Part shown: one piece after another, positions 1 to 64,000 of the stretch
Layout of the letters: each line of letters starts with the position of its first letter
How positions within the stretch are numbered: position 1 is the first letter of the stretch
Made by a program: the position numbers and the translations under genes
Notes under the pieces: model-generated
Told to the model about the DNA's origin: nothing
Database searches by the model: none
Seen by the model: only the letters and a program-made list of their open reading frames with translations
Source of the DNA: Bacilli bacterium
GTDB lineage: Bacteria; Bacillota_I; Bacilli_A; ML615J-28; CAG-698
Direction: 5' to 3'
Assembly: GCA_017450215.1 (NCBI GenBank)
Contig: JAFSVH010000017.1
Coordinates: forward strand, 3,497-67,496
Length of the DNA: 64,000 nucleotides

Positions 1-20
1 TTTAACACCTTATTTTCTAA

Positions 21-50
21 AAAAATCGTTTTTTAAAAACGATTCTTTTA
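21..50 (-). terminator. Hairpin (aatcgttttt/aaaaacgatt) plus T-run downstream of recR; intrinsic terminator of the dnaX-ybaB-recR operon
   Basis: Inverted repeat at 24-44 followed by a T-run on the minus strand, directly after the recR stop codon (55-57). Confidence 0.5.
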
Positions 51-54
51 GGGT

Positions 55-651
55 TTACATTTCTTTTTTAGATTCTAACGATTTAATTAAAGTAATCTCA
101 TCTGCATATTCTATACTAGCTTCAACTGGAAGCCCATATCCTATTTGATATACTTTAACATTTTCTTTTGATAAAACTTTTTTAATATAAAGTGATGTTA
201 ATTCTCCTTCAAGATTAGCGGGAAAAGCAATAATCACTTCAGTTATATTGTTTTTTCTAATTCTATCAATTACTTTTTCTAATCCAATGTCTTCAGGTCC
301 AATTCCGTTTGTTGGTGATATTAAAGACTTTAGGATATGATATCTACCTTTAAATGCTTTAGTTTTTTCATATGCTATAATGCTCTTGCAATCTTCAACA
401 AGCATCAATTGATTTGATCTAGATTCATCACTACAAATATCACATATATCTTGATCAGTTATCATTCCACAAATACTACATTCATGAATCAAATTTAATG
501 AATCTGATAATGTTTTAATTAGATTTTCTATTTCAGTGATTTTATTTTCTTTAATTGCATAAAAAGCATATCGTTCAGCAGTCTTTGGGCCAACTCCTGG
601 AAATTGTTCAAAGCATTCAATTAATTCTTGGAACGTTTTTGGATAATTCAT
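55..651 (-). CDS. recR: Recombination protein RecR
   Basis: 198 aa. N-terminal helix-hairpin-helix, C4 zinc finger (CSICG...CDIC) and Toprim-like C-terminal region typical of RecR. ATG at 649-651. Position after dnaX-ybaB is conserved. Confidence 0.9.
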   Translation of the reverse strand: MNYPKTFQELIECFEQFPGVGPKTAERYAFYAIKENKITEIENLIKTLSDSLNLIHECSICGMITDQDICDICSDESRSNQLMLVEDCKSIIAYEKTKAFKGRYHILKSLISPTNGIGPEDIGLEKVIDRIRKNNITEVIIAFPANLEGELTSLYIKKVLSKENVKVYQIGYGLPVEASIEYADEITLIKSLESKKEM

Positions 652-966
652 CTAGAATAATCCTCCAAATCCTCCTAAGAATGCTTGATATTTTGCCATC
701 TTTTCTTCTGTTGTTTTTTCAATCTTTTTATATGCATCTTGACAAGCAGCAACAATCATATCACTTACCATTTCAATTTCTTCATCATCTTCTGGTTTAA
801 ATCCATCAACAAACTTAACAGCCTTTAATTCTTTGCTGCCATACATTTCAATAGAAACAACACCACCAGCAGAAGCAGTAAAAACAGTTTGTTCAATTTC
901 TTTTTGAGTTGCAACCATTTCATCTTGCATTTTTTTTATTTTCTTTAACATTACTTGTTGATTCAT
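652..966 (-). CDS. ybaB: Nucleoid-associated protein YbaB/EbfC
   Basis: YbaB family sequence (MNQQVMLKKIKKMQDEM...GGFGGLF). Start moved to the ATG at 964-966, which has a GGAG RBS; the ORF-track start at 1008 would overlap dnaX. Classic dnaX-ybaB-recR order. Confidence 0.85.
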   Translation of the reverse strand: MNQQVMLKKIKKMQDEMVATQKEIEQTVFTASAGGVVSIEMYGSKELKAVKFVDGFKPEDDEEIEMVSDMIVAACQDAYKKIEKTTEEKMAKYQAFLGGFGGLF

Positions 967-979
967 TATAATCTCCTTT

Positions 980-3900
980 TTATTTAATCTTAACGATATC
1001 ATCGCCAAACATTTTTATAGTTTGTTCTATTTTTTCTTTGTTCTTATCACCATCATCTGATATCTCTTCAACATTTAATCCAACAATGTTAAATGGGGAT
1101 AACTTTGCCCTTTTAACTCCCATCTGATATTGACTTACATATTCCTCACGTTTTTCTAGCCAAACATCAAGTGGTAGAGCTAAGTAATTATAATTAGCAC
1201 TCAATTTTGAATATAAAAATTTAATAGCCTTTGTTTTAAATGCACCCCTCATAACTTCATTACATTTAGTAACAGTTGGATAAGTAATTACAAATTCCTT
1301 GTTTCCGACAGCTTCAATCTTTCCTTGACTTAATGATTGAGCTACTGAATACATGGATGGTTCAACACCTCGCATTAATGTTTTCCAGATTTCTAAGACT
1401 CTCGCTTTATCGTTTTTAGCATTTTTATCTTGTGCATCAAACAACAATTTTTCTAAATCTTCAATATTGTAACGTGCGAATTTGTCATTTGCTTCTGGGT
1501 CTGCAGGAACAATAATTTCGTTTTGTTTTACAGTTGCAGGTTCGTTTTCAACAACATCTTTAATTACAAGACTAGATCTAGTTTTATTAATAACCTCTTC
1601 ATGGTTGCTTTCATCATAAAATTGATTAATTACCTTATCTTTTTCAATAGGCTTGAAATCAATATTCTTTTTATCTTCTATATCTTCATTATTATTCTTA
1701 TCTTCTACAACTTCTTGAGGCTTTTCTTCTTTAATACTTACAGTATCATCAAACAAACCTTCTTGAATTTCTGGTTCTTTATTTTCGGTAGATTCTGTTT
1801 TCTCTTTTTCGTCCTGCTTTTGTGTTTCTTCGATATCAATATTAAAATCAAAGAAACTTGTTTGTTTATAAACAGGTTTTTCTTCAGTGTCGCTTACAGC
1901 TTGTTTTTCATCTAAAGATGCTTCAACATCATTATTTTCTACTTCCTTTTCCTCTACTACTTGAATAGAATCATCTTCTTTAGTTTCGATAACAGGTTCA
2001 TCTTTATGCTCTTTGGCTATATTTTCAACACAAGATTCTTTTTCTTCTTCATCTTTAGCTAAATCACCAAAATCACTCTTAAAGTCTTTTTCTTCTGAAA
2101 TATCAAAATCAAAAATACTCATTTGACCTTTTGGACGCTTTTGAGTTTTTGCTTTTTCTTGCTTTTCAAGTGTGCTTGCTTTTAACTTTTCTTCTAAAGC
2201 AAGTTTGCTAGCGATAAGGTCATATATTTGTCCTTCGATTTTTTCTAATCTTTGATTTATCTCTTCATTATCTTTTTCACTTTGAACATTGACGCTTCCT
2301 TCTTGCTTGTTTTGAGCAAATGTTGAAAGTTCACTTGCAAATTCTTTTTTGATTTCGTTCTTTGCGGTTTCAATTTTTAAATCAAAAGCAGAAGTATCAT
2401 ATTCAATTGCTTCGTTTGGCTTTATAGAATTGATTTTTTCTTCTAATTCCTCAAGCTTTTTATTGAATTCATCATTTAATAAATTATTATCTTGACTTGC
2501 ATTTTTATTTTGCTCGCTTTCTAATTTATCGATTTTGCTTTGAATAAAATCAATCTTAGCTTCAATATCATTAACATCAATATCAACATAATTGTTTTCT
2601 TTTTCGTTTTCTTTCTTTTGCAATTCAGAAATCAATTCTTGTTTGATATCATTTAATTTGTTTTGAAATTCTTCAACATTCAAACTCGAATCATTATTAG
2701 ATGGTTTAGCACTATTCTTTTCTAATTCATTAATTTGCTTTTTGATATCAGCTATTTCTTTTTGAATTCTCTCTTCATTAACGCTTGACTCACTACCACC
2801 TTCAATATCAATTCTTTGACCATTTTCTAATGCGTTAATCTTGGCTTCAATATCAACAAATTTACTAGCAACATCAGATTCAAGTTCAGTCAAACGAACT
2901 GAAGAAGAAGATTTATTTTCAGCTTCTAGTTTATTTTGATGCTCGTTTACTGTGTTTTCGATATCATTAACCTTCTTAGCAAGAGTAGGTAATTCAAATT
3001 TATTTAACTCTAATACAATTTGATTTAATCTATTATCTAAATTTTTCACTTTCTCGTTATCAACGTTACTTGTAACCATATCGCCTGAAAATGATGCATC
3101 CATTAATTTGTTCTCTAATTCATCCATTCTTTTTACAACATTCAATTCTTCATTGTTAATTGAAGACATTCTAATAATTGCTATTTCTAAATAGATTCCA
3201 GGAGAATTGCTATATTTAATCTTATTTTGGATATCGCATAAAACTTCTATAAAGAAAATGATTTTTGTGTTAGCAATCTTGAAAGCAAGATTTTGAAATT
3301 TTTCTTTTTCAAAAATGTACTTATTAATTTTTTTGTTTCCGATACTCTTAAATAACATCAAATCACGGCAAAATAGTAACATTCCATTAACAATCTTATT
3401 AATCTCTTTGCCTTCTTTAATTAATGAGTTTACAACATCAAGAGCATTGTTAGCATCTTTAGAATCAATAAACGACATCAAATTACACATAACTTCAGCA
3501 TTTATACTTCCAGTAATTGTGTTTACATCATCAATTGTTATTTCCTTAGTTCCATATGATATAGTTTGATCTAAGATACTTAATGCATCACGCATGCCTC
3601 CATCAGCAATTTCACCAATCAAATCAATAGCCTCATCACTAATTTGTACATTTTCATTGTTGCAAACTTCTCTTAAACTTTTTGATATCTTATCAACATT
3701 TATTGGCTTAAACTCATATCTTTGACAACGTGAGATTATTGTTGAAGGAATCTTTTGAGGTTCGGTTGTCGCTAAAATAAATATTACATGTTTAGGTGGT
3801 TCTTCTAATATCTTCAATAAAGCATTAAAAGCACCCGTACTAAGCATATGAACTTCATCTATAATGTAAATTTTATATTTTGAACCACTTGGTAAAAATT

Positions 3901-4237
3901 TAACACGTTCTCTTATATCACGTATTTCATCAACACCATTATTACTTGCAGCATCAATTTCAATTACATCAGGACTTATGCCTTCGCTAATTTCTTTACA
4001 TACATAGCAATCGCAACAAGGTTCTCCATTAGGTTTTAAATCGATACAATTTAATGCCTTAGCAAAAATTCTTGCTACAGATGTTTTACCAGTTCCACGT
4101 GGTCCACAAAATAGATAAGCATGAGATATTTTATTGTTAATTATTGCGTTTTGTAACGTTTTTACAACAGCTTCTTGACCAACAACTTTATTAAATGTTT
4201 GAGGTCTATAAGTTCTATATAATGCTTGATATGCCAT
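980..4237 (-). CDS. dnaX: DNA polymerase III subunit tau (DnaX), unusually long: about 1085 aa with a roughly 550-aa internal coiled-coil/acidic insertion
   Basis: N-terminus MAYQALYRTYRPQTF...GPRGTGKTS (Walker A) and the zinc module CCDCYVCKE. C-terminal tau domain V-like region (WKTLMRG...PSMYSVAQSL). Start moved to the ATG at 4235-4237, which has an AAAGGAG RBS. The extra 37 codons in the ORF track lie over the asnS promoter. Confidence 0.85.
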   Translation of the reverse strand: MAYQALYRTYRPQTFNKVVGQEAVVKTLQNAIINNKISHAYLFCGPRGTGKTSVARIFAKALNCIDLKPNGEPCCDCYVCKEISEGISPDVIEIDAASNNGVDEIRDIRERVKFLPSGSKYKIYIIDEVHMLSTGAFNALLKILEEPPKHVIFILATTEPQKIPSTIISRCQRYEFKPINVDKISKSLREVCNNENVQISDEAIDLIGEIADGGMRDALSILDQTISYGTKEITIDDVNTITGSINAEVMCNLMSFIDSKDANNALDVVNSLIKEGKEINKIVNGMLLFCRDLMLFKSIGNKKINKYIFEKEKFQNLAFKIANTKIIFFIEVLCDIQNKIKYSNSPGIYLEIAIIRMSSINNEELNVVKRMDELENKLMDASFSGDMVTSNVDNEKVKNLDNRLNQIVLELNKFELPTLAKKVNDIENTVNEHQNKLEAENKSSSSVRLTELESDVASKFVDIEAKINALENGQRIDIEGGSESSVNEERIQKEIADIKKQINELEKNSAKPSNNDSSLNVEEFQNKLNDIKQELISELQKKENEKENNYVDIDVNDIEAKIDFIQSKIDKLESEQNKNASQDNNLLNDEFNKKLEELEEKINSIKPNEAIEYDTSAFDLKIETAKNEIKKEFASELSTFAQNKQEGSVNVQSEKDNEEINQRLEKIEGQIYDLIASKLALEEKLKASTLEKQEKAKTQKRPKGQMSIFDFDISEEKDFKSDFGDLAKDEEEKESCVENIAKEHKDEPVIETKEDDSIQVVEEKEVENNDVEASLDEKQAVSDTEEKPVYKQTSFFDFNIDIEETQKQDEKEKTESTENKEPEIQEGLFDDTVSIKEEKPQEVVEDKNNNEDIEDKKNIDFKPIEKDKVINQFYDESNHEEVINKTRSSLVIKDVVENEPATVKQNEIIVPADPEANDKFARYNIEDLEKLLFDAQDKNAKNDKARVLEIWKTLMRGVEPSMYSVAQSLSQGKIEAVGNKEFVITYPTVTKCNEVMRGAFKTKAIKFLYSKLSANYNYLALPLDVWLEKREEYVSQYQMGVKRAKLSPFNIVGLNVEEISDDGDKNKEKIEQTIKMFGDDIVKIK

Positions 4238-4341
4238 AAAGATACTCCTTTTTATACTTATTTCGATTATATCACATATATTCAAAATAATAAAGTTTAA
4301 GTTATTTATTTTTGTTTTAATATCCCTACACACTATATTGC

Positions 4342-4370
4342 TTGACAAATGAAATTATAATAATTATAAT
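4342..4370 (+). promoter_or_regulatory. Sigma-A type promoter (TTGACA, 17 nt spacer, TATAAT) for the asnS T-box leader
   Basis: TTGACA at 4342-4347, 17-nt spacer, TATAAT at 4365-4370. Confidence 0.55.
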
Positions 4371-4379
4371 AAAATCACA

Positions 4380-4632
4380 ATGATAATAAGCGTTGAAGAG
4401 AAAAGTAATTATATTAACAGAATCAGTGATATGAGGATAGTGTGAACTCATACAAGTTATATAACGAAAGAACACTCTGAGCTATAGGAAGAACAAAGTA
4501 GAACCTATCGTATTTCTGCGTTAAAGAATAATTGAGTGCAAAAAATCATTTTTTGAAATAAGGTGGTACCGCGATATTTCGTCCTTAACATTTAAATCCT
4601 TTCGATTTAATTTGTTAAGGCTTTTTTTAAGG
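4380..4632 (+). promoter_or_regulatory. T-box riboswitch leader of asnS, with terminator hairpin and U-tract
   Basis: Conserved T-box sequence AGGTGGTACCGCG at 4561-4573. Terminator stem CCTTAACA (4583-4590) / TGTTAAGG (4613-4620) followed by CTTTTTTT. An aminoacyl-tRNA synthetase gene follows. Confidence 0.75.
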
Positions 4633-4640
4633 AGGATAAA

Positions 4641-6032
4641 ATGAAAGCTATTAATTTTAAAAAATTACAAAATGAATTTAAATCATTCGAAAACAAAGAA
4701 GTGTTGTTACAAGGATGGATTAGAACAAACAGAAACCAAAAAGAATTTGGTTTTATTAATTTAAATGATGGTTCAACAGTTTCTAACTTACAAGTTGTAT
4801 ACGATAAAACATTAAACAATTTTGAAGATGTTTCAAAATATCGTGTAGGCTGTGCATTAAGTGTATACGGAATAGTTGTACTAACACCTCAAATGCAACA
4901 ACCATTTGAATTAAAAGCAACAAAAATAATTCTTGAAGGTGATTGTCCTGAAAACTATCCAATTCAACCAAAAAGACATACTAAAGAATTCTTAAGGGAA
5001 CAAGCACATTTAAGAAGTAGAACAAATTTATTTAATGCTACTTTCAAAATTAGAAGCTTATTAGCTTATGCTATTCATAATTTCTTTAGAGAAAAAGACT
5101 TTTTATATGTCCATACTCCATTAATTACCGCTAATGATGCAGAAGGCGCAGGAGAAGTGTTCCAAGTAACTACTCTTGATTTAAACAAACTACCAAAAGA
5201 TGATAAGGGAAATGTAGATTTCTCAAAGGACTTCTTTGGAAAGCAAGCAAACCTTACTGTTTCTGGACAATTAGAAGCTGAAACATTTGCATTAGCATTT
5301 AAAAATGTTTATACATTTGGACCAACATTTAGGGCTGAGAACTCAAATACAACAAGACATGCTTCAGAATTTTGGATGATTGAACCAGAAATGGCTTTTG
5401 CTGATTTAAACGATGATATGGACATCATTGAAGAAATGGTTAAATATGTTGTGAAATATGTTTTAGATAATGCAAAAGAAGAGATGATGTTCTTTGAAAA
5501 GTTTGTGTGCCCTGGAAAAATCAAGCAATTAGAAGAATTGCTTTCAAGTCATATCGTTAGATGTGATTATGAAGAAGCAATCAAAATCTTTAAAAATTCA
5601 AAGAAAAAATTTGAAGTTGATATCAACTATGGTGATGATCTAACAACAGAACATGAAAAATATTTAACTGATGAATATTTTAAAACTCCTGTTTTCTTAA
5701 CAAATTGGCCTAAAGAAATTAAAGCATTTTATATGAAGTTAAATCCTGATGGTAAAACTGTGGCTGCTGTAGACTTGTTAGTTCCTGGAAGTGGTGAGTT
5801 AGTTGGCGGAAGTCAAAGAGAAGAAAACCTAGACTTATTAATGAAGAGAATGGAAGAATTACATATTCCTCAAAAAGGAATGGAATGGTATTTAGATTTA
5901 CGTCGCTTTGGCAGTGTTTACCATTCTGGATTTGGTCTAGGATTTGAAAGATTAATTATGTATGTTACTGGTATTGAAAATATTAGAGATTCAATTCCAT
6001 ATCCTAGAACTCCAAGAAATTGTGAATTCTAA
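4641..6032 (+). CDS. asnS: Asparagine--tRNA ligase
   Basis: 463 aa. Class IIb synthetase with N-terminal OB fold and motifs 1-3 (FRAENSNTTRHASEFWMIE...GFGLGFERL). RBS AAGGAGG 7 nt upstream of the ATG. Confidence 0.9.
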   Translation: MKAINFKKLQNEFKSFENKEVLLQGWIRTNRNQKEFGFINLNDGSTVSNLQVVYDKTLNNFEDVSKYRVGCALSVYGIVVLTPQMQQPFELKATKIILEGDCPENYPIQPKRHTKEFLREQAHLRSRTNLFNATFKIRSLLAYAIHNFFREKDFLYVHTPLITANDAEGAGEVFQVTTLDLNKLPKDDKGNVDFSKDFFGKQANLTVSGQLEAETFALAFKNVYTFGPTFRAENSNTTRHASEFWMIEPEMAFADLNDDMDIIEEMVKYVVKYVLDNAKEEMMFFEKFVCPGKIKQLEELLSSHIVRCDYEEAIKIFKNSKKKFEVDINYGDDLTTEHEKYLTDEYFKTPVFLTNWPKEIKAFYMKLNPDGKTVAAVDLLVPGSGELVGGSQREENLDLLMKRMEELHIPQKGMEWYLDLRRFGSVYHSGFGLGFERLIMYVTGIENIRDSIPYPRTPRNCEF

Positions 6033-7113
6033 ATAATAAAAAGAACTCTTTTTTAAAAGAGTTCTTTTTATTAGGAAATAAATAGCGAAGTGAAAATATA
6101 TCATTATATTCGATATCAACCGAAACCTCTAAATAAGATGTATCCCAAATATAATATGCATAATCGGAATAATCTATGAAAGGATTACGGTTATGTTGAA
6201 TTTTATATACTTCTTCGTTTCTTTGTCTTTCGATATCATCAACAGGATCTAATTGATTCCAATCTAATAACATCTTCATAGATTGTGCTACGTTTGTTAT
6301 AGGATAAGAATCAGCCTCACTGTATCTAACCAACAAGTAGAATAATATTCTTGCGATATCACCTTTAACTTCATCTTTTGGTGTATAATAACCACTTCCA
6401 AAACCATATGGTGTATTTCCACGTCTTGAATTCTCTGCTGCATCAACAGCCCTAATGTGATGTGCATCACATCCTGCTCCAGTAGTTTGGAACCATCCTG
6501 TAGATCTTGGCCATACATGTTCTTTATTCCAAGTCTTGCCACCATCCCATTGATTACTAATTTCTTTTCTAGTATAAAACAATAATATTTTATTAGAATC
6601 TGTTAATGATGCATCAGTCTTTGCAAGATAATTATTTAAAGAAGAATACGATACACTAACAAATCCATTTGTTGTTATTTCTCTAAGAGCAAGCTTCAAT
6701 TCATTTCCACTTAATCCAACAGCATCTTGATAATAACCAGCATCATCAACATAGCTAACTGCGTATTCTGTTGAATTATTATTTCTATCAATTAAGTTTA
6801 AAGTTAATGTTTCTGAAAAATCTTTATAGCGAATTACAATAGTTTGCTCACCAGCTATAGCTAATTTATTATTATCTTCTTCACTAAGCATAGAAGAATT
6901 GACATCAAATTCGCTTTCTAGACCGCTTTGATACTTAACTTTAATCTTGATATCACTTAAAGAAAATTCATCAATATATAATTCTTGAGATAAATTTGAT
7001 GTGTCTAGTGAATAAACAACATCGCTTGTGTTGTTGTCAATTTTAAATTCACAACCAACTATTAATAAACTAAATAATAAAACAACAATAAATAAAGATT
7101 TTTTGATTTTCAT
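6004..7113 (-). CDS. Lipoprotein, extracellular endonuclease I (EndA/NucM) family nuclease
   Basis: Signal peptide with lipobox LIVGC. C-terminal half carries endonuclease-I-like motifs (HVWPRS...CDAHH...NRNPFID). The 3' end overlaps asnS by 29 nt and reads through the terminator hairpin, so the true C-terminus is uncertain. Confidence 0.6.
   Translation of the reverse strand: MKIKKSLFIVVLLFSLLIVGCEFKIDNNTSDVVYSLDTSNLSQELYIDEFSLSDIKIKVKYQSGLESEFDVNSSMLSEEDNNKLAIAGEQTIVIRYKDFSETLTLNLIDRNNNSTEYAVSYVDDAGYYQDAVGLSGNELKLALREITTNGFVSVSYSSLNNYLAKTDASLTDSNKILLFYTRKEISNQWDGGKTWNKEHVWPRSTGWFQTTGAGCDAHHIRAVDAAENSRRGNTPYGFGSGYYTPKDEVKGDIARILFYLLVRYSEADSYPITNVAQSMKMLLDWNQLDPVDDIERQRNEEVYKIQHNRNPFIDYSDYAYYIWDTSYLEVSVDIEYNDIFSLRYLFPNKKNSFKKEFFLLFRIHNFLEF
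6040..6072. terminator. Bidirectional hairpin terminator after asnS
   Basis: Perfect palindrome aaaaagaactctttt/aaaagagttcttttt flanked by T-runs on both strands. It lies inside the last roughly 25 codons of the convergent nuclease ORF. Confidence 0.6.
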
Positions 7114-7172
7114 TTTTCTTCCCCGTTTTTATTTCTAAATATATTTTATCACACCTCAAAAACACTGGCAAT

Positions 7173-7200
7173 ATAAAAAAGGCATGAATATGCCTTTTTC
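7173..7200. terminator. Hairpin terminator (AAGGCAT-gaat-ATGCCTT plus T-run)
   Basis: Inverted repeat at 7179-7196 with flanking A/T runs, downstream of the minus-strand gene 7208-8221. Confidence 0.55.
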
Positions 7201-7207
7201 TTTATTA

Positions 7208-8221
7208 TTACTTCTTAAGATTTTTCTTATCTTTGTTTGCGTCTTGTTTGCTATCAATATTCCATACAGCAACAATTACAATCATAAGAATTAACACAAT
7301 AACAAATGCTATTGTTGCTTCCCACCACAAATATTGCTTAACAGCATATTTGAAATATCCAGCTTCGAATATATCTTGATCATATGCTTTGATAACTCCA
7401 TCAGCATCTAAATTAAAGTTTTTAGCTTTTTGTACAATGCCAGTTAAACTTACAGTACCTACTTCAACTGTTGAATTTTCATCATTTGCATGTTCACTAT
7501 CAATAGCTTTAAATACTAAATCAATATTTGAAGAATATTCTTTATCAGGTGCAAATGTAAATACATTAACAGGTGCAACAGCAAGAGTAGAAGCACCAAT
7601 ATTGAATGTTCCTATTTCTTTTCCTTCAGAAGTTCTCTTTGTTTGTGTTCCGTCTTCTCTTGTAAAACCAACCCAATTATAATCTTTCATAATAGCTTCG
7701 ATTGTTGAAGTATCATCTAATGTTATATAAGTTGCAGTAACACTCTTTGATAACTCTTCGTCTGTTCCAATCTTATCATGATCAACAACATCTAAACTTA
7801 ACTTTGGTAAAAAGGCTTTTAAACCATTTACAGCATCATTTGTGAAGATTTCTTTATATAACATACCATAATCTATATTAAACACAAAGAATTGATATGT
7901 TAGTGTTCTGCTACTTTCTTCATTGTCATCATCATATGTGACTTTTGCAACAGCATATCCTTTAACAGTAAATAATTTCTTTCCTGCTGCATTATTAACA
8001 TCTTGAGAAGCAATCTCTTGATAATAACTTGCATAATAATCTAAATATGCTTTTATTTGACTTTCTGTGTTGTTTTCTTCTAATCTTGTTTCGAAATAAC
8101 CACCTTTTTCGCTCACAAACACAAAGTCTTGTTGATATCTTTTATATCCATATAATCCTATTGCAAAAGCACTAAGCAAAGGAATTATTACTACCATTAA
8201 TACAGTTATTAATTTTTTCAT
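7208..8221 (-). CDS. Hypothetical protein with an N-terminal transmembrane (TM) anchor and a C-terminal TM segment; extracytoplasmic
   Basis: Start moved to the ATG at 8219-8221 (MKKLITVLMVV...), which has a GGAGGA RBS. One TM helix at each end. No recognisable catalytic motif. Confidence 0.5.
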   Translation of the reverse strand: MKKLITVLMVVIIPLLSAFAIGLYGYKRYQQDFVFVSEKGGYFETRLEENNTESQIKAYLDYYASYYQEIASQDVNNAAGKKLFTVKGYAVAKVTYDDDNEESSRTLTYQFFVFNIDYGMLYKEIFTNDAVNGLKAFLPKLSLDVVDHDKIGTDEELSKSVTATYITLDDTSTIEAIMKDYNWVGFTREDGTQTKRTSEGKEIGTFNIGASTLAVAPVNVFTFAPDKEYSSNIDLVFKAIDSEHANDENSTVEVGTVSLTGIVQKAKNFNLDADGVIKAYDQDIFEAGYFKYAVKQYLWWEATIAFVIVLILMIVIVAVWNIDSKQDANKDKKNLKK

Positions 8222-8328
8222 TTTATCCTCCAAATAATTTACACTAGTAGCATTATATCATAACTTTTCTATATTTCAATAAATATTTATCTATGTTCTT
8301 TATAAGATTAAGTTATATTTATGCTAAA

Positions 8329-29033: not shown

Positions 29034-29972
29034 ATGGAAAAGAAGTATCATGATATTTATAAAAAGATAAGTGAATATGGAACAATTATTATTCACAGAC
29101 ATGCACGACCAGATGGTGATGCAATAGGAAGCCAAATAGGCTTAAGAGAAGCGATAAAACAAACATTCCCATATAAAAAGATATTAATGACTGGTGATAT
29201 GACTGATAGATTTGCCTTTATGGGGAAGATGGATGACGTTAAAGACAGCGACTATAATCAAGCGTTAGTGTTTATACTTGATTCTGGAGATGAATTTTTA
29301 ATTAGTGATGATAGATATAAAAATGGAAAATATATAATTAGAATAGATCATCATGTCCCTAAAAATTTGTTTGCTCATATTGAATTAATTAATCCAAATG
29401 AAATATCTTGTTCTTTAATGATTGCGAAAATGATTTTCGCAACAAGAATGCGTCTTAATAGTTTAGGCGCAAAAGCATTATTTTTAGGACTTGTGACTGA
29501 TAGTGGTAGATTTAGATATGATGGCTTAGATAAAGAAACCTTTGAAATAGCAGGCAAATTGATTAATTATGGTTTTGATTACCTTGATTTATATAATAAC
29601 ATTTATACAGAAGAACTAGAATTTGTAAAATTGAGAGCTAACCTTACAACAAAATTTAAGACAACTGAAAAAGGGGTAGCATATTTGATTAATACTCAAG
29701 AAGAAGTGAAACAATATAATGTTGATATGTTTACTATTTCTCGTGGTATGGTAAGTATAATGAGTGGCATCAAAGGAATAGATATTTGGGCAAATTTTAC
29801 TGAAGATGTTGATGGAAAAATAATTGTGGAATTAAGATGCAATAATAAATATAACGTTAATGGTATAGCATTGAAATATGGTGGTGGAGGTCATAAACAA
29901 GCAAGTGGCTGTACATTATCATGCAATGATGATATCAAAAACGTCTTAGCTGATCTTGATAAATTATTATAA
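29034..29972 (+). CDS. nrnA: DHH/DHHA1 phosphoesterase, NrnA-like (nanoRNase / pAp phosphatase)
   Basis: DHH motifs HRHARPDGDAIGS and DHH, plus the DHHA1 GGGH motif. Confidence 0.75.
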   Translation: MEKKYHDIYKKISEYGTIIIHRHARPDGDAIGSQIGLREAIKQTFPYKKILMTGDMTDRFAFMGKMDDVKDSDYNQALVFILDSGDEFLISDDRYKNGKYIIRIDHHVPKNLFAHIELINPNEISCSLMIAKMIFATRMRLNSLGAKALFLGLVTDSGRFRYDGLDKETFEIAGKLINYGFDYLDLYNNIYTEELEFVKLRANLTTKFKTTEKGVAYLINTQEEVKQYNVDMFTISRGMVSIMSGIKGIDIWANFTEDVDGKIIVELRCNNKYNVNGIALKYGGGGHKQASGCTLSCNDDIKNVLADLDKLL

Positions 29973-29984
29973 AGGACAAAAAAG

Positions 29985-30956
29985 ATGGATAGAGAAATTG
30001 TTGAACGAATTATTAATAAAATTAAAGAATATGACACAATTATTATTCATAGGCATATTAGACCTGATGGTGATGCAATCGGCACATCACTTGGTTTGAG
30101 AGATGGCTTAAGGGAGTCGTTCCCTAATAAGAATATATATTCTGTTGGTGCGGATTTACCTGACTATTTAAGTTTTGTCGGTGAAGAGGATGTTGTTCAA
30201 GATGAATTATACGAAAATGCTCTTGCTATTGTTGTCGATACTGCTGTAGCTGATAGAGTGTATGATCAAAGATTCTTAAAGGCTAAAGAAATAATTAAGA
30301 TAGACCATCATATTGTTGTTGATAGCTATGGTGTGATTAATTATGTTCAAGAAAAATATGGATCATGCAGTCAAATTATAGCTGAAATGTTTTATGAATT
30401 TCCTGATGTGCTTAAGATGAACAAAAGCGCAGCAAGATATCTGTTACTCGCAATGATTACTGATACAGGAAGATTTAAATTTACAATCGATGGTGGCGGA
30501 TTAAGAATGGCTGCTTTTTTGGTTGATTTTGGTATCGATGTTGAGATGTTATATGCAAATTTATACACTAAGGATAAAGAAGTTTATAAATTAACAGGTT
30601 GGGTATATGATAATTTTGAAATATCAGAAAATGGTGTTGCTTATATCAAAATAACAAAAGATATAAAGAAAAAGTATCATGTAAGTAATGAAGATGCATC
30701 TAATACAGTTAATCTTCTTGATTCAATTAGAGGGTCTATGATTTGGCTTTTATTTAATGAACAAGATGAAGAAATCCGCGTTAGATTGCGTTCAAGATTT
30801 ATTGAAGTTGATAAAATTGCCAATAATTATAAAGGTGGTGGACATGCTAATGCCGCTGGTGCAACAGTATATTCATTTGAAGAAGCAGACCAATTAATTC
30901 TAGAATGTGACCAATTATTAAAAGAATATAAAGAAAACAATAAGGATAAATTCTAA
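29985..30956 (+). CDS. Second DHH/DHHA1 phosphoesterase, NrnA paralog
   Basis: HRHIRPDGDAIGT, DHH and GGGH motifs. Tandem paralog of the preceding gene. Confidence 0.75.
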   Translation: MDREIVERIINKIKEYDTIIIHRHIRPDGDAIGTSLGLRDGLRESFPNKNIYSVGADLPDYLSFVGEEDVVQDELYENALAIVVDTAVADRVYDQRFLKAKEIIKIDHHIVVDSYGVINYVQEKYGSCSQIIAEMFYEFPDVLKMNKSAARYLLLAMITDTGRFKFTIDGGGLRMAAFLVDFGIDVEMLYANLYTKDKEVYKLTGWVYDNFEISENGVAYIKITKDIKKKYHVSNEDASNTVNLLDSIRGSMIWLLFNEQDEEIRVRLRSRFIEVDKIANNYKGGGHANAAGATVYSFEEADQLILECDQLLKEYKENNKDKF

Positions 30957-31675
30957 TGAATATATTAGTGACTAATGATGATGGATACAATGCTTTTGGT
31001 TTAAAATTGCTTGTTAAACACGCTCTTAAGTATGGAAATGTTTATGTTGTTGCTCCAAAAGAAGAACAATCAGGAAAAAGCCACTCTTTAACATTAAGAA
31101 AGCATTATGCTGTTGAAAAGTGTGAAGATGTTATGCCAGGCGTTCCCACTTGGAAGGTTGACTCAACACCTGCTGATTGTGTTAGGATAGCACATTATTA
31201 TTTAAAATTAGATTTTGATATCGTTTTTTCAGGAATTAATGCAGGGTTCAATATTGGTGATGATATTATTTATTCTGGAACAACTGCTGCTGCAACTGAA
31301 GCAATATTGTGCGGTAAAAAAGCAATTGCTTTTTCTACAAATCATAATACTTTTGAGGGAGCTATTAATAAGATAGAGGAAGTATTAGAATATATATTTA
31401 AAAATAAATTACTTGATTGTTGGAATTTATATAATGTAAATATTCCTCAAGGTGCAACAAAAATTGTATATGCTCCACAGGGTGGATTACATTATGATCC
31501 TAAATATGAATTGGCGGATGATAATTTGGTTGATCCTAAAGCGATTGTTTTGTGGACAAGATTAGATAATAAAGGCAGTGATATCGATATGATATTTAAA
31601 AAATATATAGTTATTACTCCTTTGTTGACTGATAGGACAAATTATATGATATTGGAAAAATTAAATAATCAATAA
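30956..31675 (+). CDS. surE: 5'/3'-nucleotidase SurE
   Basis: N-terminal MNILVTNDDGY signature. Confidence 0.85.
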   Translation: MNILVTNDDGYNAFGLKLLVKHALKYGNVYVVAPKEEQSGKSHSLTLRKHYAVEKCEDVMPGVPTWKVDSTPADCVRIAHYYLKLDFDIVFSGINAGFNIGDDIIYSGTTAAATEAILCGKKAIAFSTNHNTFEGAINKIEEVLEYIFKNKLLDCWNLYNVNIPQGATKIVYAPQGGLHYDPKYELADDNLVDPKAIVLWTRLDNKGSDIDMIFKKYIVITPLLTDRTNYMILEKLNNQ

Positions 31676-31737
31676 TTAAAGATTGAAAAAATTATAGATT
31701 TAGTGTAAAATCAAATAGAAGATATTGGAGGTCTTTT

Positions 31738-32298
31738 ATGAACGAAAAAGAAAGATATGCTGAAATGTCTCTTTTAGAAACTGCTAAAGAGATAATGAAA
31801 AAGAAAAAGAAACCACGTACATTAGAAAGTATTACTAAAGAAGTATTTGAAAAAAAGGGATACAGCACTAAAGACTTAAGAGAAGTTGCTCAATTTGAAT
31901 TAGACTTTATGGCTAGTGGTCTTTTTATATATTGTGGAAAAGATAAAAAAGAAAATCAATTATGGGATTTTAAAGATAGACAAAAATCTGCTTTGCTTGA
32001 TAAAGACGTTTATAATGATCCACTTGAAGATGATGAAGAAATCACAAAGAATATGCTTCAAGAAGATAATAATTATGAAGACAAGAATTTATTAATAAAT
32101 GATGATGAAGAACCAGAAAACGATGAAGTTGATGATATTCAAGAAGATTTAGGTCTAATCGAAGAAGATGCTGAAACATCTGTAGTCGATAGTAATCTTT
32201 ACGATGAAAATGGTAATTTTGATTATGATGAAGATGAAGAAGATGAAAATGATGATGTAGAGGATTTGTCTAACGAGTTTGACGAAGAAGATAAATAA
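31738..32298 (+). CDS. rpoE: DNA-directed RNA polymerase subunit delta
   Basis: HARE-HTH N-domain (LLETAKEIMKKKKKP...FELDFMASGLF) followed by a long aspartate/glutamate-rich tail. Confidence 0.75.
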   Translation: MNEKERYAEMSLLETAKEIMKKKKKPRTLESITKEVFEKKGYSTKDLREVAQFELDFMASGLFIYCGKDKKENQLWDFKDRQKSALLDKDVYNDPLEDDEEITKNMLQEDNNYEDKNLLINDDEEPENDEVDDIQEDLGLIEEDAETSVVDSNLYDENGNFDYDEDEEDENDDVEDLSNEFDEEDK

Positions 32299-32313
32299 TA
32301 AATAGTTACAAAT

Positions 32314-32342
32314 GTGAGGAAAATATTTTCCTCATTTTTGCA
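32314..32342 (+). terminator. Intrinsic terminator after rpoE
   Basis: Palindrome GAGGAAAATATTTTCCTC at 32316-32333 followed by ATTTTTG. Confidence 0.55.
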
Positions 32343-32409
32343 AATATACGTAAAAAATTAAAATAATGGTAGTTATCTTTATTTAAGATAAAGCATAAAG
32401 GAGGTATCA

Positions 32410-33249
32410 ATGTATATTATTGATGGAAAAGAAGTTAGTAAAACAATTAAAAATAAAGTAAAAGAAGAAATTATGGTCAATAATTATAAGCCATGCTTGC
32501 TTGTTATTATGGTTGGTAACAATCCAGCAAGTTTAGTTTATATTTCTTCTAAAGAAAAAGCATGTAATAAAGCAGGTATTGAAGCAAGAACAATTATGCT
32601 TCCTGAAAATACATCACAGAAAGAATTAATTGATGTGATTGAAAAAGCAAATAATGATAAAACTGTTCATGCAATATTAGTTCAGCTTCCTTTACCAAAT
32701 CATATGGACACAAAAGAAGTAATTGATACCATTAAGCCTGAAAAAGATGTAGACGGACTGACTTCAACAAATCAAGGTAAGCTAGTTTTAGGTAATGCAA
32801 GTATTATTCCGTGTACACCAAAAGGAATATTATCATTATTTGATGCATATAATATTGACTTAACAGGTAAAAATGCTGTTGTAATTGGAAGAAGCTCTTT
32901 AGTTGGTAAACCAACAGCACTAGTTATGCTTCAAAGGAATGCTACTATAACAATGGCTCATTCTAAAACCAAGAATCTTAAAGAGATTTGTTTAAATAGC
33001 GATATAATAGTTTGTGCAGTTGGTAAACCTAAATTAATTACAGCAGACATGGTAAAAGAAGGCGCTATTGTAATAGATGTTGGTATTAATAGAGTATATG
33101 ACACTATTGTTGGGGATGTAGATTATTATAATGTAAGCAAACTAGCATCAAGAATTACACCAGTACCTGGAGGAGTTGGACCAATGACAATTGCATCTCT
33201 TTTAGAGAATGTAGTAGAATGTTATAAAATTCAAAAAAATATTAAATAA
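32410..33249 (+). CDS. folD: Bifunctional methylenetetrahydrofolate dehydrogenase/cyclohydrolase
   Basis: FolD signatures: YxxxK region, GRSxxVGKP and PGGVGPMT. Confidence 0.9.
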   Translation: MYIIDGKEVSKTIKNKVKEEIMVNNYKPCLLVIMVGNNPASLVYISSKEKACNKAGIEARTIMLPENTSQKELIDVIEKANNDKTVHAILVQLPLPNHMDTKEVIDTIKPEKDVDGLTSTNQGKLVLGNASIIPCTPKGILSLFDAYNIDLTGKNAVVIGRSSLVGKPTALVMLQRNATITMAHSKTKNLKEICLNSDIIVCAVGKPKLITADMVKEGAIVIDVGINRVYDTIVGDVDYYNVSKLASRITPVPGGVGPMTIASLLENVVECYKIQKNIK

Positions 33250-33263
33250 ATTTTGGAGTCGCT

Positions 33264-33824
33264 ATGAAATTAATTGTTGGATTGGGTAACCCTGGAAGAA
33301 AATATAAAAAAACAAGACATAATGTTGGTTTTATGTTTGTGGATCAACTTGCTAAAGATTTAGATTTAAAATTCAAACTTGATGCAAGTAAAAAGAGTGA
33401 AATATGTGAAACTTTAGTTGATGGAGAAAAAATAATTATAATTAAGCCACAAACATATATGAATTTAAGCGGTGAAGCCGTAAAGCAAGTGGCTAATTTT
33501 TACAAAGTTGAACTAAATGAAATGTTAATTATCCATGATGATATGGATTTAGATGTTGGTCATATCAGAATTAGACAAAAAGGTAGTAGTGCAGGACATA
33601 AAGGAATGCAAAACATAATTGACCTTTTTGGAACAAACGATATAGCACGTGTAAGAATAGGAATATCTAAACCTATTGGTGAATTAGTAATTAATTATGT
33701 ATTAGAAGACTTTCTTAAAGAAGAAAGAATTCAAATTGAGACTTTTTTTGAAGAGGCTAAAAATATTGTTTTAGACTTTAATAAAATCACTTTTGAGGAA
33801 TTAATGAGTAAATACAATAGATAA
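33264..33824 (+). CDS. pth: Peptidyl-tRNA hydrolase
   Basis: MKLIVGLGNPG, HNVGF and catalytic-site motifs. The pth-mfd pair is conserved. Confidence 0.9.
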   Translation: MKLIVGLGNPGRKYKKTRHNVGFMFVDQLAKDLDLKFKLDASKKSEICETLVDGEKIIIIKPQTYMNLSGEAVKQVANFYKVELNEMLIIHDDMDLDVGHIRIRQKGSSAGHKGMQNIIDLFGTNDIARVRIGISKPIGELVINYVLEDFLKEERIQIETFFEEAKNIVLDFNKITFEELMSKYNR

Positions 33825-33844
33825 AACAATTGTGAGGAGATGTT

Positions 33845-36800
33845 ATGGGTAAAGGGTTAGAGCTATTTGCATCAAATAACGTCGTACAAAAAATATTTAA
33901 AGAGGCTCTGAATAACAAAAAAGTATTGGTTAATGAATCAACAGAAAATTACAATTGCTTATTAGCAGCTAGTATGTTTTTAGATGATAACAATAATAAT
34001 ACTATATTTCTTATTGAAACGAATGCATATAAAGCATCAATTTGCTATGACAAAATAAGCAAATTAATTGGCTATGATAATGTTATGCTATATGCAATAG
34101 ATGAAGTAATAGCAAGCGAGCTAGATGCAGTTAGTAATGAATTCAAAGTTGAGCGAATTAACACAATAAAAGAATTGCTGTTAAAAAACAAGAAAGTTAT
34201 TGTTACACATATAACAGCAGCTTTAAAAAAAATACTACCTTCAGATGTTTTTCTAAATAATATTATTAAAATAAAAAAGAATTCAATATTAGATATCAAA
34301 ATGTTAATTAAAAACTTAATTAACATTGGATATAAGAAATCTCCAACTACTAATATAGTTGGCGATTTTAGCGTTCGTGGGGGTGTTATAGATATTTACC
34401 CTCTAAATTATAATAATCCAATTAGACTAGATTTGTTTGATGATGAAGTAGAAAATATTAAATTTTTTGATTTACAAACTCAAAGAAGCATAAAAACAGA
34501 AGTAATTAATGAGATATCAATTTATCCTAATGTTGAGATAATATATGATGATGGAGAAGCAATTGCTAATAAGATTATAAGATCTTTAAATAATGTAATT
34601 GATGAACAAGTTGAAAAAGATTTATTTGATATCAAAGAACATAATTTAACTGATAAATTAAATAAATATCAGAATTATATTTATCAGAAAACCGAATTGA
34701 TAACTGAATATGCAGAAAATAAGGTTGTTTTATTTTCAGATGTAAAAGCATTATTTGATTGTTATATTAAAACATTAACAGAATTGACTGAATATTTAAG
34801 CACTAAAGGTTCTATAAGTAGATTAAATTTATCTTATTATGATGATTTTTATTCAATATTTAGCGATGGAAAGCAAATATATTTACAGAAAGATGAAAAT
34901 GACATAAAAGAATTATTAATGTATAATGTGAGACTTGATGCTGAGAGCTACGTTGTAAATCATTACAAGAATGATGTTAGAGTGTTTTTAGAGGATATCA
35001 AAAGAAGTAATAATAAAACTAAAATGATTACAGTTACAAATCCTGAAACTAAAAAGATGTTAATTGAATCTTTAGGTATTGATAATATTATTAAATATGA
35101 TATCGAAATTGTAGTTGATTCTAATTCAATTAGTTTTGCTTTTACCGATGTTATATGTGTTGATGAAAGTTCAATCTATAAAAAGATGGATTTAAAGCAT
35201 ACAAAATATCGAAGCACATATCAAAACACGACTAAGATTAATTCTAAAGATGATATTAAACCAGGAGATTATATAGTTCATTATGATTATGGAATTGGTA
35301 AATATAATGGAATCAAGAGTATTGAATTAAATGATATAATAAATGATTATTTATCAATCACTTATGCTAATATGGATTTGTTCATTCCTGTAGAAAAAAT
35401 TAATCTTTTAGAAAAATATCAAACTGAAGAAGGATATTTGCCAAAACTAACAAATATTGGAAATGGTGAATGGGAAAAGAAAAAAGGAAAAGTAAGAGAG
35501 AAAATTGAGAATCTAGCTAGAGATTTGGTTTTGCTTCAAGCTGTTCGTGAATCCAAAAAAGGATATAAGTATGATAAAGATGAAGAGATTCAAAAGGAAT
35601 TTGAAGAAGATTTTGCATATATAGAAACAAAAGATCAGCTTCAAACTATCGATGATATCAAAAAAGACATGGAAGAAGGAAAGATTATCGATAGATTAGT
35701 TTGCGGTGATGTCGGATATGGAAAGACTGAAGTTGCAATTAGGATTGCGATGAAAACAGTATTGAATGGAAAGCAAGTAGCATATCTTGCTCCGACCACC
35801 ATTTTAACAAGGCAACACTATAATGTGTTTAAAGAAAGAATGAAAAAATATGGTTGTAATGTTGCATTGATTAATAGACTAGTAAGTAGAAGTGATATCA
35901 AAAAGACATATCAAGGACTTAAAAGTGGAGAAATTGATGTAGTAATTGGAACACATGCTTTACTTAATGATAAGATTGAGTATAAAGATTTAGGTTTATT
36001 AATAATAGATGAAGAACAAAGATTTGGTGTAGTTCATAAAGAGAAGATAAAGCAATATAAAAACAACATTAATGTATTAACATTAACTGCAACTCCTATC
36101 CCTAGAACACTTCAGATGTCTTTAATGGGTGCTAAGCAAATGAGTTTAATTGAGACTCCTCCACAAAATAGATATCCTATTCAAACATATGTACTTGAAA
36201 AGAATGATACAATTATTAGAGAGGCTATATATAACGAATTAGGACGTGGTGGGCAAGTATTTTATTTACATAATCGAATAGAAGATTTAGAAATTGTACG
36301 AAGCAGAATTGAAAAGCAAGTTCCTGAAGCAAGGATAATTACAGCTCATGGAAGAATGAACAAAGTTGAACTTGAGAATGCAATTCAAGAATTTGTTGAC
36401 AAAAATTATGATGTATTAATTTGCACTACTATAATTGAAACAGGAATTGATATACCAAACTCTAATACATTGCTTGTTGATATGTCTGATAGGCTCGGTC
36501 TTGCACAAATGTATCAAATTAGAGGAAGAGTAGGCAGAAGTGATCGTGTTTCATATGCTTATTTCATGTACGATTCACACACAATTCTTACTGAAGAAGG
36601 CGAAGCAAGATTAAAGGCAATTAAAGAGTTCACTAATTTAGGAAGTGGATATAAAATTGCAATGCGTGATTTAACAATACGTGGTGCTGGAGACTTTTTA
36701 GGTAAGGAGCAATCAGGATACATTGATCAAATTGGCTTTGATTTATATATTAAAATGCTAGATGATTGTTTGAACGAAGTAAATAATATTAAGACCGAAA

Positions 36801-37267
36801 ATGAACAAAATGCGTTTTTAGATGAGTTCCAAGTATCTAAGCATATCGATAACGATTATACATCTGATGATGAAATTAAAATTTATATTCATAAGCAGAT
36901 TAATAATATCAAATCAAAAGAAGATAAATATAACGTAATTAATGATATTGAAGATCGATTTGGAAAACTAAATAGTGGAATCAAAGATTATATTCAAAAA
37001 CAATATATTGATGCTATAGCGAGAAGCATGGGGGTTGAATCAATCAAGGTCAATGATTTTAAAGTTAATGTGATATTTAATAAAGAAGCATCAAAAAAAA
37101 TTAATAGTAAAACAATAATGAAAATTGTGTTTGAATTAGGTGAAGACTATTCAATACAATATAAAAATAATAAATATATTATTTCAATAAATAGATTTAC
37201 TAATTCTAAAAAATGGATGTACACTTTAGAATATATCTTGTTTCAATTATTCCCTAATAAATTATAA
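33845..37267 (+). CDS. mfd: Transcription-repair coupling factor
   Basis: 1140 aa. UvrB-homology N-terminus, RNAP-interacting domain, superfamily 2 helicase motifs (GDVGYGKTEVA, DEEQRFG) and a TRG motif. Confidence 0.9.
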   Translation: MGKGLELFASNNVVQKIFKEALNNKKVLVNESTENYNCLLAASMFLDDNNNNTIFLIETNAYKASICYDKISKLIGYDNVMLYAIDEVIASELDAVSNEFKVERINTIKELLLKNKKVIVTHITAALKKILPSDVFLNNIIKIKKNSILDIKMLIKNLINIGYKKSPTTNIVGDFSVRGGVIDIYPLNYNNPIRLDLFDDEVENIKFFDLQTQRSIKTEVINEISIYPNVEIIYDDGEAIANKIIRSLNNVIDEQVEKDLFDIKEHNLTDKLNKYQNYIYQKTELITEYAENKVVLFSDVKALFDCYIKTLTELTEYLSTKGSISRLNLSYYDDFYSIFSDGKQIYLQKDENDIKELLMYNVRLDAESYVVNHYKNDVRVFLEDIKRSNNKTKMITVTNPETKKMLIESLGIDNIIKYDIEIVVDSNSISFAFTDVICVDESSIYKKMDLKHTKYRSTYQNTTKINSKDDIKPGDYIVHYDYGIGKYNGIKSIELNDIINDYLSITYANMDLFIPVEKINLLEKYQTEEGYLPKLTNIGNGEWEKKKGKVREKIENLARDLVLLQAVRESKKGYKYDKDEEIQKEFEEDFAYIETKDQLQTIDDIKKDMEEGKIIDRLVCGDVGYGKTEVAIRIAMKTVLNGKQVAYLAPTTILTRQHYNVFKERMKKYGCNVALINRLVSRSDIKKTYQGLKSGEIDVVIGTHALLNDKIEYKDLGLLIIDEEQRFGVVHKEKIKQYKNNINVLTLTATPIPRTLQMSLMGAKQMSLIETPPQNRYPIQTYVLEKNDTIIREAIYNELGRGGQVFYLHNRIEDLEIVRSRIEKQVPEARIITAHGRMNKVELENAIQEFVDKNYDVLICTTIIETGIDIPNSNTLLVDMSDRLGLAQMYQIRGRVGRSDRVSYAYFMYDSHTILTEEGEARLKAIKEFTNLGSGYKIAMRDLTIRGAGDFLGKEQSGYIDQIGFDLYIKMLDDCLNEVNNIKTENEQNAFLDEFQVSKHIDNDYTSDDEIKIYIHKQINNIKSKEDKYNVINDIEDRFGKLNSGIKDYIQKQYIDAIARSMGVESIKVNDFKVNVIFNKEASKKINSKTIMKIVFELGEDYSIQYKNNKYIISINRFTNSKKWMYTLEYILFQLFPNKL

Positions 37268-37270
37268 TAC

Positions 37271-37299
37271 TTGAAACTATATTGATAATGTAGTATAAT
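37271..37299 (+). promoter_or_regulatory. Sigma-A promoter (TTGAAA, 17 nt, TATAAT) for the degV-like gene
   Basis: TTGAAA at 37271-37276, 17-nt spacer, TATAAT at 37294-37299. Confidence 0.5.
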
Positions 37300-37320
37300 G
37301 CACTAAAGAGGTGAAACTAA

Positions 37321-38178
37321 ATGGAAAAAATAGCAATCATGACGGATGTTAATGCTGGAACTGATTATTTGGATGAACAATATGATATTACTGTTTTGCG
37401 TTCTATGATTAATTTTGGTGATGAGCACTATGTTGATGGAGTTGATATCAAAGCAGATGAATTTTTTGATAGGTTACAAAAAACTGATGTAATTCCTTCT
37501 ACCTCAGCACCTACTGTTGGAGAAACAATGAATTATGTTGAGAAGCTAATTGATGAGGGTTATACCGATATTATTATGTACGCAATTAGTTTTAAACTTT
37601 CATGTATAGGAACAATGGTTCAAAGTGTTGCTGAAGAATATGAGGATAAGATTAAGATTCATGTTGTTGATACTAAAAGATCTGTTTTTGAGCAAGCATA
37701 TTTTGCTATAAATGCTTATAAAATGGCTAAAGAAGGCAAAAGTGTTAAGGAGATACTTGAAAGAAGCGATTTTTTAATTAACCATAGTCGTGAATTATTT
37801 ATTGTTGATGATTTAAAATATCTAGTAAAAAACGGAAGATTAAGTGGCTTTTCTGGTTTTATGGGTTCTTTACTTCAAATTAAACCGATATTAGAACTTA
37901 ACGATGAAGGTGCAATTGTAGTAAGACAAAAAGAAAGAACTCTAAAAAGAGGATTGAGTGAACTTCATGATATCGTAGCAAACGAAATTAAAGATGGTAA
38001 AAAAGTATACCTAACTGTATATCACACATGTAGATATGATGATGCAAAAGAATTAGAAAAACAATATTTAAAAGATTTTCCTAATGTTGTGAAATCACAT
38101 GTAATTTCTATTACTCCTGCTGTAGGAGCTCATATTGGATGCGGTGTATTAGGTTGTGGTTATATAATTTTAGAATAG
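37321..38178 (+). CDS. DegV family fatty-acid-binding protein
   Basis: DegV/EDD fold signature along the full length. Confidence 0.8.
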   Translation: MEKIAIMTDVNAGTDYLDEQYDITVLRSMINFGDEHYVDGVDIKADEFFDRLQKTDVIPSTSAPTVGETMNYVEKLIDEGYTDIIMYAISFKLSCIGTMVQSVAEEYEDKIKIHVVDTKRSVFEQAYFAINAYKMAKEGKSVKEILERSDFLINHSRELFIVDDLKYLVKNGRLSGFSGFMGSLLQIKPILELNDEGAIVVRQKERTLKRGLSELHDIVANEIKDGKKVYLTVYHTCRYDDAKELEKQYLKDFPNVVKSHVISITPAVGAHIGCGVLGCGYIILE

Positions 38179-38223
38179 GTTTGGTTCAAAACATATATTA
38201 CATATAAAAAAGGAGAGTGAATT

Positions 38224-39075
38224 ATGTTAGTAAATATGGTTGAAATGCTTGAAAAAGCAAAAGAAGGCAAGTATGCTGTTGGTCAATTCAATATTAACAA
38301 TCTTGAATGGACAAAAACAATTTTATCTGTTGCAGAAGAAATGAGATCTCCTGTTATCTTAGGTGTAAGTGAAGGCGCTGCTAAATATATGGGCGGCTTT
38401 AATACAGTTGTTGGAATGGTTAAAGGATTATTAGTTGATATGAAGATTACTGTTCCAGTTGCTATTCATCTTGATCATGGTCAATCTTTTGAAAATTGTA
38501 AGAAAGCTATTGATGCTGGATTCACATCAGTTATGATTGATGGTTCTCATCATCCAATTGATGAAAACATCGCTATGACTAAAGAAGTAGTTGATTATGC
38601 TCATGCACGTGGAATTAGCGTTGAAGCTGAAGTCGGAACAGTTGGTGGAACTGAAGATGGTGTTTATGGTGGAATTAAGTATGCTGATGAAGGCGAATGT
38701 GTTCGTATTGTTAATGAAGCAAAGGTTGATTGCTTAGCTCCAGCTCTTGGCTCTGTTCATGGACCATATAAAGGCGAACCAAAACTTGGTTTCGTTGAAA
38801 TGGAATCAATTAAAAACGCAACTAATAAGCCATTAGTATTACATGGTGGAACTGGTATTCCAGATGATATGATTAGAAAAGCTATTTCATGTGGAACTTG
38901 TAAAATCAATGTTAATACAGAATGTCAATTAGCATTCCATGCTGAAATTGTTAAAGTATTAGCTGCTAAACCTGAAGTATATGATCCAAGAAAGTTCATT
39001 GGACCAGCTACAGCAGGAATTGCAAATGCAGTAAAGGCTAAGATCGAAGTATTTGGTTCAGCTAATAAAGCTTAA
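38224..39075 (+). CDS. fba: Fructose-bisphosphate aldolase, class II
   Basis: HLDHG zinc ligands; pattern [10 protein letters not shown]...[10 protein letters not shown]. Confidence 0.9.
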
Positions 39076-39092
39076 TTAAGAATATATTAAAA

Positions 39093-39132
39093 ATAACTAG
39101 AATAATGAAATGTTATTCTAGTTATTTTTTTA
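39093..39132 (+). terminator. Intrinsic terminator after fba
   Basis: 13-bp stem ATAACTAGAATAA / TTATTCTAGTTAT followed by a T-run. Confidence 0.6.
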
Positions 39133-39167
39133 TTTATGTTATATAATAAGTATTAGAGGAAAATAAA

Positions 39168-40067
39168 ATGAGATCTAAAAAAATATATATAAAATGTAAT
39201 AAGTGCGGAAAAGTTAACATTATAGGGAATTTAAATGAAGAGCTTAAATGTTCAAATTGTCATTTTCCTATGTCCATAAATGAATCTTTAATTATCAAAA
39301 ATAAAGAAAAATCAGCCGATAGACTACTTTATGAATTAGAAAATAAGATAATTATAGGTGATAGTTATAAATCAATTCTATCTATACTTATTGAAAAAGG
39401 TGTGGACAATGATTTAATTAAATATTTAAAATGCAAAAATGATAATACAAGTTTATCTTTTATTAGTGATTCATCGCCATATAAATGGCTTATTCTTAAA
39501 GATATTTTGAAAGACGATGAATTTACAATAGAAAAAAAGAAAGAATTAATCTCTTCAATAAGCATTACAGATAAAGAAATGTATTTTGAAATACTGAATG
39601 AGTCGATATTTAAGTTAGAAAAATCAAAAAAACTAATTGAAGAGCTAAAAAACAAAAAAATAGATATGGTGTTTAATGAACCAAAGTTGATAAACCATAA
39701 CATAACACCTGCAAAGATTGTTATTGGTGTGCTTTCAATTTTATTAATATTTATATTTACACTATTTTTTGATAATGATTTAGGAAAACCAATTTCAATA
39801 ATATTAAGTTTAATACCAAGTATTATTATTGGCGTTAATATTGTAGTAAATATAAAAATAAAAAAAGTATATCAAGTATTAGTTGGTATAATATTATGCT
39901 TTATCTTGTTCTATTTTATTTCATATATTTTAATAATAAGATATGATGGTTTAATTAATTTAACTCAACATATGAAAAATATTATTAATTCTGTTCCTAA
40001 TTTTGTACATGAGATATTCGAAAGATTAGAACTTAACGGAATTTTAGAAGAAGTTGAGGGAGAGTAA
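39168..40067 (+). CDS. Hypothetical protein: N-terminal C4 zinc ribbon, cytoplasmic region, 3 C-terminal TM helices
   Basis: CNKCGK...CSNCHF zinc-ribbon motif. TM helices after residue 180. No database family recognised by eye. Confidence 0.45.
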   Translation: MRSKKIYIKCNKCGKVNIIGNLNEELKCSNCHFPMSINESLIIKNKEKSADRLLYELENKIIIGDSYKSILSILIEKGVDNDLIKYLKCKNDNTSLSFISDSSPYKWLILKDILKDDEFTIEKKKELISSISITDKEMYFEILNESIFKLEKSKKLIEELKNKKIDMVFNEPKLINHNITPAKIVIGVLSILLIFIFTLFFDNDLGKPISIILSLIPSIIIGVNIVVNIKIKKVYQVLVGIILCFILFYFISYILIIRYDGLINLTQHMKNIINSVPNFVHEIFERLELNGILEEVEGE

Positions 40068-40068
40068 T

Positions 40069-40674
40069 ATGAAAAATGTAATTGGATTAGAAAAATATAG
40101 GGAATATCAAAAGCGAATTAGCGAATTATCGAAAGAAGTAATGAAATATAGAAGTGAGAATGATGATACATCAGTTATGGAATTAATAAAAAACGAAGAA
40201 AAAAAGAAAAGTCTTGATAGATATTTCTTGCTTACTATCTTATTAGTTACTTTAGTTGTTGGAACAATTACTTCATTTCTTAAAATAATGGAAAAAACTA
40301 ATCTATTTTGGATAGATCTAGTAATTTATGGTTTGTGGGGAATTACTTTTATTGTCCTTTATAAAATAAATAAGCAAAAAAAGAAAAAATTAATAGCAAA
40401 AAGAGAAGGATTAATCTCAAAAGAGAGTGAAGTAATAAAGAATTATGAGAACGAACAGAGCAAAATTTATGATATTGTAGTTTACATCATAACATTAAAC
40501 GATTTTTATCACGAATTAATAAATGAAAGTGGTGAAAAATTAGAGGAAAAATGGCAGAAATTAACACAAAGAGTAATTGAAGCAATTAATGAAGATGTAA
40601 AATATGATGTATGCGTTCAAACTTATCAAAATTTCTTCAATGAATGGTTGAGAAAAAACGAAATATATGGATAA
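40069..40674 (+). CDS. Hypothetical membrane protein (2 TM plus cytoplasmic helical domain)
   Basis: Start moved to the ATG at 40069 with a GGGAGAG RBS; the ORF-track start is TTG at 40054. Overlaps the next gene by 8 nt. Confidence 0.4.
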   Translation: MKNVIGLEKYREYQKRISELSKEVMKYRSENDDTSVMELIKNEEKKKSLDRYFLLTILLVTLVVGTITSFLKIMEKTNLFWIDLVIYGLWGITFIVLYKINKQKKKKLIAKREGLISKESEVIKNYENEQSKIYDIVVYIITLNDFYHELINESGEKLEEKWQKLTQRVIEAINEDVKYDVCVQTYQNFFNEWLRKNEIYG

Positions 40675-41752
40675 AAAAAATATAGAAAATTTCTATAAAA
40701 ATTTAGAAAGTTTCAATTTAGAATTTAAGAACGAAAAAATCATTTACAACGGTAAAGAATTTTCAGAAAACGACTTTCTTAAAAAAGCGTGTTCTTTTTC
40801 TATTTTTAATGAAAAACAAATTAGTGTAAAAAATAATGCAATAATAGAGCTTCCAAGCACTATTGAGAAATTATTTTTACGAAACGTTTATAAAATGTCG
40901 ATTTTGGGCTTGTTTTTCCCTTGTACTTTATTTTTGTTAGTTTCGTTTATAACTTTTAGTCTCGGCGCTTTTTTACAAAATAACGCAAATTTTGCCAATT
41001 TTGCAAAAATGAGCTATATTTTGAGTTTTTTCTTCATTTTGGTCTTCTTGATTATGCTTGTGAAAATATTTTGTGGTGAAAAAGTGTTCGTTGAAGAGAA
41101 ATATGGGAAGAAGAGATTGACTCATATTTCAAAGAAAAAATACCAAGAAATGATGCAAGTATTCAAGTTAAATATTATTAATGAACATTATTATTTTGAT
41201 AATTTAAAATCTGTGAGCAAAAATCATGAATTAACAATGCGAGAATTTAGATATAATGATGTAAAAACAGTCTATAATCTGTTTAAAAATGCTAATGTTT
41301 GTAAGTATTTGATTGCAAAAGAATTTAGATGCGAAAAAGAAGCATATGAATTTGTAAAAAAATGTGTAAATGACTATAAAAATAAGCAAATTTTTAAGCT
41401 TGGAATTGAAATTAATGGTCATTTGATTGGTTATATTGGTCTTTCAACACATGATTTAAGTAAAAATACGTGCCAAATAATATATGCAATAGGTGAAGAG
41501 TATTGGGGAAACGGATATGTTTGTGAAGCAATAAGCTTATTTATCCCATATTTAAAGAAAAAAGGTAAAAATATTATTTATGCAGGGCATGTTGATGAGA
41601 ATTATGCATCTAAACGAGTTCTTGAAAAGAGTGGTTTTGTTAGATTTGAAGCAAAAGATTACGTTTTAGATATACATGGTTTTCCAAAACAAATTGTTTC
41701 TTATATATATGGTGAGTGTTTAGAAGACACAGATGAAAGCAAAAATGTATAA
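40667..41752 (+). CDS. Membrane-anchored GNAT family N-acetyltransferase (N-terminal 3-TM domain fused to a RimJ/RimL-like GNAT)
   Basis: N-terminal hydrophobic segments. C-terminal GNAT core (LGIEINGHLIGYIGL...EEYWGNGYVCEA...RVLEKSGF). Confidence 0.5.
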   Translation: MDKKNIENFYKNLESFNLEFKNEKIIYNGKEFSENDFLKKACSFSIFNEKQISVKNNAIIELPSTIEKLFLRNVYKMSILGLFFPCTLFLLVSFITFSLGAFLQNNANFANFAKMSYILSFFFILVFLIMLVKIFCGEKVFVEEKYGKKRLTHISKKKYQEMMQVFKLNIINEHYYFDNLKSVSKNHELTMREFRYNDVKTVYNLFKNANVCKYLIAKEFRCEKEAYEFVKKCVNDYKNKQIFKLGIEINGHLIGYIGLSTHDLSKNTCQIIYAIGEEYWGNGYVCEAISLFIPYLKKKGKNIIYAGHVDENYASKRVLEKSGFVRFEAKDYVLDIHGFPKQIVSYIYGECLEDTDESKNV

Positions 41753-41809
41753 AAGTATTTAATATTTTTGTATTTAGTGGTAAAATGATAATACCTTGGA
41801 GGTCTTTTT

Positions 41810-44200
41810 ATGAGAAAAAAGATATTTATATTAATTATTCTTTTCTTATTAATATTAGTAGTTGGATGTGGAGAAGAAAAAGAATTAAAAATTGTAGGTT
41901 CAAATAACTTAGAATTAGGATTTGAAGAAACATATAAATTATTTAGTGGTAGTGTTGAATTAGATTCTGAGAGTGCTTATTGGACTTCTAGTGATAGAAC
42001 AATCGCATTATGTAATAATGGAATAATAAAACCATTAAAAGAAGGTGTATGTGATATCACTGCAGTTCTAAAGAGTGACGGAACAAAGGTTGCAAAAACA
42101 ACAATAACTATTACTGATGCTTTGATTAAGGCAGTTGAAATATACTCACGTGAAGGATTTTCATTATATGTTGATGATGTATTATTGTTAGATTATAAAA
42201 TTTACCCTGAAAATGTGAATGTTGAAATGGTATGGTCTAGTAGTGATGAGTCAATAGCAACAGTTGATGATACTGGGTGTGTAACCGGTAAAAGCGTTGG
42301 TAGAACAACAATTAGATTACAAAGTGGTAAAGCAGTAAGTGAAGTTGAAGTTGTTGTAAAAGAAAGAATAACCGAATTGCAAATGACATCATCAAATAAT
42401 GCTATAGTTGGTCAATCTTTCAAAATGTCATTTAATGTTGAAGATGCTATAGTAACATTAGAAGATAATGATGGTATTATTGAAAAAATTGGTAACTATT
42501 ATTTTGCAAAAAAAGTAGGTACAGTAAAAGCTAAAGTTTCATCAAAATCTTTGTCATCATTAAAGAATGAATTTGAAATACATGTTTATGATGGAACTTC
42601 AATGGAAAAACTATGTAATAAGATGCATGTTAATAGTAATGTTGATACTGCAATAGTTAAAAATACAGCAAATACATTGAGTGATGTTCAAAAACTAGGA
42701 CAAATGATGGTTATGAATACGTCATTAAATAGTGTAAAAGAAGATGATGATGGTTTATATTTTACTGATACAGTTTCTGGTAGAATTCAAAAAGTATATT
42801 TAGTTGATTTCTATGAAAATAAATTCTTTGGTAATTATCATTATTCAAGTATTAATGGTGTAGATGATTCAAAAGAGACATTAAATCTATATTATAAATA
42901 TGCTTTTGCTACAAACACTATTGGATCATTAAACATTGTTAGTGCCAGTAGACTTAATTATCAAGGCTATTTCTCATATAAAATTAATAACAAAGGCATT
43001 GGAAATTTAGCACAAAATCAAGTTGAGACATATTATCAGAATATTGCTACACAATTAAAAGAGTTAGGTTATAACATAATAATTGAAGATGGTTATACAA
43101 GTTATAATGAATTAGGAGTATTCAAAAAAGATAATGTTGAGAATAATTATTATTCAACTGTAGCACGAAAATCATATGAAAAATTAGGTATTATGGTTGG
43201 ATATGATGTCGATTATCTAGAAGATTATAATAAAACAGCACAATGCTTGATTAATTTGGTGAACAATGATGTTGATTTTATTCAAATTGAATATAATGCA
43301 AATGATTTTTGTGATGGAAAGAGCACTATTGAATATTTAAGAGATGTTTTACAATATGAAGGAATAATATATTTAAATACTGACTATTATAATTTTGCTT
43401 ACGAGGATGATGAAGTTGGTTTAGCTTATGATTATTATTTAAACGCAATATTACAAGGTGCTGATTTAATTAATGCTCCACTATCTCTTTCTACAAGCCG
43501 TTGGTATCGTGATGGTTTTAATGAAATTGTTCTTCCTATGTGTGATAGATTAATCAATGAATATACATCTAATGATAAGTTAAAGCAAAGAATTGATGAA
43601 TCTGTTGAAAGAATCATTACAAAAAAATATGAATATAAATGTATTGAAGCAACAGAAATTAGTGAAAATGATATAGATCATTCTGCTACTAATAGAGCAG
43701 TATCTACAATATTGAAATCTTCTTATGAAGTAAGCGAAGGATTTAAGAAAATAGAAAAAGACAAGAATTTTATCGTTTTTGGATATCAATTTAATACAGG
43801 ATCATATTATGATGGTGGAAGAATTCAATATAATTTTGTGAAAAATGTTCAAGAAAGTTTTGGAAAAGATTATAAATTAACTGCTTATTCTAATTATTAT
43901 AGCGGATATGAATCATATAAAGATTCATATGATGTAAATGATCAAGTTGTTATATTGTTAAATTCTGAATATTATACTTATTCTTATGAGAGTAGTCATG
44001 GAAGGGTATATGATTCAATGGATTTAATTAATATGATTAAAGATATATATAAATTAGGTGTTACAAATATTCAAGTTATAGTGATTGGTAGTCCAAGCAT
44101 AGAAGCATCTTTACCAGATTATGTAGAAGTTATTCAGACAAATTCAAGTTACACAATTGGATTTAGTGAAATTATTGATATTTTAAAGAATGGTAAATAA
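41810..44200 (+). CDS. Large surface lipoprotein with N-terminal Big_2 (Ig-like) domains and an uncharacterised C-terminal region
   Basis: Signal peptide with lipobox VVGC. Repeated Big_2-like segments. TGGTAAAAT extended -10 promoter upstream. Confidence 0.5.
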   Translation: MRKKIFILIILFLLILVVGCGEEKELKIVGSNNLELGFEETYKLFSGSVELDSESAYWTSSDRTIALCNNGIIKPLKEGVCDITAVLKSDGTKVAKTTITITDALIKAVEIYSREGFSLYVDDVLLLDYKIYPENVNVEMVWSSSDESIATVDDTGCVTGKSVGRTTIRLQSGKAVSEVEVVVKERITELQMTSSNNAIVGQSFKMSFNVEDAIVTLEDNDGIIEKIGNYYFAKKVGTVKAKVSSKSLSSLKNEFEIHVYDGTSMEKLCNKMHVNSNVDTAIVKNTANTLSDVQKLGQMMVMNTSLNSVKEDDDGLYFTDTVSGRIQKVYLVDFYENKFFGNYHYSSINGVDDSKETLNLYYKYAFATNTIGSLNIVSASRLNYQGYFSYKINNKGIGNLAQNQVETYYQNIATQLKELGYNIIIEDGYTSYNELGVFKKDNVENNYYSTVARKSYEKLGIMVGYDVDYLEDYNKTAQCLINLVNNDVDFIQIEYNANDFCDGKSTIEYLRDVLQYEGIIYLNTDYYNFAYEDDEVGLAYDYYLNAILQGADLINAPLSLSTSRWYRDGFNEIVLPMCDRLINEYTSNDKLKQRIDESVERIITKKYEYKCIEATEISENDIDHSATNRAVSTILKSSYEVSEGFKKIEKDKNFIVFGYQFNTGSYYDGGRIQYNFVKNVQESFGKDYKLTAYSNYYSGYESYKDSYDVNDQVVILLNSEYYTYSYESSHGRVYDSMDLINMIKDIYKLGVTNIQVIVIGSPSIEASLPDYVEVIQTNSSYTIGFSEIIDILKNGK

Positions 44201-44205
44201 AATAT

Positions 44206-44233
44206 AAAGCTCACTTTTAAAAAGTGAGCTTTA
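44206..44233. terminator. Bidirectional terminator (AAAGCTCACTTTT-aa-AAAGTGAGCTTT)
   Basis: Perfect palindrome between convergent genes. Overlaps the stop codon of the HAD hydrolase gene. Confidence 0.6.
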
Positions 44234-45010
44234 TATCATTTTTATTAAGTCTTTTACAGAATCTACAATTAGGTTTGGTTTAATATCTGAATTGTTAATA
44301 GTTTCCATTGTTGATTCACCGCTTAATACACAAATAGTAAATGTGCCTGCATTAAATCCAGCAGTGATATCAGTATAAATTCTATCTCCAACTACTGCTA
44401 TATTTTCTGGTTTGATATTATATTTATTAGAAAGAATGTTAATCATATCTGGTGCAGGTTTACCGATGTACTTTGGTTTTTTGCCTGTTGCTGTAGTTAA
44501 CATATTACATATGCTTCCACAATCAGGAACATAACGATGGTTTTTAATAGGACAAACATAATCACAATTAGTTGCTAAGAAAAGAGCACCATCACATAAA
44601 AATTCACATGCTTTTTCTAATTTGTTATATGTAAGTTCACGATCAAAGCCTACTAATACAATATCTGGGTTTTCTTCAACAATTCTAACATCATACTTTA
44701 GTAATTCATCCCTTAAGGCGTTTGTGCCTACTAGATATATTTTTTTATTATTATAGTTTTCTTGTAAATACATTCCCATAGCCATGCCTGAGGTAAATAT
44801 ATTTTCTTCTTTAGCATAAAAACCTAGTCGGTTTAACTTGTCTAAATATTGTTTTTTAGATTTTGATGAGTTGTTAGTCAAATAAATTATTTTTTTGTGT
44901 TTCTTATTAATAGTATCAATAAATTCAATTGCGCCATCAAAGACATCATCATCTAAATAAATAGTACCATCCATATCAAGTAAAAACATTTCTATATTTT
45001 TTAAATCCAT
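44231..45010 (-). CDS. HAD-IIA family hydrolase (NagD/YutF-like sugar-phosphatase)
   Basis: Motif I DMDGT, motif II LTNNS and motif IV GDRIYTDI. Confidence 0.7.
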   Translation of the reverse strand: MDLKNIEMFLLDMDGTIYLDDDVFDGAIEFIDTINKKHKKIIYLTNNSSKSKKQYLDKLNRLGFYAKEENIFTSGMAMGMYLQENYNNKKIYLVGTNALRDELLKYDVRIVEENPDIVLVGFDRELTYNKLEKACEFLCDGALFLATNCDYVCPIKNHRYVPDCGSICNMLTTATGKKPKYIGKPAPDMINILSNKYNIKPENIAVVGDRIYTDITAGFNAGTFTICVLSGESTMETINNSDIKPNLIVDSVKDLIKMI

Positions 45011-45158
45011 ACTTTTATCCTTTTTTAATTATTTTAATATATTTTATCATTATAAAGATATTAACTCAAGTTAACAAAATAAAATTAGTGATAAAATAAA
45101 ATTTATATGATAAAATAATTTATGTTAATATTATGTATAATGATAAGAAGGTGTTAAT

Positions 45159-47111
45159 ATGGAGGAAAGCAGAAGTAATTATAGTCGAAACCCATATAAT
45201 TTCAAAATTGATTTTGAATTTAAAAAGCATAAATATAATGAATATGATGCTATAGTTGTAGGTGGTGGTCACGCTGGACTTGAAGCTGCTTTTGCTTTAG
45301 CTAGAACAAACAAAAGAACTTTAATGGTGGTTGGAAGTGTATATCGTATTGCTACAATGCCATGCAATCCATCAATTGGTGGCCCAGCTAAAGGAGTAAT
45401 AGTTCGTGAAATTGATGCTTTAGGTGGTGAGATGGGAAAAGCAACTGATGCCACTTTGCTTCAATTAAAAATGCTTAATAGCTCTAAAGGACCAGCAGTA
45501 AGGGCGTTAAGAGCACAAGCAGATAAAATTGAATATCCAAAATATATGATGAATGTTGTAAAAGAGACAAAAAATCTAGAAGTTTTAGAAGGATATGTAA
45601 CAAAAGTAAATGTTGATGAAAACAATAAAGTAATTGGCTTAGTAGTAAATGATGAGGAAATTAAAACAAAGGCAATTATTATTGCAAGTGGAACATATTT
45701 AGATTCATGCATTTTAGTTGGTCATACTAAATATCAATCTGGTCCAAATGATGAACCAACAACATCATTATTAAGTAAAAGCTTAAGAGAACTAGGATTA
45801 GAATTAATAAGACTTAAGACAGGTACTCCTGCAAGAATTGATAAAGATAGCATTGATTATAGTATGTTAGAGCCACAATATGGTGATGATATACCACATA
45901 GATTTAGTGAAACAACTAGTAATCCTATACCACTTGATAAACAAGTAACAGTATATTTAACTTATACTACTCCTGAAACACATAAGGTGATTAGAGATAA
46001 TTTGGATAAATCTAGTATGTATTCAGGACTTGTAGTTGGTGTAGGTCCAAGATATTGTCCATCAATTGAAGATAAATTAGTGAGATTTGCAGACAAAGAA
46101 AGACATCAATTGTTTATTGAGCCAGAAGGAAGAGAAATCTCAGAAATGTATGTTCAAGGATTTAGTACAAGTATGCCTCATGACGTTCAGGACTTAATGA
46201 TTCATAGTTTGTCTGGCTTTAAGAATGCTATAATAAAGAAATATGCATATGCAATAGAATATGATGCAATTAATCCACTAGAATTAAAAGGAAATTTGGA
46301 AACTAAAAAAATTGAGAATTTATTCTTTGCTGGTCAAGTTAATGGTACTAGTGGCTATGAAGAAGCTGCATGTCAAGGGTTAATGGCGGGAATTAATGCT
46401 TCGCTAAAAATTGATGGAAAAGAACCATTAATATTAAAGCGTAATGAAGCATATACTGGTGTGTTAATTGATGATCTGATTACAAAAGGAGTAAGAGATC
46501 CATATCGAATGCTTACATCAAGAGCTGAATATAGATTATTATTAAGACATGATAATAGTGAAGCGAGATTATTGAAGTATGGTCATGATGTAGGCTTAAT
46601 TAGCGATGATAGATATAATAAATTTGTTGAACTTCATAAAAGATATGAAGAACTTGATAATGAACTAAATGAAATTAAATTTAATCCAACAAAAGAAATA
46701 AATGATTATTTAATCTCTAAAGGCTTAGATGTTTTGAATCAAAAAACAAGTGCTTATGACTTGTTAAAGAGACCTAATGTTGAATTAAAGGATGTTGAAT
46801 ATTTATCAAATAAAAAAGTTGGATTAGATATTTTCCAAGAAGATGAATATGTAATAAGAATAAAATATGATGGATATATTAAAAAAGAAGAAAAACTTGC
46901 ACAAAGAATGTTACAAATGGAAGCAAGAACAATTCCTAGTGATATAGATTATGATGAAGTACCAAATATAGCTAGTGAAGCAAGGGATAAATTAAAGAAG
47001 GTTAGACCTATTAATATCTCACAAGCATCAAGAATTAGTGGAGTTAATCCAAGCGATATATCAATTTTACTAGTTTATTTAGAAGCCAAATATAGGAAAG
47101 CACAAAAATGA
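45159..47111 (+). CDS. mnmG: tRNA uridine 5-carboxymethylaminomethyl modification enzyme MnmG (GidA)
   Basis: FAD-binding motif VVGGGHAG and full-length MnmG similarity. AAGGTG RBS. Confidence 0.92.
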   Translation: MEESRSNYSRNPYNFKIDFEFKKHKYNEYDAIVVGGGHAGLEAAFALARTNKRTLMVVGSVYRIATMPCNPSIGGPAKGVIVREIDALGGEMGKATDATLLQLKMLNSSKGPAVRALRAQADKIEYPKYMMNVVKETKNLEVLEGYVTKVNVDENNKVIGLVVNDEEIKTKAIIIASGTYLDSCILVGHTKYQSGPNDEPTTSLLSKSLRELGLELIRLKTGTPARIDKDSIDYSMLEPQYGDDIPHRFSETTSNPIPLDKQVTVYLTYTTPETHKVIRDNLDKSSMYSGLVVGVGPRYCPSIEDKLVRFADKERHQLFIEPEGREISEMYVQGFSTSMPHDVQDLMIHSLSGFKNAIIKKYAYAIEYDAINPLELKGNLETKKIENLFFAGQVNGTSGYEEAACQGLMAGINASLKIDGKEPLILKRNEAYTGVLIDDLITKGVRDPYRMLTSRAEYRLLLRHDNSEARLLKYGHDVGLISDDRYNKFVELHKRYEELDNELNEIKFNPTKEINDYLISKGLDVLNQKTSAYDLLKRPNVELKDVEYLSNKKVGLDIFQEDEYVIRIKYDGYIKKEEKLAQRMLQMEARTIPSDIDYDEVPNIASEARDKLKKVRPINISQASRISGVNPSDISILLVYLEAKYRKAQK

Positions 47112-47770
47112 TAGATATCGAAACAATAAAACAAAATACTAAATTTAAGAAATATTACGAATTATTAGTTCAAGAAAATCAAAAATACAATTTAACATCA
47201 ATTACTGATGAAGAGGAAGTATACTATAAACATTTTTTAGATTGTGCTACAATTCTAAATTATTTTGATTTGAATGATAAAATAATTTGTGATGTGGGAA
47301 GTGGTGCTGGGTTTCCTGGTATGGTTCTAAAGATCTTGTGCCCAAGTATGAAACTATACATTGTTGAACCACTAGGGAAAAGATGTAAATTTCTAGAATT
47401 TGTAAAAAAAGAATTAGGATTAAAAGATGTCTTTATAATAAATGATAGAGTAGAGAAAATGAACGAATATAGAGAATGCTTTGATTTTGTCTTTGCTCGT
47501 GTAGTTTCTAATTTATCAATGTTAATAGAGTTATGTATTCCGATTGTGAAAGTAAAAGGATATTTTGTATCGATGAAGGGGAGCAATTATCAAGAGGAAG
47601 TTAATCTTGCTAGTAATGCACTTAAGAAGTTAGATTCAAAAATTGGAAGCATATATGAATATCAATTAGGTTCTTATGGTGTCCATTCATTAATTAAAAT
47701 CTTAAAAGATAAAAAGACCAATGGAAAGTATCCTAGGTCATATGCAAAAATCAAAAATGACACTTTGTAG
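47108..47770 (+). CDS. rsmG: 16S rRNA (guanine527-N7)-methyltransferase RsmG (GidB)
   Basis: SAM-binding motif DVGSGAGFPG. Overlaps mnmG by 4 nt. Confidence 0.85.
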   Translation: MIDIETIKQNTKFKKYYELLVQENQKYNLTSITDEEEVYYKHFLDCATILNYFDLNDKIICDVGSGAGFPGMVLKILCPSMKLYIVEPLGKRCKFLEFVKKELGLKDVFIINDRVEKMNEYRECFDFVFARVVSNLSMLIELCIPIVKVKGYFVSMKGSNYQEEVNLASNALKKLDSKIGSIYEYQLGSYGVHSLIKILKDKKTNGKYPRSYAKIKNDTL

Positions 47771-47837
47771 AAATATTTAAAAATTGCACTATATTAATAA
47801 GAAAGAAAATTAAAATAAAAAGGAAGATTCAAGGATT

Positions 47838-48614
47838 ATGGGAAAAATAATTGCTATCTCAAACCAGAAGGGTGGAGTTGGTAAAACTACCACTGCAATC
47901 AATTTAGCACATGCTTTATCAAGAAAAGAGAAGAAAGTATTATTAGTTGATCTTGATCAACAAGGTAATGCATCTTTAGGAGTAGGCTTAAATAGCGAAC
48001 TATTAAAAATATCTACATATGATTTATTAACAACTGATATTGAAACTAAAGATGTAATTTATAGTCCTATGGATTTGTCTTTTCATATTATTCCTGCATC
48101 TTTTAAGCTTGCATATGTTTATGAAAAAATGTTTGGTGTTAAGGACAAAGAATTGGTTCTTAAAAATAAATTATTTCAAATAAAGGATAATTATGATTTT
48201 ATTTTAATTGATTGTCCACCTACGATGGGATTATTAGTAGATAATGCATTATTTGCTGCAGATTCTGTGATTATTCCTGTCGAATGTAATTATTATGCTT
48301 ATACAGCTTTGACACAAGTGGTTAATCAAATTAATCAAATTCAAAAAGTAAAAAATACAATGGGATTATCATTAAAGATAGAAGGTGTATTATTAACAAA
48401 ATTTGATAATCGAAGTTTAGTAGGGTACAAAGTAATTGATAAAGTAAAAGAGATGTTTCCAAAAAACACTTTTAAAACAATTATTAATAGATCGAGTCAC
48501 ATCGAGGAAGCACCTATTTATGGGCAAACTGTAATTAAATATGCTTATAATTCTAAAGGAAGCAAGGATTACAGAGAATTAGCAAAAGAAATATTGGATA
48601 AAGGAGATAATTAA
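47838..48614 (+). CDS. soj: Chromosome partitioning ATPase Soj/ParA
   Basis: Walker A KGGVGKTTTAINLA; 258 aa; canonical Soj length. No parB/spo0J gene follows. Confidence 0.85.
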   Translation: MGKIIAISNQKGGVGKTTTAINLAHALSRKEKKVLLVDLDQQGNASLGVGLNSELLKISTYDLLTTDIETKDVIYSPMDLSFHIIPASFKLAYVYEKMFGVKDKELVLKNKLFQIKDNYDFILIDCPPTMGLLVDNALFAADSVIIPVECNYYAYTALTQVVNQINQIQKVKNTMGLSLKIEGVLLTKFDNRSLVGYKVIDKVKEMFPKNTFKTIINRSSHIEEAPIYGQTVIKYAYNSKGSKDYRELAKEILDKGDN

Positions 48615-48616
48615 CT

Positions 48617-49384
48617 ATGAATGGATTTCAAAAAATAGTTGAATGGTTTAAACAATATTCATATAAAATTGCATTGTGCCTTTTGGTGATTTTAGCTGTA
48701 TTAGTCATTGTGTTATTATTAAAATTATTGATAATGAAGCTAAAAAAGAAAGTAGATGTAAGAGGTCGAAAAATTGCTAGTTTAATTTATAGTATTGTGA
48801 AATATACAATTATATTGTTTTCTTTTTTTGTGATTCTTGCGATATGGGATTTTGATACAACAATTGGAGTAATATTATTTTCAATAGTGGTTTTAGTGAT
48901 TGGACTAAGTGCTATACCTTTGATAAGAGATATTATTAATGGTATATCAATTATATTTTCAAATACATATGCAGAAGGAGATGTAATTGAAGTAAATGGA
49001 TATAAAGGCAAGGTAATTGGATTTTCTATTTTTAAAACTAAAATTCAATTAAAGAATGGAAGTGTAGTTGTATTAGCAAATAACACAATTCAAAATGTAA
49101 TTAATTATTCAAAAGATTATGTAAATGCATCAATTAAAATAGAAATTACAGAACTTGATAGAGTTGATGAAATAATCAACATTATAGATAATACATTAAG
49201 TAATATTAAAGATAATGTAGATGGCATTGTTGAAGGGCCAAATCTAGTTGGCTTAGAAAAATATGAAAATGGGATAGCAACTTATAAAATTACAGCTAAG
49301 ACAACAATTGATGATTATAATAAGGTTATGAAAGGATTGCAAGAATATGCTCTAAAGATAACAAGAGAGCATAAAATAAGATAA
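48617..49384 (+). CDS. Small-conductance mechanosensitive channel (MscS) family protein
   Basis: N-terminal TM helices and an MscS-like beta-domain (GDVIEVNGYKGKVIGFSIFKTKIQLKNGSVVVLAN). Confidence 0.6.
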   Translation: MNGFQKIVEWFKQYSYKIALCLLVILAVLVIVLLLKLLIMKLKKKVDVRGRKIASLIYSIVKYTIILFSFFVILAIWDFDTTIGVILFSIVVLVIGLSAIPLIRDIINGISIIFSNTYAEGDVIEVNGYKGKVIGFSIFKTKIQLKNGSVVVLANNTIQNVINYSKDYVNASIKIEITELDRVDEIINIIDNTLSNIKDNVDGIVEGPNLVGLEKYENGIATYKITAKTTIDDYNKVMKGLQEYALKITREHKIR

Positions 49385-49385
49385 T

Positions 49386-49568
49386 ATGGAAAGTAAAACT
49401 GCAAATATTTATGATGTAGGTGATGTGATTTCTTTTAAGAAAAAGCATCCATGTGGTTCTTATGAATGGAAGGTAATAAAGATAGGCGTTGATTATAAAT
49501 TAGAATGTGTTGGCTGTGGAAGGCAAATAATTATTCCAAGAGTAAATTTAAAAAAGAAAATAAAATAA
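49386..49568 (+). CDS. DUF951-like small protein with a CxxC...CxxC motif
   Basis: 60 aa with CGSYEW...CVGCGRQI. In Firmicutes a similar small protein lies near the soj/spo0J locus. Confidence 0.45.
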   Translation: MESKTANIYDVGDVISFKKKHPCGSYEWKVIKIGVDYKLECVGCGRQIIIPRVNLKKKIK

Positions 49569-49592
49569 AACTCACAATTGTGAGTTTTTTAT
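49568..49592 (+). terminator. Intrinsic terminator (AAACTCACA-att-TGTGAGTTTTTT)
   Basis: Hairpin followed by a T-run immediately after the stop codon. Confidence 0.6.
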
Positions 49593-49640
49593 TTAATTCT
49601 ATTTGTCAATATGGTATAATCATATAAAAAGGTGATTAAA

Positions 49641-51407
49641 ATGTATATATTTAAATCGTTAAAATTAGTAATATCCAAACAACCAGGATTATTATTTGTT
49701 GAAATAATTAATACATTATTAGGGATGGTAATAGCAATTATCCCTATTAGAGTTGTTAAGTATATTGTTGAATCATACGAAAATGCTTTAGAATTTAGTA
49801 GTATCATTTCAAAAGTAATTATTTATTTTGCAATATGTCTTCTAATAAGTGTTGTTTTGTTTTTAACAAGTCTTTACGAGCAAAGGATTAGTCGTTTATT
49901 TAATGCTAAGGTGTCCGTAGTATTTTATGAAAAGTTGTCAACAATTGATTATAGTTTTCATGATAACCCAATGTTTTTAAATGATTTTACTAGATCTTTA
50001 GAGGAAGGTGTAGATAATATTTATAGACTTGCTAATAGTTCTTTAAAGGTTGTTGAGCAAGGTATCAAGAGTTTGAGTGTTTTGCTTGCTATTATAGCCA
50101 TTAATTTTAATATAGTTTATGCAATCATTGGAATAACAATTTTATATATGTTAGTTGCACTAAGGATAGGTTTGTTAAATAATAAACGTTGGAAAGCAGA
50201 AAGACCATTCAGAAGAAAAGTATGGTATAACAATAGAATGTTTACTTTAAAAGATGGAATGGCTGATATTAAAATTAGTGATATTGATGATATGCTAATT
50301 GATAATAATAATGAAGCAAATAATAATTTAATAAAACAAGCTAAAAAATATAATTCTAGAACGGCTGCTTGGGGTGTTGTTTCACAAGTGCTATTGGTTT
50401 CAATATACCCATTATCAATTTTGTTATTATCTTATGTTACGAAAGATAGCAATGCTTTAAGTTTAGCTGGCTTTTCTAGTTTAACTGTTGCTGCTACAAC
50501 TATGGCATCTCTTATTACAAGTTTGATTAGCCCGGTTGGAACGGTACTTGATACACTCCCTGAAGTTAAAGTTCCATTTGATTTATTAAAAATGGAAGGA
50601 AAAATAGAGGGTGCTGATTATGGTGATACTATTGAAGAATTTAAAAATATTAAAATAACACATGCTGATTTTGGATACACAGAAGATAGAATTATTTTAA
50701 AAGATGTGAATTTTGAAGTTAACAAGGGCGATAGAATAGCTATAGTAGGCGCAAATGGAGCAGGAAAAACGACGATTGTAAAGTTGTTACTTAGATTATA
50801 TGATGTCACTAATGGTGAAATATCAATTAATGGCAATTCGTATTTACAAACTAGTCCTGAAAAATTAAGAAAGATTGTTGGAGCTGTATTTCAAAATGTA
50901 GAATTATATGCTGTATCAATTGGCGAGAATGTATTACTTAGAAAGCCACAAAGTGAAGAAGATTATGAATTGATTGAAAAAGCATTAAAGTTTAGTGGTT
51001 TATATGAAACTGTTATGGCTTTACCAGAAGGAATTAATACAGAGATAAGTAGAGAGTTTAGAAGAACTGGTGAAATATTATCAGGAGGTCAAGCTCAAAG
51101 ACTTGCTATTGCTAGAGGGTATGCGCAAAACTATCAGTTAATTATTTTTGATGAACCATCTAGTGCATTAGATCCGCTTGCTGAAGCTAAAGTATATAAT
51201 AATATGATTGAGATGGGGAAAGATAAGACAATTATTTTTATATCTCATAGATTAACATCTACAGTTCATGCCAGCAAAATCTATTTATTTGATGAAGGTA
51301 AAATAATAGAAAGTGGCACACATGAAGAATTAATGAAGCTAGGCGGCACATATCATAGGATGTTTGTCTCTCAAGCTGCTAAGTATTTAGGAGAAGATTA
51401 TGAATAG
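49641..51407 (+). CDS. ABC exporter subunit (N-terminal 6-TM domain plus C-terminal ATPase), half-transporter A
   Basis: Walker A GANGAGKTT, signature LSGGQAQRLAIAR and Walker B IIFDEPSS. Start moved to the ATG at 49641 with an AAAGGTGA RBS. Confidence 0.8.
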   Translation: MYIFKSLKLVISKQPGLLFVEIINTLLGMVIAIIPIRVVKYIVESYENALEFSSIISKVIIYFAICLLISVVLFLTSLYEQRISRLFNAKVSVVFYEKLSTIDYSFHDNPMFLNDFTRSLEEGVDNIYRLANSSLKVVEQGIKSLSVLLAIIAINFNIVYAIIGITILYMLVALRIGLLNNKRWKAERPFRRKVWYNNRMFTLKDGMADIKISDIDDMLIDNNNEANNNLIKQAKKYNSRTAAWGVVSQVLLVSIYPLSILLLSYVTKDSNALSLAGFSSLTVAATTMASLITSLISPVGTVLDTLPEVKVPFDLLKMEGKIEGADYGDTIEEFKNIKITHADFGYTEDRIILKDVNFEVNKGDRIAIVGANGAGKTTIVKLLLRLYDVTNGEISINGNSYLQTSPEKLRKIVGAVFQNVELYAVSIGENVLLRKPQSEEDYELIEKALKFSGLYETVMALPEGINTEISREFRRTGEILSGGQAQRLAIARGYAQNYQLIIFDEPSSALDPLAEAKVYNNMIEMGKDKTIIFISHRLTSTVHASKIYLFDEGKIIESGTHEELMKLGGTYHRMFVSQAAKYLGEDYE

Positions 51408-53211
51408 AAATCAACTCTTAAACAAAAAGGTAACCTTCAAAGACGTATTAAAAACAAATCTAAAAGTATTAAAATTTGTTTTTAAAATATGTCCAGCCTA
51501 CATTATATTCTCAATTTTCTATATTCTTGCTTCTACATTTGAAGCAGTTGTAGAAGTGCATTTGATTAGTGATGTAATAACATTAATAAGTAATCATGCT
51601 GAATTTAAAGTATTACTTTCAAATATTGCTTATCATATTATTGTTATTGCTGCTTGTTATATTGTTATAACTATATATGATTCTTATATTAAATCTATAT
51701 ATTCATATAAGTACAGGAAAGGAATACAAGAATATTTATATAGAAAAGTTAAACTGATTGATATTTCTTGTTATGATGATCCTGATTTCTATGATAAGTT
51801 TTCAAGGGGCTTGACTGATGCTTCTATGCGTGGAATTTCAACATATGAAATGTTTGTTAACTTTGTGAAAAGTATTTTAACCGCTATCGCTTTAGGAACA
51901 TACGTAGTAGTGGGAGATTATATTTTACTTATAATAATTGTCTTGTCTTCTGTTACGAATGTAATAATGAATAATATCAGTATTAAGCTATGGCATGGAG
52001 TATGGCATGAAGCTTCTACAGACAGAAGATTCTATTGGTATATTAGAAGAGTATTCTATGGACAACGCTATGCAGCAGAAATAAAAACAACTCCAATTAG
52101 GAAATTATTAATTAGTAAATATAAAGAAAAAGTAGAAAATGTTGAGAAAATATACAATAAAACTTATAAAAAAGTAGTATTACCACATGTGGTTTCAAGC
52201 TTTTCTACACAACTTCTTCAACAGGCTGGAAGCTATTTGTATTTAGCTTATAGATTGTTTAAGTCTTTTATTGATATTTCTGCTTTTACAACTTTAGCTA
52301 ATGCAACATTTAAGTTTGCTAATAATTTTCAAAATGCAATGAATATATATACAAACTTAAGAGAGAACTCACTTTATAGCGAAGACTTTTTGTGGATTTT
52401 AGAATATGAACCACAAACAGAAAAAGATGATGGAGTGCCAATTGATGAATTTGAAACACTAGAAATAAAGAATATTTCGTTTGCATATCCAAAAAATAAA
52501 TTTAATAGCATAAATAATTTGTCAATGACAATTAAAAAAGGAGATAAAATCGCTATAGTTGGTGATAATGGTGGTGGTAAAACGACTTTAATGAAGTTGC
52601 TACTAAGATTTTATGAACCCAAGGAAGGCGCAATTATTTACAATAATCAAAACTTAGGTGTATATGATAGAAAGGCACTAAGAAAGAATTATTCTATTAT
52701 TTTCCAAGATTTTCAAATTTATGCAATTAGTATTGCAGAGAACGTTTTATTAAGAAGATGTGGGACCAAAGAAGATGAAGAAATAGTATGGCATGCTTTA
52801 CAAATGGTTGGATTGTATGATTATGTTAAAGAATTACCTGATGGTATATATACTGAAGTTAGTAAAGAATTTGATAAAGATGGTGTGAATTTCAGTGGTG
52901 GTGAAAAGCAAAGACTTGCAATTGCAAGAGTATTTGCATCAAATGCAGATATTTACATTCTTGATGAACCAACAGCATCATTAGATCCTATTGCTGAAGA
53001 AAGAATTAATAAATTAATACTAAACAATGCAGGAAACAAAACTATGATTATTATTGCTCATAGATTATCAACAGTTGTAGATTTAGATAAAATTTATTTA
53101 ATTAGGAATGGTGCTATAATAGAATCAGGTACACATGAAGAATTATTAGCTTTAAATGGAGTATATAACGAAATGTTTTTAACTCAGAAAAAGTTATATC
53201 AAAAAGATTAA
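51400..53211 (+). CDS. ABC exporter subunit (6-TM domain plus ATPase), half-transporter B; forms a heterodimer with the preceding gene
   Basis: Walker A GDNGGGKTT, signature FSGGEKQRLAIAR and Walker B ILDEPTASLD. Overlaps the upstream gene by 8 nt. Confidence 0.8.
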   Translation: MNRNQLLNKKVTFKDVLKTNLKVLKFVFKICPAYIIFSIFYILASTFEAVVEVHLISDVITLISNHAEFKVLLSNIAYHIIVIAACYIVITIYDSYIKSIYSYKYRKGIQEYLYRKVKLIDISCYDDPDFYDKFSRGLTDASMRGISTYEMFVNFVKSILTAIALGTYVVVGDYILLIIIVLSSVTNVIMNNISIKLWHGVWHEASTDRRFYWYIRRVFYGQRYAAEIKTTPIRKLLISKYKEKVENVEKIYNKTYKKVVLPHVVSSFSTQLLQQAGSYLYLAYRLFKSFIDISAFTTLANATFKFANNFQNAMNIYTNLRENSLYSEDFLWILEYEPQTEKDDGVPIDEFETLEIKNISFAYPKNKFNSINNLSMTIKKGDKIAIVGDNGGGKTTLMKLLLRFYEPKEGAIIYNNQNLGVYDRKALRKNYSIIFQDFQIYAISIAENVLLRRCGTKEDEEIVWHALQMVGLYDYVKELPDGIYTEVSKEFDKDGVNFSGGEKQRLAIARVFASNADIYILDEPTASLDPIAEERINKLILNNAGNKTMIIIAHRLSTVVDLDKIYLIRNGAIIESGTHEELLALNGVYNEMFLTQKKLYQKD

Positions 53212-53223
53212 GGAGGAAGATGA

Positions 53224-53799
53224 ATGAAAAGTGAAAATAAATCATTTATGATTTTTGCGTGTAATTCTAAAGAAGTATCTTCTTTACTTAAAACTGTTTT
53301 AATTGATTCATTAAAGCAATCTAAAACAAAATATGAATTTATTAATAAAGATGGTGAAGATTATATTTTATTGATAAATAAAGATATAACAGATGATCTT
53401 AAAGAAACTGCGTTATCACTACTTCAAGATTTAGATAATGATATATCAGTATTAGAAGGTTTTAGATATAGTGACAAAGAACAATTAGAAGGCATCTATA
53501 AATGCTTTAAAGATTATAATTCAATCGGTTATACAAAAATTGCTGATATCATATTAAAGCTTTCTGATGAAGATTTAAAACCAATTAAGGAAATGCTACT
53601 TTCAAAATTAAAAGACAATTATTTGAAAGAGATAATAATTGGAATGTTTAAGTCTAATTTAAATATAAGTAAAGCAGCCAGTGTTGTTTATATGCATAGA
53701 AACACTATAAACAATAAACTTGATACAATACAAAAAGAAACAGGATTGGATATCCAAAATTTCTATGAAGCAATGGCTATGAATAGGATATTAAATTAA
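53224..53799 (+). CDS. Putative transcriptional regulator with a PucR/CdaR-type C-terminal HTH
   Basis: C-terminal NISKAASVVYMHRNTINNKLDTIQKETGLD resembles the PucR HTH_30 region. GGAGGAAG RBS. Confidence 0.4.
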   Translation: MKSENKSFMIFACNSKEVSSLLKTVLIDSLKQSKTKYEFINKDGEDYILLINKDITDDLKETALSLLQDLDNDISVLEGFRYSDKEQLEGIYKCFKDYNSIGYTKIADIILKLSDEDLKPIKEMLLSKLKDNYLKEIIIGMFKSNLNISKAASVVYMHRNTINNKLDTIQKETGLDIQNFYEAMAMNRILN

Positions 53800-53800
53800 T

Positions 53801-54178
53801 ATGATCATGAATACTAAAATATTTATTTGTCTAGTTTTGTTTATGTTAATATGTTGCTTGATAGGATGCAATAAAGAAAGAGAACTAGAATGTAATGATT
53901 ATAATTCTTTTGTAGAATTGAAAGAAAAAAATGAAGATTGTTTAATATTTATTCATAAAAGTGACTGTAAATATTGCGAAAAAGCATATGCTTATGTAAA
54001 TGATTATTATTATAATTCAAGTAAAGTAATAGTAGCTTATAATTTTGATTATGGAAAAATCGAAAAAATTGATGTATCTAGATTTCCAACTCTAATTAAA
54101 ATGAATAATGGAAATATGGAAATTGTAGCTATTGGCTTTAATCAAGTTAAGTTATATTTACTTGATAATGGTGATTAA
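53801..54178 (+). CDS. Thioredoxin-fold lipoprotein with a CxxC motif
   Basis: Lipobox LIGC. CKYC motif and a thioredoxin-like FPTLI segment. Confidence 0.45.
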   Translation: MIMNTKIFICLVLFMLICCLIGCNKERELECNDYNSFVELKEKNEDCLIFIHKSDCKYCEKAYAYVNDYYYNSSKVIVAYNFDYGKIEKIDVSRFPTLIKMNNGNMEIVAIGFNQVKLYLLDNGD

Positions 54179-54203
54179 TAAATTTGGTAAATAATAAACA
54201 AAA

Positions 54204-54237
54204 TAAGATTGTGCATATTGCACAATCTTTTATTTTT
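54204..54237 (+). terminator. Intrinsic terminator (AAGATTGTGCA-tat-TGCACAATCTT plus T-run)
   Basis: 11-bp perfect stem. Confidence 0.65.
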
Positions 54238-54312
54238 ATATAGTCAAAAAAAAGATATAGTGGTAAAATCGCTATGTATAAAAAAATATGTTAATGTTTA
54301 AGGAGGAATTTT

Positions 54313-55431
54313 ATGGCAACAGTAACATTGAAGAATATTAATAAGGTTTATGATGGCAACGTTCATGCTGTTGTAGATTTTAATCTACATGTAAAAGATC
54401 GTGAATTCGTAGTATTTGTAGGACCTTCTGGATGTGGTAAAACTACTACATTAAGAATGATTGCAGGACTAGAAGATATCACATCTGGTGAATTAAGAAT
54501 TGATGATGAAATCGTTAATGACGTTGCACCAAAAGATAGAAACATCGCGATGGTTTTCCAAAGTTATGCTTTGTATCCACATATGTCAGTTTATGATAAC
54601 ATGGCATTTGGTTTGAAATTACGTAAGTTTGGACGTGATGAAATTGACAGACGTGTACAAGATGCAGCTGACATTTTAGGATTAAAACCATTATTACAAA
54701 GACGTCCAAAGGCTTTGTCAGGTGGTCAAAGACAACGTGTTGCATTAGGAAGAGCTATTGTTCGTGATGCTAAGGTATTCTTAATGGACGAACCACTATC
54801 TAACCTAGATGCTAAACTACGTGTACAAATGAGAACAGAAATCATAAAGATTACTGAAAGATTAGGAATTACTACAATTTACGTAACACATGACCAAACA
54901 GAAGCTATGACAATGGCATCTAGAATCGTTGTTATGAAAGATGGTTTAGTTCAACAAATCGGTGCTCCAAAAGATATTTATGATTTCCCTAACAATAAAT
55001 TCGTTGGTGGATTCATTGGTACTCCACCTATGAACTTCTTAGAAGGAAAAATTACTGAAGATGGTTACTTCTTAACAGGTGATCATAAAGTTGGTTCATA
55101 TAAGATTAAGATTCCTGCAAATAAATTCAAAATGTTAGAAGATCAACATTATATTGAAAAAGATATTATTATGGGAATTAGACCTGAAGATATTCATGAT
55201 GAGAATGTTGTTGCTGCAACTTATCCTGAAGCAAAAGTTAAATTAAAAGTTGATGTATCAGAATTATTAGGTAGTGAAACTTTAATCTATGTTACAATGG
55301 CTGCACAACCATTAGTAGCAAAAGTTAATGCTAGAGTTGATGTTAAGATGCATGACGAAATCGAACTTGCTTTTGATATGAATAAGTGTCATTTCTTCGA
55401 TCCTAACACTGAACTTAGAATCGTTAGATAG
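54313..55431 (+). CDS. msmK: Sugar ABC transporter ATP-binding protein (MsmK/MalK-like), orphan multitask ATPase
   Basis: Walker A GPSGCGKTT, signature LSGGQRQRVALGR and a C-terminal TOBE/MalK regulatory domain. No permease gene is adjacent. Confidence 0.8.
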   Translation: MATVTLKNINKVYDGNVHAVVDFNLHVKDREFVVFVGPSGCGKTTTLRMIAGLEDITSGELRIDDEIVNDVAPKDRNIAMVFQSYALYPHMSVYDNMAFGLKLRKFGRDEIDRRVQDAADILGLKPLLQRRPKALSGGQRQRVALGRAIVRDAKVFLMDEPLSNLDAKLRVQMRTEIIKITERLGITTIYVTHDQTEAMTMASRIVVMKDGLVQQIGAPKDIYDFPNNKFVGGFIGTPPMNFLEGKITEDGYFLTGDHKVGSYKIKIPANKFKMLEDQHYIEKDIIMGIRPEDIHDENVVAATYPEAKVKLKVDVSELLGSETLIYVTMAAQPLVAKVNARVDVKMHDEIELAFDMNKCHFFDPNTELRIVR

Positions 55432-55441
55432 AAACTAATAT

Positions 55442-55480
55442 AAAAATGAGTTAGCAGTTTCGTTTGTTAACTCATTTTTT
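55442..55480 (+). terminator. Intrinsic terminator after msmK
   Basis: Stem AATGAGTTA / TAACTCATT followed by a T-run. Confidence 0.55.
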
Positions 55481-55606
55481 ACGAAAAATAAATTAGTAAT
55501 TATATTTTTGAATATTATGAAGTGCTTTTACTTTATTTTAATTCAAAAATGAAATATAATCATAAATGTAATAAGATATGAATTTAGTCAATATTAGGAG
55601 GAAAAT

Positions 55607-56806
55607 ATGAAGAAGACTATAAGAGATGTAAATTTAAAAGATAAGAAGGTATTAATTAGAGTTGATTTCAATGTACCTATGAAGAATGGTGTTATTACTA
55701 ACGATAATAGAATCGTTCAAGCTTTACCTACAATTAATTATGCATTAGAAAATGGTGCAAAAGTAATTCTATTCTCTCATTTAGGAAGAGTTAAAGAAGA
55801 AGCTGATAAGGCTGCTAATAGTTTAGCTCCAGTTGCAAAGAGATTAGAAGAATTATTAAATAAAAAAGTATACTTTGTTCCTACTACTCGTGGAAAAGAA
55901 TTAGAAGATGCTGTTAACAATATGAAAGTTGGCGATGTTGTAATGTTCGAAAACACAAGATGGGAAGATGTTCCAGATAAGAAAGAATCTAAGAACAATC
56001 CTGAATTAGGTGCATATTGGGCATCACTTGGTGATGTATTTGTAAATGATGCTTTTGGTACAGCTCATAGAGCACATGCTTCTAATGCTGGTATCGCTGC
56101 TAATATCAAAGATTCAGTTGCTGGATTCTTGATGGAAAAAGAAATTAAGTTTATTGGTGATGCAGTTGATAATCCAGTTAGACCATTCGTAGCTATTTTA
56201 GGTGGTGCAAAAGTTTCTGATAAAATTTCTGTTATTGAAAACTTATTAACTAAAGCTGATAAGATTTTAATTTGTGGTGCTATGGCTTATACATTCTATA
56301 AGGCTCAAGGCTGGGAAGTTGGAACAAGTAAATGTGAAGATGATTTTGTTGAATTTGCAAAAGGCTTATTAGAAAAAGCAAATGGTAAAATCGTATTACC
56401 ATGTGATACTGTAGTATCAGATAAATTCCCAGAAGATGGTGATGTTATTGTTAAGAAGACAGTTGCATCAAATGCTATTCCTGCTGATATGATGGGCTTA
56501 GATGTTGGAATGGGAACAATTGAATTATTCAAAAAAGAATTACAAGGTGCTAAGACTGTTGTATGGAATGGACCTGCTGGTGTGTTTGAAGTAAAAGAAT
56601 TTGCTGTTGGAACAAATGCCATTTGTGAAGCATTAGCTGAACTTGAGGGTGCTACAACTATTATTGGTGGTGGAGATTCTGCTTCTGCTGCAATCAAGTT
56701 AGGATATGAAAAGAAATTCACTCATATCTCTACAGGTGGTGGAGCAAGTTTAGAATATTTAGAAGGTAAGGAATTACCTGGTGTTGCTTGTATTAATGAC
56801 AAGTAA
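55607..56806 (+). CDS. pgk: Phosphoglycerate kinase
   Basis: 399 aa with full PGK signatures (RVDFNVP, GGGASLE). Confidence 0.92.
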
Positions 56807-56844
56807 TTAATAATTAGTGTTTAAAAATTTAATAGGAGGTATAT

Positions 56845-57090
56845 ATGACAAGCGTATTACATATTAAAAATACATCTGGTATTGATGCTCGCTTAGCTCA
56901 ACAAATCGTTCAAAAAGCTTCTGAATATGAAGCTGATATGGTTTTAAGCTATTTAGGCAAAGAAGTAGACCTAAAGTCAATCCTTGGAATCATGTCTCTT
57001 GCTGTTTTAGAAGGTGCTGAAATTGAAATTATTGCGAAAGGAAATGATGCTAAAGAAGCAATCGATGCTTTAGCTCAAATGATTAAATAA
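56845..57090 (+). CDS. crh: HPr-like protein lacking the catalytic His15 (Crh-like paralog, H15D) with Ser46 retained
   Basis: Aligns with HPr and Crh: SGIDARLAQ in place of SGIHARPAT, and KSILGIMSLAV (Ser46 region) is conserved. 81 aa. Confidence 0.7.
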   Translation: MTSVLHIKNTSGIDARLAQQIVQKASEYEADMVLSYLGKEVDLKSILGIMSLAVLEGAEIEIIAKGNDAKEAIDALAQMIK

Positions 57091-57845
57091 TGAGAAAACC
57101 TATTATTGCTGGAAATTGGAAAATGTTTAAGACTAGAGATGAAGCATTACAATTCGTTTTAGCTGTAAACGAAAAGATGCCATCTATAGATAAAGTTGAT
57201 AGTGTTGTTTGTGCTCCTGCAATTCTTTTAAGAGATCTTGTAAAGAGACAAGGTGATAATTTAAGAATTGGTGCACAAAATATGCATTTTAAAGAAAGCG
57301 GAGCTTACACTGGTGAAATTTCACCTATTATGCTTACATCAACTGGTGTTACTTATGTTATTATTGGACATAGTGAAAGAAGAGCAATGTTTAATGAAAC
57401 TGATGAATCTTGTAATTTGAAACTTCATTCTGCATTTGAACATGGTTTAAAACCTATTTTATGTGTTGGTGAAAGTTTAGAACAAAGAGAAGGCGGAAAG
57501 ACAGAAGAATTATTATCATTCCAATTAGAAAATGATCTTAAAGGTTTAACCGCTGATCAAGTTAAAGAATTAGTAATTGCTTATGAACCTATTTGGGCTA
57601 TTGGTACAGGAAGAACTGCAACTAGTGATGTTGCTGATGATACTTGTGGATTCATTAGAGAAAAAGTAGCTCAATTATATAGTAAAGAAGTTGCTGAAGC
57701 TATTAGAATTCAATATGGTGGAAGCGTAAAAGTTTCAAATATTGATGAATTGATGAGTAAACCAAATATCGATGGTGCATTAATTGGTGGTGCTAGTTTA
57801 ATTGCTGAAGACTTTATTAAATTAGTTAACGCTGCTTTAAAATAA
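57090..57845 (+). CDS. tpiA: Triosephosphate isomerase
   Basis: Motifs IAGNWKMF, IGHSERR and AYEPIWAIGTG. Confidence 0.92.
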   Translation: MRKPIIAGNWKMFKTRDEALQFVLAVNEKMPSIDKVDSVVCAPAILLRDLVKRQGDNLRIGAQNMHFKESGAYTGEISPIMLTSTGVTYVIIGHSERRAMFNETDESCNLKLHSAFEHGLKPILCVGESLEQREGGKTEELLSFQLENDLKGLTADQVKELVIAYEPIWAIGTGRTATSDVADDTCGFIREKVAQLYSKEVAEAIRIQYGGSVKVSNIDELMSKPNIDGALIGGASLIAEDFIKLVNAALK

Positions 57846-57884
57846 TTAAATAGTAAAATAAATACTCATTTTTATTCTGCATTT

Positions 57885-58011
57885 ATTTTCAGGGCAAGGT
57901 GAAATTCCTGACCGGTGGTAAAGTCCACGAGCTGTTATATAAGCATGAAATGGTGAAATTCCATTACCGATAGTATAGTCTAGATGAAAGAAATAAAAGA
58001 AAGGATTATAC
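57885..58011 (+). promoter_or_regulatory. Structured 5' leader (candidate riboswitch aptamer of unassigned class) with two hairpins presenting identical UGAAAUU loops
   Basis: GGUGAAAUUCC occurs twice (57899-57909 and 57952-57962), each closing a short stem. A third hairpin GUGG-UAAAGU-CCAC lies between them. A terminator follows and the downstream gene is a putative transporter S component. Confidence 0.4.
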
Positions 58012-58050
58012 AATAGTGCCCATTATAACCTTATTTGGGCACTATTTTAT
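58012..58050 (+). terminator. Leader (attenuator) terminator: ATAGTGCCC-loop-GGGCACTAT plus T-run
   Basis: 9-bp stem at 58012-58020 / 58037-58045 followed by TTTTATTTATATT. The ORF-track N-terminus MPIITLFGHYFIYI is the translation of this hairpin. Confidence 0.55.
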
Positions 58051-58057
58051 TTATATT

Positions 58058-58789
58058 ATGAAAACAACAATAAAAGCCTTAGCTGCTGGATTAATATTAG
58101 TAGCTATTGTAACTATATCATTGATCTATTTCTTTAAAAAAGAAAACAAAGATAATTTAACAAAAAAGCAAAAAACAAGAAAAATGGCGATGGTGTCAAT
58201 ATTGAGTGCTTTATCTGTCGTGCTATACTTTTTAAAATTCCCTTTACCATTTTTTGTTAGTTTTTTAGATGTTCAATTTTCTAATTTGCCAGTGTTTCTA
58301 GCAAGTTTTATGTTTGGACCTGTTGAAGGAATTGTTGTAGCATTAATTAGAACTTTAATTAAAATTCCTTTTTCTTCAACAATGTGTGTTGGTGAATTAC
58401 AAGATTTAATTATTTCGATTACTATATCTTGTATTTCGGGAATAGTATATTTTAGAAATAAAACAAGAAAGGGAGCATTAATTTCTCTCATACTTGCTAG
58501 TGTATCTTGGGTTTTGATTGCTTTATTATCAAATGCCTTTATTTCTGTTCCTTTTTACATTAAATTTATGTTTAATGGAGATAATACAGTTATTGTTAAT
58601 ATGATTAAAGCAGTAATACCAAATACTACAAGCGAAAACTATTTAATGAATTATTTATTACTATCATGCTTACCTTTTAATATATTGTTAAGCAGTGTGG
58701 TGAGTTTAATAACTTTCTTGGTGTATAAAAGAACATCAATCTTATTTAAGAAATTTATTTATAAAGATGATATGCAAGGAGATATCTAA
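58058..58789 (+). CDS. ECF-transporter S component-like integral membrane protein (substrate unknown)
   Basis: Start moved to the ATG at 58058 (MKTTIKALAAG). Multi-TM protein with the S-component-like segment FLDVQFSNLPVFLASFMFGPVEGIVVALI. Confidence 0.45.
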   Translation: MKTTIKALAAGLILVAIVTISLIYFFKKENKDNLTKKQKTRKMAMVSILSALSVVLYFLKFPLPFFVSFLDVQFSNLPVFLASFMFGPVEGIVVALIRTLIKIPFSSTMCVGELQDLIISITISCISGIVYFRNKTRKGALISLILASVSWVLIALLSNAFISVPFYIKFMFNGDNTVIVNMIKAVIPNTTSENYLMNYLLLSCLPFNILLSSVVSLITFLVYKRTSILFKKFIYKDDMQGDI

Positions 58790-58792
58790 ATA

Positions 58793-60586
58793 ATGAAAAA
58801 AGCATTTATTGGTATATTTATTATAATTACATGTTTATTTGTTCTTTGTGCCTGTGGTGAAGCAAAAGAAGCAACAATCGAATGTGAAGATTTATTTTTA
58901 TTACTTGATGGTACTCAAAAGATTAATGCTACTTCAAATATAGAAAAAGCATCATATGTGTATGAAATTGTTGAAGGCGATGCTATTGAAATTCAAGGTG
59001 ATCATGTCTATGGTAAAAAACTAGGTATAGCAAAAGTAAATGTATCTATTAAAGGATATGAAGGAACAAAAACCATCACTATTGAAGTTGTTGAAGAAGG
59101 ATTAAAGTTGACTGGTCCAAGTGAGGTTGTTATTGAAGAACAAATTGAATTAACATTACACAAATTTGGTATTGATGATGAAGAATATATAACATGGAGA
59201 AGCCTAAATCCAGAAATTGCTACAGTGTTTAAAGGTCTTGTTACAGGTGTTGCTTTAGGTAAGGCAAAAATAATTGCAAGATCTGATGTTTTTACTACTG
59301 AATTTGAAATTGAAGTTATTAGACCAACAGCAACAGAACTTGTTGTAGAAGGCAATGTAGATACAATTAAATTAGATACAGATTGTGAATATGAATTGGA
59401 TTATGAAGTATTACCTTTCTACGCATCAAAGGATATTGTTGTTACAAGTGATAATGAATTAGTAAAGGTTGTTGATGCATACAAAATTCAAACAAAGGGA
59501 ATTGGAAAAGCGAAATTAACTATTGTGTCAGTAAGCAACAATAAATTAATTAAAGAATTAAATATTGATGTAGTGCAAAAAGAAGGACCAAAATTTGAAA
59601 AGCAAAGTGATTACAAAGAGGTAATTGATGTTAATTATGGTGATGTTTCTGCGCTTTTACAAGGATTAAAAGTAATTGATAATGCTGATGGTGAAATTGG
59701 TGATAAAATATCATGTAACATTAATGACTTACATTCATATGGTGAAAAAGAAATCGAAATTACAGCTCAAGATAGAGCAGGTAATCAATCAACATTCACA
59801 AGAAAAATTAATGTAATTTGGACTTATAAAACAAAATTTATTGGTCATAGAGGTAGTATATATGGTGTTGCAAACACTGAAGAAGCATTCCTATATGCAG
59901 CACGTGATTTGCATTATCAAGCATTAGAGTGTGATGTTCATCAAACAAGTGATGGTGTGTTTGTTGTAAATCATGACGATGATTATTTAGGAATTAATAT
60001 TGCAAGTATTACATATGATGAACTAAAAACAATTGAAAAAACAGAAAAGACATTTGGATACCCTAAATCATTAGGTTTAGCTGAAGAAAAATATACTGCT
60101 ACAATTTGTACAGTAGAAAGATATTTACAAATATGTAAAGAATATGGATGTATTGCTGTTGTTGAACTAAAATCCTCACCAGGTATTTCTAGCTATAGCC
60201 AAGATAGAATGCAAGCATTGATGGATTTAATTACTAATTGTGGAATGTTAGATAATTTAATTATTCTTACATCACAAAGAGCATGTCTAGAATGGTTAAG
60301 AACTCATAATTATAAAGACGTTAAAGCACAATATCTTGTAAATAGTTTGGAAAGCGAAGATACTTTAAATTATTGTATAAAGAATAATTTTGATATTAGT
60401 TCAAATGTTTCTGGTGATCATCCAAGTCAAGAGTGGATTGATAAATATCATGCAGCAGGACTTGAAGTATCTGTATGGACATTCTCTTCATATAGTGATT
60501 ATTCAGCTGTTCAAAAATATATCGATAAAGGTGTTGATTATGTAACAGTAGATTGGCACATTATGGAAAACTTAGATTTGAAATAA
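58793..60586 (+). CDS. Surface lipoprotein: Big_2 domains plus a C-terminal glycerophosphodiester phosphodiesterase (GDPD) domain
   Basis: Lipobox LCAC. GDPD motifs HRGS, E..D.H.T.DG and VNHDDD in the C-terminal 250 aa. Confidence 0.7.
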   Translation: MKKAFIGIFIIITCLFVLCACGEAKEATIECEDLFLLLDGTQKINATSNIEKASYVYEIVEGDAIEIQGDHVYGKKLGIAKVNVSIKGYEGTKTITIEVVEEGLKLTGPSEVVIEEQIELTLHKFGIDDEEYITWRSLNPEIATVFKGLVTGVALGKAKIIARSDVFTTEFEIEVIRPTATELVVEGNVDTIKLDTDCEYELDYEVLPFYASKDIVVTSDNELVKVVDAYKIQTKGIGKAKLTIVSVSNNKLIKELNIDVVQKEGPKFEKQSDYKEVIDVNYGDVSALLQGLKVIDNADGEIGDKISCNINDLHSYGEKEIEITAQDRAGNQSTFTRKINVIWTYKTKFIGHRGSIYGVANTEEAFLYAARDLHYQALECDVHQTSDGVFVVNHDDDYLGINIASITYDELKTIEKTEKTFGYPKSLGLAEEKYTATICTVERYLQICKEYGCIAVVELKSSPGISSYSQDRMQALMDLITNCGMLDNLIILTSQRACLEWLRTHNYKDVKAQYLVNSLESEDTLNYCIKNNFDISSNVSGDHPSQEWIDKYHAAGLEVSVWTFSSYSDYSAVQKYIDKGVDYVTVDWHIMENLDLK

Positions 60587-60625
60587 ACAATTATTACAAA
60601 GTTTTATATACAAGGAGATTGTATT

Positions 60626-61378
60626 ATGGAATTAAAAAGAATTAATTATAATGATATGCCAAATATTATTAAATTAACTGAATTTAGAGATCTTATTAGA
60701 GATATGTTGTTTCCAAATTATTTTAATTTAATTAATGATGAGGAAGAATTAAAAAATAAAGTAGTTGATATGTTTAAAAAATATATTTGTGATGACGAGG
60801 TTAAATGTAATGAATTCATTAATTCCTTAAAAGATGTCTATAATTCATTATTGACTGATATCAAAATGACATATGACTCTGACCCAGCATGTCTTTCTAT
60901 GGAAGAAGCTCTAATAACTTATCCAGGTATTTGTGCAATAATTACTTATAGAATAGCCCATGTATTATCAAATTTAGGCTTTGGCCTAGAAGCTAGAATA
61001 ATTTCTGAAAAAGCTCATAGTCAAACTGGTATTGATATTCATCCTGGTGCTACTATTGGAGATTATTTCTTCATCGACCACGGTACTGGTATTGTAATAG
61101 GTGAAACAACTACAATAGGTCATCATGTTAAAATATATCAAGGAGTAACACTTGGTGCTCTATCATTAAGTAAAGGACAATTAATAAAGGGTGTTAAAAG
61201 ACATCCAACAATTGGAAATTATGTAACGATTTATGCTGGTGCATCTATTCTTGGAGGTGAGACATTTATTGGTGATAATTGTACCATTGGAAGTAATGTA
61301 TTCATTACATCATCAGTAAAAGAAAACCAAAAAGTTTTAAATAAGGCACCTGAAGTTGTTTTCAAGGATAAAATATAA
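60626..61378 (+). CDS. cysE: Serine O-acetyltransferase-like hexapeptide-repeat acyltransferase
   Basis: Left-handed beta-helix hexapeptide repeats (IHPGATIGDYFFIDHGTGIVIGETTTIG...) of CysE type. No cysK partner gene is nearby. Confidence 0.65.
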   Translation: MELKRINYNDMPNIIKLTEFRDLIRDMLFPNYFNLINDEEELKNKVVDMFKKYICDDEVKCNEFINSLKDVYNSLLTDIKMTYDSDPACLSMEEALITYPGICAIITYRIAHVLSNLGFGLEARIISEKAHSQTGIDIHPGATIGDYFFIDHGTGIVIGETTTIGHHVKIYQGVTLGALSLSKGQLIKGVKRHPTIGNYVTIYAGASILGGETFIGDNCTIGSNVFITSSVKENQKVLNKAPEVVFKDKI

Positions 61379-61397
61379 TTCGAAACGTAAAAACTTA

Positions 61398-61426
61398 TTG
61401 ACAAAATGAGGCTAATCAAGTATAAT
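61398..61426 (+). promoter_or_regulatory. Consensus sigma-A promoter for rpsD (TTGACA, 17 nt, TATAAT)
   Basis: TTGACA at 61398-61403, 17-nt spacer, TATAAT at 61421-61426. Confidence 0.6.
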
Positions 61427-61587
61427 GGTTAAGGTGTCAATGAGACAGCACTTAAATGATAGTTCTTTAAAGATTAACCAAAGGTGGTAATGAGTAGTCA
61501 TGCTGAAGGATGAAAGTTTTAATTATGGTCTTTGGAATATATTGATTTAAGTCCTAAAAAATAAAAAGAAAAAGGAGATTTAAAATT
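61427..61587 (+). promoter_or_regulatory. Long rpsD 5' UTR, probably the S4 autoregulatory leader
   Basis: A 160-nt leader lies between a perfect promoter and the rpsD RBS. S4 autoregulates through its leader in Bacillus. Confidence 0.4.
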
Positions 61588-62208
61588 ATGGCACGTTACA
61601 CAGGACCTTCATGGAAGGTATCAAGAAGATTACATTTTTCAACTTTAGAAAATGGTAAAGAATTTGCTATTGGTAAGAATGGCAAAGCTAGAAGAGATTA
61701 TGCTCCTGGTCAACACGGACAACGTCGTGGAAAATTGACTGAATATGGAACACAAATTCAAGAAAAGCAAAAAGTACGTTTTATCTATGGAATTAATGAA
61801 AAGCAATTCCATAACACATTCTTAAAAGCTGGTAAGATGGCTGGTAAGACTGGTGACAACTTCTTAGTTATGTTAGAAACAAGATTAGACAATTTAGTTT
61901 ATAGAATTGGTTTCGCTAGTACTCGTAGACAAGCTCGTCAATTAGTTAACCATGGACATATTACAGTTGATGGAAAGAAAGTTAATATTCCTTCATACTT
62001 TGTAAAACCTGGTCAAGTTATTGGCTTAGCTGAATCTTCAAGAAAATTAGTTGTTGTAAAAGAAGCTTTAGAAGCAATCGTATCTAGAAAAGAATACATT
62101 TCATTTGATGAAAATAAACTTGAAGGAACATTAGTAAGACTTCCTGAAAGAAATGAATTCTTAGAAGATATTCGTGAAAATCTTATCGTTGAATTCTATA
62201 ATAGATAA
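61588..62208 (+). CDS. rpsD: 30S ribosomal protein S4
   Basis: [16 protein letters not shown]-terminus, an S4 domain and an AAGGAGA RBS. Confidence 0.92.
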
Positions 62209-62252
62209 TCTATAATAAACAATAATATATTTTTTGCATTTGTTTAATTAAA

Positions 62253-62288
62253 AAGGTCTTTATTAATTTAATAAAGGCTTTTTTATTA
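62253..62288 (+). terminator. AT-rich hairpin plus T-run after rpsD
   Basis: Stem CTTTATTA / TAATAAAG with outer AAAGG/CCTTT extension, followed by CTTTTTTATT. Confidence 0.4.
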
Positions 62289-62344
62289 TTTTCCTTTTCA
62301 AATGAAAAAAATAAGATTATAATATATTTAAGATGAGGTGAAAT

Positions 62345-63082
62345 ATGGAATTTAATTATAAAAATTATCATATCAGAATGCTTGATAAAAATAATAAACA
62401 AGAATTAATTGAAGTACAAAAACTTCGTTATGATTATTTATTAAAAGAATTTAATAATGAATTACCTGAAGATGGATTAGATGATGATGGTTATGATAAA
62501 TATTGCGAATCAATAATTATTATTGATAAAGAAAAAGGCAAAATTGTTGGTACCTATCGTCTAGCAACATTAAAAACTATTGGAGATGCTAAATTCAAAA
62601 CAGAAGGTGAATTCAATTGTGATGCCATAAGAAATTGTGGGAAGGATTCTATTGAGCTTGGTAGAGCTGTAGTTCATGCTGATTATAGAAATGGAATTAT
62701 CATACAATTACTTTGGGCTGCTATTTTTGAATATGCATATGAGAATGATTGTAAATATTTATTTGGTACATGCTCATTTCATGGTGTTGATCCTTCTAAA
62801 TATGGTAATCTTTTGTGTTATTTGAAAAAGAATTATTTAACTGATTTGGATATTTATGCAACACATAATGTTTATGAATTTGATTATTTAGATGAATATG
62901 ATGAAGCAAAAGTAAAAGAAGAAATTGCAGGAGTAATAAAAAGTTATTTATCATTTGATTGTAAATTTGCAAGAAATGGCTATATAGATTATGAATTTAA
63001 CAGCTGTGATGTATTAACTGTGGTTGATATGGATAATTGTAATCAGAGAATATTACAAAGAATGAAGAGGTTTGTGCAATAA
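62345..63082 (+). CDS. GNAT-fold N-acyltransferase of the hemolysin/OlsB/N-acyl amino acid synthase type (Acetyltransf_5-like)
   Basis: 245 aa. Motifs VGTYRLATL and ELGRAVVHADYRNG resemble the ELSR...YR core of OlsB/N-acyl amino acid synthases. Family call is from memory. Confidence 0.45.
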   Translation: MEFNYKNYHIRMLDKNNKQELIEVQKLRYDYLLKEFNNELPEDGLDDDGYDKYCESIIIIDKEKGKIVGTYRLATLKTIGDAKFKTEGEFNCDAIRNCGKDSIELGRAVVHADYRNGIIIQLLWAAIFEYAYENDCKYLFGTCSFHGVDPSKYGNLLCYLKKNYLTDLDIYATHNVYEFDYLDEYDEAKVKEEIAGVIKSYLSFDCKFARNGYIDYEFNSCDVLTVVDMDNCNQRILQRMKRFVQ

Positions 63083-63083
63083 T

Positions 63084-64000
63084 ATGAAAAATATAGTTAA
63101 ATTCTTTTTATTGATTATTGGTTTAGTATTTGCATTTGGTTTATTTTTTGAAAGTAGCAAAACAAAAGCTGATGAAGCAATTGTTGAGATGCTAGATGGT
63201 GCAAGTATTAGAACAGATAATACATATGCTTTGATGTTTAAAGCAAAGAAAAATATAAACGCTAATAAATATTCATATGGATTCTATTATGCTAAAGGAG
63301 TTTATAATCGTGATGAATTAATCAATTTAGCAGAAAAGAAAAAAATTGACCATGTGAAAATGGAAAAAGATGGAACTTATAGTGCATCAATTGTTCTATC
63401 AATTAACGAATTGGAACAAAAAGTAACATGTATTGCTTATGCTGAAGGTGAGGGTTTTATAATATATTCTAATAATGTTTGTTCACGAAGTGTTATGGAT
63501 GTTGCTAATATTTTAGGAAAAGGATATGCAACGTATGTTGATGATATTATTAATTTAGCTGGTGAATACAAAACAGTTAAAGTAACCTTTAATGTTAATA
63601 ACGGAAGATTTGAAGAAACAGGTTCAAGCGAGAATTTAGTTAAAGAATTGAAGAATCCTTGTGATTTTCCAGTTGTTTCAAGAGAAAACTATGTGTTTGT
63701 GGGTTGGAGAAACTTAGAAGAAAATAAAATCTATGCATCTTTTCCAGGAACTAAAAAAGAAAATTCAGAGATAACATATGTAGCTATATGGGAACAAGTT
63801 GCAGGTGCTAGTGAATTATTAGCTCAATATTTACCAGATGAATTAGAAGAGAAAACTGTTTTACCTCTTGAGTATGATGGCAAGACATTAAAGTGGTCAG
63901 TAACTAGTAATAACATTATTAGTTTTGATAATGGAGCGTTGACATACAATATTCTAAATAGAGACCATAATGATCATGATGTAACAGTAAAATTAGAATA
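63084..64000 (+). CDS. Secreted hypothetical protein, 3' end truncated by the window edge
   Basis: The ATG at 63084 follows a TAATATG overlap. Signal peptide MKNIVKFFLLIIGLVFAFGLFF. Open reading frame continues to position 64000. Confidence 0.4.
   Translation, partial: MKNIVKFFLLIIGLVFAFGLFFESSKTKADEAIVEMLDGASIRTDNTYALMFKAKKNINANKYSYGFYYAKGVYNRDELINLAEKKKIDHVKMEKDGTYSASIVLSINELEQKVTCIAYAEGEGFIIYSNNVCSRSVMDVANILGKGYATYVDDIINLAGEYKTVKVTFNVNNGRFEETGSSENLVKELKNPCDFPVVSRENYVFVGWRNLEENKIYASFPGTKKENSEITYVAIWEQVAGASELLAQYLPDELEEKTVLPLEYDGKTLKWSVTSNNIISFDNGALTYNILNRDHNDHDVTVKLE

Follow-up and report, generated by a model that had tools for sequence, protein, structure and literature searches.

An expanded tau tether with candidate clamp-binding motifs in DnaX of an Acholeplasmatales-like Bacilli lineage

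Described tau proteins and the DnaX of the window

In the bacterial replisome, tau is the organising subunit that connects clamp loader, polymerases and helicase. In E. coli, tau (643 aa) combines an AAA+ loader with a flexible, Pro-rich tether and a C-terminal partner-binding domain; domain IV provides the tether and DnaB binding, while domain V binds alpha. B. subtilis is known to make only tau. The E. coli loader grips the clamp via delta and structured gamma domains, and clamp-binding motifs usually sit in disordered segments. Their consensus has been given as QphixLF or QL[S/D]LF, with positions 1, 4 and 5 being critical (PMC12309361; bioRxiv 10.64898/2026.05.27.728225). A review of the beta clamp from 2024 describes no such motif in the tau tether and calls the turn-taking of loader and polymerases at the clamp cleft enigmatic (PMC11139829). 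Our own literature searches retrieved no report of a clamp-binding motif in a tau tether either.

Here, we describe the dnaX gene of an uncultured member of the Bacilli. The window, i.e., the whole stretch of 64,000 nucleotides under analysis, carries dnaX on its minus strand, starting with ATG at 4237 and ending with the stop codon at 980-982 (Table 1); the GC content is about 29%. The gene product is identical to MBQ7275797.1 from a MAG named "Bacilli bacterium". It reaches 468 bits with TIGR02397 (cut-off 250) and 573 bits with NF004046 (cut-off 400), the NCBIfam profile of Bacillus-type DnaX, which has 567 positions. The context dnaX-ybaB-recR, typical of dnaX, is present at the locus, and gene calls in the samples L002 and L003 likewise give ybaB a length of 104 aa. 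Elsewhere in the window, dnaN is found directly 3' of dnaA. Because family scores, folds and the operon agree, the protein is identified as DnaX; it is a genuine and functional tau clamp-loader subunit with intact end domains.

A preliminary description, made from the DNA letters and their open reading frames, had considered both ends of the protein to be intact, and this holds. Domains I-III are covered by PF13177, PF22608 and PF12169 (aa 20-359), resemble E. coli gamma chains in Foldseek (TM about 0.8, 36% identity), are modelled by AF2 with a pLDDT of about 90 and show a dN/dS of 0-0.02. The C-terminal domain is modelled with a pLDDT of 95-98. When aa 919-1081 are searched as a fragment, they align to positions 416-564 of NF004046 with E = 5e-4, and judging from this profile alignment the domain is homologous to the C-domain of Bacillus-type DnaX. 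Its Foldseek matches are all weak (E > 0.01, hence none with E <= 1e-3). DnaA domain I (TM 0.66) and DciA are the best of them, and the top 25 include E. coli tau with 5fku_E, 5fkv_E and 2aya (E = 0.4-0.7, TM 0.36-0.44). DnaA domain I, DciA and domain V of E. coli tau have been grouped as a type-II KH fold (PMC8216460).

The preliminary description also proposed to look for a programmed frameshift site that would produce gamma, and the search of dnaX found none. Only three heptamers with the formal X XXY YYZ pattern occur in the gene (at aa 66, 398 and 619), none of which is A AAA AAG. The codons of the heptamer at aa 398 (A AAT TTA) are not conserved in homologs, and the sole A7 run of the gene lies inside domain III.

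Table 1. Coordinates of dnaX, its segments and motifs, and relevant genes of the window
Feature	Position	Strand	Evidence and remarks
dnaX (tau)	980..4237	-	1085 aa and stop codon; ORF and translation, NF004046 and TIGR02397 above cut-offs
Clamp-loader domains I-III (aa 1-357)	3167..4237	-	AAA+ module, lid, collar; Pfam, Foldseek, AF2
Helical heptad-like linker part (aa 358-690)	2168..3166	-	about 10 helices, E/K/N-rich, 22% D+E; AF2, heptad score
Conserved helix hairpin (aa 391-430, VDNEKV..LNQIVLELNKFELPTLAKKV)	2948..3067	-	best conserved linker island
Last conserved helix before the motif (aa 654-688, ..RLEKIEGQIYDLIASKLA..)	2174..2278	-	conservation island, AF2 helix
Acidic disordered linker tail (aa 689-865)	1643..2173	-	31% D+E; AF2, composition
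Motif island (aa 691-730)	2048..2167	-	basic patch KTQKRPKG, QMSIF, acidic run, DFGDL; conservation, logo
QMSIF, primary clamp-binding-like pentapeptide (aa 705-709)	2111..2125	-	translation-checked; disordered in AF2
QTSFF, second QxxFF motif (aa 792-796)	1850..1864	-	shared with closest relatives P0001, P0002, P0003
QEGLF, third QxxLF motif (aa 825-829)	1751..1765	-	translation; homolog comparison
Small three-strand beta module (aa 869-892, VINQFYDESNHEEVINKTRSSLVI)	1562..1633	-	AF2 fragment model, pLDDT about 90
C-terminal alpha/beta domain, tau domain V-like (aa 917-1085)	983..1489	-	NF004046 positions 416-564
ybaB	652..966	-	operon partner; PF02575; 104 aa from ATG
recR	55..651	-	operon partner; RecR Pfam domains
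dnaN (beta sliding clamp, 373 aa)	16375..17496	+	PF00712, PF02767, PF02768; predicted partner of the linker motifs

Architecture and conservation of the tether

The profile NF004046 aligns to the window DnaX in two stretches, aa 2-452 and approximately aa 919-1081. Since both ends are matched in this way, about 500 aa of the linker are in excess over the Bacillus-type profile; in total, 560 aa lie between collar and C-domain. ORF and profile searches confirm that the protein is oversized, about twice the usual length, as had been noticed before. Size alone does not make it exceptional, given that the NCBIfam model NF011511 of another lineage has 984 positions. In a Pfam scan of the whole protein (E <= 0.1), no significant match was obtained on aa 360-1085, and the sole match within aa 360-916 is a sub-threshold End3. 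The linker found no match when searched alone against NCBIfam, nor in the PDB sequence search, and self-BLAST revealed no internal repeats. The suggested correspondence to domain IV is therefore valid for the position, not for homology, as Pfam finds no tau domain IV family in the linker.

The first part of the linker is predicted by AF2 to form helices at aa 367-380, 394-413, 416-444, 447-471, 487-509, 517-545, 555-580, 585-603, 617-638 and 654-688, each 14-35 residues long, with a pLDDT of 50-80 and N/S/G-rich loops in between. Heptad periodicity within aa 357-700 is 0.56 vs 0.34 +/- 0.03 in shuffles (6 sd above), and the signal is also found in 17 divergent homologs (z = 5-10) despite their sequence divergence. 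The dN/dS of this part is about 0.2. In its hairpin, K396, E410, L414 and E415 are kept in at least 90% of 108 homologs, and so is E668 in the conservation island aa 661-680. Model and periodicity suggest amphipathic helices with a heptad signal. As to the coiled coil followed by acidic sequence that had been proposed for the insert, the heptad-like helices and the subsequent acidic disorder are both recovered within the approximately 560 aa; the AlphaFold check returned about ten separate helices and disorder at aa 689-865, and a continuous coiled coil is not proven. The pLDDT of the helices is moderate, and coiled-coil pairing lies outside what a monomer model can show.

From about aa 683-689 up to aa 865, the pLDDT falls below 50 (to about 30) and the model is devoid of secondary structure. 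Within-species variability peaks in this acidic tail, with 14.8% of sites. The beta module that follows is moderately conserved and lies outside the coverage of the Bacillus-type profile.

The 1085-aa protein was recovered from 11 independent records (NCBI, ENA, Logan) with 0-20 mismatches, and the order asnS / dnaX / ybaB / recR recurs in two further samples, dnaX being uninterrupted in both. The continuity of the gene, questioned earlier in view of a possible chimera, is upheld by these records and neighbourhoods. Beyond the species, about 218 distinct DnaX proteins of more than 750 aa from Bacilli/Acholeplasmatales MAGs have the same layout, and the named relatives are all MAGs labelled Bacilli, Acholeplasmataceae or Acholeplasmatales. 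Among 120 homologs, length varies in the linker but is fixed at 356 aa for the N-terminal part and at about 168 aa for the C-domain. The linker measures 244-655 aa among relatives, and 244 aa is the lower limit throughout the long-form clade. In one uncultured Acholeplasmatales-like lineage of the Bacilli, a tether of a few dozen residues has grown into this range (560 here).

Mean conservation of the linker amounts to 1.28 bits vs 3.40 in domains I-III. The only linker positions which reach at least 90% (n = 108) are R370, E375, K396, E410, L414, E415, E668, Q705, L708, F709 and F723. Nevertheless, five conserved islands are kept across proteins which are only about 43% identical overall. The dN/dS of the linker is 0.2-0.3, and it is therefore a coding sequence under purifying selection.

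A candidate clamp-binding motif and rival explanations

In the acidic tail, the family shares an element consisting of a basic patch, the pentapeptide Q-[IML]-x-L-F and an acidic run, which fits the consensus of beta-clamp binders. Basic patch, QxxhF and acidic flank occur together in 197 of the 218 long homologs, most commonly as QIMLF, QIVLF, QMSIF or QMSLF. The strict motif is absent in the other 21, mostly the most distant ones, with variants such as QVVFV and ALSLY. In the logo (n = 103), Q is present in 103/103, I/M/L/V occupies position 2, and L and F are found in 99/103 and 98/103 sequences, respectively. The pattern Q..[LIMFV]F was counted 129 times in linkers vs 14 expected from shuffles, and 10 times in folded domains. 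The invariant positions of the island coincide with the critical positions 1, 4 and 5 of the clamp-binding consensus; at position 4, the query carries Ile (QMSIF) where the consensus has Leu. Some homologs even possess pentapeptides for which DnaN binding has been demonstrated experimentally in B. subtilis, namely QLSFF (MutS), QMGLF (DnaE, weak binding) and QLDLF (Pol Y1). The motif island shows a dN/dS of 0.10 in comparison with a 74%-identical homolog, vs 0.20-0.24 for the remaining linker, and all three pentapeptides of the query are free of polymorphism among 11 strain variants. QxxLF is a short motif, which weighs against reading it as a clamp binder. The conserved DFxxL downstream lies outside every known clamp-binding motif, and the island may represent a composite docking site of a different partner.

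Secondary [LIM]F motifs are enriched about 2.2-fold family-wide, with a weak enrichment of Q at -4. At the place equivalent to QEGLF, homologs carry GLF motifs (KEGLFDD, HGLFDY, KGLFESE); QTSFF is lineage-specific. The strings SIFDFDISEEKDF and SFFDFNIDIEE, from which repeated FDF docking motifs had been proposed, are confirmed in the translation. The idea of acidic, F-containing short linear docking motifs is supported, but FDF is not the conserved unit: FDF is present only in the closest relatives of the query, and the real unit is Q-phi-x-L-F, preceded by the basic patch and followed by acidic residues.

With a slight preference, we read the linker as a tau tether in which a helical spacer or stalk precedes candidate clamp-binding motifs that would bind DnaN. 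What we infer about helix oligomerisation and function is the following. The chain of about ten helices, which starts directly at the collar, would most likely act as a semi-rigid spacer. As three tau subunits adjoin in tau3-delta-delta', the helices may also assemble into a stalk between subunits; both trimers and tau3-delta-delta' have been described for B. subtilis tau (PMC3643586). The tethered QMSIF, QTSFF and QEGLF would dock in the hydrophobic cleft of DnaN, such that each clamp loader could hold clamps, or stay on loaded clamps, near the fork. This would raise the local clamp concentration in favour of repeated loading on the lagging strand. At hand-off, the tether motifs may compete with polymerases for the cleft, and, as in other tau proteins, holding the replicative polymerase and/or the helicase would fall to the C-terminal domain. 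Only tentatively, and with clearly less conviction, do we extend this to the whole lineage, whose replisome hub might have been rebuilt around a tau with at least one functional clamp-binding motif, a long acidic tether and a (possibly three-stranded) helical stalk protruding from the collar, with clamps stored or retained at the fork.

Instead of the clamp, the island (basic patch, QxxLF, acidic run and DFxxL) might dock a different replisome partner in a domain IV-like role, e.g., PolC or DnaE, the replicative helicase, primase or SSB. It does exceed the pentapeptide, with hydrophobic residues at +8, +9 and +11 and with F723 of DFxxL among the best conserved positions, and it is located where E. 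coli tau binds DnaB. In B. subtilis, tau binds the helicase and affects the primase (PMC3643586). We nevertheless regard this as unlikely, since the invariant positions are exactly those of the clamp consensus and the pentapeptides of several homologs are identical to validated clamp binders, whereas the lack of a significant Pfam match in the linker means that nothing indicates an E. coli domain IV. Furthermore, none of the motifs known to us for binding helicase, SSB or polymerase has the form of the QxxLF island.

It is also improbable that the linker is mostly a passive, composition-driven expansion, i.e., a K/N/E/I-rich stretch of low complexity, as is produced by AT-rich genomes, which serves only as a flexible tether under loose length constraint and in which neither the helices nor the extra LF motifs do anything specific. 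Such an origin would suit the wide range of linker lengths, the low conservation together with the highest within-species variability, the missing domain-family matches and internal repeats at this GC content, and the long variable linkers of DnaX proteins elsewhere (NF011511). It does not suit a dN/dS well under 1, a heptad periodicity retained in divergent homologs, the persistence of five islands, a primary motif that is nearly invariant, and a long form which never falls below the minimum length given above.

For a coiled-coil scaffold that would localise the replisome to the pole, the membrane or the nucleoid, as had partly been considered in the preliminary description, we see very little chance. 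Although a heptad signal is present and bacterial scaffolding proteins often contain long amphipathic helices, the insert shows no resemblance to families known for localisation or scaffolding (End3 below threshold, PDB sequence search empty), is net acidic without a membrane-binding or DNA-binding signature, and has no neighbouring gene suggestive of a localisation system. An artefact (assembly chimera, fusion of two genes or pseudogene) is rejected, given the 11 independent records, the same uninterrupted gene and neighbours in two more samples, hundreds of homologs with the same architecture and the purifying selection on the region.

Significance and comparison with known systems

While the tau tether is usually viewed as passive and poorly conserved, here it has a modular and conserved architecture, and its near-invariant element is a pentapeptide that, by sequence, matches the canonical clamp-binding form. 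Should the motif bind DnaN, these bacteria would have a clamp loader with a second, tethered route of holding clamps. This would bear on the recycling of clamps on the lagging strand, on the turn-taking of loader and polymerase at the cleft, and on replisome diversity beyond E. coli and B. subtilis. Tau would also be an added candidate in the catalogue of clamp-binding proteins, whose binding site, the cleft, is an antibiotic target. The cognate DnaN is encoded in the same window. Neighbouring lineages have shorter DnaX tethers in which degenerate acidic LF motifs were observed (P0216, P0242, P0222, P0263); these motifs give a hint that contacts between tau tether and clamp could be commoner in Bacilli than recognised.

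One of the closest known systems is the Bacillus-type DnaX (NF004046 / PRK05563, about 567 aa), with which the window DnaX shares domains I-III, a short post-collar helix, the C-domain and the operon. The tether of that profile comprises a few dozen residues as opposed to 560 aa, and it contains neither the approximately ten helices nor the acidic disordered tail, the conserved QxxLF or the beta module. With E. coli tau, the protein has the succession of AAA+ loader, flexible tether and C-terminal partner-binding domain in common. It differs in that it has no Pfam domain IV or V family and no A AAA AAG site, and its tether is helical and acidic. Other lineages also have DnaX proteins of about 1000 aa (NF011511 / PRK14949), but the window DnaX reaches 336 bits with this model, far below its cut-off of 1016, and the two tether expansions are independent.

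As for the candidate motif, the clamp-binding motifs of B. subtilis (PolC QLSLF, DnaE QMGLF, MutS QLSFF, Pol Y1 QLDLF) show the same conservation of positions 1, 4 and 5, an aliphatic position 2 and a disordered setting; unlike in these proteins, the host is the tau tether of the clamp loader. A loader with its own clamp-binding motif is found in archaea and eukaryotes, and in archaeal RFC the large subunit ends in a flexible tail with a PIP box. PIP-box motifs have been described in RFC1, RFC3 and RFC5 (PMC3201878). RFC differs in that neither its protein families nor its clamp (PCNA) are related to the bacterial ones, and most of its motifs lie on the structured AAA+ face. If the tether of this lineage does bind DnaN, its tau would parallel, on the bacterial side, the clamp-interaction motifs of archaeal and eukaryotic RFC, by analogy and not by homology.

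Identity and spread of the long DnaX

The DnaX (tau) protein of 1085 aa encoded in the window belongs to the DnaX family; every defining feature tested was found. Pfam recognises the three clamp-loader domains within aa 20-359 and gives no significant match for aa 360-1085. NF004046, the NCBIfam model of Bacillus-type DnaX (567 positions, cut-off 400 bits), scores 573 bits and matches in two pieces, aa 2-452 and the C-terminal domain, where profile positions 416-564 align to approximately aa 919-1081. The protein is thus a real DnaX with about 500 extra residues between two end domains that are intact, as the preliminary description had stated. Since long DnaX proteins are known elsewhere (NF011511, 984 positions), size alone is ordinary.

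AlphaFold2, run with an alignment of 108 sequences, gives confident models of domains I-III (aa 1-357) and of an alpha/beta C-domain (aa 917-1085); the latter reaches a pLDDT of 95-98 in a separate model of aa 860-1085. Foldseek returned no significant hit in the PDB for the C-domain. Its best matches are coherent though non-significant: DnaA domain I (4tps, TM 0.66; 2e0g), DciA (8a3v, 7ykm) and the C-terminal domain of E. coli tau (5fku_E, 5fkv_E, 2aya), three domains reported to have the type-II KH fold in common (PMC8216460). Given these matches and the shared fold, the label "tau domain V-like" would be reasonable at the fold level. Within the Bacillus-type family, the profile match makes the assignment a firm one.

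An artefact such as an assembly chimera is virtually excluded: the translation is identical to MBQ7275797.1, ten more variants of 1085 aa, each with 1-20 substitutions, stem from independent assemblies in NCBI, ENA and Logan, and on contigs of two other samples the gene is uninterrupted (1085 or 1087 aa) and has the same neighbours. Hundreds of DnaX proteins with lengths of 780-1180 aa were retrieved from 5.8 billion proteins. In 120 homologs the N-terminal part is constant at 356 aa, as is the C-domain at about 168 aa, and only the linker varies in length. The same constant ends and variable linker were found in a further search seeded with P0119, a distant homolog from Acholeplasmataceae. 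Linkers of full-length proteins measure 244-655 aa in the long clade and 33-118 aa in a few distant relatives. All named hits are metagenome-assembled genomes labelled Bacilli, Acholeplasmataceae or Acholeplasmatales bacterium; no cultured organism is among the homolog hits, including those of the search seeded with P0119. With the C-domain as query, a full phmmer scan gave only 136 hits among 1.84 billion cluster representatives, and a scan of the genome collection with peptide patterns from the whole protein matched only an unrelated DnaX fragment from Saccharibacteria.

The order dnaX-ybaB-recR represents the classical arrangement (see table). Upstream of dnaX, asnS lies on the opposite strand, preceded by a T-box leader. 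The distance between dnaX and dnaA is only about 10 kb. Matches to the E. coli-type DnaA-box consensus are no more frequent around dnaA than expected (20 found, 24 expected). We also searched the window for other clamp-binding proteins for motif comparison, and no genes for PolC, DnaE, MutS, MutL, LigA or DinB were found in it.

Coordinates of dnaX, its internal elements and other features of the window
Feature	Position	Strand	Remark
recR	55-651		downstream of dnaX
ybaB	652-966		downstream of dnaX
YbaB C-terminus	652-690		...QAFLGGFGGLF; glycine-rich tail, terminal LF
dnaX	980-4237	-	ATG at 4237, stop 980-982
Beta module of DnaX	1562-1633		aa 869-892
DFGDL element of DnaX	2072-2086		aa 722-726
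Helix hairpin of DnaX	2948-3067		aa 391-430
A AAT TTA heptamer in dnaX	3037-3045		aa 398-400
T-box leaders	4384-4589; 26077-26255		upstream of asnS and serS
ORFs of 206-368 aa	7208-8233; 13600-14706; 39168-40674	-; -; +	without Pfam match at the thresholds used
Origin region of the chromosome	8329-26078		mnmE, R3H (jag-like) gene, yidC, dnaA, dnaN, recF-like gene, gyrB, gyrA
dnaA	14793-16307		origin region
dnaN	16375-17496		clamp gene, adjoins dnaA
Second ParA-like gene	17552-18337	-	just past dnaN
DHH/DHHA1 (NrnA-like) paralogs	29034-30956		tandem pair, then surE
Big_2-domain proteins	41810-44200; 58793-60586		two large, probably surface proteins; one also with GDPD domain
soj/parA-like ATPase gene	47838-49384		beside rsmG; then MscS-like channel gene, not parB
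FMN riboswitch	57881-57999		5' of the 257-aa ORF
Unannotated ORF	58016-58789		257 aa

Architecture of the tether

The query is a real tau whose tether occurs throughout the lineage, differs in length among its members, is built of modules and evolves under purifying selection. From the N-terminal side, it consists of helices, a basic patch, a Q-phi-x-L-F element, an acidic disordered tail and a beta module, followed by the KH-like domain. Two points raised about this region received no support. The linker had been equated with domain IV of tau; the Pfam scan found neither a tau domain IV nor a domain V family, NCBIfam gave no significant match on the linker, and a PDB sequence search with aa 365-1085 found no relative. 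Judged by its sequence, the tether does not belong to domain IV of the E. coli type. The proposed check for a programmed frameshift site producing gamma likewise revealed no A AAA AAG-type slippery site and no other credible one. Only three formal in-frame heptamers occur in dnaX, none conserved or credible, and the single A7 run of the gene falls within domain III. The A AAT TTA heptamer, with a stop in the -1 frame one codon on, would yield a gamma-like protein some 400 aa long; it is probably a chance occurrence, since its codons are not conserved in homologs.

In the AlphaFold2 model based on 108 sequences, ten helices (pLDDT 50-80) occupy aa 367-688. This part abounds in E, K and N, and 22% of its residues are acidic. 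A simple a/d heptad score reaches 0.56 over aa 357-700, compared with 0.34 +/- 0.03 in shuffles, and a heptad excess of z = 5-10 is seen in 17 homologs with helical parts of 116-381 aa. The coiled coil of the preliminary description thus stands as far as heptad-like amphipathic helices are concerned, but these do not establish a long continuous coiled coil, since they span 14-35 residues and are interrupted by N/S/G-rich loops. Recent tandem duplication as the origin of the helical region was rejected, as self-BLASTP found no internal repeats in it. Apart from the motif island, the best-conserved linker module is the helix hairpin VDNEKV..LNQIVLELNKFELP.L, which is kept even in the shortest long-form relatives and could be a helicase contact or part of an inter-tau stalk. 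For the helices as a whole, a role as a spacer or as an inter-tau stalk starting at the collar is a more speculative suggestion, which we put forward tentatively.

The acidic region described after the helical part is indeed present: the linker tail is 31% acidic, aa 689-865 are modelled as disordered (pLDDT about 30), and 14.8% of the acidic-tail sites vary among the 11 strain variants. Before the C-domain lies a small three-strand sheet with a pLDDT of about 90 in the separate model of aa 860-1085. This beta module is conserved in the long clade and falls outside the Bacillus-type DnaX profile.

A conserved pentapeptide in the tether

That the linker expansion is largely passive seems unlikely to us. 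Mean conservation in the 108-sequence alignment is 1.28 bits per column in the linker, compared with 3.40 in domains I-III and 2.77 in the C-domain. Within the linker, conserved islands occur at aa 361-380, 391-430, 661-680 and 701-730, with a weaker one at aa 871-900. The linker positions conserved to at least 90% are R370, E375, K396, E410, L414, E415, E668, Q705, L708, F709 and F723. Q705, L708 and F709 represent positions 1, 4 and 5 of a pentapeptide within predicted disorder, which reads QMSIF in the query (aa 705-709), with Ile at position 4. At a dN/dS of 0.10 its evolution is slower than that of the sequence around it (0.20-0.24), and it shows no polymorphism among the 11 strain variants.

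The family logo reads K-K-x-x-K-K-N-N-G-Q-[I/M]-x-L-F-[G/D]-[D/E]-[E/D]. The 108 linkers contain 129 instances of the pattern Q..[LIMFV]F, where shuffling predicts 14; all folded domains together contain only 10. Of 218 distinct long DnaX proteins, 197 combine a basic patch with QxxhF and an acidic flank, the commonest forms being QIMLF (72), QIVLF (25) and QMSIF, QMSLF and QMMLF (11 each). The FDF repeats reported earlier exist as a local form (QMSIFDF, QTSFFDF) limited to the nearest relatives of the query; the family-wide element is QxxhF. Two more matches in the query begin at aa 792 (QTSFF) and aa 825 (QEGLF). Family-wide, the tail shows an enrichment of extra [LIM]F motifs by a factor of about 2.2 (176 vs 81), a much weaker signal. 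A profile of the motif island, built from 47 sequences, found nothing at E <= 1e-3 among 5.8 billion proteins, as it is too short for a database of this size.

An element [VY]-D-F-x-x-L, containing F723, follows 14-24 residues downstream of QxxLF and is DFGDL in the query. To our knowledge, it fits no known clamp-binding consensus. The tethers of 69-118 aa in the distant DnaX homologs P0216, P0242, P0222 and P0263 show degenerate acidic LF-type motifs (SDLDLFSL, SFDLFEE, SQLDDF, KMNLFQ); an LF-type motif is absent from P0247, P0251 and P0265, with tethers of 33-53 aa.

Putative clamp binding and known systems

In bacteria, the published consensus for clamp binding is Q-phi-x-L-F, or more precisely QL[S/D]LF, with positions 1, 4 and 5 weighing most; in the DnaN cleft, subsite I takes the LF pair and subsite II the Q (PMC12309361; bioRxiv 10.64898/2026.05.27.728225). 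Among the pentapeptides for which measurements with B. subtilis DnaN exist are those of PolC (QLSLF), DnaE (QMGLF), MutS (QLSFF) and Pol Y1 (QLDLF) (bioRxiv 10.64898/2026.05.27.728225). At the conserved site of the DnaX family, QLSFF (4 proteins), QMGLF (2) and QLDLF (2) are identical to three of these. We consider it moderately probable that the Q-phi-x-L-F element would bind the DnaN cleft. The B. subtilis loader has the stoichiometry tau3-delta-delta' (PMC3643586), and each of three tau tethers per loader could hold a clamp or stay on a loaded one. Docking of another replisome partner by the motif island is an improbable alternative, and a localisation role for the linker is hardly to be expected at all.

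A 2024 review of the beta clamp describes contact between loader and clamp only via the delta motif and structured gamma domains (PMC11139829), and our literature search found no description of a clamp-binding motif or coiled coil in a DnaX tether. What appears to be new is a canonical, near-invariant, putative clamp-binding pentapeptide in a tau tether, together with a conserved helical region. A clamp-binding-like motif in this position may be more widespread in Bacilli. The tether finding is real and the prediction testable; it rests on what sequences of uncultured organisms imply. In archaea, the tail of the RFC large subunit carries a clamp-interaction motif. The nearest analogy to the DnaX tether is provided by such motifs on RFC subunits of archaea and eukaryotes (PMC3201878).

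Follow-up and report, generated by a model that had tools for sequence, protein, structure and literature searches.

HPr and its described variants

Carbon regulation in Firmicutes centers on HPr, whose well-studied roles all presuppose a working PTS. The canonical protein of Firmicutes and Mollicutes, encoded by ptsH, is a substrate of HprK/P, and in most Firmicutes the phosphorylation of His15 and that of Ser46 are mutually antagonistic (PMC3526391). [quoted passage not shown] Such inducer exclusion at MalK-type ATPases has also been suggested for Listeria. In these cases, HPr is a normal PTS protein whose gene is unlinked to those of the transporter.

HPr-type proteins without a transport role have been described as well. 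[quoted passage not shown] Its roles are purely regulatory and comprise co-repression with CcpA, inhibition of MgsA, and binding of GapA. Crh carries Gln15 together with Arg17-Pro18, is encoded in the yvcI-yvcN context, and coexists with a canonical HPr. Regulation-only PTS remnants offer a second comparison. Acholeplasma laidlawii reportedly possesses EI, HPr, and HprK without any EII. In Brucella, EI-Ntr, NPr, and HprK form a regulation-only PTS (PMC2937029). The HPr and NPr proteins of these organisms thus serve regulation instead of sugar transport, yet they retain both His15 and Enzyme I. Finally, His15Asp has been engineered into HPr from E. coli (PDB 1CM2, 1CM3, and 3CCD), B. subtilis, L. 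monocytogenes, and T. saccharolyticum. All of these are laboratory phosphomimetic or probe mutants of an otherwise canonical HPr with Arg17-Pro18.

Here, we describe a locus in which the same substitution occurs at the same position as a natural, clade-wide state, accompanied by changes in the surrounding residues and by Asn, Gly, or Thr alternatives. The protein shares fold, length, the K-S-I-[LM]-G-x-M-S-L motif, and Pfam/TIGRFAM membership with canonical HPr. It differs in lacking His15, in being unlinked to ptsI, and in lying inside a glycolysis/ABC-ATPase operon. Without His15, it would have no PEP-dependent phosphocarrier role. As in the inducer-exclusion systems, a Ser46-intact HPr is paired with a MalK-type ATPase bearing OB/TOBE regulatory domains; in the present case, the likeness lies in the genes, which are placed together in one operon. 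His-less regulatory HPr (Crh), regulation-only PTS remnants, and the NCBI HPr-family annotation of the gene were already known. The new element is a His-less HPr of the Asp type that is independent of these, extends across a clade, and has become fixed in such an operon. Literature searchable on HPr of this kind (RF39, Acholeplasma, and Mollicutes) yielded no account of the arrangement, which agrees with the original prediction that it is undescribed.

An HPr-family protein with aspartate at the histidine position

The window analyzed is a stretch of 64,000 nucleotides with a G+C content of 28.7%, which includes the origin region dnaA-dnaN-recF-gyrBA. The contig that contains it is 155,587 bp long and comes from an annotated MAG that NCBI labels 'Bacilli bacterium'. 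The gene of interest encodes 81 residues (Table 1). Its accession there is MBQ7275846.1, with the product name 'HPr family phosphocarrier protein', and its neighbors on either side are MBQ7275845.1 (Pgk) and MBQ7275847.1 (TpiA).

Homology to HPr over the full length, as originally proposed, is borne out by profile searches. Pfam PTS-HPr (PF00381) matches with 86.2 bits (E 1.5e-24; cut-off 23) over profile positions 5-80 of 81, and TIGR01003 matches with 80.9 bits (cut-off 47.9). The score against the HPr equivalog model PRK13780, 86.7 bits, falls under its cut-off of 110. B. subtilis HPr is the top PDB sequence match (65 bits) and aligns residue for residue. In this alignment, Asp14 stands opposite His15 (SGIDARLAQ versus SGIHARPAT) and Ser45 opposite Ser46 (KSILGIMSLAV versus KSIMGVMSLGI). 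HPr numbering is used below for both positions unless stated otherwise.

An AlphaFold2 model, built with a 60-sequence family alignment as input, reached a pLDDT of 86.4 and displays the element order beta-alpha-beta-beta-alpha-beta-alpha. The 40 best Foldseek matches of this model in the PDB are all HPr, Crh, or NPr (TM 0.64-0.82), and HPr structures are matched with TM values of 0.75-0.82. The protein is hence predicted to adopt the HPr open-faced beta-sandwich fold.

The original prediction described the protein as Crh-like. The label holds by analogy only, as the window protein resembles HPr more than Crh and has neither Gln15 nor the crh gene context. Crh scores 55 bits in the PDB search compared with 65 bits for HPr, and BLASTP identities are 40% and 54%, respectively. 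NCBIfam PRK13782, which we take to be the Crh model, gives 72.4 bits against a cut-off of 123. By these scores, the window protein is not a Crh orthologue. Its Asp15 (Asn, Gly, or Thr in relatives), variable position 17, and Met, Leu, or Lys at position 18, in an msmX-pgk-hpr-tpiA setting, further distinguish it from Crh, and its loss of His15 looks like an event independent of the one in Crh.

A sequencing error at codon 14, the objection that the original prediction raised against itself, is ruled out. Six ruminant-gut metagenome assemblies, each independent of the others, encode the same protein; their gene copies differ by 0-2 synonymous changes, the GAT codon is identical in all six, and histidine is missing from the whole clade.

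A conserved operon with glycolytic and sugar-ABC genes

The gene lies between pgk, directly upstream, and tpiA, as first noted. The tpiA start codon shares one base with the stop codon of the HPr-like gene (TAATG), an overlap that suggests translational coupling of the two. No convincing terminator was found in the window sequence within the msmX-pgk-hpr-tpiA unit, whose limits are set by a strong terminator-like hairpin and a promoter-like site on one side and by a riboswitch on the other (Table 1).

Table 1. Features of the HPr-like gene, its operon, and the flanking units; positions refer to the window
Feature	Position	Strand	Basis or remark
PucR-type HTH_30 regulator, candidate regulator of the operon	53224..53799	+	Pfam PF13556, 36 bits
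Intrinsic-terminator-like hairpin closing the upstream unit	54205..54229	+	11-bp stem, then T run
Promoter-like site with extended -10, before msmX	54241..54269	+	TAGTCA-17-TAAAAT, TG before -10; consensus match only
msmX/ugpC-like MalK-type ABC ATPase, first gene	54313..55431	+	Pfam ABC_tran, OB_MalK, TOBE_2; MBQ7275844.1
pgk, phosphoglycerate kinase	55607..56806	+	Pfam PGK, 510 bits
RBS of the HPr-like gene, AGGAGG	56834..56839	+	5 nt before ATG; read from the sequence
His-less HPr-family gene, 81 aa	56845..57090	+	ATG start; Pfam/TIGRFAM profile matches
Asp14 codon, GAT	56884-56886	+	aligns to HPr position 15
Ser45 codon, TCA	56977-56979	+	aligns to HPr Ser46
tpiA, triose-phosphate isomerase	57090..57845	+	Pfam TIM, 318 bits
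FMN riboswitch, start of the next unit and 3' limit of the operon	57881..57999	+	Rfam RF00050, 108 bits against a gathering threshold of 66
ECF riboflavin S component, after the riboswitch	58016..58789	+	Pfam ECF_trnsprt, ECF-ribofla_trS

The gene order msmX-pgk-hpr-tpiA is kept in 14 species-level GTDB MAGs (loci L007-L020), in which identity to the window copies amounts to 81-93% for MsmX, 73-87% for Pgk, and 59-82% for TpiA. Members with Asn15 (L016-L019) or Gly15 (L190) display the same order. A distant Asp15 relative (P0256; 42% identity) is likewise encoded between pgk and tpiA; at that locus, a comK-like gene is inserted between msmX and pgk, and rpsD lies downstream. Homologues of the PucR-type gene stand upstream of msmX in L007-L009 and L011-L019. 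Five species have a gene for a SpoIIE-like membrane PP2C phosphatase ahead of the PucR-type gene; in two loci, L012 (positions 76-2163) and L018, it is contiguous with the operon.

Family conservation and the residue at position 15

The figures given here rest on 120 listed homologues (58-89% identity) out of 129 relatives retrieved from 5.8 billion proteins. Their carriers are uncultured Bacilli with AT-rich DNA, from gut and environmental sources, and form one clade. In a library of clusters at 50% identity, the whole His-less family falls into one cluster (102.6 bits), well apart from other HPr: the next score is 80.7 bits, and canonical HPr scores no higher than 66. Among the 150 nearest cluster representatives, 18 lack His15 and carry Q, D, S, N, Y, E, I, or T instead, mostly with the Lys-Ser motif retained. 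Judged from these representatives, loss of the histidine is recurrent among HPr homologues and not peculiar to Bacillus Crh.

Replacement of His15 by Asp, noticed originally in a single protein, extends across the clade. Position 15 is Asp in 98 of the listed homologues, Gly in 11, Asn in 10, and Thr in one, and it is His in none. Asp is thus the majority state and probably the ancestral one, being kept even in the relative with 42% identity. The neighboring columns have diverged along with it. The Arg17 column contains K, R, L, Q, or A (Arg in the window protein) and the Pro18 column M, L, or K, whereas 127 canonical HPr representatives have H, R, and P at these three positions in 100%, 93%, and 72% of cases. 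With His15, Arg17, and Pro18 all relaxed, the family alignment indicates that the phosphocarrier function has most likely been lost.

The opposite holds for the Ser46 region, whose conservation had been predicted from the window protein. The equivalent serine is present in 120 of 120 listed homologues, and KSILGIMSL is essentially invariant among them, the single exception being R at the Gly49 position. This surface fits the Firmicute HPr motif given above. In the family alignment, hardly any variation occurs over positions 39-55, K(E)VDLKSILGIMSLAVL, and DLKSILGIMSLAVL is invariant across the family.

Such a pattern bears on the idea that the gene is a functionless ptsH remnant decaying after PTS loss. 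The degenerate catalytic histidine and its neighbors are what that idea would predict. Yet the reading frames are intact throughout the clade, dN/dS lies between 0.08 and 0.22 in eight pairs and so points to purifying selection, 27 columns are invariant in the 60-sequence alignment, and the RBS is strong. The operon position is also fixed even where the species' Pgk is only 73% identical. This conservation already contradicts a remnant and leaves the idea scarcely credible.

The role of position 15 itself can be approached from its residue spectrum. The modeled helix 1 starts with residue 15 (protein numbering), so that Asp14 would be its N-cap. Asp, Asn, Gly, and Thr are classical good helix N-cap residues. 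An N-cap role would thereby explain the spectrum, which fits this role better than mimicry of phospho-histidine. Members with Asn, Gly, or Thr make up 18% of the family and share the operon and the constraint of the Asp members, although these three residues lack a negative charge. On these grounds, we read position 15 as structurally constrained only. Neither phospho-histidine mimicry nor an acyl-phosphate site can be a general property of the family, and the original suggestion that Asp might imitate phosphorylated His15 does not accord with the members that carry Asn, Gly, or Thr.

The same substitutions weigh on a related proposal, namely that Asp15 is itself a phospho-acceptor that relays an acyl-phosphate from Enzyme I. 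Engineered E. coli His15Asp HPr is said to accept and donate phosphoryl groups weakly, and the E. coli structures listed above represent this protein with its post-phosphorylation succinimide. The prevalence of Asp, probably the ancestral residue and present even in the relative with 42% identity, would also suit an acceptor. However, Arg17, which is essential for phosphotransfer, is variable, Pro18 is gone, and no ptsI is found near any of the loci, whereas the canonical HPr genes of the same scan adjoin ptsI. Taken with the Asn, Gly, and Thr members, these features make an Asp acceptor highly improbable.

Searches for HprK, CcpA, Enzyme I, and a second HPr

The B. subtilis HprK, CcpA, and PtsI proteins were used as tblastn queries; the ptsI search was validated on L022-L024 and the HprK search against PDB 1KO7. 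None of hprK, ccpA, and ptsI was detected in the window, in approximately 10 kb past its ends, or in approximately 10 kb around the gene in L001-L020. Canonical HPr loci recovered in the same scan (L022-L024 and L027) have ptsI adjacent. No second or canonical HPr was seen in approximately 84 kb of the source genome or in approximately 20 kb per related genome, and the His-less protein may be the sole HPr of its genome.

These results are relevant to the view that the protein is a second, Crh-like HPr that HprK phosphorylates at Ser46 and that then joins a CcpA-type LacI regulator as its co-repressor, Asp15 possibly standing in for phosphorylated histidine. Crh itself demonstrates that a His-less HPr can serve CcpA, and PDB 1ZVV is among both the sequence and the fold matches of the window protein. 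The Ser46 motif is kept, and the His15Asp versions of HPr from S. salivarius and L. monocytogenes can still accept phosphate at Ser46 (PMC3526391). On the other hand, His15 in its unphosphorylated form has a direct part in the binding of CcpA, and a His15Asp exchange should disrupt this binding (PMC3526391). The Arg17 column is variable in the family. Arg17 of HPr reportedly makes contacts with CcpA. Neither a LacI-type gene nor hprK occurs near any His-less HPr locus, and the protein is nearer to HPr than to Crh, as described above. The cre consensus has no site in the 64-kb window, a result that weighs little, as 0.7 sites are expected by chance and the count is uninformative. Variants without a negative charge do not suit the mimicry component either. 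The CcpA cofactor role put forward in the original prediction is therefore disfavored, and we consider the Crh-like alternative as a whole rather improbable.

Whether the clade possesses HprK matters more for the remaining readings. Metagenome contigs were scanned with an AT-biased back-translation of the pattern E-[IV]-R-G-x-G-[IV]-[IV]-[ND]-[VI], which recovered 120 HprK loci. By cluster, these belong to Fusobacterium, Anaeroplasma/Anaeroplasmataceae, Acholeplasmataceae, and 'Tenericutes bacterium MZ-XQ', with further carriers in Clostridium sp. CAG:307, CAG:288, and gut 'Bacilli bacterium'. Two groups were considered as the clade's own and rejected. The largest cluster, with an ABC ATPase 58-66% identical to that of L008/L011, is the 615-aa double HprK of Fusobacterium. 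The rumen-type HprK (L034, L051, and L112) belongs to Anaeroplasma/Anaeroplasmataceae, whose HPr has a canonical His15.

WGS prefixes, accession adjacency, and contig identity gave no link between an HprK and a His-less-HPr genome; for accession adjacency, the HPr entry MBQ7275846 was compared with HprK entry MBQ7642180 and others. Sample co-occurrence proved unreliable, as two genes of one contig returned non-overlapping sample lists. In four lineages, lgt and a HAD hydrolase lie directly downstream of hprK, and uvrA precedes it in two of the four; no uvrA or lgt devoid of an adjacent hprK was present in the His-less HPr loci. Since HprK is general in the neighboring lineages, phylogenetic bracketing makes its presence in the clade likely.

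Should the clade lack HprK, the main rival would apply. It holds that the HPr fold has become a kinase-independent accessory, acting as a constitutive partner or subunit of Pgk/TpiA or of MsmX and using the former Ser46 surface for binding. The tight and ancient pgk-hpr-tpiA linkage, with translation coupled to that of tpiA, would suit such a subunit, as would the lack of HprK in any sequence tied to the clade. The same HPr surface is also known to bind many partners, and PDB complexes with glycogen phosphorylase, Rsd, and FruR were among the matches. Against it stand the retention of the exact HprK-substrate motif K-S-I-L-G-I-M-S-L with its serine in every listed homologue, the occurrence of HprK in all neighboring lineages sampled, and the linkage of a PP2C phosphatase to the cluster in some species. 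We regard the accessory role as unlikely, though as the most probable of the alternatives.

Proposed function and mechanism

The full-length homology, the Asp at position 15, the Ser46 context, and the operon position are all conserved clade-wide, which makes a regulatory HPr co-expressed with glycolysis, as originally envisaged, a reasonable reading of the sequences. Our preferred version, to which we give about an even chance, is a regulatory-only HPr that has lost PTS phosphotransfer, is switched at Ser46, and acts on the sugar-ABC ATPase, on glycolytic enzymes, or on both.

In this mechanism, the HPr-like protein would be made from one transcript together with the MalK-type sugar-ABC ATPase, Pgk, and TpiA. 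Its Ser45 (Ser46 in HPr) would be phosphorylated reversibly according to the glycolytic state, most likely by an HprK/P-type kinase. The fact that His15Asp HPr is still Ser-phosphorylated in other species indicates that Asp15 does not exclude an HprK substrate; nevertheless, given the antagonism between His15 and Ser46 phosphorylation, a standard HprK might work more slowly on an Asp15 protein. Either the Ser-phosphorylated or the unphosphorylated form would then contact protein targets directly and not via CcpA, with position 15 presumably reduced to capping helix 1.

One of the two best target candidates is the co-encoded MsmX-type ATPase, whose control would result in inducer exclusion of ABC-imported sugars in the manner known from L. 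casei and L. lactis. The other, in addition or instead, is glycolytic enzymes at the triose-phosphate level. Precedents for the latter exist in that GapA activity is affected by HPr, consistent with direct interaction (PMC12445079), and a study of GapA with HPr and Crh (Pompeo 2007) is cited in the same paper. In addition, non-phosphorylated Crh inhibits the methylglyoxal synthase MgsA (PMC9631020). Methylglyoxal synthase and TpiA share the substrate DHAP. Both target candidates derive from the gene neighborhood and from precedent elsewhere, and gene order alone can be historical.

The reverse reaction may involve the phosphatase gene found beside the operon in some species. In M. pneumoniae, a PP2C phosphatase is reported to dephosphorylate HPr(Ser-P), and by this precedent the linked SpoIIE-like PP2C is a possible phosphatase for the Ser-phosphorylated form. 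A fuller picture can be drawn tentatively; taken as a whole, it is rather unlikely. Reduced and probably PTS-less Bacilli would operate a minimal, CcpA-independent carbon control, in which HprK phosphorylates the His-less HPr in response to flux, with possible reversal by PP2C, and HPr directly throttles MsmX, triose-phosphate enzymes, or both. If this were true, HPr would have given up its transport role entirely and become a flux-feedback subunit dedicated to glycolysis.

Ecological and mechanistic relevance

With its histidine gone, its serine switch frozen in place, and its gene set in a glycolysis/sugar-ABC operon, this family would be a natural case in which the regulatory half of HPr stands by itself. 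Such a case would provide a clean system for studying the action of P-Ser-HPr without PTS or CcpA, be it inducer exclusion at an ABC ATPase or direct control of glycolytic enzymes. The question bears on how abundant uncultured Bacilli of the rumen and gut prioritize sugars. The 14 MAGs with the conserved operon come from rumen, rabbit and human gut, digesters, groundwater, and soil.

His-less HPr and tandem-domain HPr and HprK proteins

The distribution of His-less HPr homologues is wider than Crh alone. Of the 150 closest representatives of HPr clusters (proteins P0256-P0384), 18 have no His15; at position 15 they carry Gln (5), Asp, Ser, Asn, Tyr or Glu (2 each), Ile or Thr (1 each), or a gap (1). 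Most of these 18 representatives retain the Lys-Ser46 motif. When the representative library is ranked by similarity to the HPr-like protein of the window, the second-best match is P0241, a 594-aa protein in which two tandem canonical HPr domains, both with GIHARPA, follow a middle region that carries Sel1/TPR-like repeat motifs as judged by eye.

Tandem organization also occurs in HprK. The metagenome locus L110 encodes a double HprK of 615 aa, with a degenerate P-loop (GYSNARKG) in the N-terminal copy and a canonical C-terminal copy. Twenty-three similar loci were found (e.g., L035, L046, and L095), and the protein derives from Fusobacterium (polymorphum, hwasookii, canifelinum). L117 encodes a 651-aa protein with the same architecture.

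Neighbours upstream of msmX

A small PucR-type HTH_30 protein is encoded upstream of msmX in nearly all His-less HPr loci (the window and the related loci L007-L009 and L011-L019) and may regulate the msmX-pgk-hpr-tpiA unit. In five of the related loci, the HTH_30 gene is closely preceded by a gene for a SpoIIE-like PP2C phosphatase of ~695 aa, with a long, hydrophobic and apparently membrane-spanning N-terminal region. In L012 and L018 the phosphatase gene runs on into the operon without a break, whereas the window lacks it. This phosphatase is a candidate P-Ser phosphatase for the HPr-like protein.

The distant lineage with Asp15, represented by L188, differs in that msmX and pgk are separated by a gene of the ComK family.

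Other features of the window

The FMN riboswitch lies immediately 3' of tpiA and 5' of the ECF S component gene, and a short minus-strand ORF predicted there probably arises spuriously from the riboswitch sequence. Two T-box leaders were identified, each preceding an aminoacyl-tRNA synthetase gene.

A very AT-rich, non-coding stretch of ~1.3 kb, with a ParA-like/RHH-like gene pair on the minus strand to one side and yaaA-recF to the other, may form part of the replication-origin region because of the positions of dnaA and dnaN. The DnaX (tau/gamma) homologue comprises 1122 aa, with a Lys/Glu/Asn-rich low-complexity insertion of ~600 aa between its ATPase core and C-terminal domain.

Coordinates of features in the window and in other loci
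Feature	Locus	Position	Remark
dnaX homologue	window	980-4348 (-)
T-box leader	window	4384-4589	upstream of class II aminoacyl-tRNA synthetase gene (Asn/Asp type), 4641..6032
dnaA	window	14793
dnaN	window	16375
AT-rich stretch	window	18700-20048
(TACA)n array	window	18731-18784	inside AT-rich stretch
T-box leader	window	26077-26255	upstream of serS, 26330..27607
HTH_30 gene	window	53224-53799
Short ORF	window	57846..58013 (-)
FMN riboswitch	window	57881-57999	Rfam RF00050, 108 bits
RibU-like ECF S component	window	58016..58789	downstream of FMN riboswitch
SpoIIE-like PP2C	L012	76-2163	PF07228
SpoIIE-like PP2C	L018	656-1864	PF07228
SpoIIE-like PP2C	L008, L009, L011	around 3000-3980	PF07228
Double HprK	L110	9041-10888
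ComK-family gene	L188	782-1198

Follow-up and report, generated by a model that had tools for sequence, protein, structure and literature searches.

The window examined here is a contiguous stretch of 64 kb, and the element under study sits in it directly behind a pgk-ptsH-tpiA cluster. The leader occupies positions 57881-58057 and is followed on the same, forward strand by a ribU-like gene coding for an ECF S component of 243 amino acids (58058-58789). Only 4 nt past the stop codon of this gene begins another one on the forward strand (58793-60586), whose product, according to a domain search, combines a lipoprotein-like N-terminus with one Big_2 and one GDPD domain. A terminator scan that accepted loops of 3-8 nt found no terminator-like site between the two genes. 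The GDPD gene is possibly co-transcribed with ribU and perhaps also under the control of the leader. The window as a whole has a G+C content of 28.7%. Proteins with 87% identity to its PGK come from uncultured ‘Bacilli’/‘Bacillota’ MAGs of gut and rumen samples, and the next PGK relatives include MAGs labelled as Acholeplasmatales and Tenericutes.

Searching the whole window with Rfam 15 gave a match of the leader to RF00050, the FMN riboswitch aptamer or RFN element, at 57881-57999 of the plus strand. The score of 108.4 bits (E 2.7e-24) is 42 bits higher than the gathering score of this family, which is 66.2 bits. The match is untruncated and spans model positions 1-138, so that an aptamer of 119 nt in the window stands against a model of 138 positions. 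In a permissive scan of the region 57780-58120, RF00050 was found again as the sole match with E < 0.2, and no match was obtained in that region for TPP, THF, preQ1, SAM or cobalamin riboswitches. FMN riboswitches are among the commonest riboswitch classes. The initial annotation had failed to match the leader to the FMN consensus, but all highly conserved positions of that consensus are in fact matched. It had also noted a loose resemblance to the TPP riboswitch; no TPP match appeared even at E ≤ 10, and the segment likened to TPP corresponds to J2/3 together with P3.

The RF00050 alignment lays a six-helix aptamer on the plus strand, consisting of P1 (57883-57890 with 57990-57997), P2 (57897-57909), P3 (57915-57928), P4 (57931-57944), P5 (57949-57965) and P6 (57971-57982), along with two junction pairs (57913-57914 with 57968-57969). 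The three consecutive hairpins that had been described before are real and represent P2, P3 and P5, but P1, P4 and P6 had been overlooked. Otherwise, all sequence features of the initial annotation are present, with coordinates right to within 1-2 nt. Among these is the 11-mer GGUGAAAUUCC, which forms the P2 hairpin at 57898-57908 and, in a second copy, the P5 hairpin at 57952-57962, both with the loop UGAAAUU and fitting the consensus GGGUGaAAUUCCC and GGUGaaAuUCC, respectively. As DNA, GGTGAAATTCC is found at these two positions (57898-57908 and 57952-57962) and nowhere else in the 64 kb of the window, compared with an expectation by chance of 0.01, and it occurred twice in none of 100 shuffles. 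Since the Rfam consensus itself has the repeat at P2 and P5, the duplicated 11-mer is a signature of the FMN class and not a peculiarity of this locus. In the F. nucleatum structure of Serganov et al. 2009, the P2/P5 repeat is said to mirror the pseudo-twofold symmetry of two domains, P2-P6 and P3-P5.

The highly conserved junction nucleotides of the consensus are all kept in the window, namely GGGCA in J1/2, ACCGG in J2/3, CGA in J3/4, GA in J4/5, CCGA in J5/6 and GAUG in J6/1, and the conserved junction nucleotides are invariant across 10 leaders that we aligned. The nucleotides forming the FMN pocket are, in 3F2Q numbering, G10, G11, G32, G62, G84, A48, A85 and A99 (PMC6298564). Mapped from junction positions and not by structural alignment, the junction nucleotides of the window presumably correspond to these pocket nucleotides. 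Deviations from the consensus within helices are compensated, with A-U replacing G-C in P2, U-A replacing C-G in P3 and UAG/CUA replacing CgG/CcG in P6. P1 consists of A and U only, and the Rfam register leaves it with two mismatches. P4 lies one position off register in the Rfam alignment; its GCU and AGC nevertheless pair cleanly. Both P3 and P4 are short, and the aptamer is compact. Unconstrained minimum-energy folding of the aptamer did not recover the P1 register and the junction of Rfam, and for this reason the structure was taken from the covariance-model alignment and from covariation.

For the comparative analysis, homologues of the encoded protein were collected and the contigs of ten were identified, giving 11 loci, with protein identities between 89% and about 44%. 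A scan of genome contigs with the RibU protein alone found no relatives. In all 11 orthologous loci RF00050 lies directly upstream of the gene (88-111 bits), including loci with differing neighbour genes. Sixteen more loci were reached via pgk, where a full-length RF00050 was located 3' of pgk in five, a count that refers to the position relative to pgk only; in one further locus of these 16 the RF00050 match is cut by the contig end. To examine covariation, the Rfam structure was laid on a MAFFT alignment of the 10 leaders and 28 pairs were counted. Standard pairs make up 90.4% of the cells, and changes on both sides are found at 10 of the 28 pairs (30 cells). The observed numbers of paired cells and of pairs and cells with double changes, as well as the covariation score, were reached in none of 500 shuffles. 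When the 3' partners were moved by 1-3 columns as a slid control, at most 54% of the cells were paired and at most 4 pairs showed double changes. The initial annotation had left the conservation of its hairpins to be judged by covariation in orthologous leaders; the aptamer hairpins are conserved there, and the compensatory changes at the 10 pairs fall into P1, P2, P3, P4 and P5. P6 and the junction pairs are invariant and therefore uninformative on covariation.

The gene at 58058-58789 appears from its sequence to encode a RibU-like S component for riboflavin. It matches PF12822 over the full profile (1-169) with 90.9 bits (cut-off 30.7, E 1.2e-25) and PF07155 (ECF-ribofla_trS) with 40.4 bits (cut-off 26.7), which bears out its earlier designation as an ECF S-component-like gene. 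Significant matches to solved structures are to RibU only, from S. aureus (3p5n, E 8.8e-22) and from T. maritima (5kbw/5kc0, E 2.6e-15), and some homologues are named “riboflavin transporter FmnP” by JGI. The subfamily was to be identified by HMM search according to the initial annotation; besides PF12822 and PF07155, which pass, there is no RibU-specific model in NCBIfam that passes. The NCBIfam matches to the FolT family (39.5 bits vs 60) and to ThiT (28.2 vs 108) stay below threshold, and the ThiT family of Pfam, PF09515, barely passes (28.5 vs 25.8). Due to the missing NCBIfam match, the assignment to the RibU subfamily is based on the structure matches and on the riboswitch itself. The genes ypaA/ribU conserve an FMN riboswitch in Firmicutes and Tenericutes (PMC4418817). 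The RibU-like protein of the window carries an extra N-terminal hydrophobic segment; its N-terminal extension comprises 40 residues.

Several observations support ATG 58058, and not GTG 58016, as the true start of this gene. The GTG-started extension (58016-58057) amounts to a translation of the terminator in front of the gene, and GTG 58016 itself lies inside the 5' arm of the stem, in agreement with the previous suggestion that the N-terminus of the open reading frame is a translated terminator. Between the window and its relative L001 the stem is conserved, and the differences in loop and tail lead to radical amino-acid changes in the GTG frame. In L002 and L004 a stop codon breaks the GTG frame ahead of the ATG, which is also the start that gene calling assigned in these loci. 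In addition, the N-termini of the homologues align from the methionine at ATG 58058. No Shine-Dalgarno sequence was found before ATG 58058.

The hairpin in question is predicted by folding as an intrinsic terminator on the plus strand, with an 11-bp stem AAUAGUGCCCA / UGGGCACUAUU (58012-58022 with 58036-58046) and a 13-nt loop. Core of this stem is the inverted repeat ATAGTGCCC / GGGCACTAT at 58013-58021 and 58037-58045. The predicted energy of the hairpin is about -15 to -17 kcal/mol, and four G-C pairs are located at the top of the stem. The U-rich tail UUUUAUUUAUAUU (58045-58057) shares the last two stem bases and is followed immediately by the ATG at 58058. The U-tract is interrupted, and a 13-nt loop is unusually large for a terminator. 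A consensus terminator scan of 57700-58900 listed nothing, having missed the hairpin at 58012-58046 because only loops of 3-8 nt were accepted. The stem of the terminator is identical in the window, L001 and L002, with a varying loop, and all of the 10 leaders have, between aptamer and start codon, a hairpin that contains G+C and precedes a U-run. In L005-L010, the six more distant loci, a clear GGAGG follows the hairpin and its U-run and is not part of the hairpin. A hairpin and U-run with GGAGG outside is the layout expected for control by transcription termination. With an FMN aptamer that is followed by a terminator hairpin and a U-rich tail, the earlier view of a ligand-controlled leader with a terminator-type platform is supported.

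We propose that the leader switches as follows. If FMN is abundant, it would bind the six-helix aptamer and thereby fix P1 and the junction nucleotides, including GGG of J1/2. In this FMN-bound state the 11-bp hairpin and the U-rich tail would form and transcription would stop just before the ATG. In the alternative state, GGGCA of J1/2 (57892-57896, plus strand), as suggested by folds of the nascent transcript, would serve as the 5' strand of an antiterminator, its partner being UGCCC (58017-58021), a part of the terminator's 5' arm. The linker GGAUUAUAC (58003-58011, plus strand) can, in the predicted ligand-free fold, pair with GUAUAGUCU, which comprises the P6 loop and 3' strand (57973-57981); this helix would open P6 and assist the antiterminator. 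With the terminator absent, transcription would continue into ribU and perhaps on into the GDPD gene next to it. The guanosines of J1/2 are reported to contact the phosphate of FMN (PMC6298564), and thus binding of FMN would tie up the very strand on which the antiterminator depends. For the rib leaders of B. subtilis and L. lactis, a scheme with long-range antiterminators has been put forward (PMC8966005).

When the nascent RNA was folded to 58035, a point at which the 3' arm of the terminator has not yet been transcribed, the antiterminator fold was the minimum-energy structure with -31.8 kcal/mol, in comparison to -18.6 kcal/mol for the secondary structure of the aptamer. With the full leader, the enforced states are nearly equal, at -32.1 kcal/mol for the OFF state (aptamer and terminator) and -33.5 kcal/mol for the ON state (antiterminator), and the unconstrained minimum-energy fold of -41.7 kcal/mol retains the terminator. 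The core of the antiterminator has just 5 bp and closes a large multiloop, and the helix of 58003-58011 with 57973-57981 is also compatible with the terminator. [quoted passage not shown] In five more distant leaders the picture is mixed: L013 and L020 pair with GGGCA, L014 and L015 find their best partner elsewhere, and L012 was left unscored because the automatic terminator search picked a wrong hairpin. We consider the chances that GGGCA and UGCCC form the antiterminator roughly even. A pairing between the 3' strand of P1 and the U-tail (AAAUAAAA with UUUUAUUU) was also considered as antiterminator and was dismissed as an ordinary extension of the terminator by an A-tract and a U-tract.

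The leader 57881-58057 is very probably a canonical FMN riboswitch with OFF-switch logic ahead of a gene for a RibU-type riboflavin transporter, and FMN itself, as we infer from the sequence, should be its true ligand. The element is therefore of an already-known kind, an FMN riboswitch controlling a RibU gene, and no new class. The initial annotation had read the leader as a riboswitch of an unrecognised class and had itself stated that a hit to a known Rfam family would make it a known element; such a hit is what the search returned. The case for an unrecognised class had been built on the failure to match known consensus sequences, and nothing of it remains after the Rfam search. It is refuted by the full-length match to RF00050 so far over the gathering score, by the presence of RF00050 in all orthologous leaders and by the agreement of the covariation with the FMN consensus structure, and we regard its probability as negligible. 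It is somewhat more conceivable, although still very improbable, that the leader belongs to those variants of the FMN class which sense riboflavin, lumichrome, lumiflavin or another flavin derivative, like the subtype 1/2 RNAs of C. difficile. In homology searches such variants are picked up as FMN riboswitches, and as a rule they stand ahead of transporter genes (PMC6298564). [quoted passage not shown] They precede efflux pumps of the norM/emrB type and were ON switches in the tested subtype 2 RNAs (PMC6298564). In the window, however, GGG of J1/2, CCGG of J2/3, CGA of J3/4, GA of J4/5, CCGA of J5/6 and GAUG of J6/1 are all canonical, the gene encodes a RibU importer, and the layout of the platform is that of an OFF switch.

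The level of control is a different question, as the same FMN aptamer could exert its effect chiefly at the initiation of translation, or at both levels, if the hairpin at 58012-58046 blocked the loading of ribosomes in the FMN-bound state. The ribU FMN riboswitch of S. pneumoniae possesses a terminator-like stem, a U-run and a mapped 3' end and yet was found in experiments to regulate translation (bioRxiv 10.1101/2025.04.17.649428), from which it follows that the control level is not readable from sequence alone. Moreover, the 3' arm of the hairpin is situated at -22 to -12 relative to ATG 58058, and initiation at this codon, which is not preceded by a Shine-Dalgarno sequence, may rely on an unstructured AU-rich leader. 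On the other hand, the window has no Shine-Dalgarno sequence that could be sequestered, GGAGG lies outside and downstream of the hairpin and U-run in L005-L010, and the succession of hairpin and U-run is kept in all 10 leaders. We consider predominant or additional control of translation rather unlikely and propose that transcription termination is probably the main level at which the FMN riboswitch of the window acts.

With respect to the origin of the transcript, a promoter scan found no sigma-70-like promoter between tpiA and the aptamer, and by eye only a weak TAAAAT at 57854-57859 was noticed, which is not accompanied by a good -35 element. In L004 the FMN riboswitch starts 4 nt after the stop codon of tpiA. 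The gene order pgk, ptsH (HPr), tpiA, FMN aptamer and ribU is common to L001-L004 and L007. We speculate, with little confidence, that in uncultured Acholeplasmatales-like Bacilli an FMN riboswitch lacking its own promoter acts as an internal attenuator placed at the end of the glycolytic pgk-ptsH-tpiA transcript and gates a RibU variant with an extra N-terminal membrane segment and a start without Shine-Dalgarno sequence and, in the window and L001, the gene for a surface GDPD lipoprotein. For riboflavin uptake in this uncultured gut lineage, the element suggests regulation by the cellular FMN level. In the annotation, the element should be labelled as FMN riboswitch (RF00050) and the downstream gene as ribU/fmnP with its start at ATG 58058 in place of GTG 58016; the significance beyond this correction is small.

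The closest known counterparts are the FMN riboswitches of ypaA/ribU (fmnP) in Bacillota, such as those of B. subtilis ypaA, L. lactis ribU, Listeria and S. aureus ribU. They share with the window element the aptamer family, the six-helix junction and the junction nucleotides, and likewise regulate the ECF S component RibU as OFF switches with the platform directly after P1. In contrast to these leaders, the aptamer of the window is compact due to its short P3 and P4, P1 is AU-only with two mismatches, and the terminator has a 13-nt loop. Further differences are the gene without Shine-Dalgarno sequence and with the additional hydrophobic segment at the N-terminus of its product, and the position of the element behind pgk-ptsH-tpiA without a recognisable promoter of its own. 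The ribD riboswitch of the B. subtilis rib operon is the biochemically characterised representative of the transcription-termination type; it binds FMN tightly and discriminates against riboflavin by a factor of roughly 100 to 1000. It controls biosynthesis genes, whereas the window element precedes a transporter gene, and compared with its characterised status the antiterminator pairing in the window is a prediction. The ribU riboswitch of S. pneumoniae resembles the window leader in having an FMN aptamer ahead of ribU and, shortly upstream of the start codon, a stem with a U-run (bioRxiv 10.1101/2025.04.17.649428). [quoted passage not shown] The variant subtypes 1/2, represented by the CD3299 RNA of C. 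difficile, are similar in the overall fold and in the association with transporter genes (PMC6298564). Unlike these variants (PMC6298564), the window element keeps the contact guanosines, precedes an importer and has the layout of an OFF switch, and, as far as its sequence indicates, it retains the nucleotides of the canonical FMN consensus.

The stop codon of tpiA and the FMN riboswitch aptamer are 35 nt apart (57846-57880), and the promoter scan found no sigma-70-like site in this gap. In L004, one of the orthologous loci from relatives, the corresponding distance is only 4 nt (2841-2844 of that locus). The riboswitch RNA may come from transcripts that read through from the upstream pgk-ptsH-tpiA cluster (55607-57845), or from a promoter located inside the 3' end of tpiA. 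Within this cluster the HPr gene ptsH (56845-57090) is placed between pgk and tpiA, its stop codon overlapping the start codon of tpiA, and the order of the three genes is conserved in the relatives' loci L001-L004 and L007.

At the other end of the leader, a lenient motif search of the window identified no Shine-Dalgarno sequence before the ribU start codon ATG 58058; the same search found one at 36 of the 49 ORF starts of the window. The ribU starts of L001, L002 and L004 likewise have no Shine-Dalgarno sequence. A conserved Shine-Dalgarno-like AAAGGA is placed between the aptamer and the terminator (58000-58005 in the window; AAAGGAG in L004). In the window it sits 10 nt upstream of an in-frame GTG at 58016 and shares bases with the linker segment that would form one strand of the predicted alternative helix.

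Downstream, only 4 nt separate the stop codon of ribU from the start of a gene for a 597-aa protein (58793-60586, + strand), to which domain matches assign a single Big_2 domain and, at the C-terminus, a GDPD (glycerophosphodiester phosphodiesterase) domain, following a lipoprotein-like N-terminus (…LFVLCAC). The terminator scan found no terminator between the two genes, and the same adjacency occurs in L001. If ribU and the GDPD gene are co-transcribed, FMN control would extend to the latter, a pairing which, if real, lacks an obvious rationale.

Among the more distant leaders, that of L015 (6811-6924) reads AAGGCA in the J1/2 junction, where AGGGCA is otherwise invariant, and contains GUGUGAUUCC in P2. 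Despite both features the leader still scores 97 bits against RF00050. The J1/2 difference is a single G-to-A exchange, which falls within the phosphate-contacting region. It may be a natural polymorphism, or it may stem from sequencing or assembly.

Elsewhere in the window two T-box leaders (RF00230) lie on the + strand, one at 4384-4589 (106.8 bits) upstream of a class II Asp/Asn/Lys-type aminoacyl-tRNA synthetase gene (4641-6032), the other at 26077-26255 (109.6 bits) upstream of serS (26330-27607). Both look ordinary.

Compared with RibU of S. aureus (189 aa) and with homologues of 203-210 aa, the RibU protein of the window is longer at its N-terminus, the extension comprising about the first 40 codons (58058-58180, + strand). 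It contains a hydrophobic segment of some 20 residues (ALAAGLILVAIVTISLIYFF) and, after it, a lysine-rich linker. The extension is conserved among a clade of homologues 237-275 aa long, in which clear GGAGG sites fix the start codons. The hydrophobic part may form a seventh membrane segment, and in that case the N-terminus of this longer RibU would face the cell exterior.
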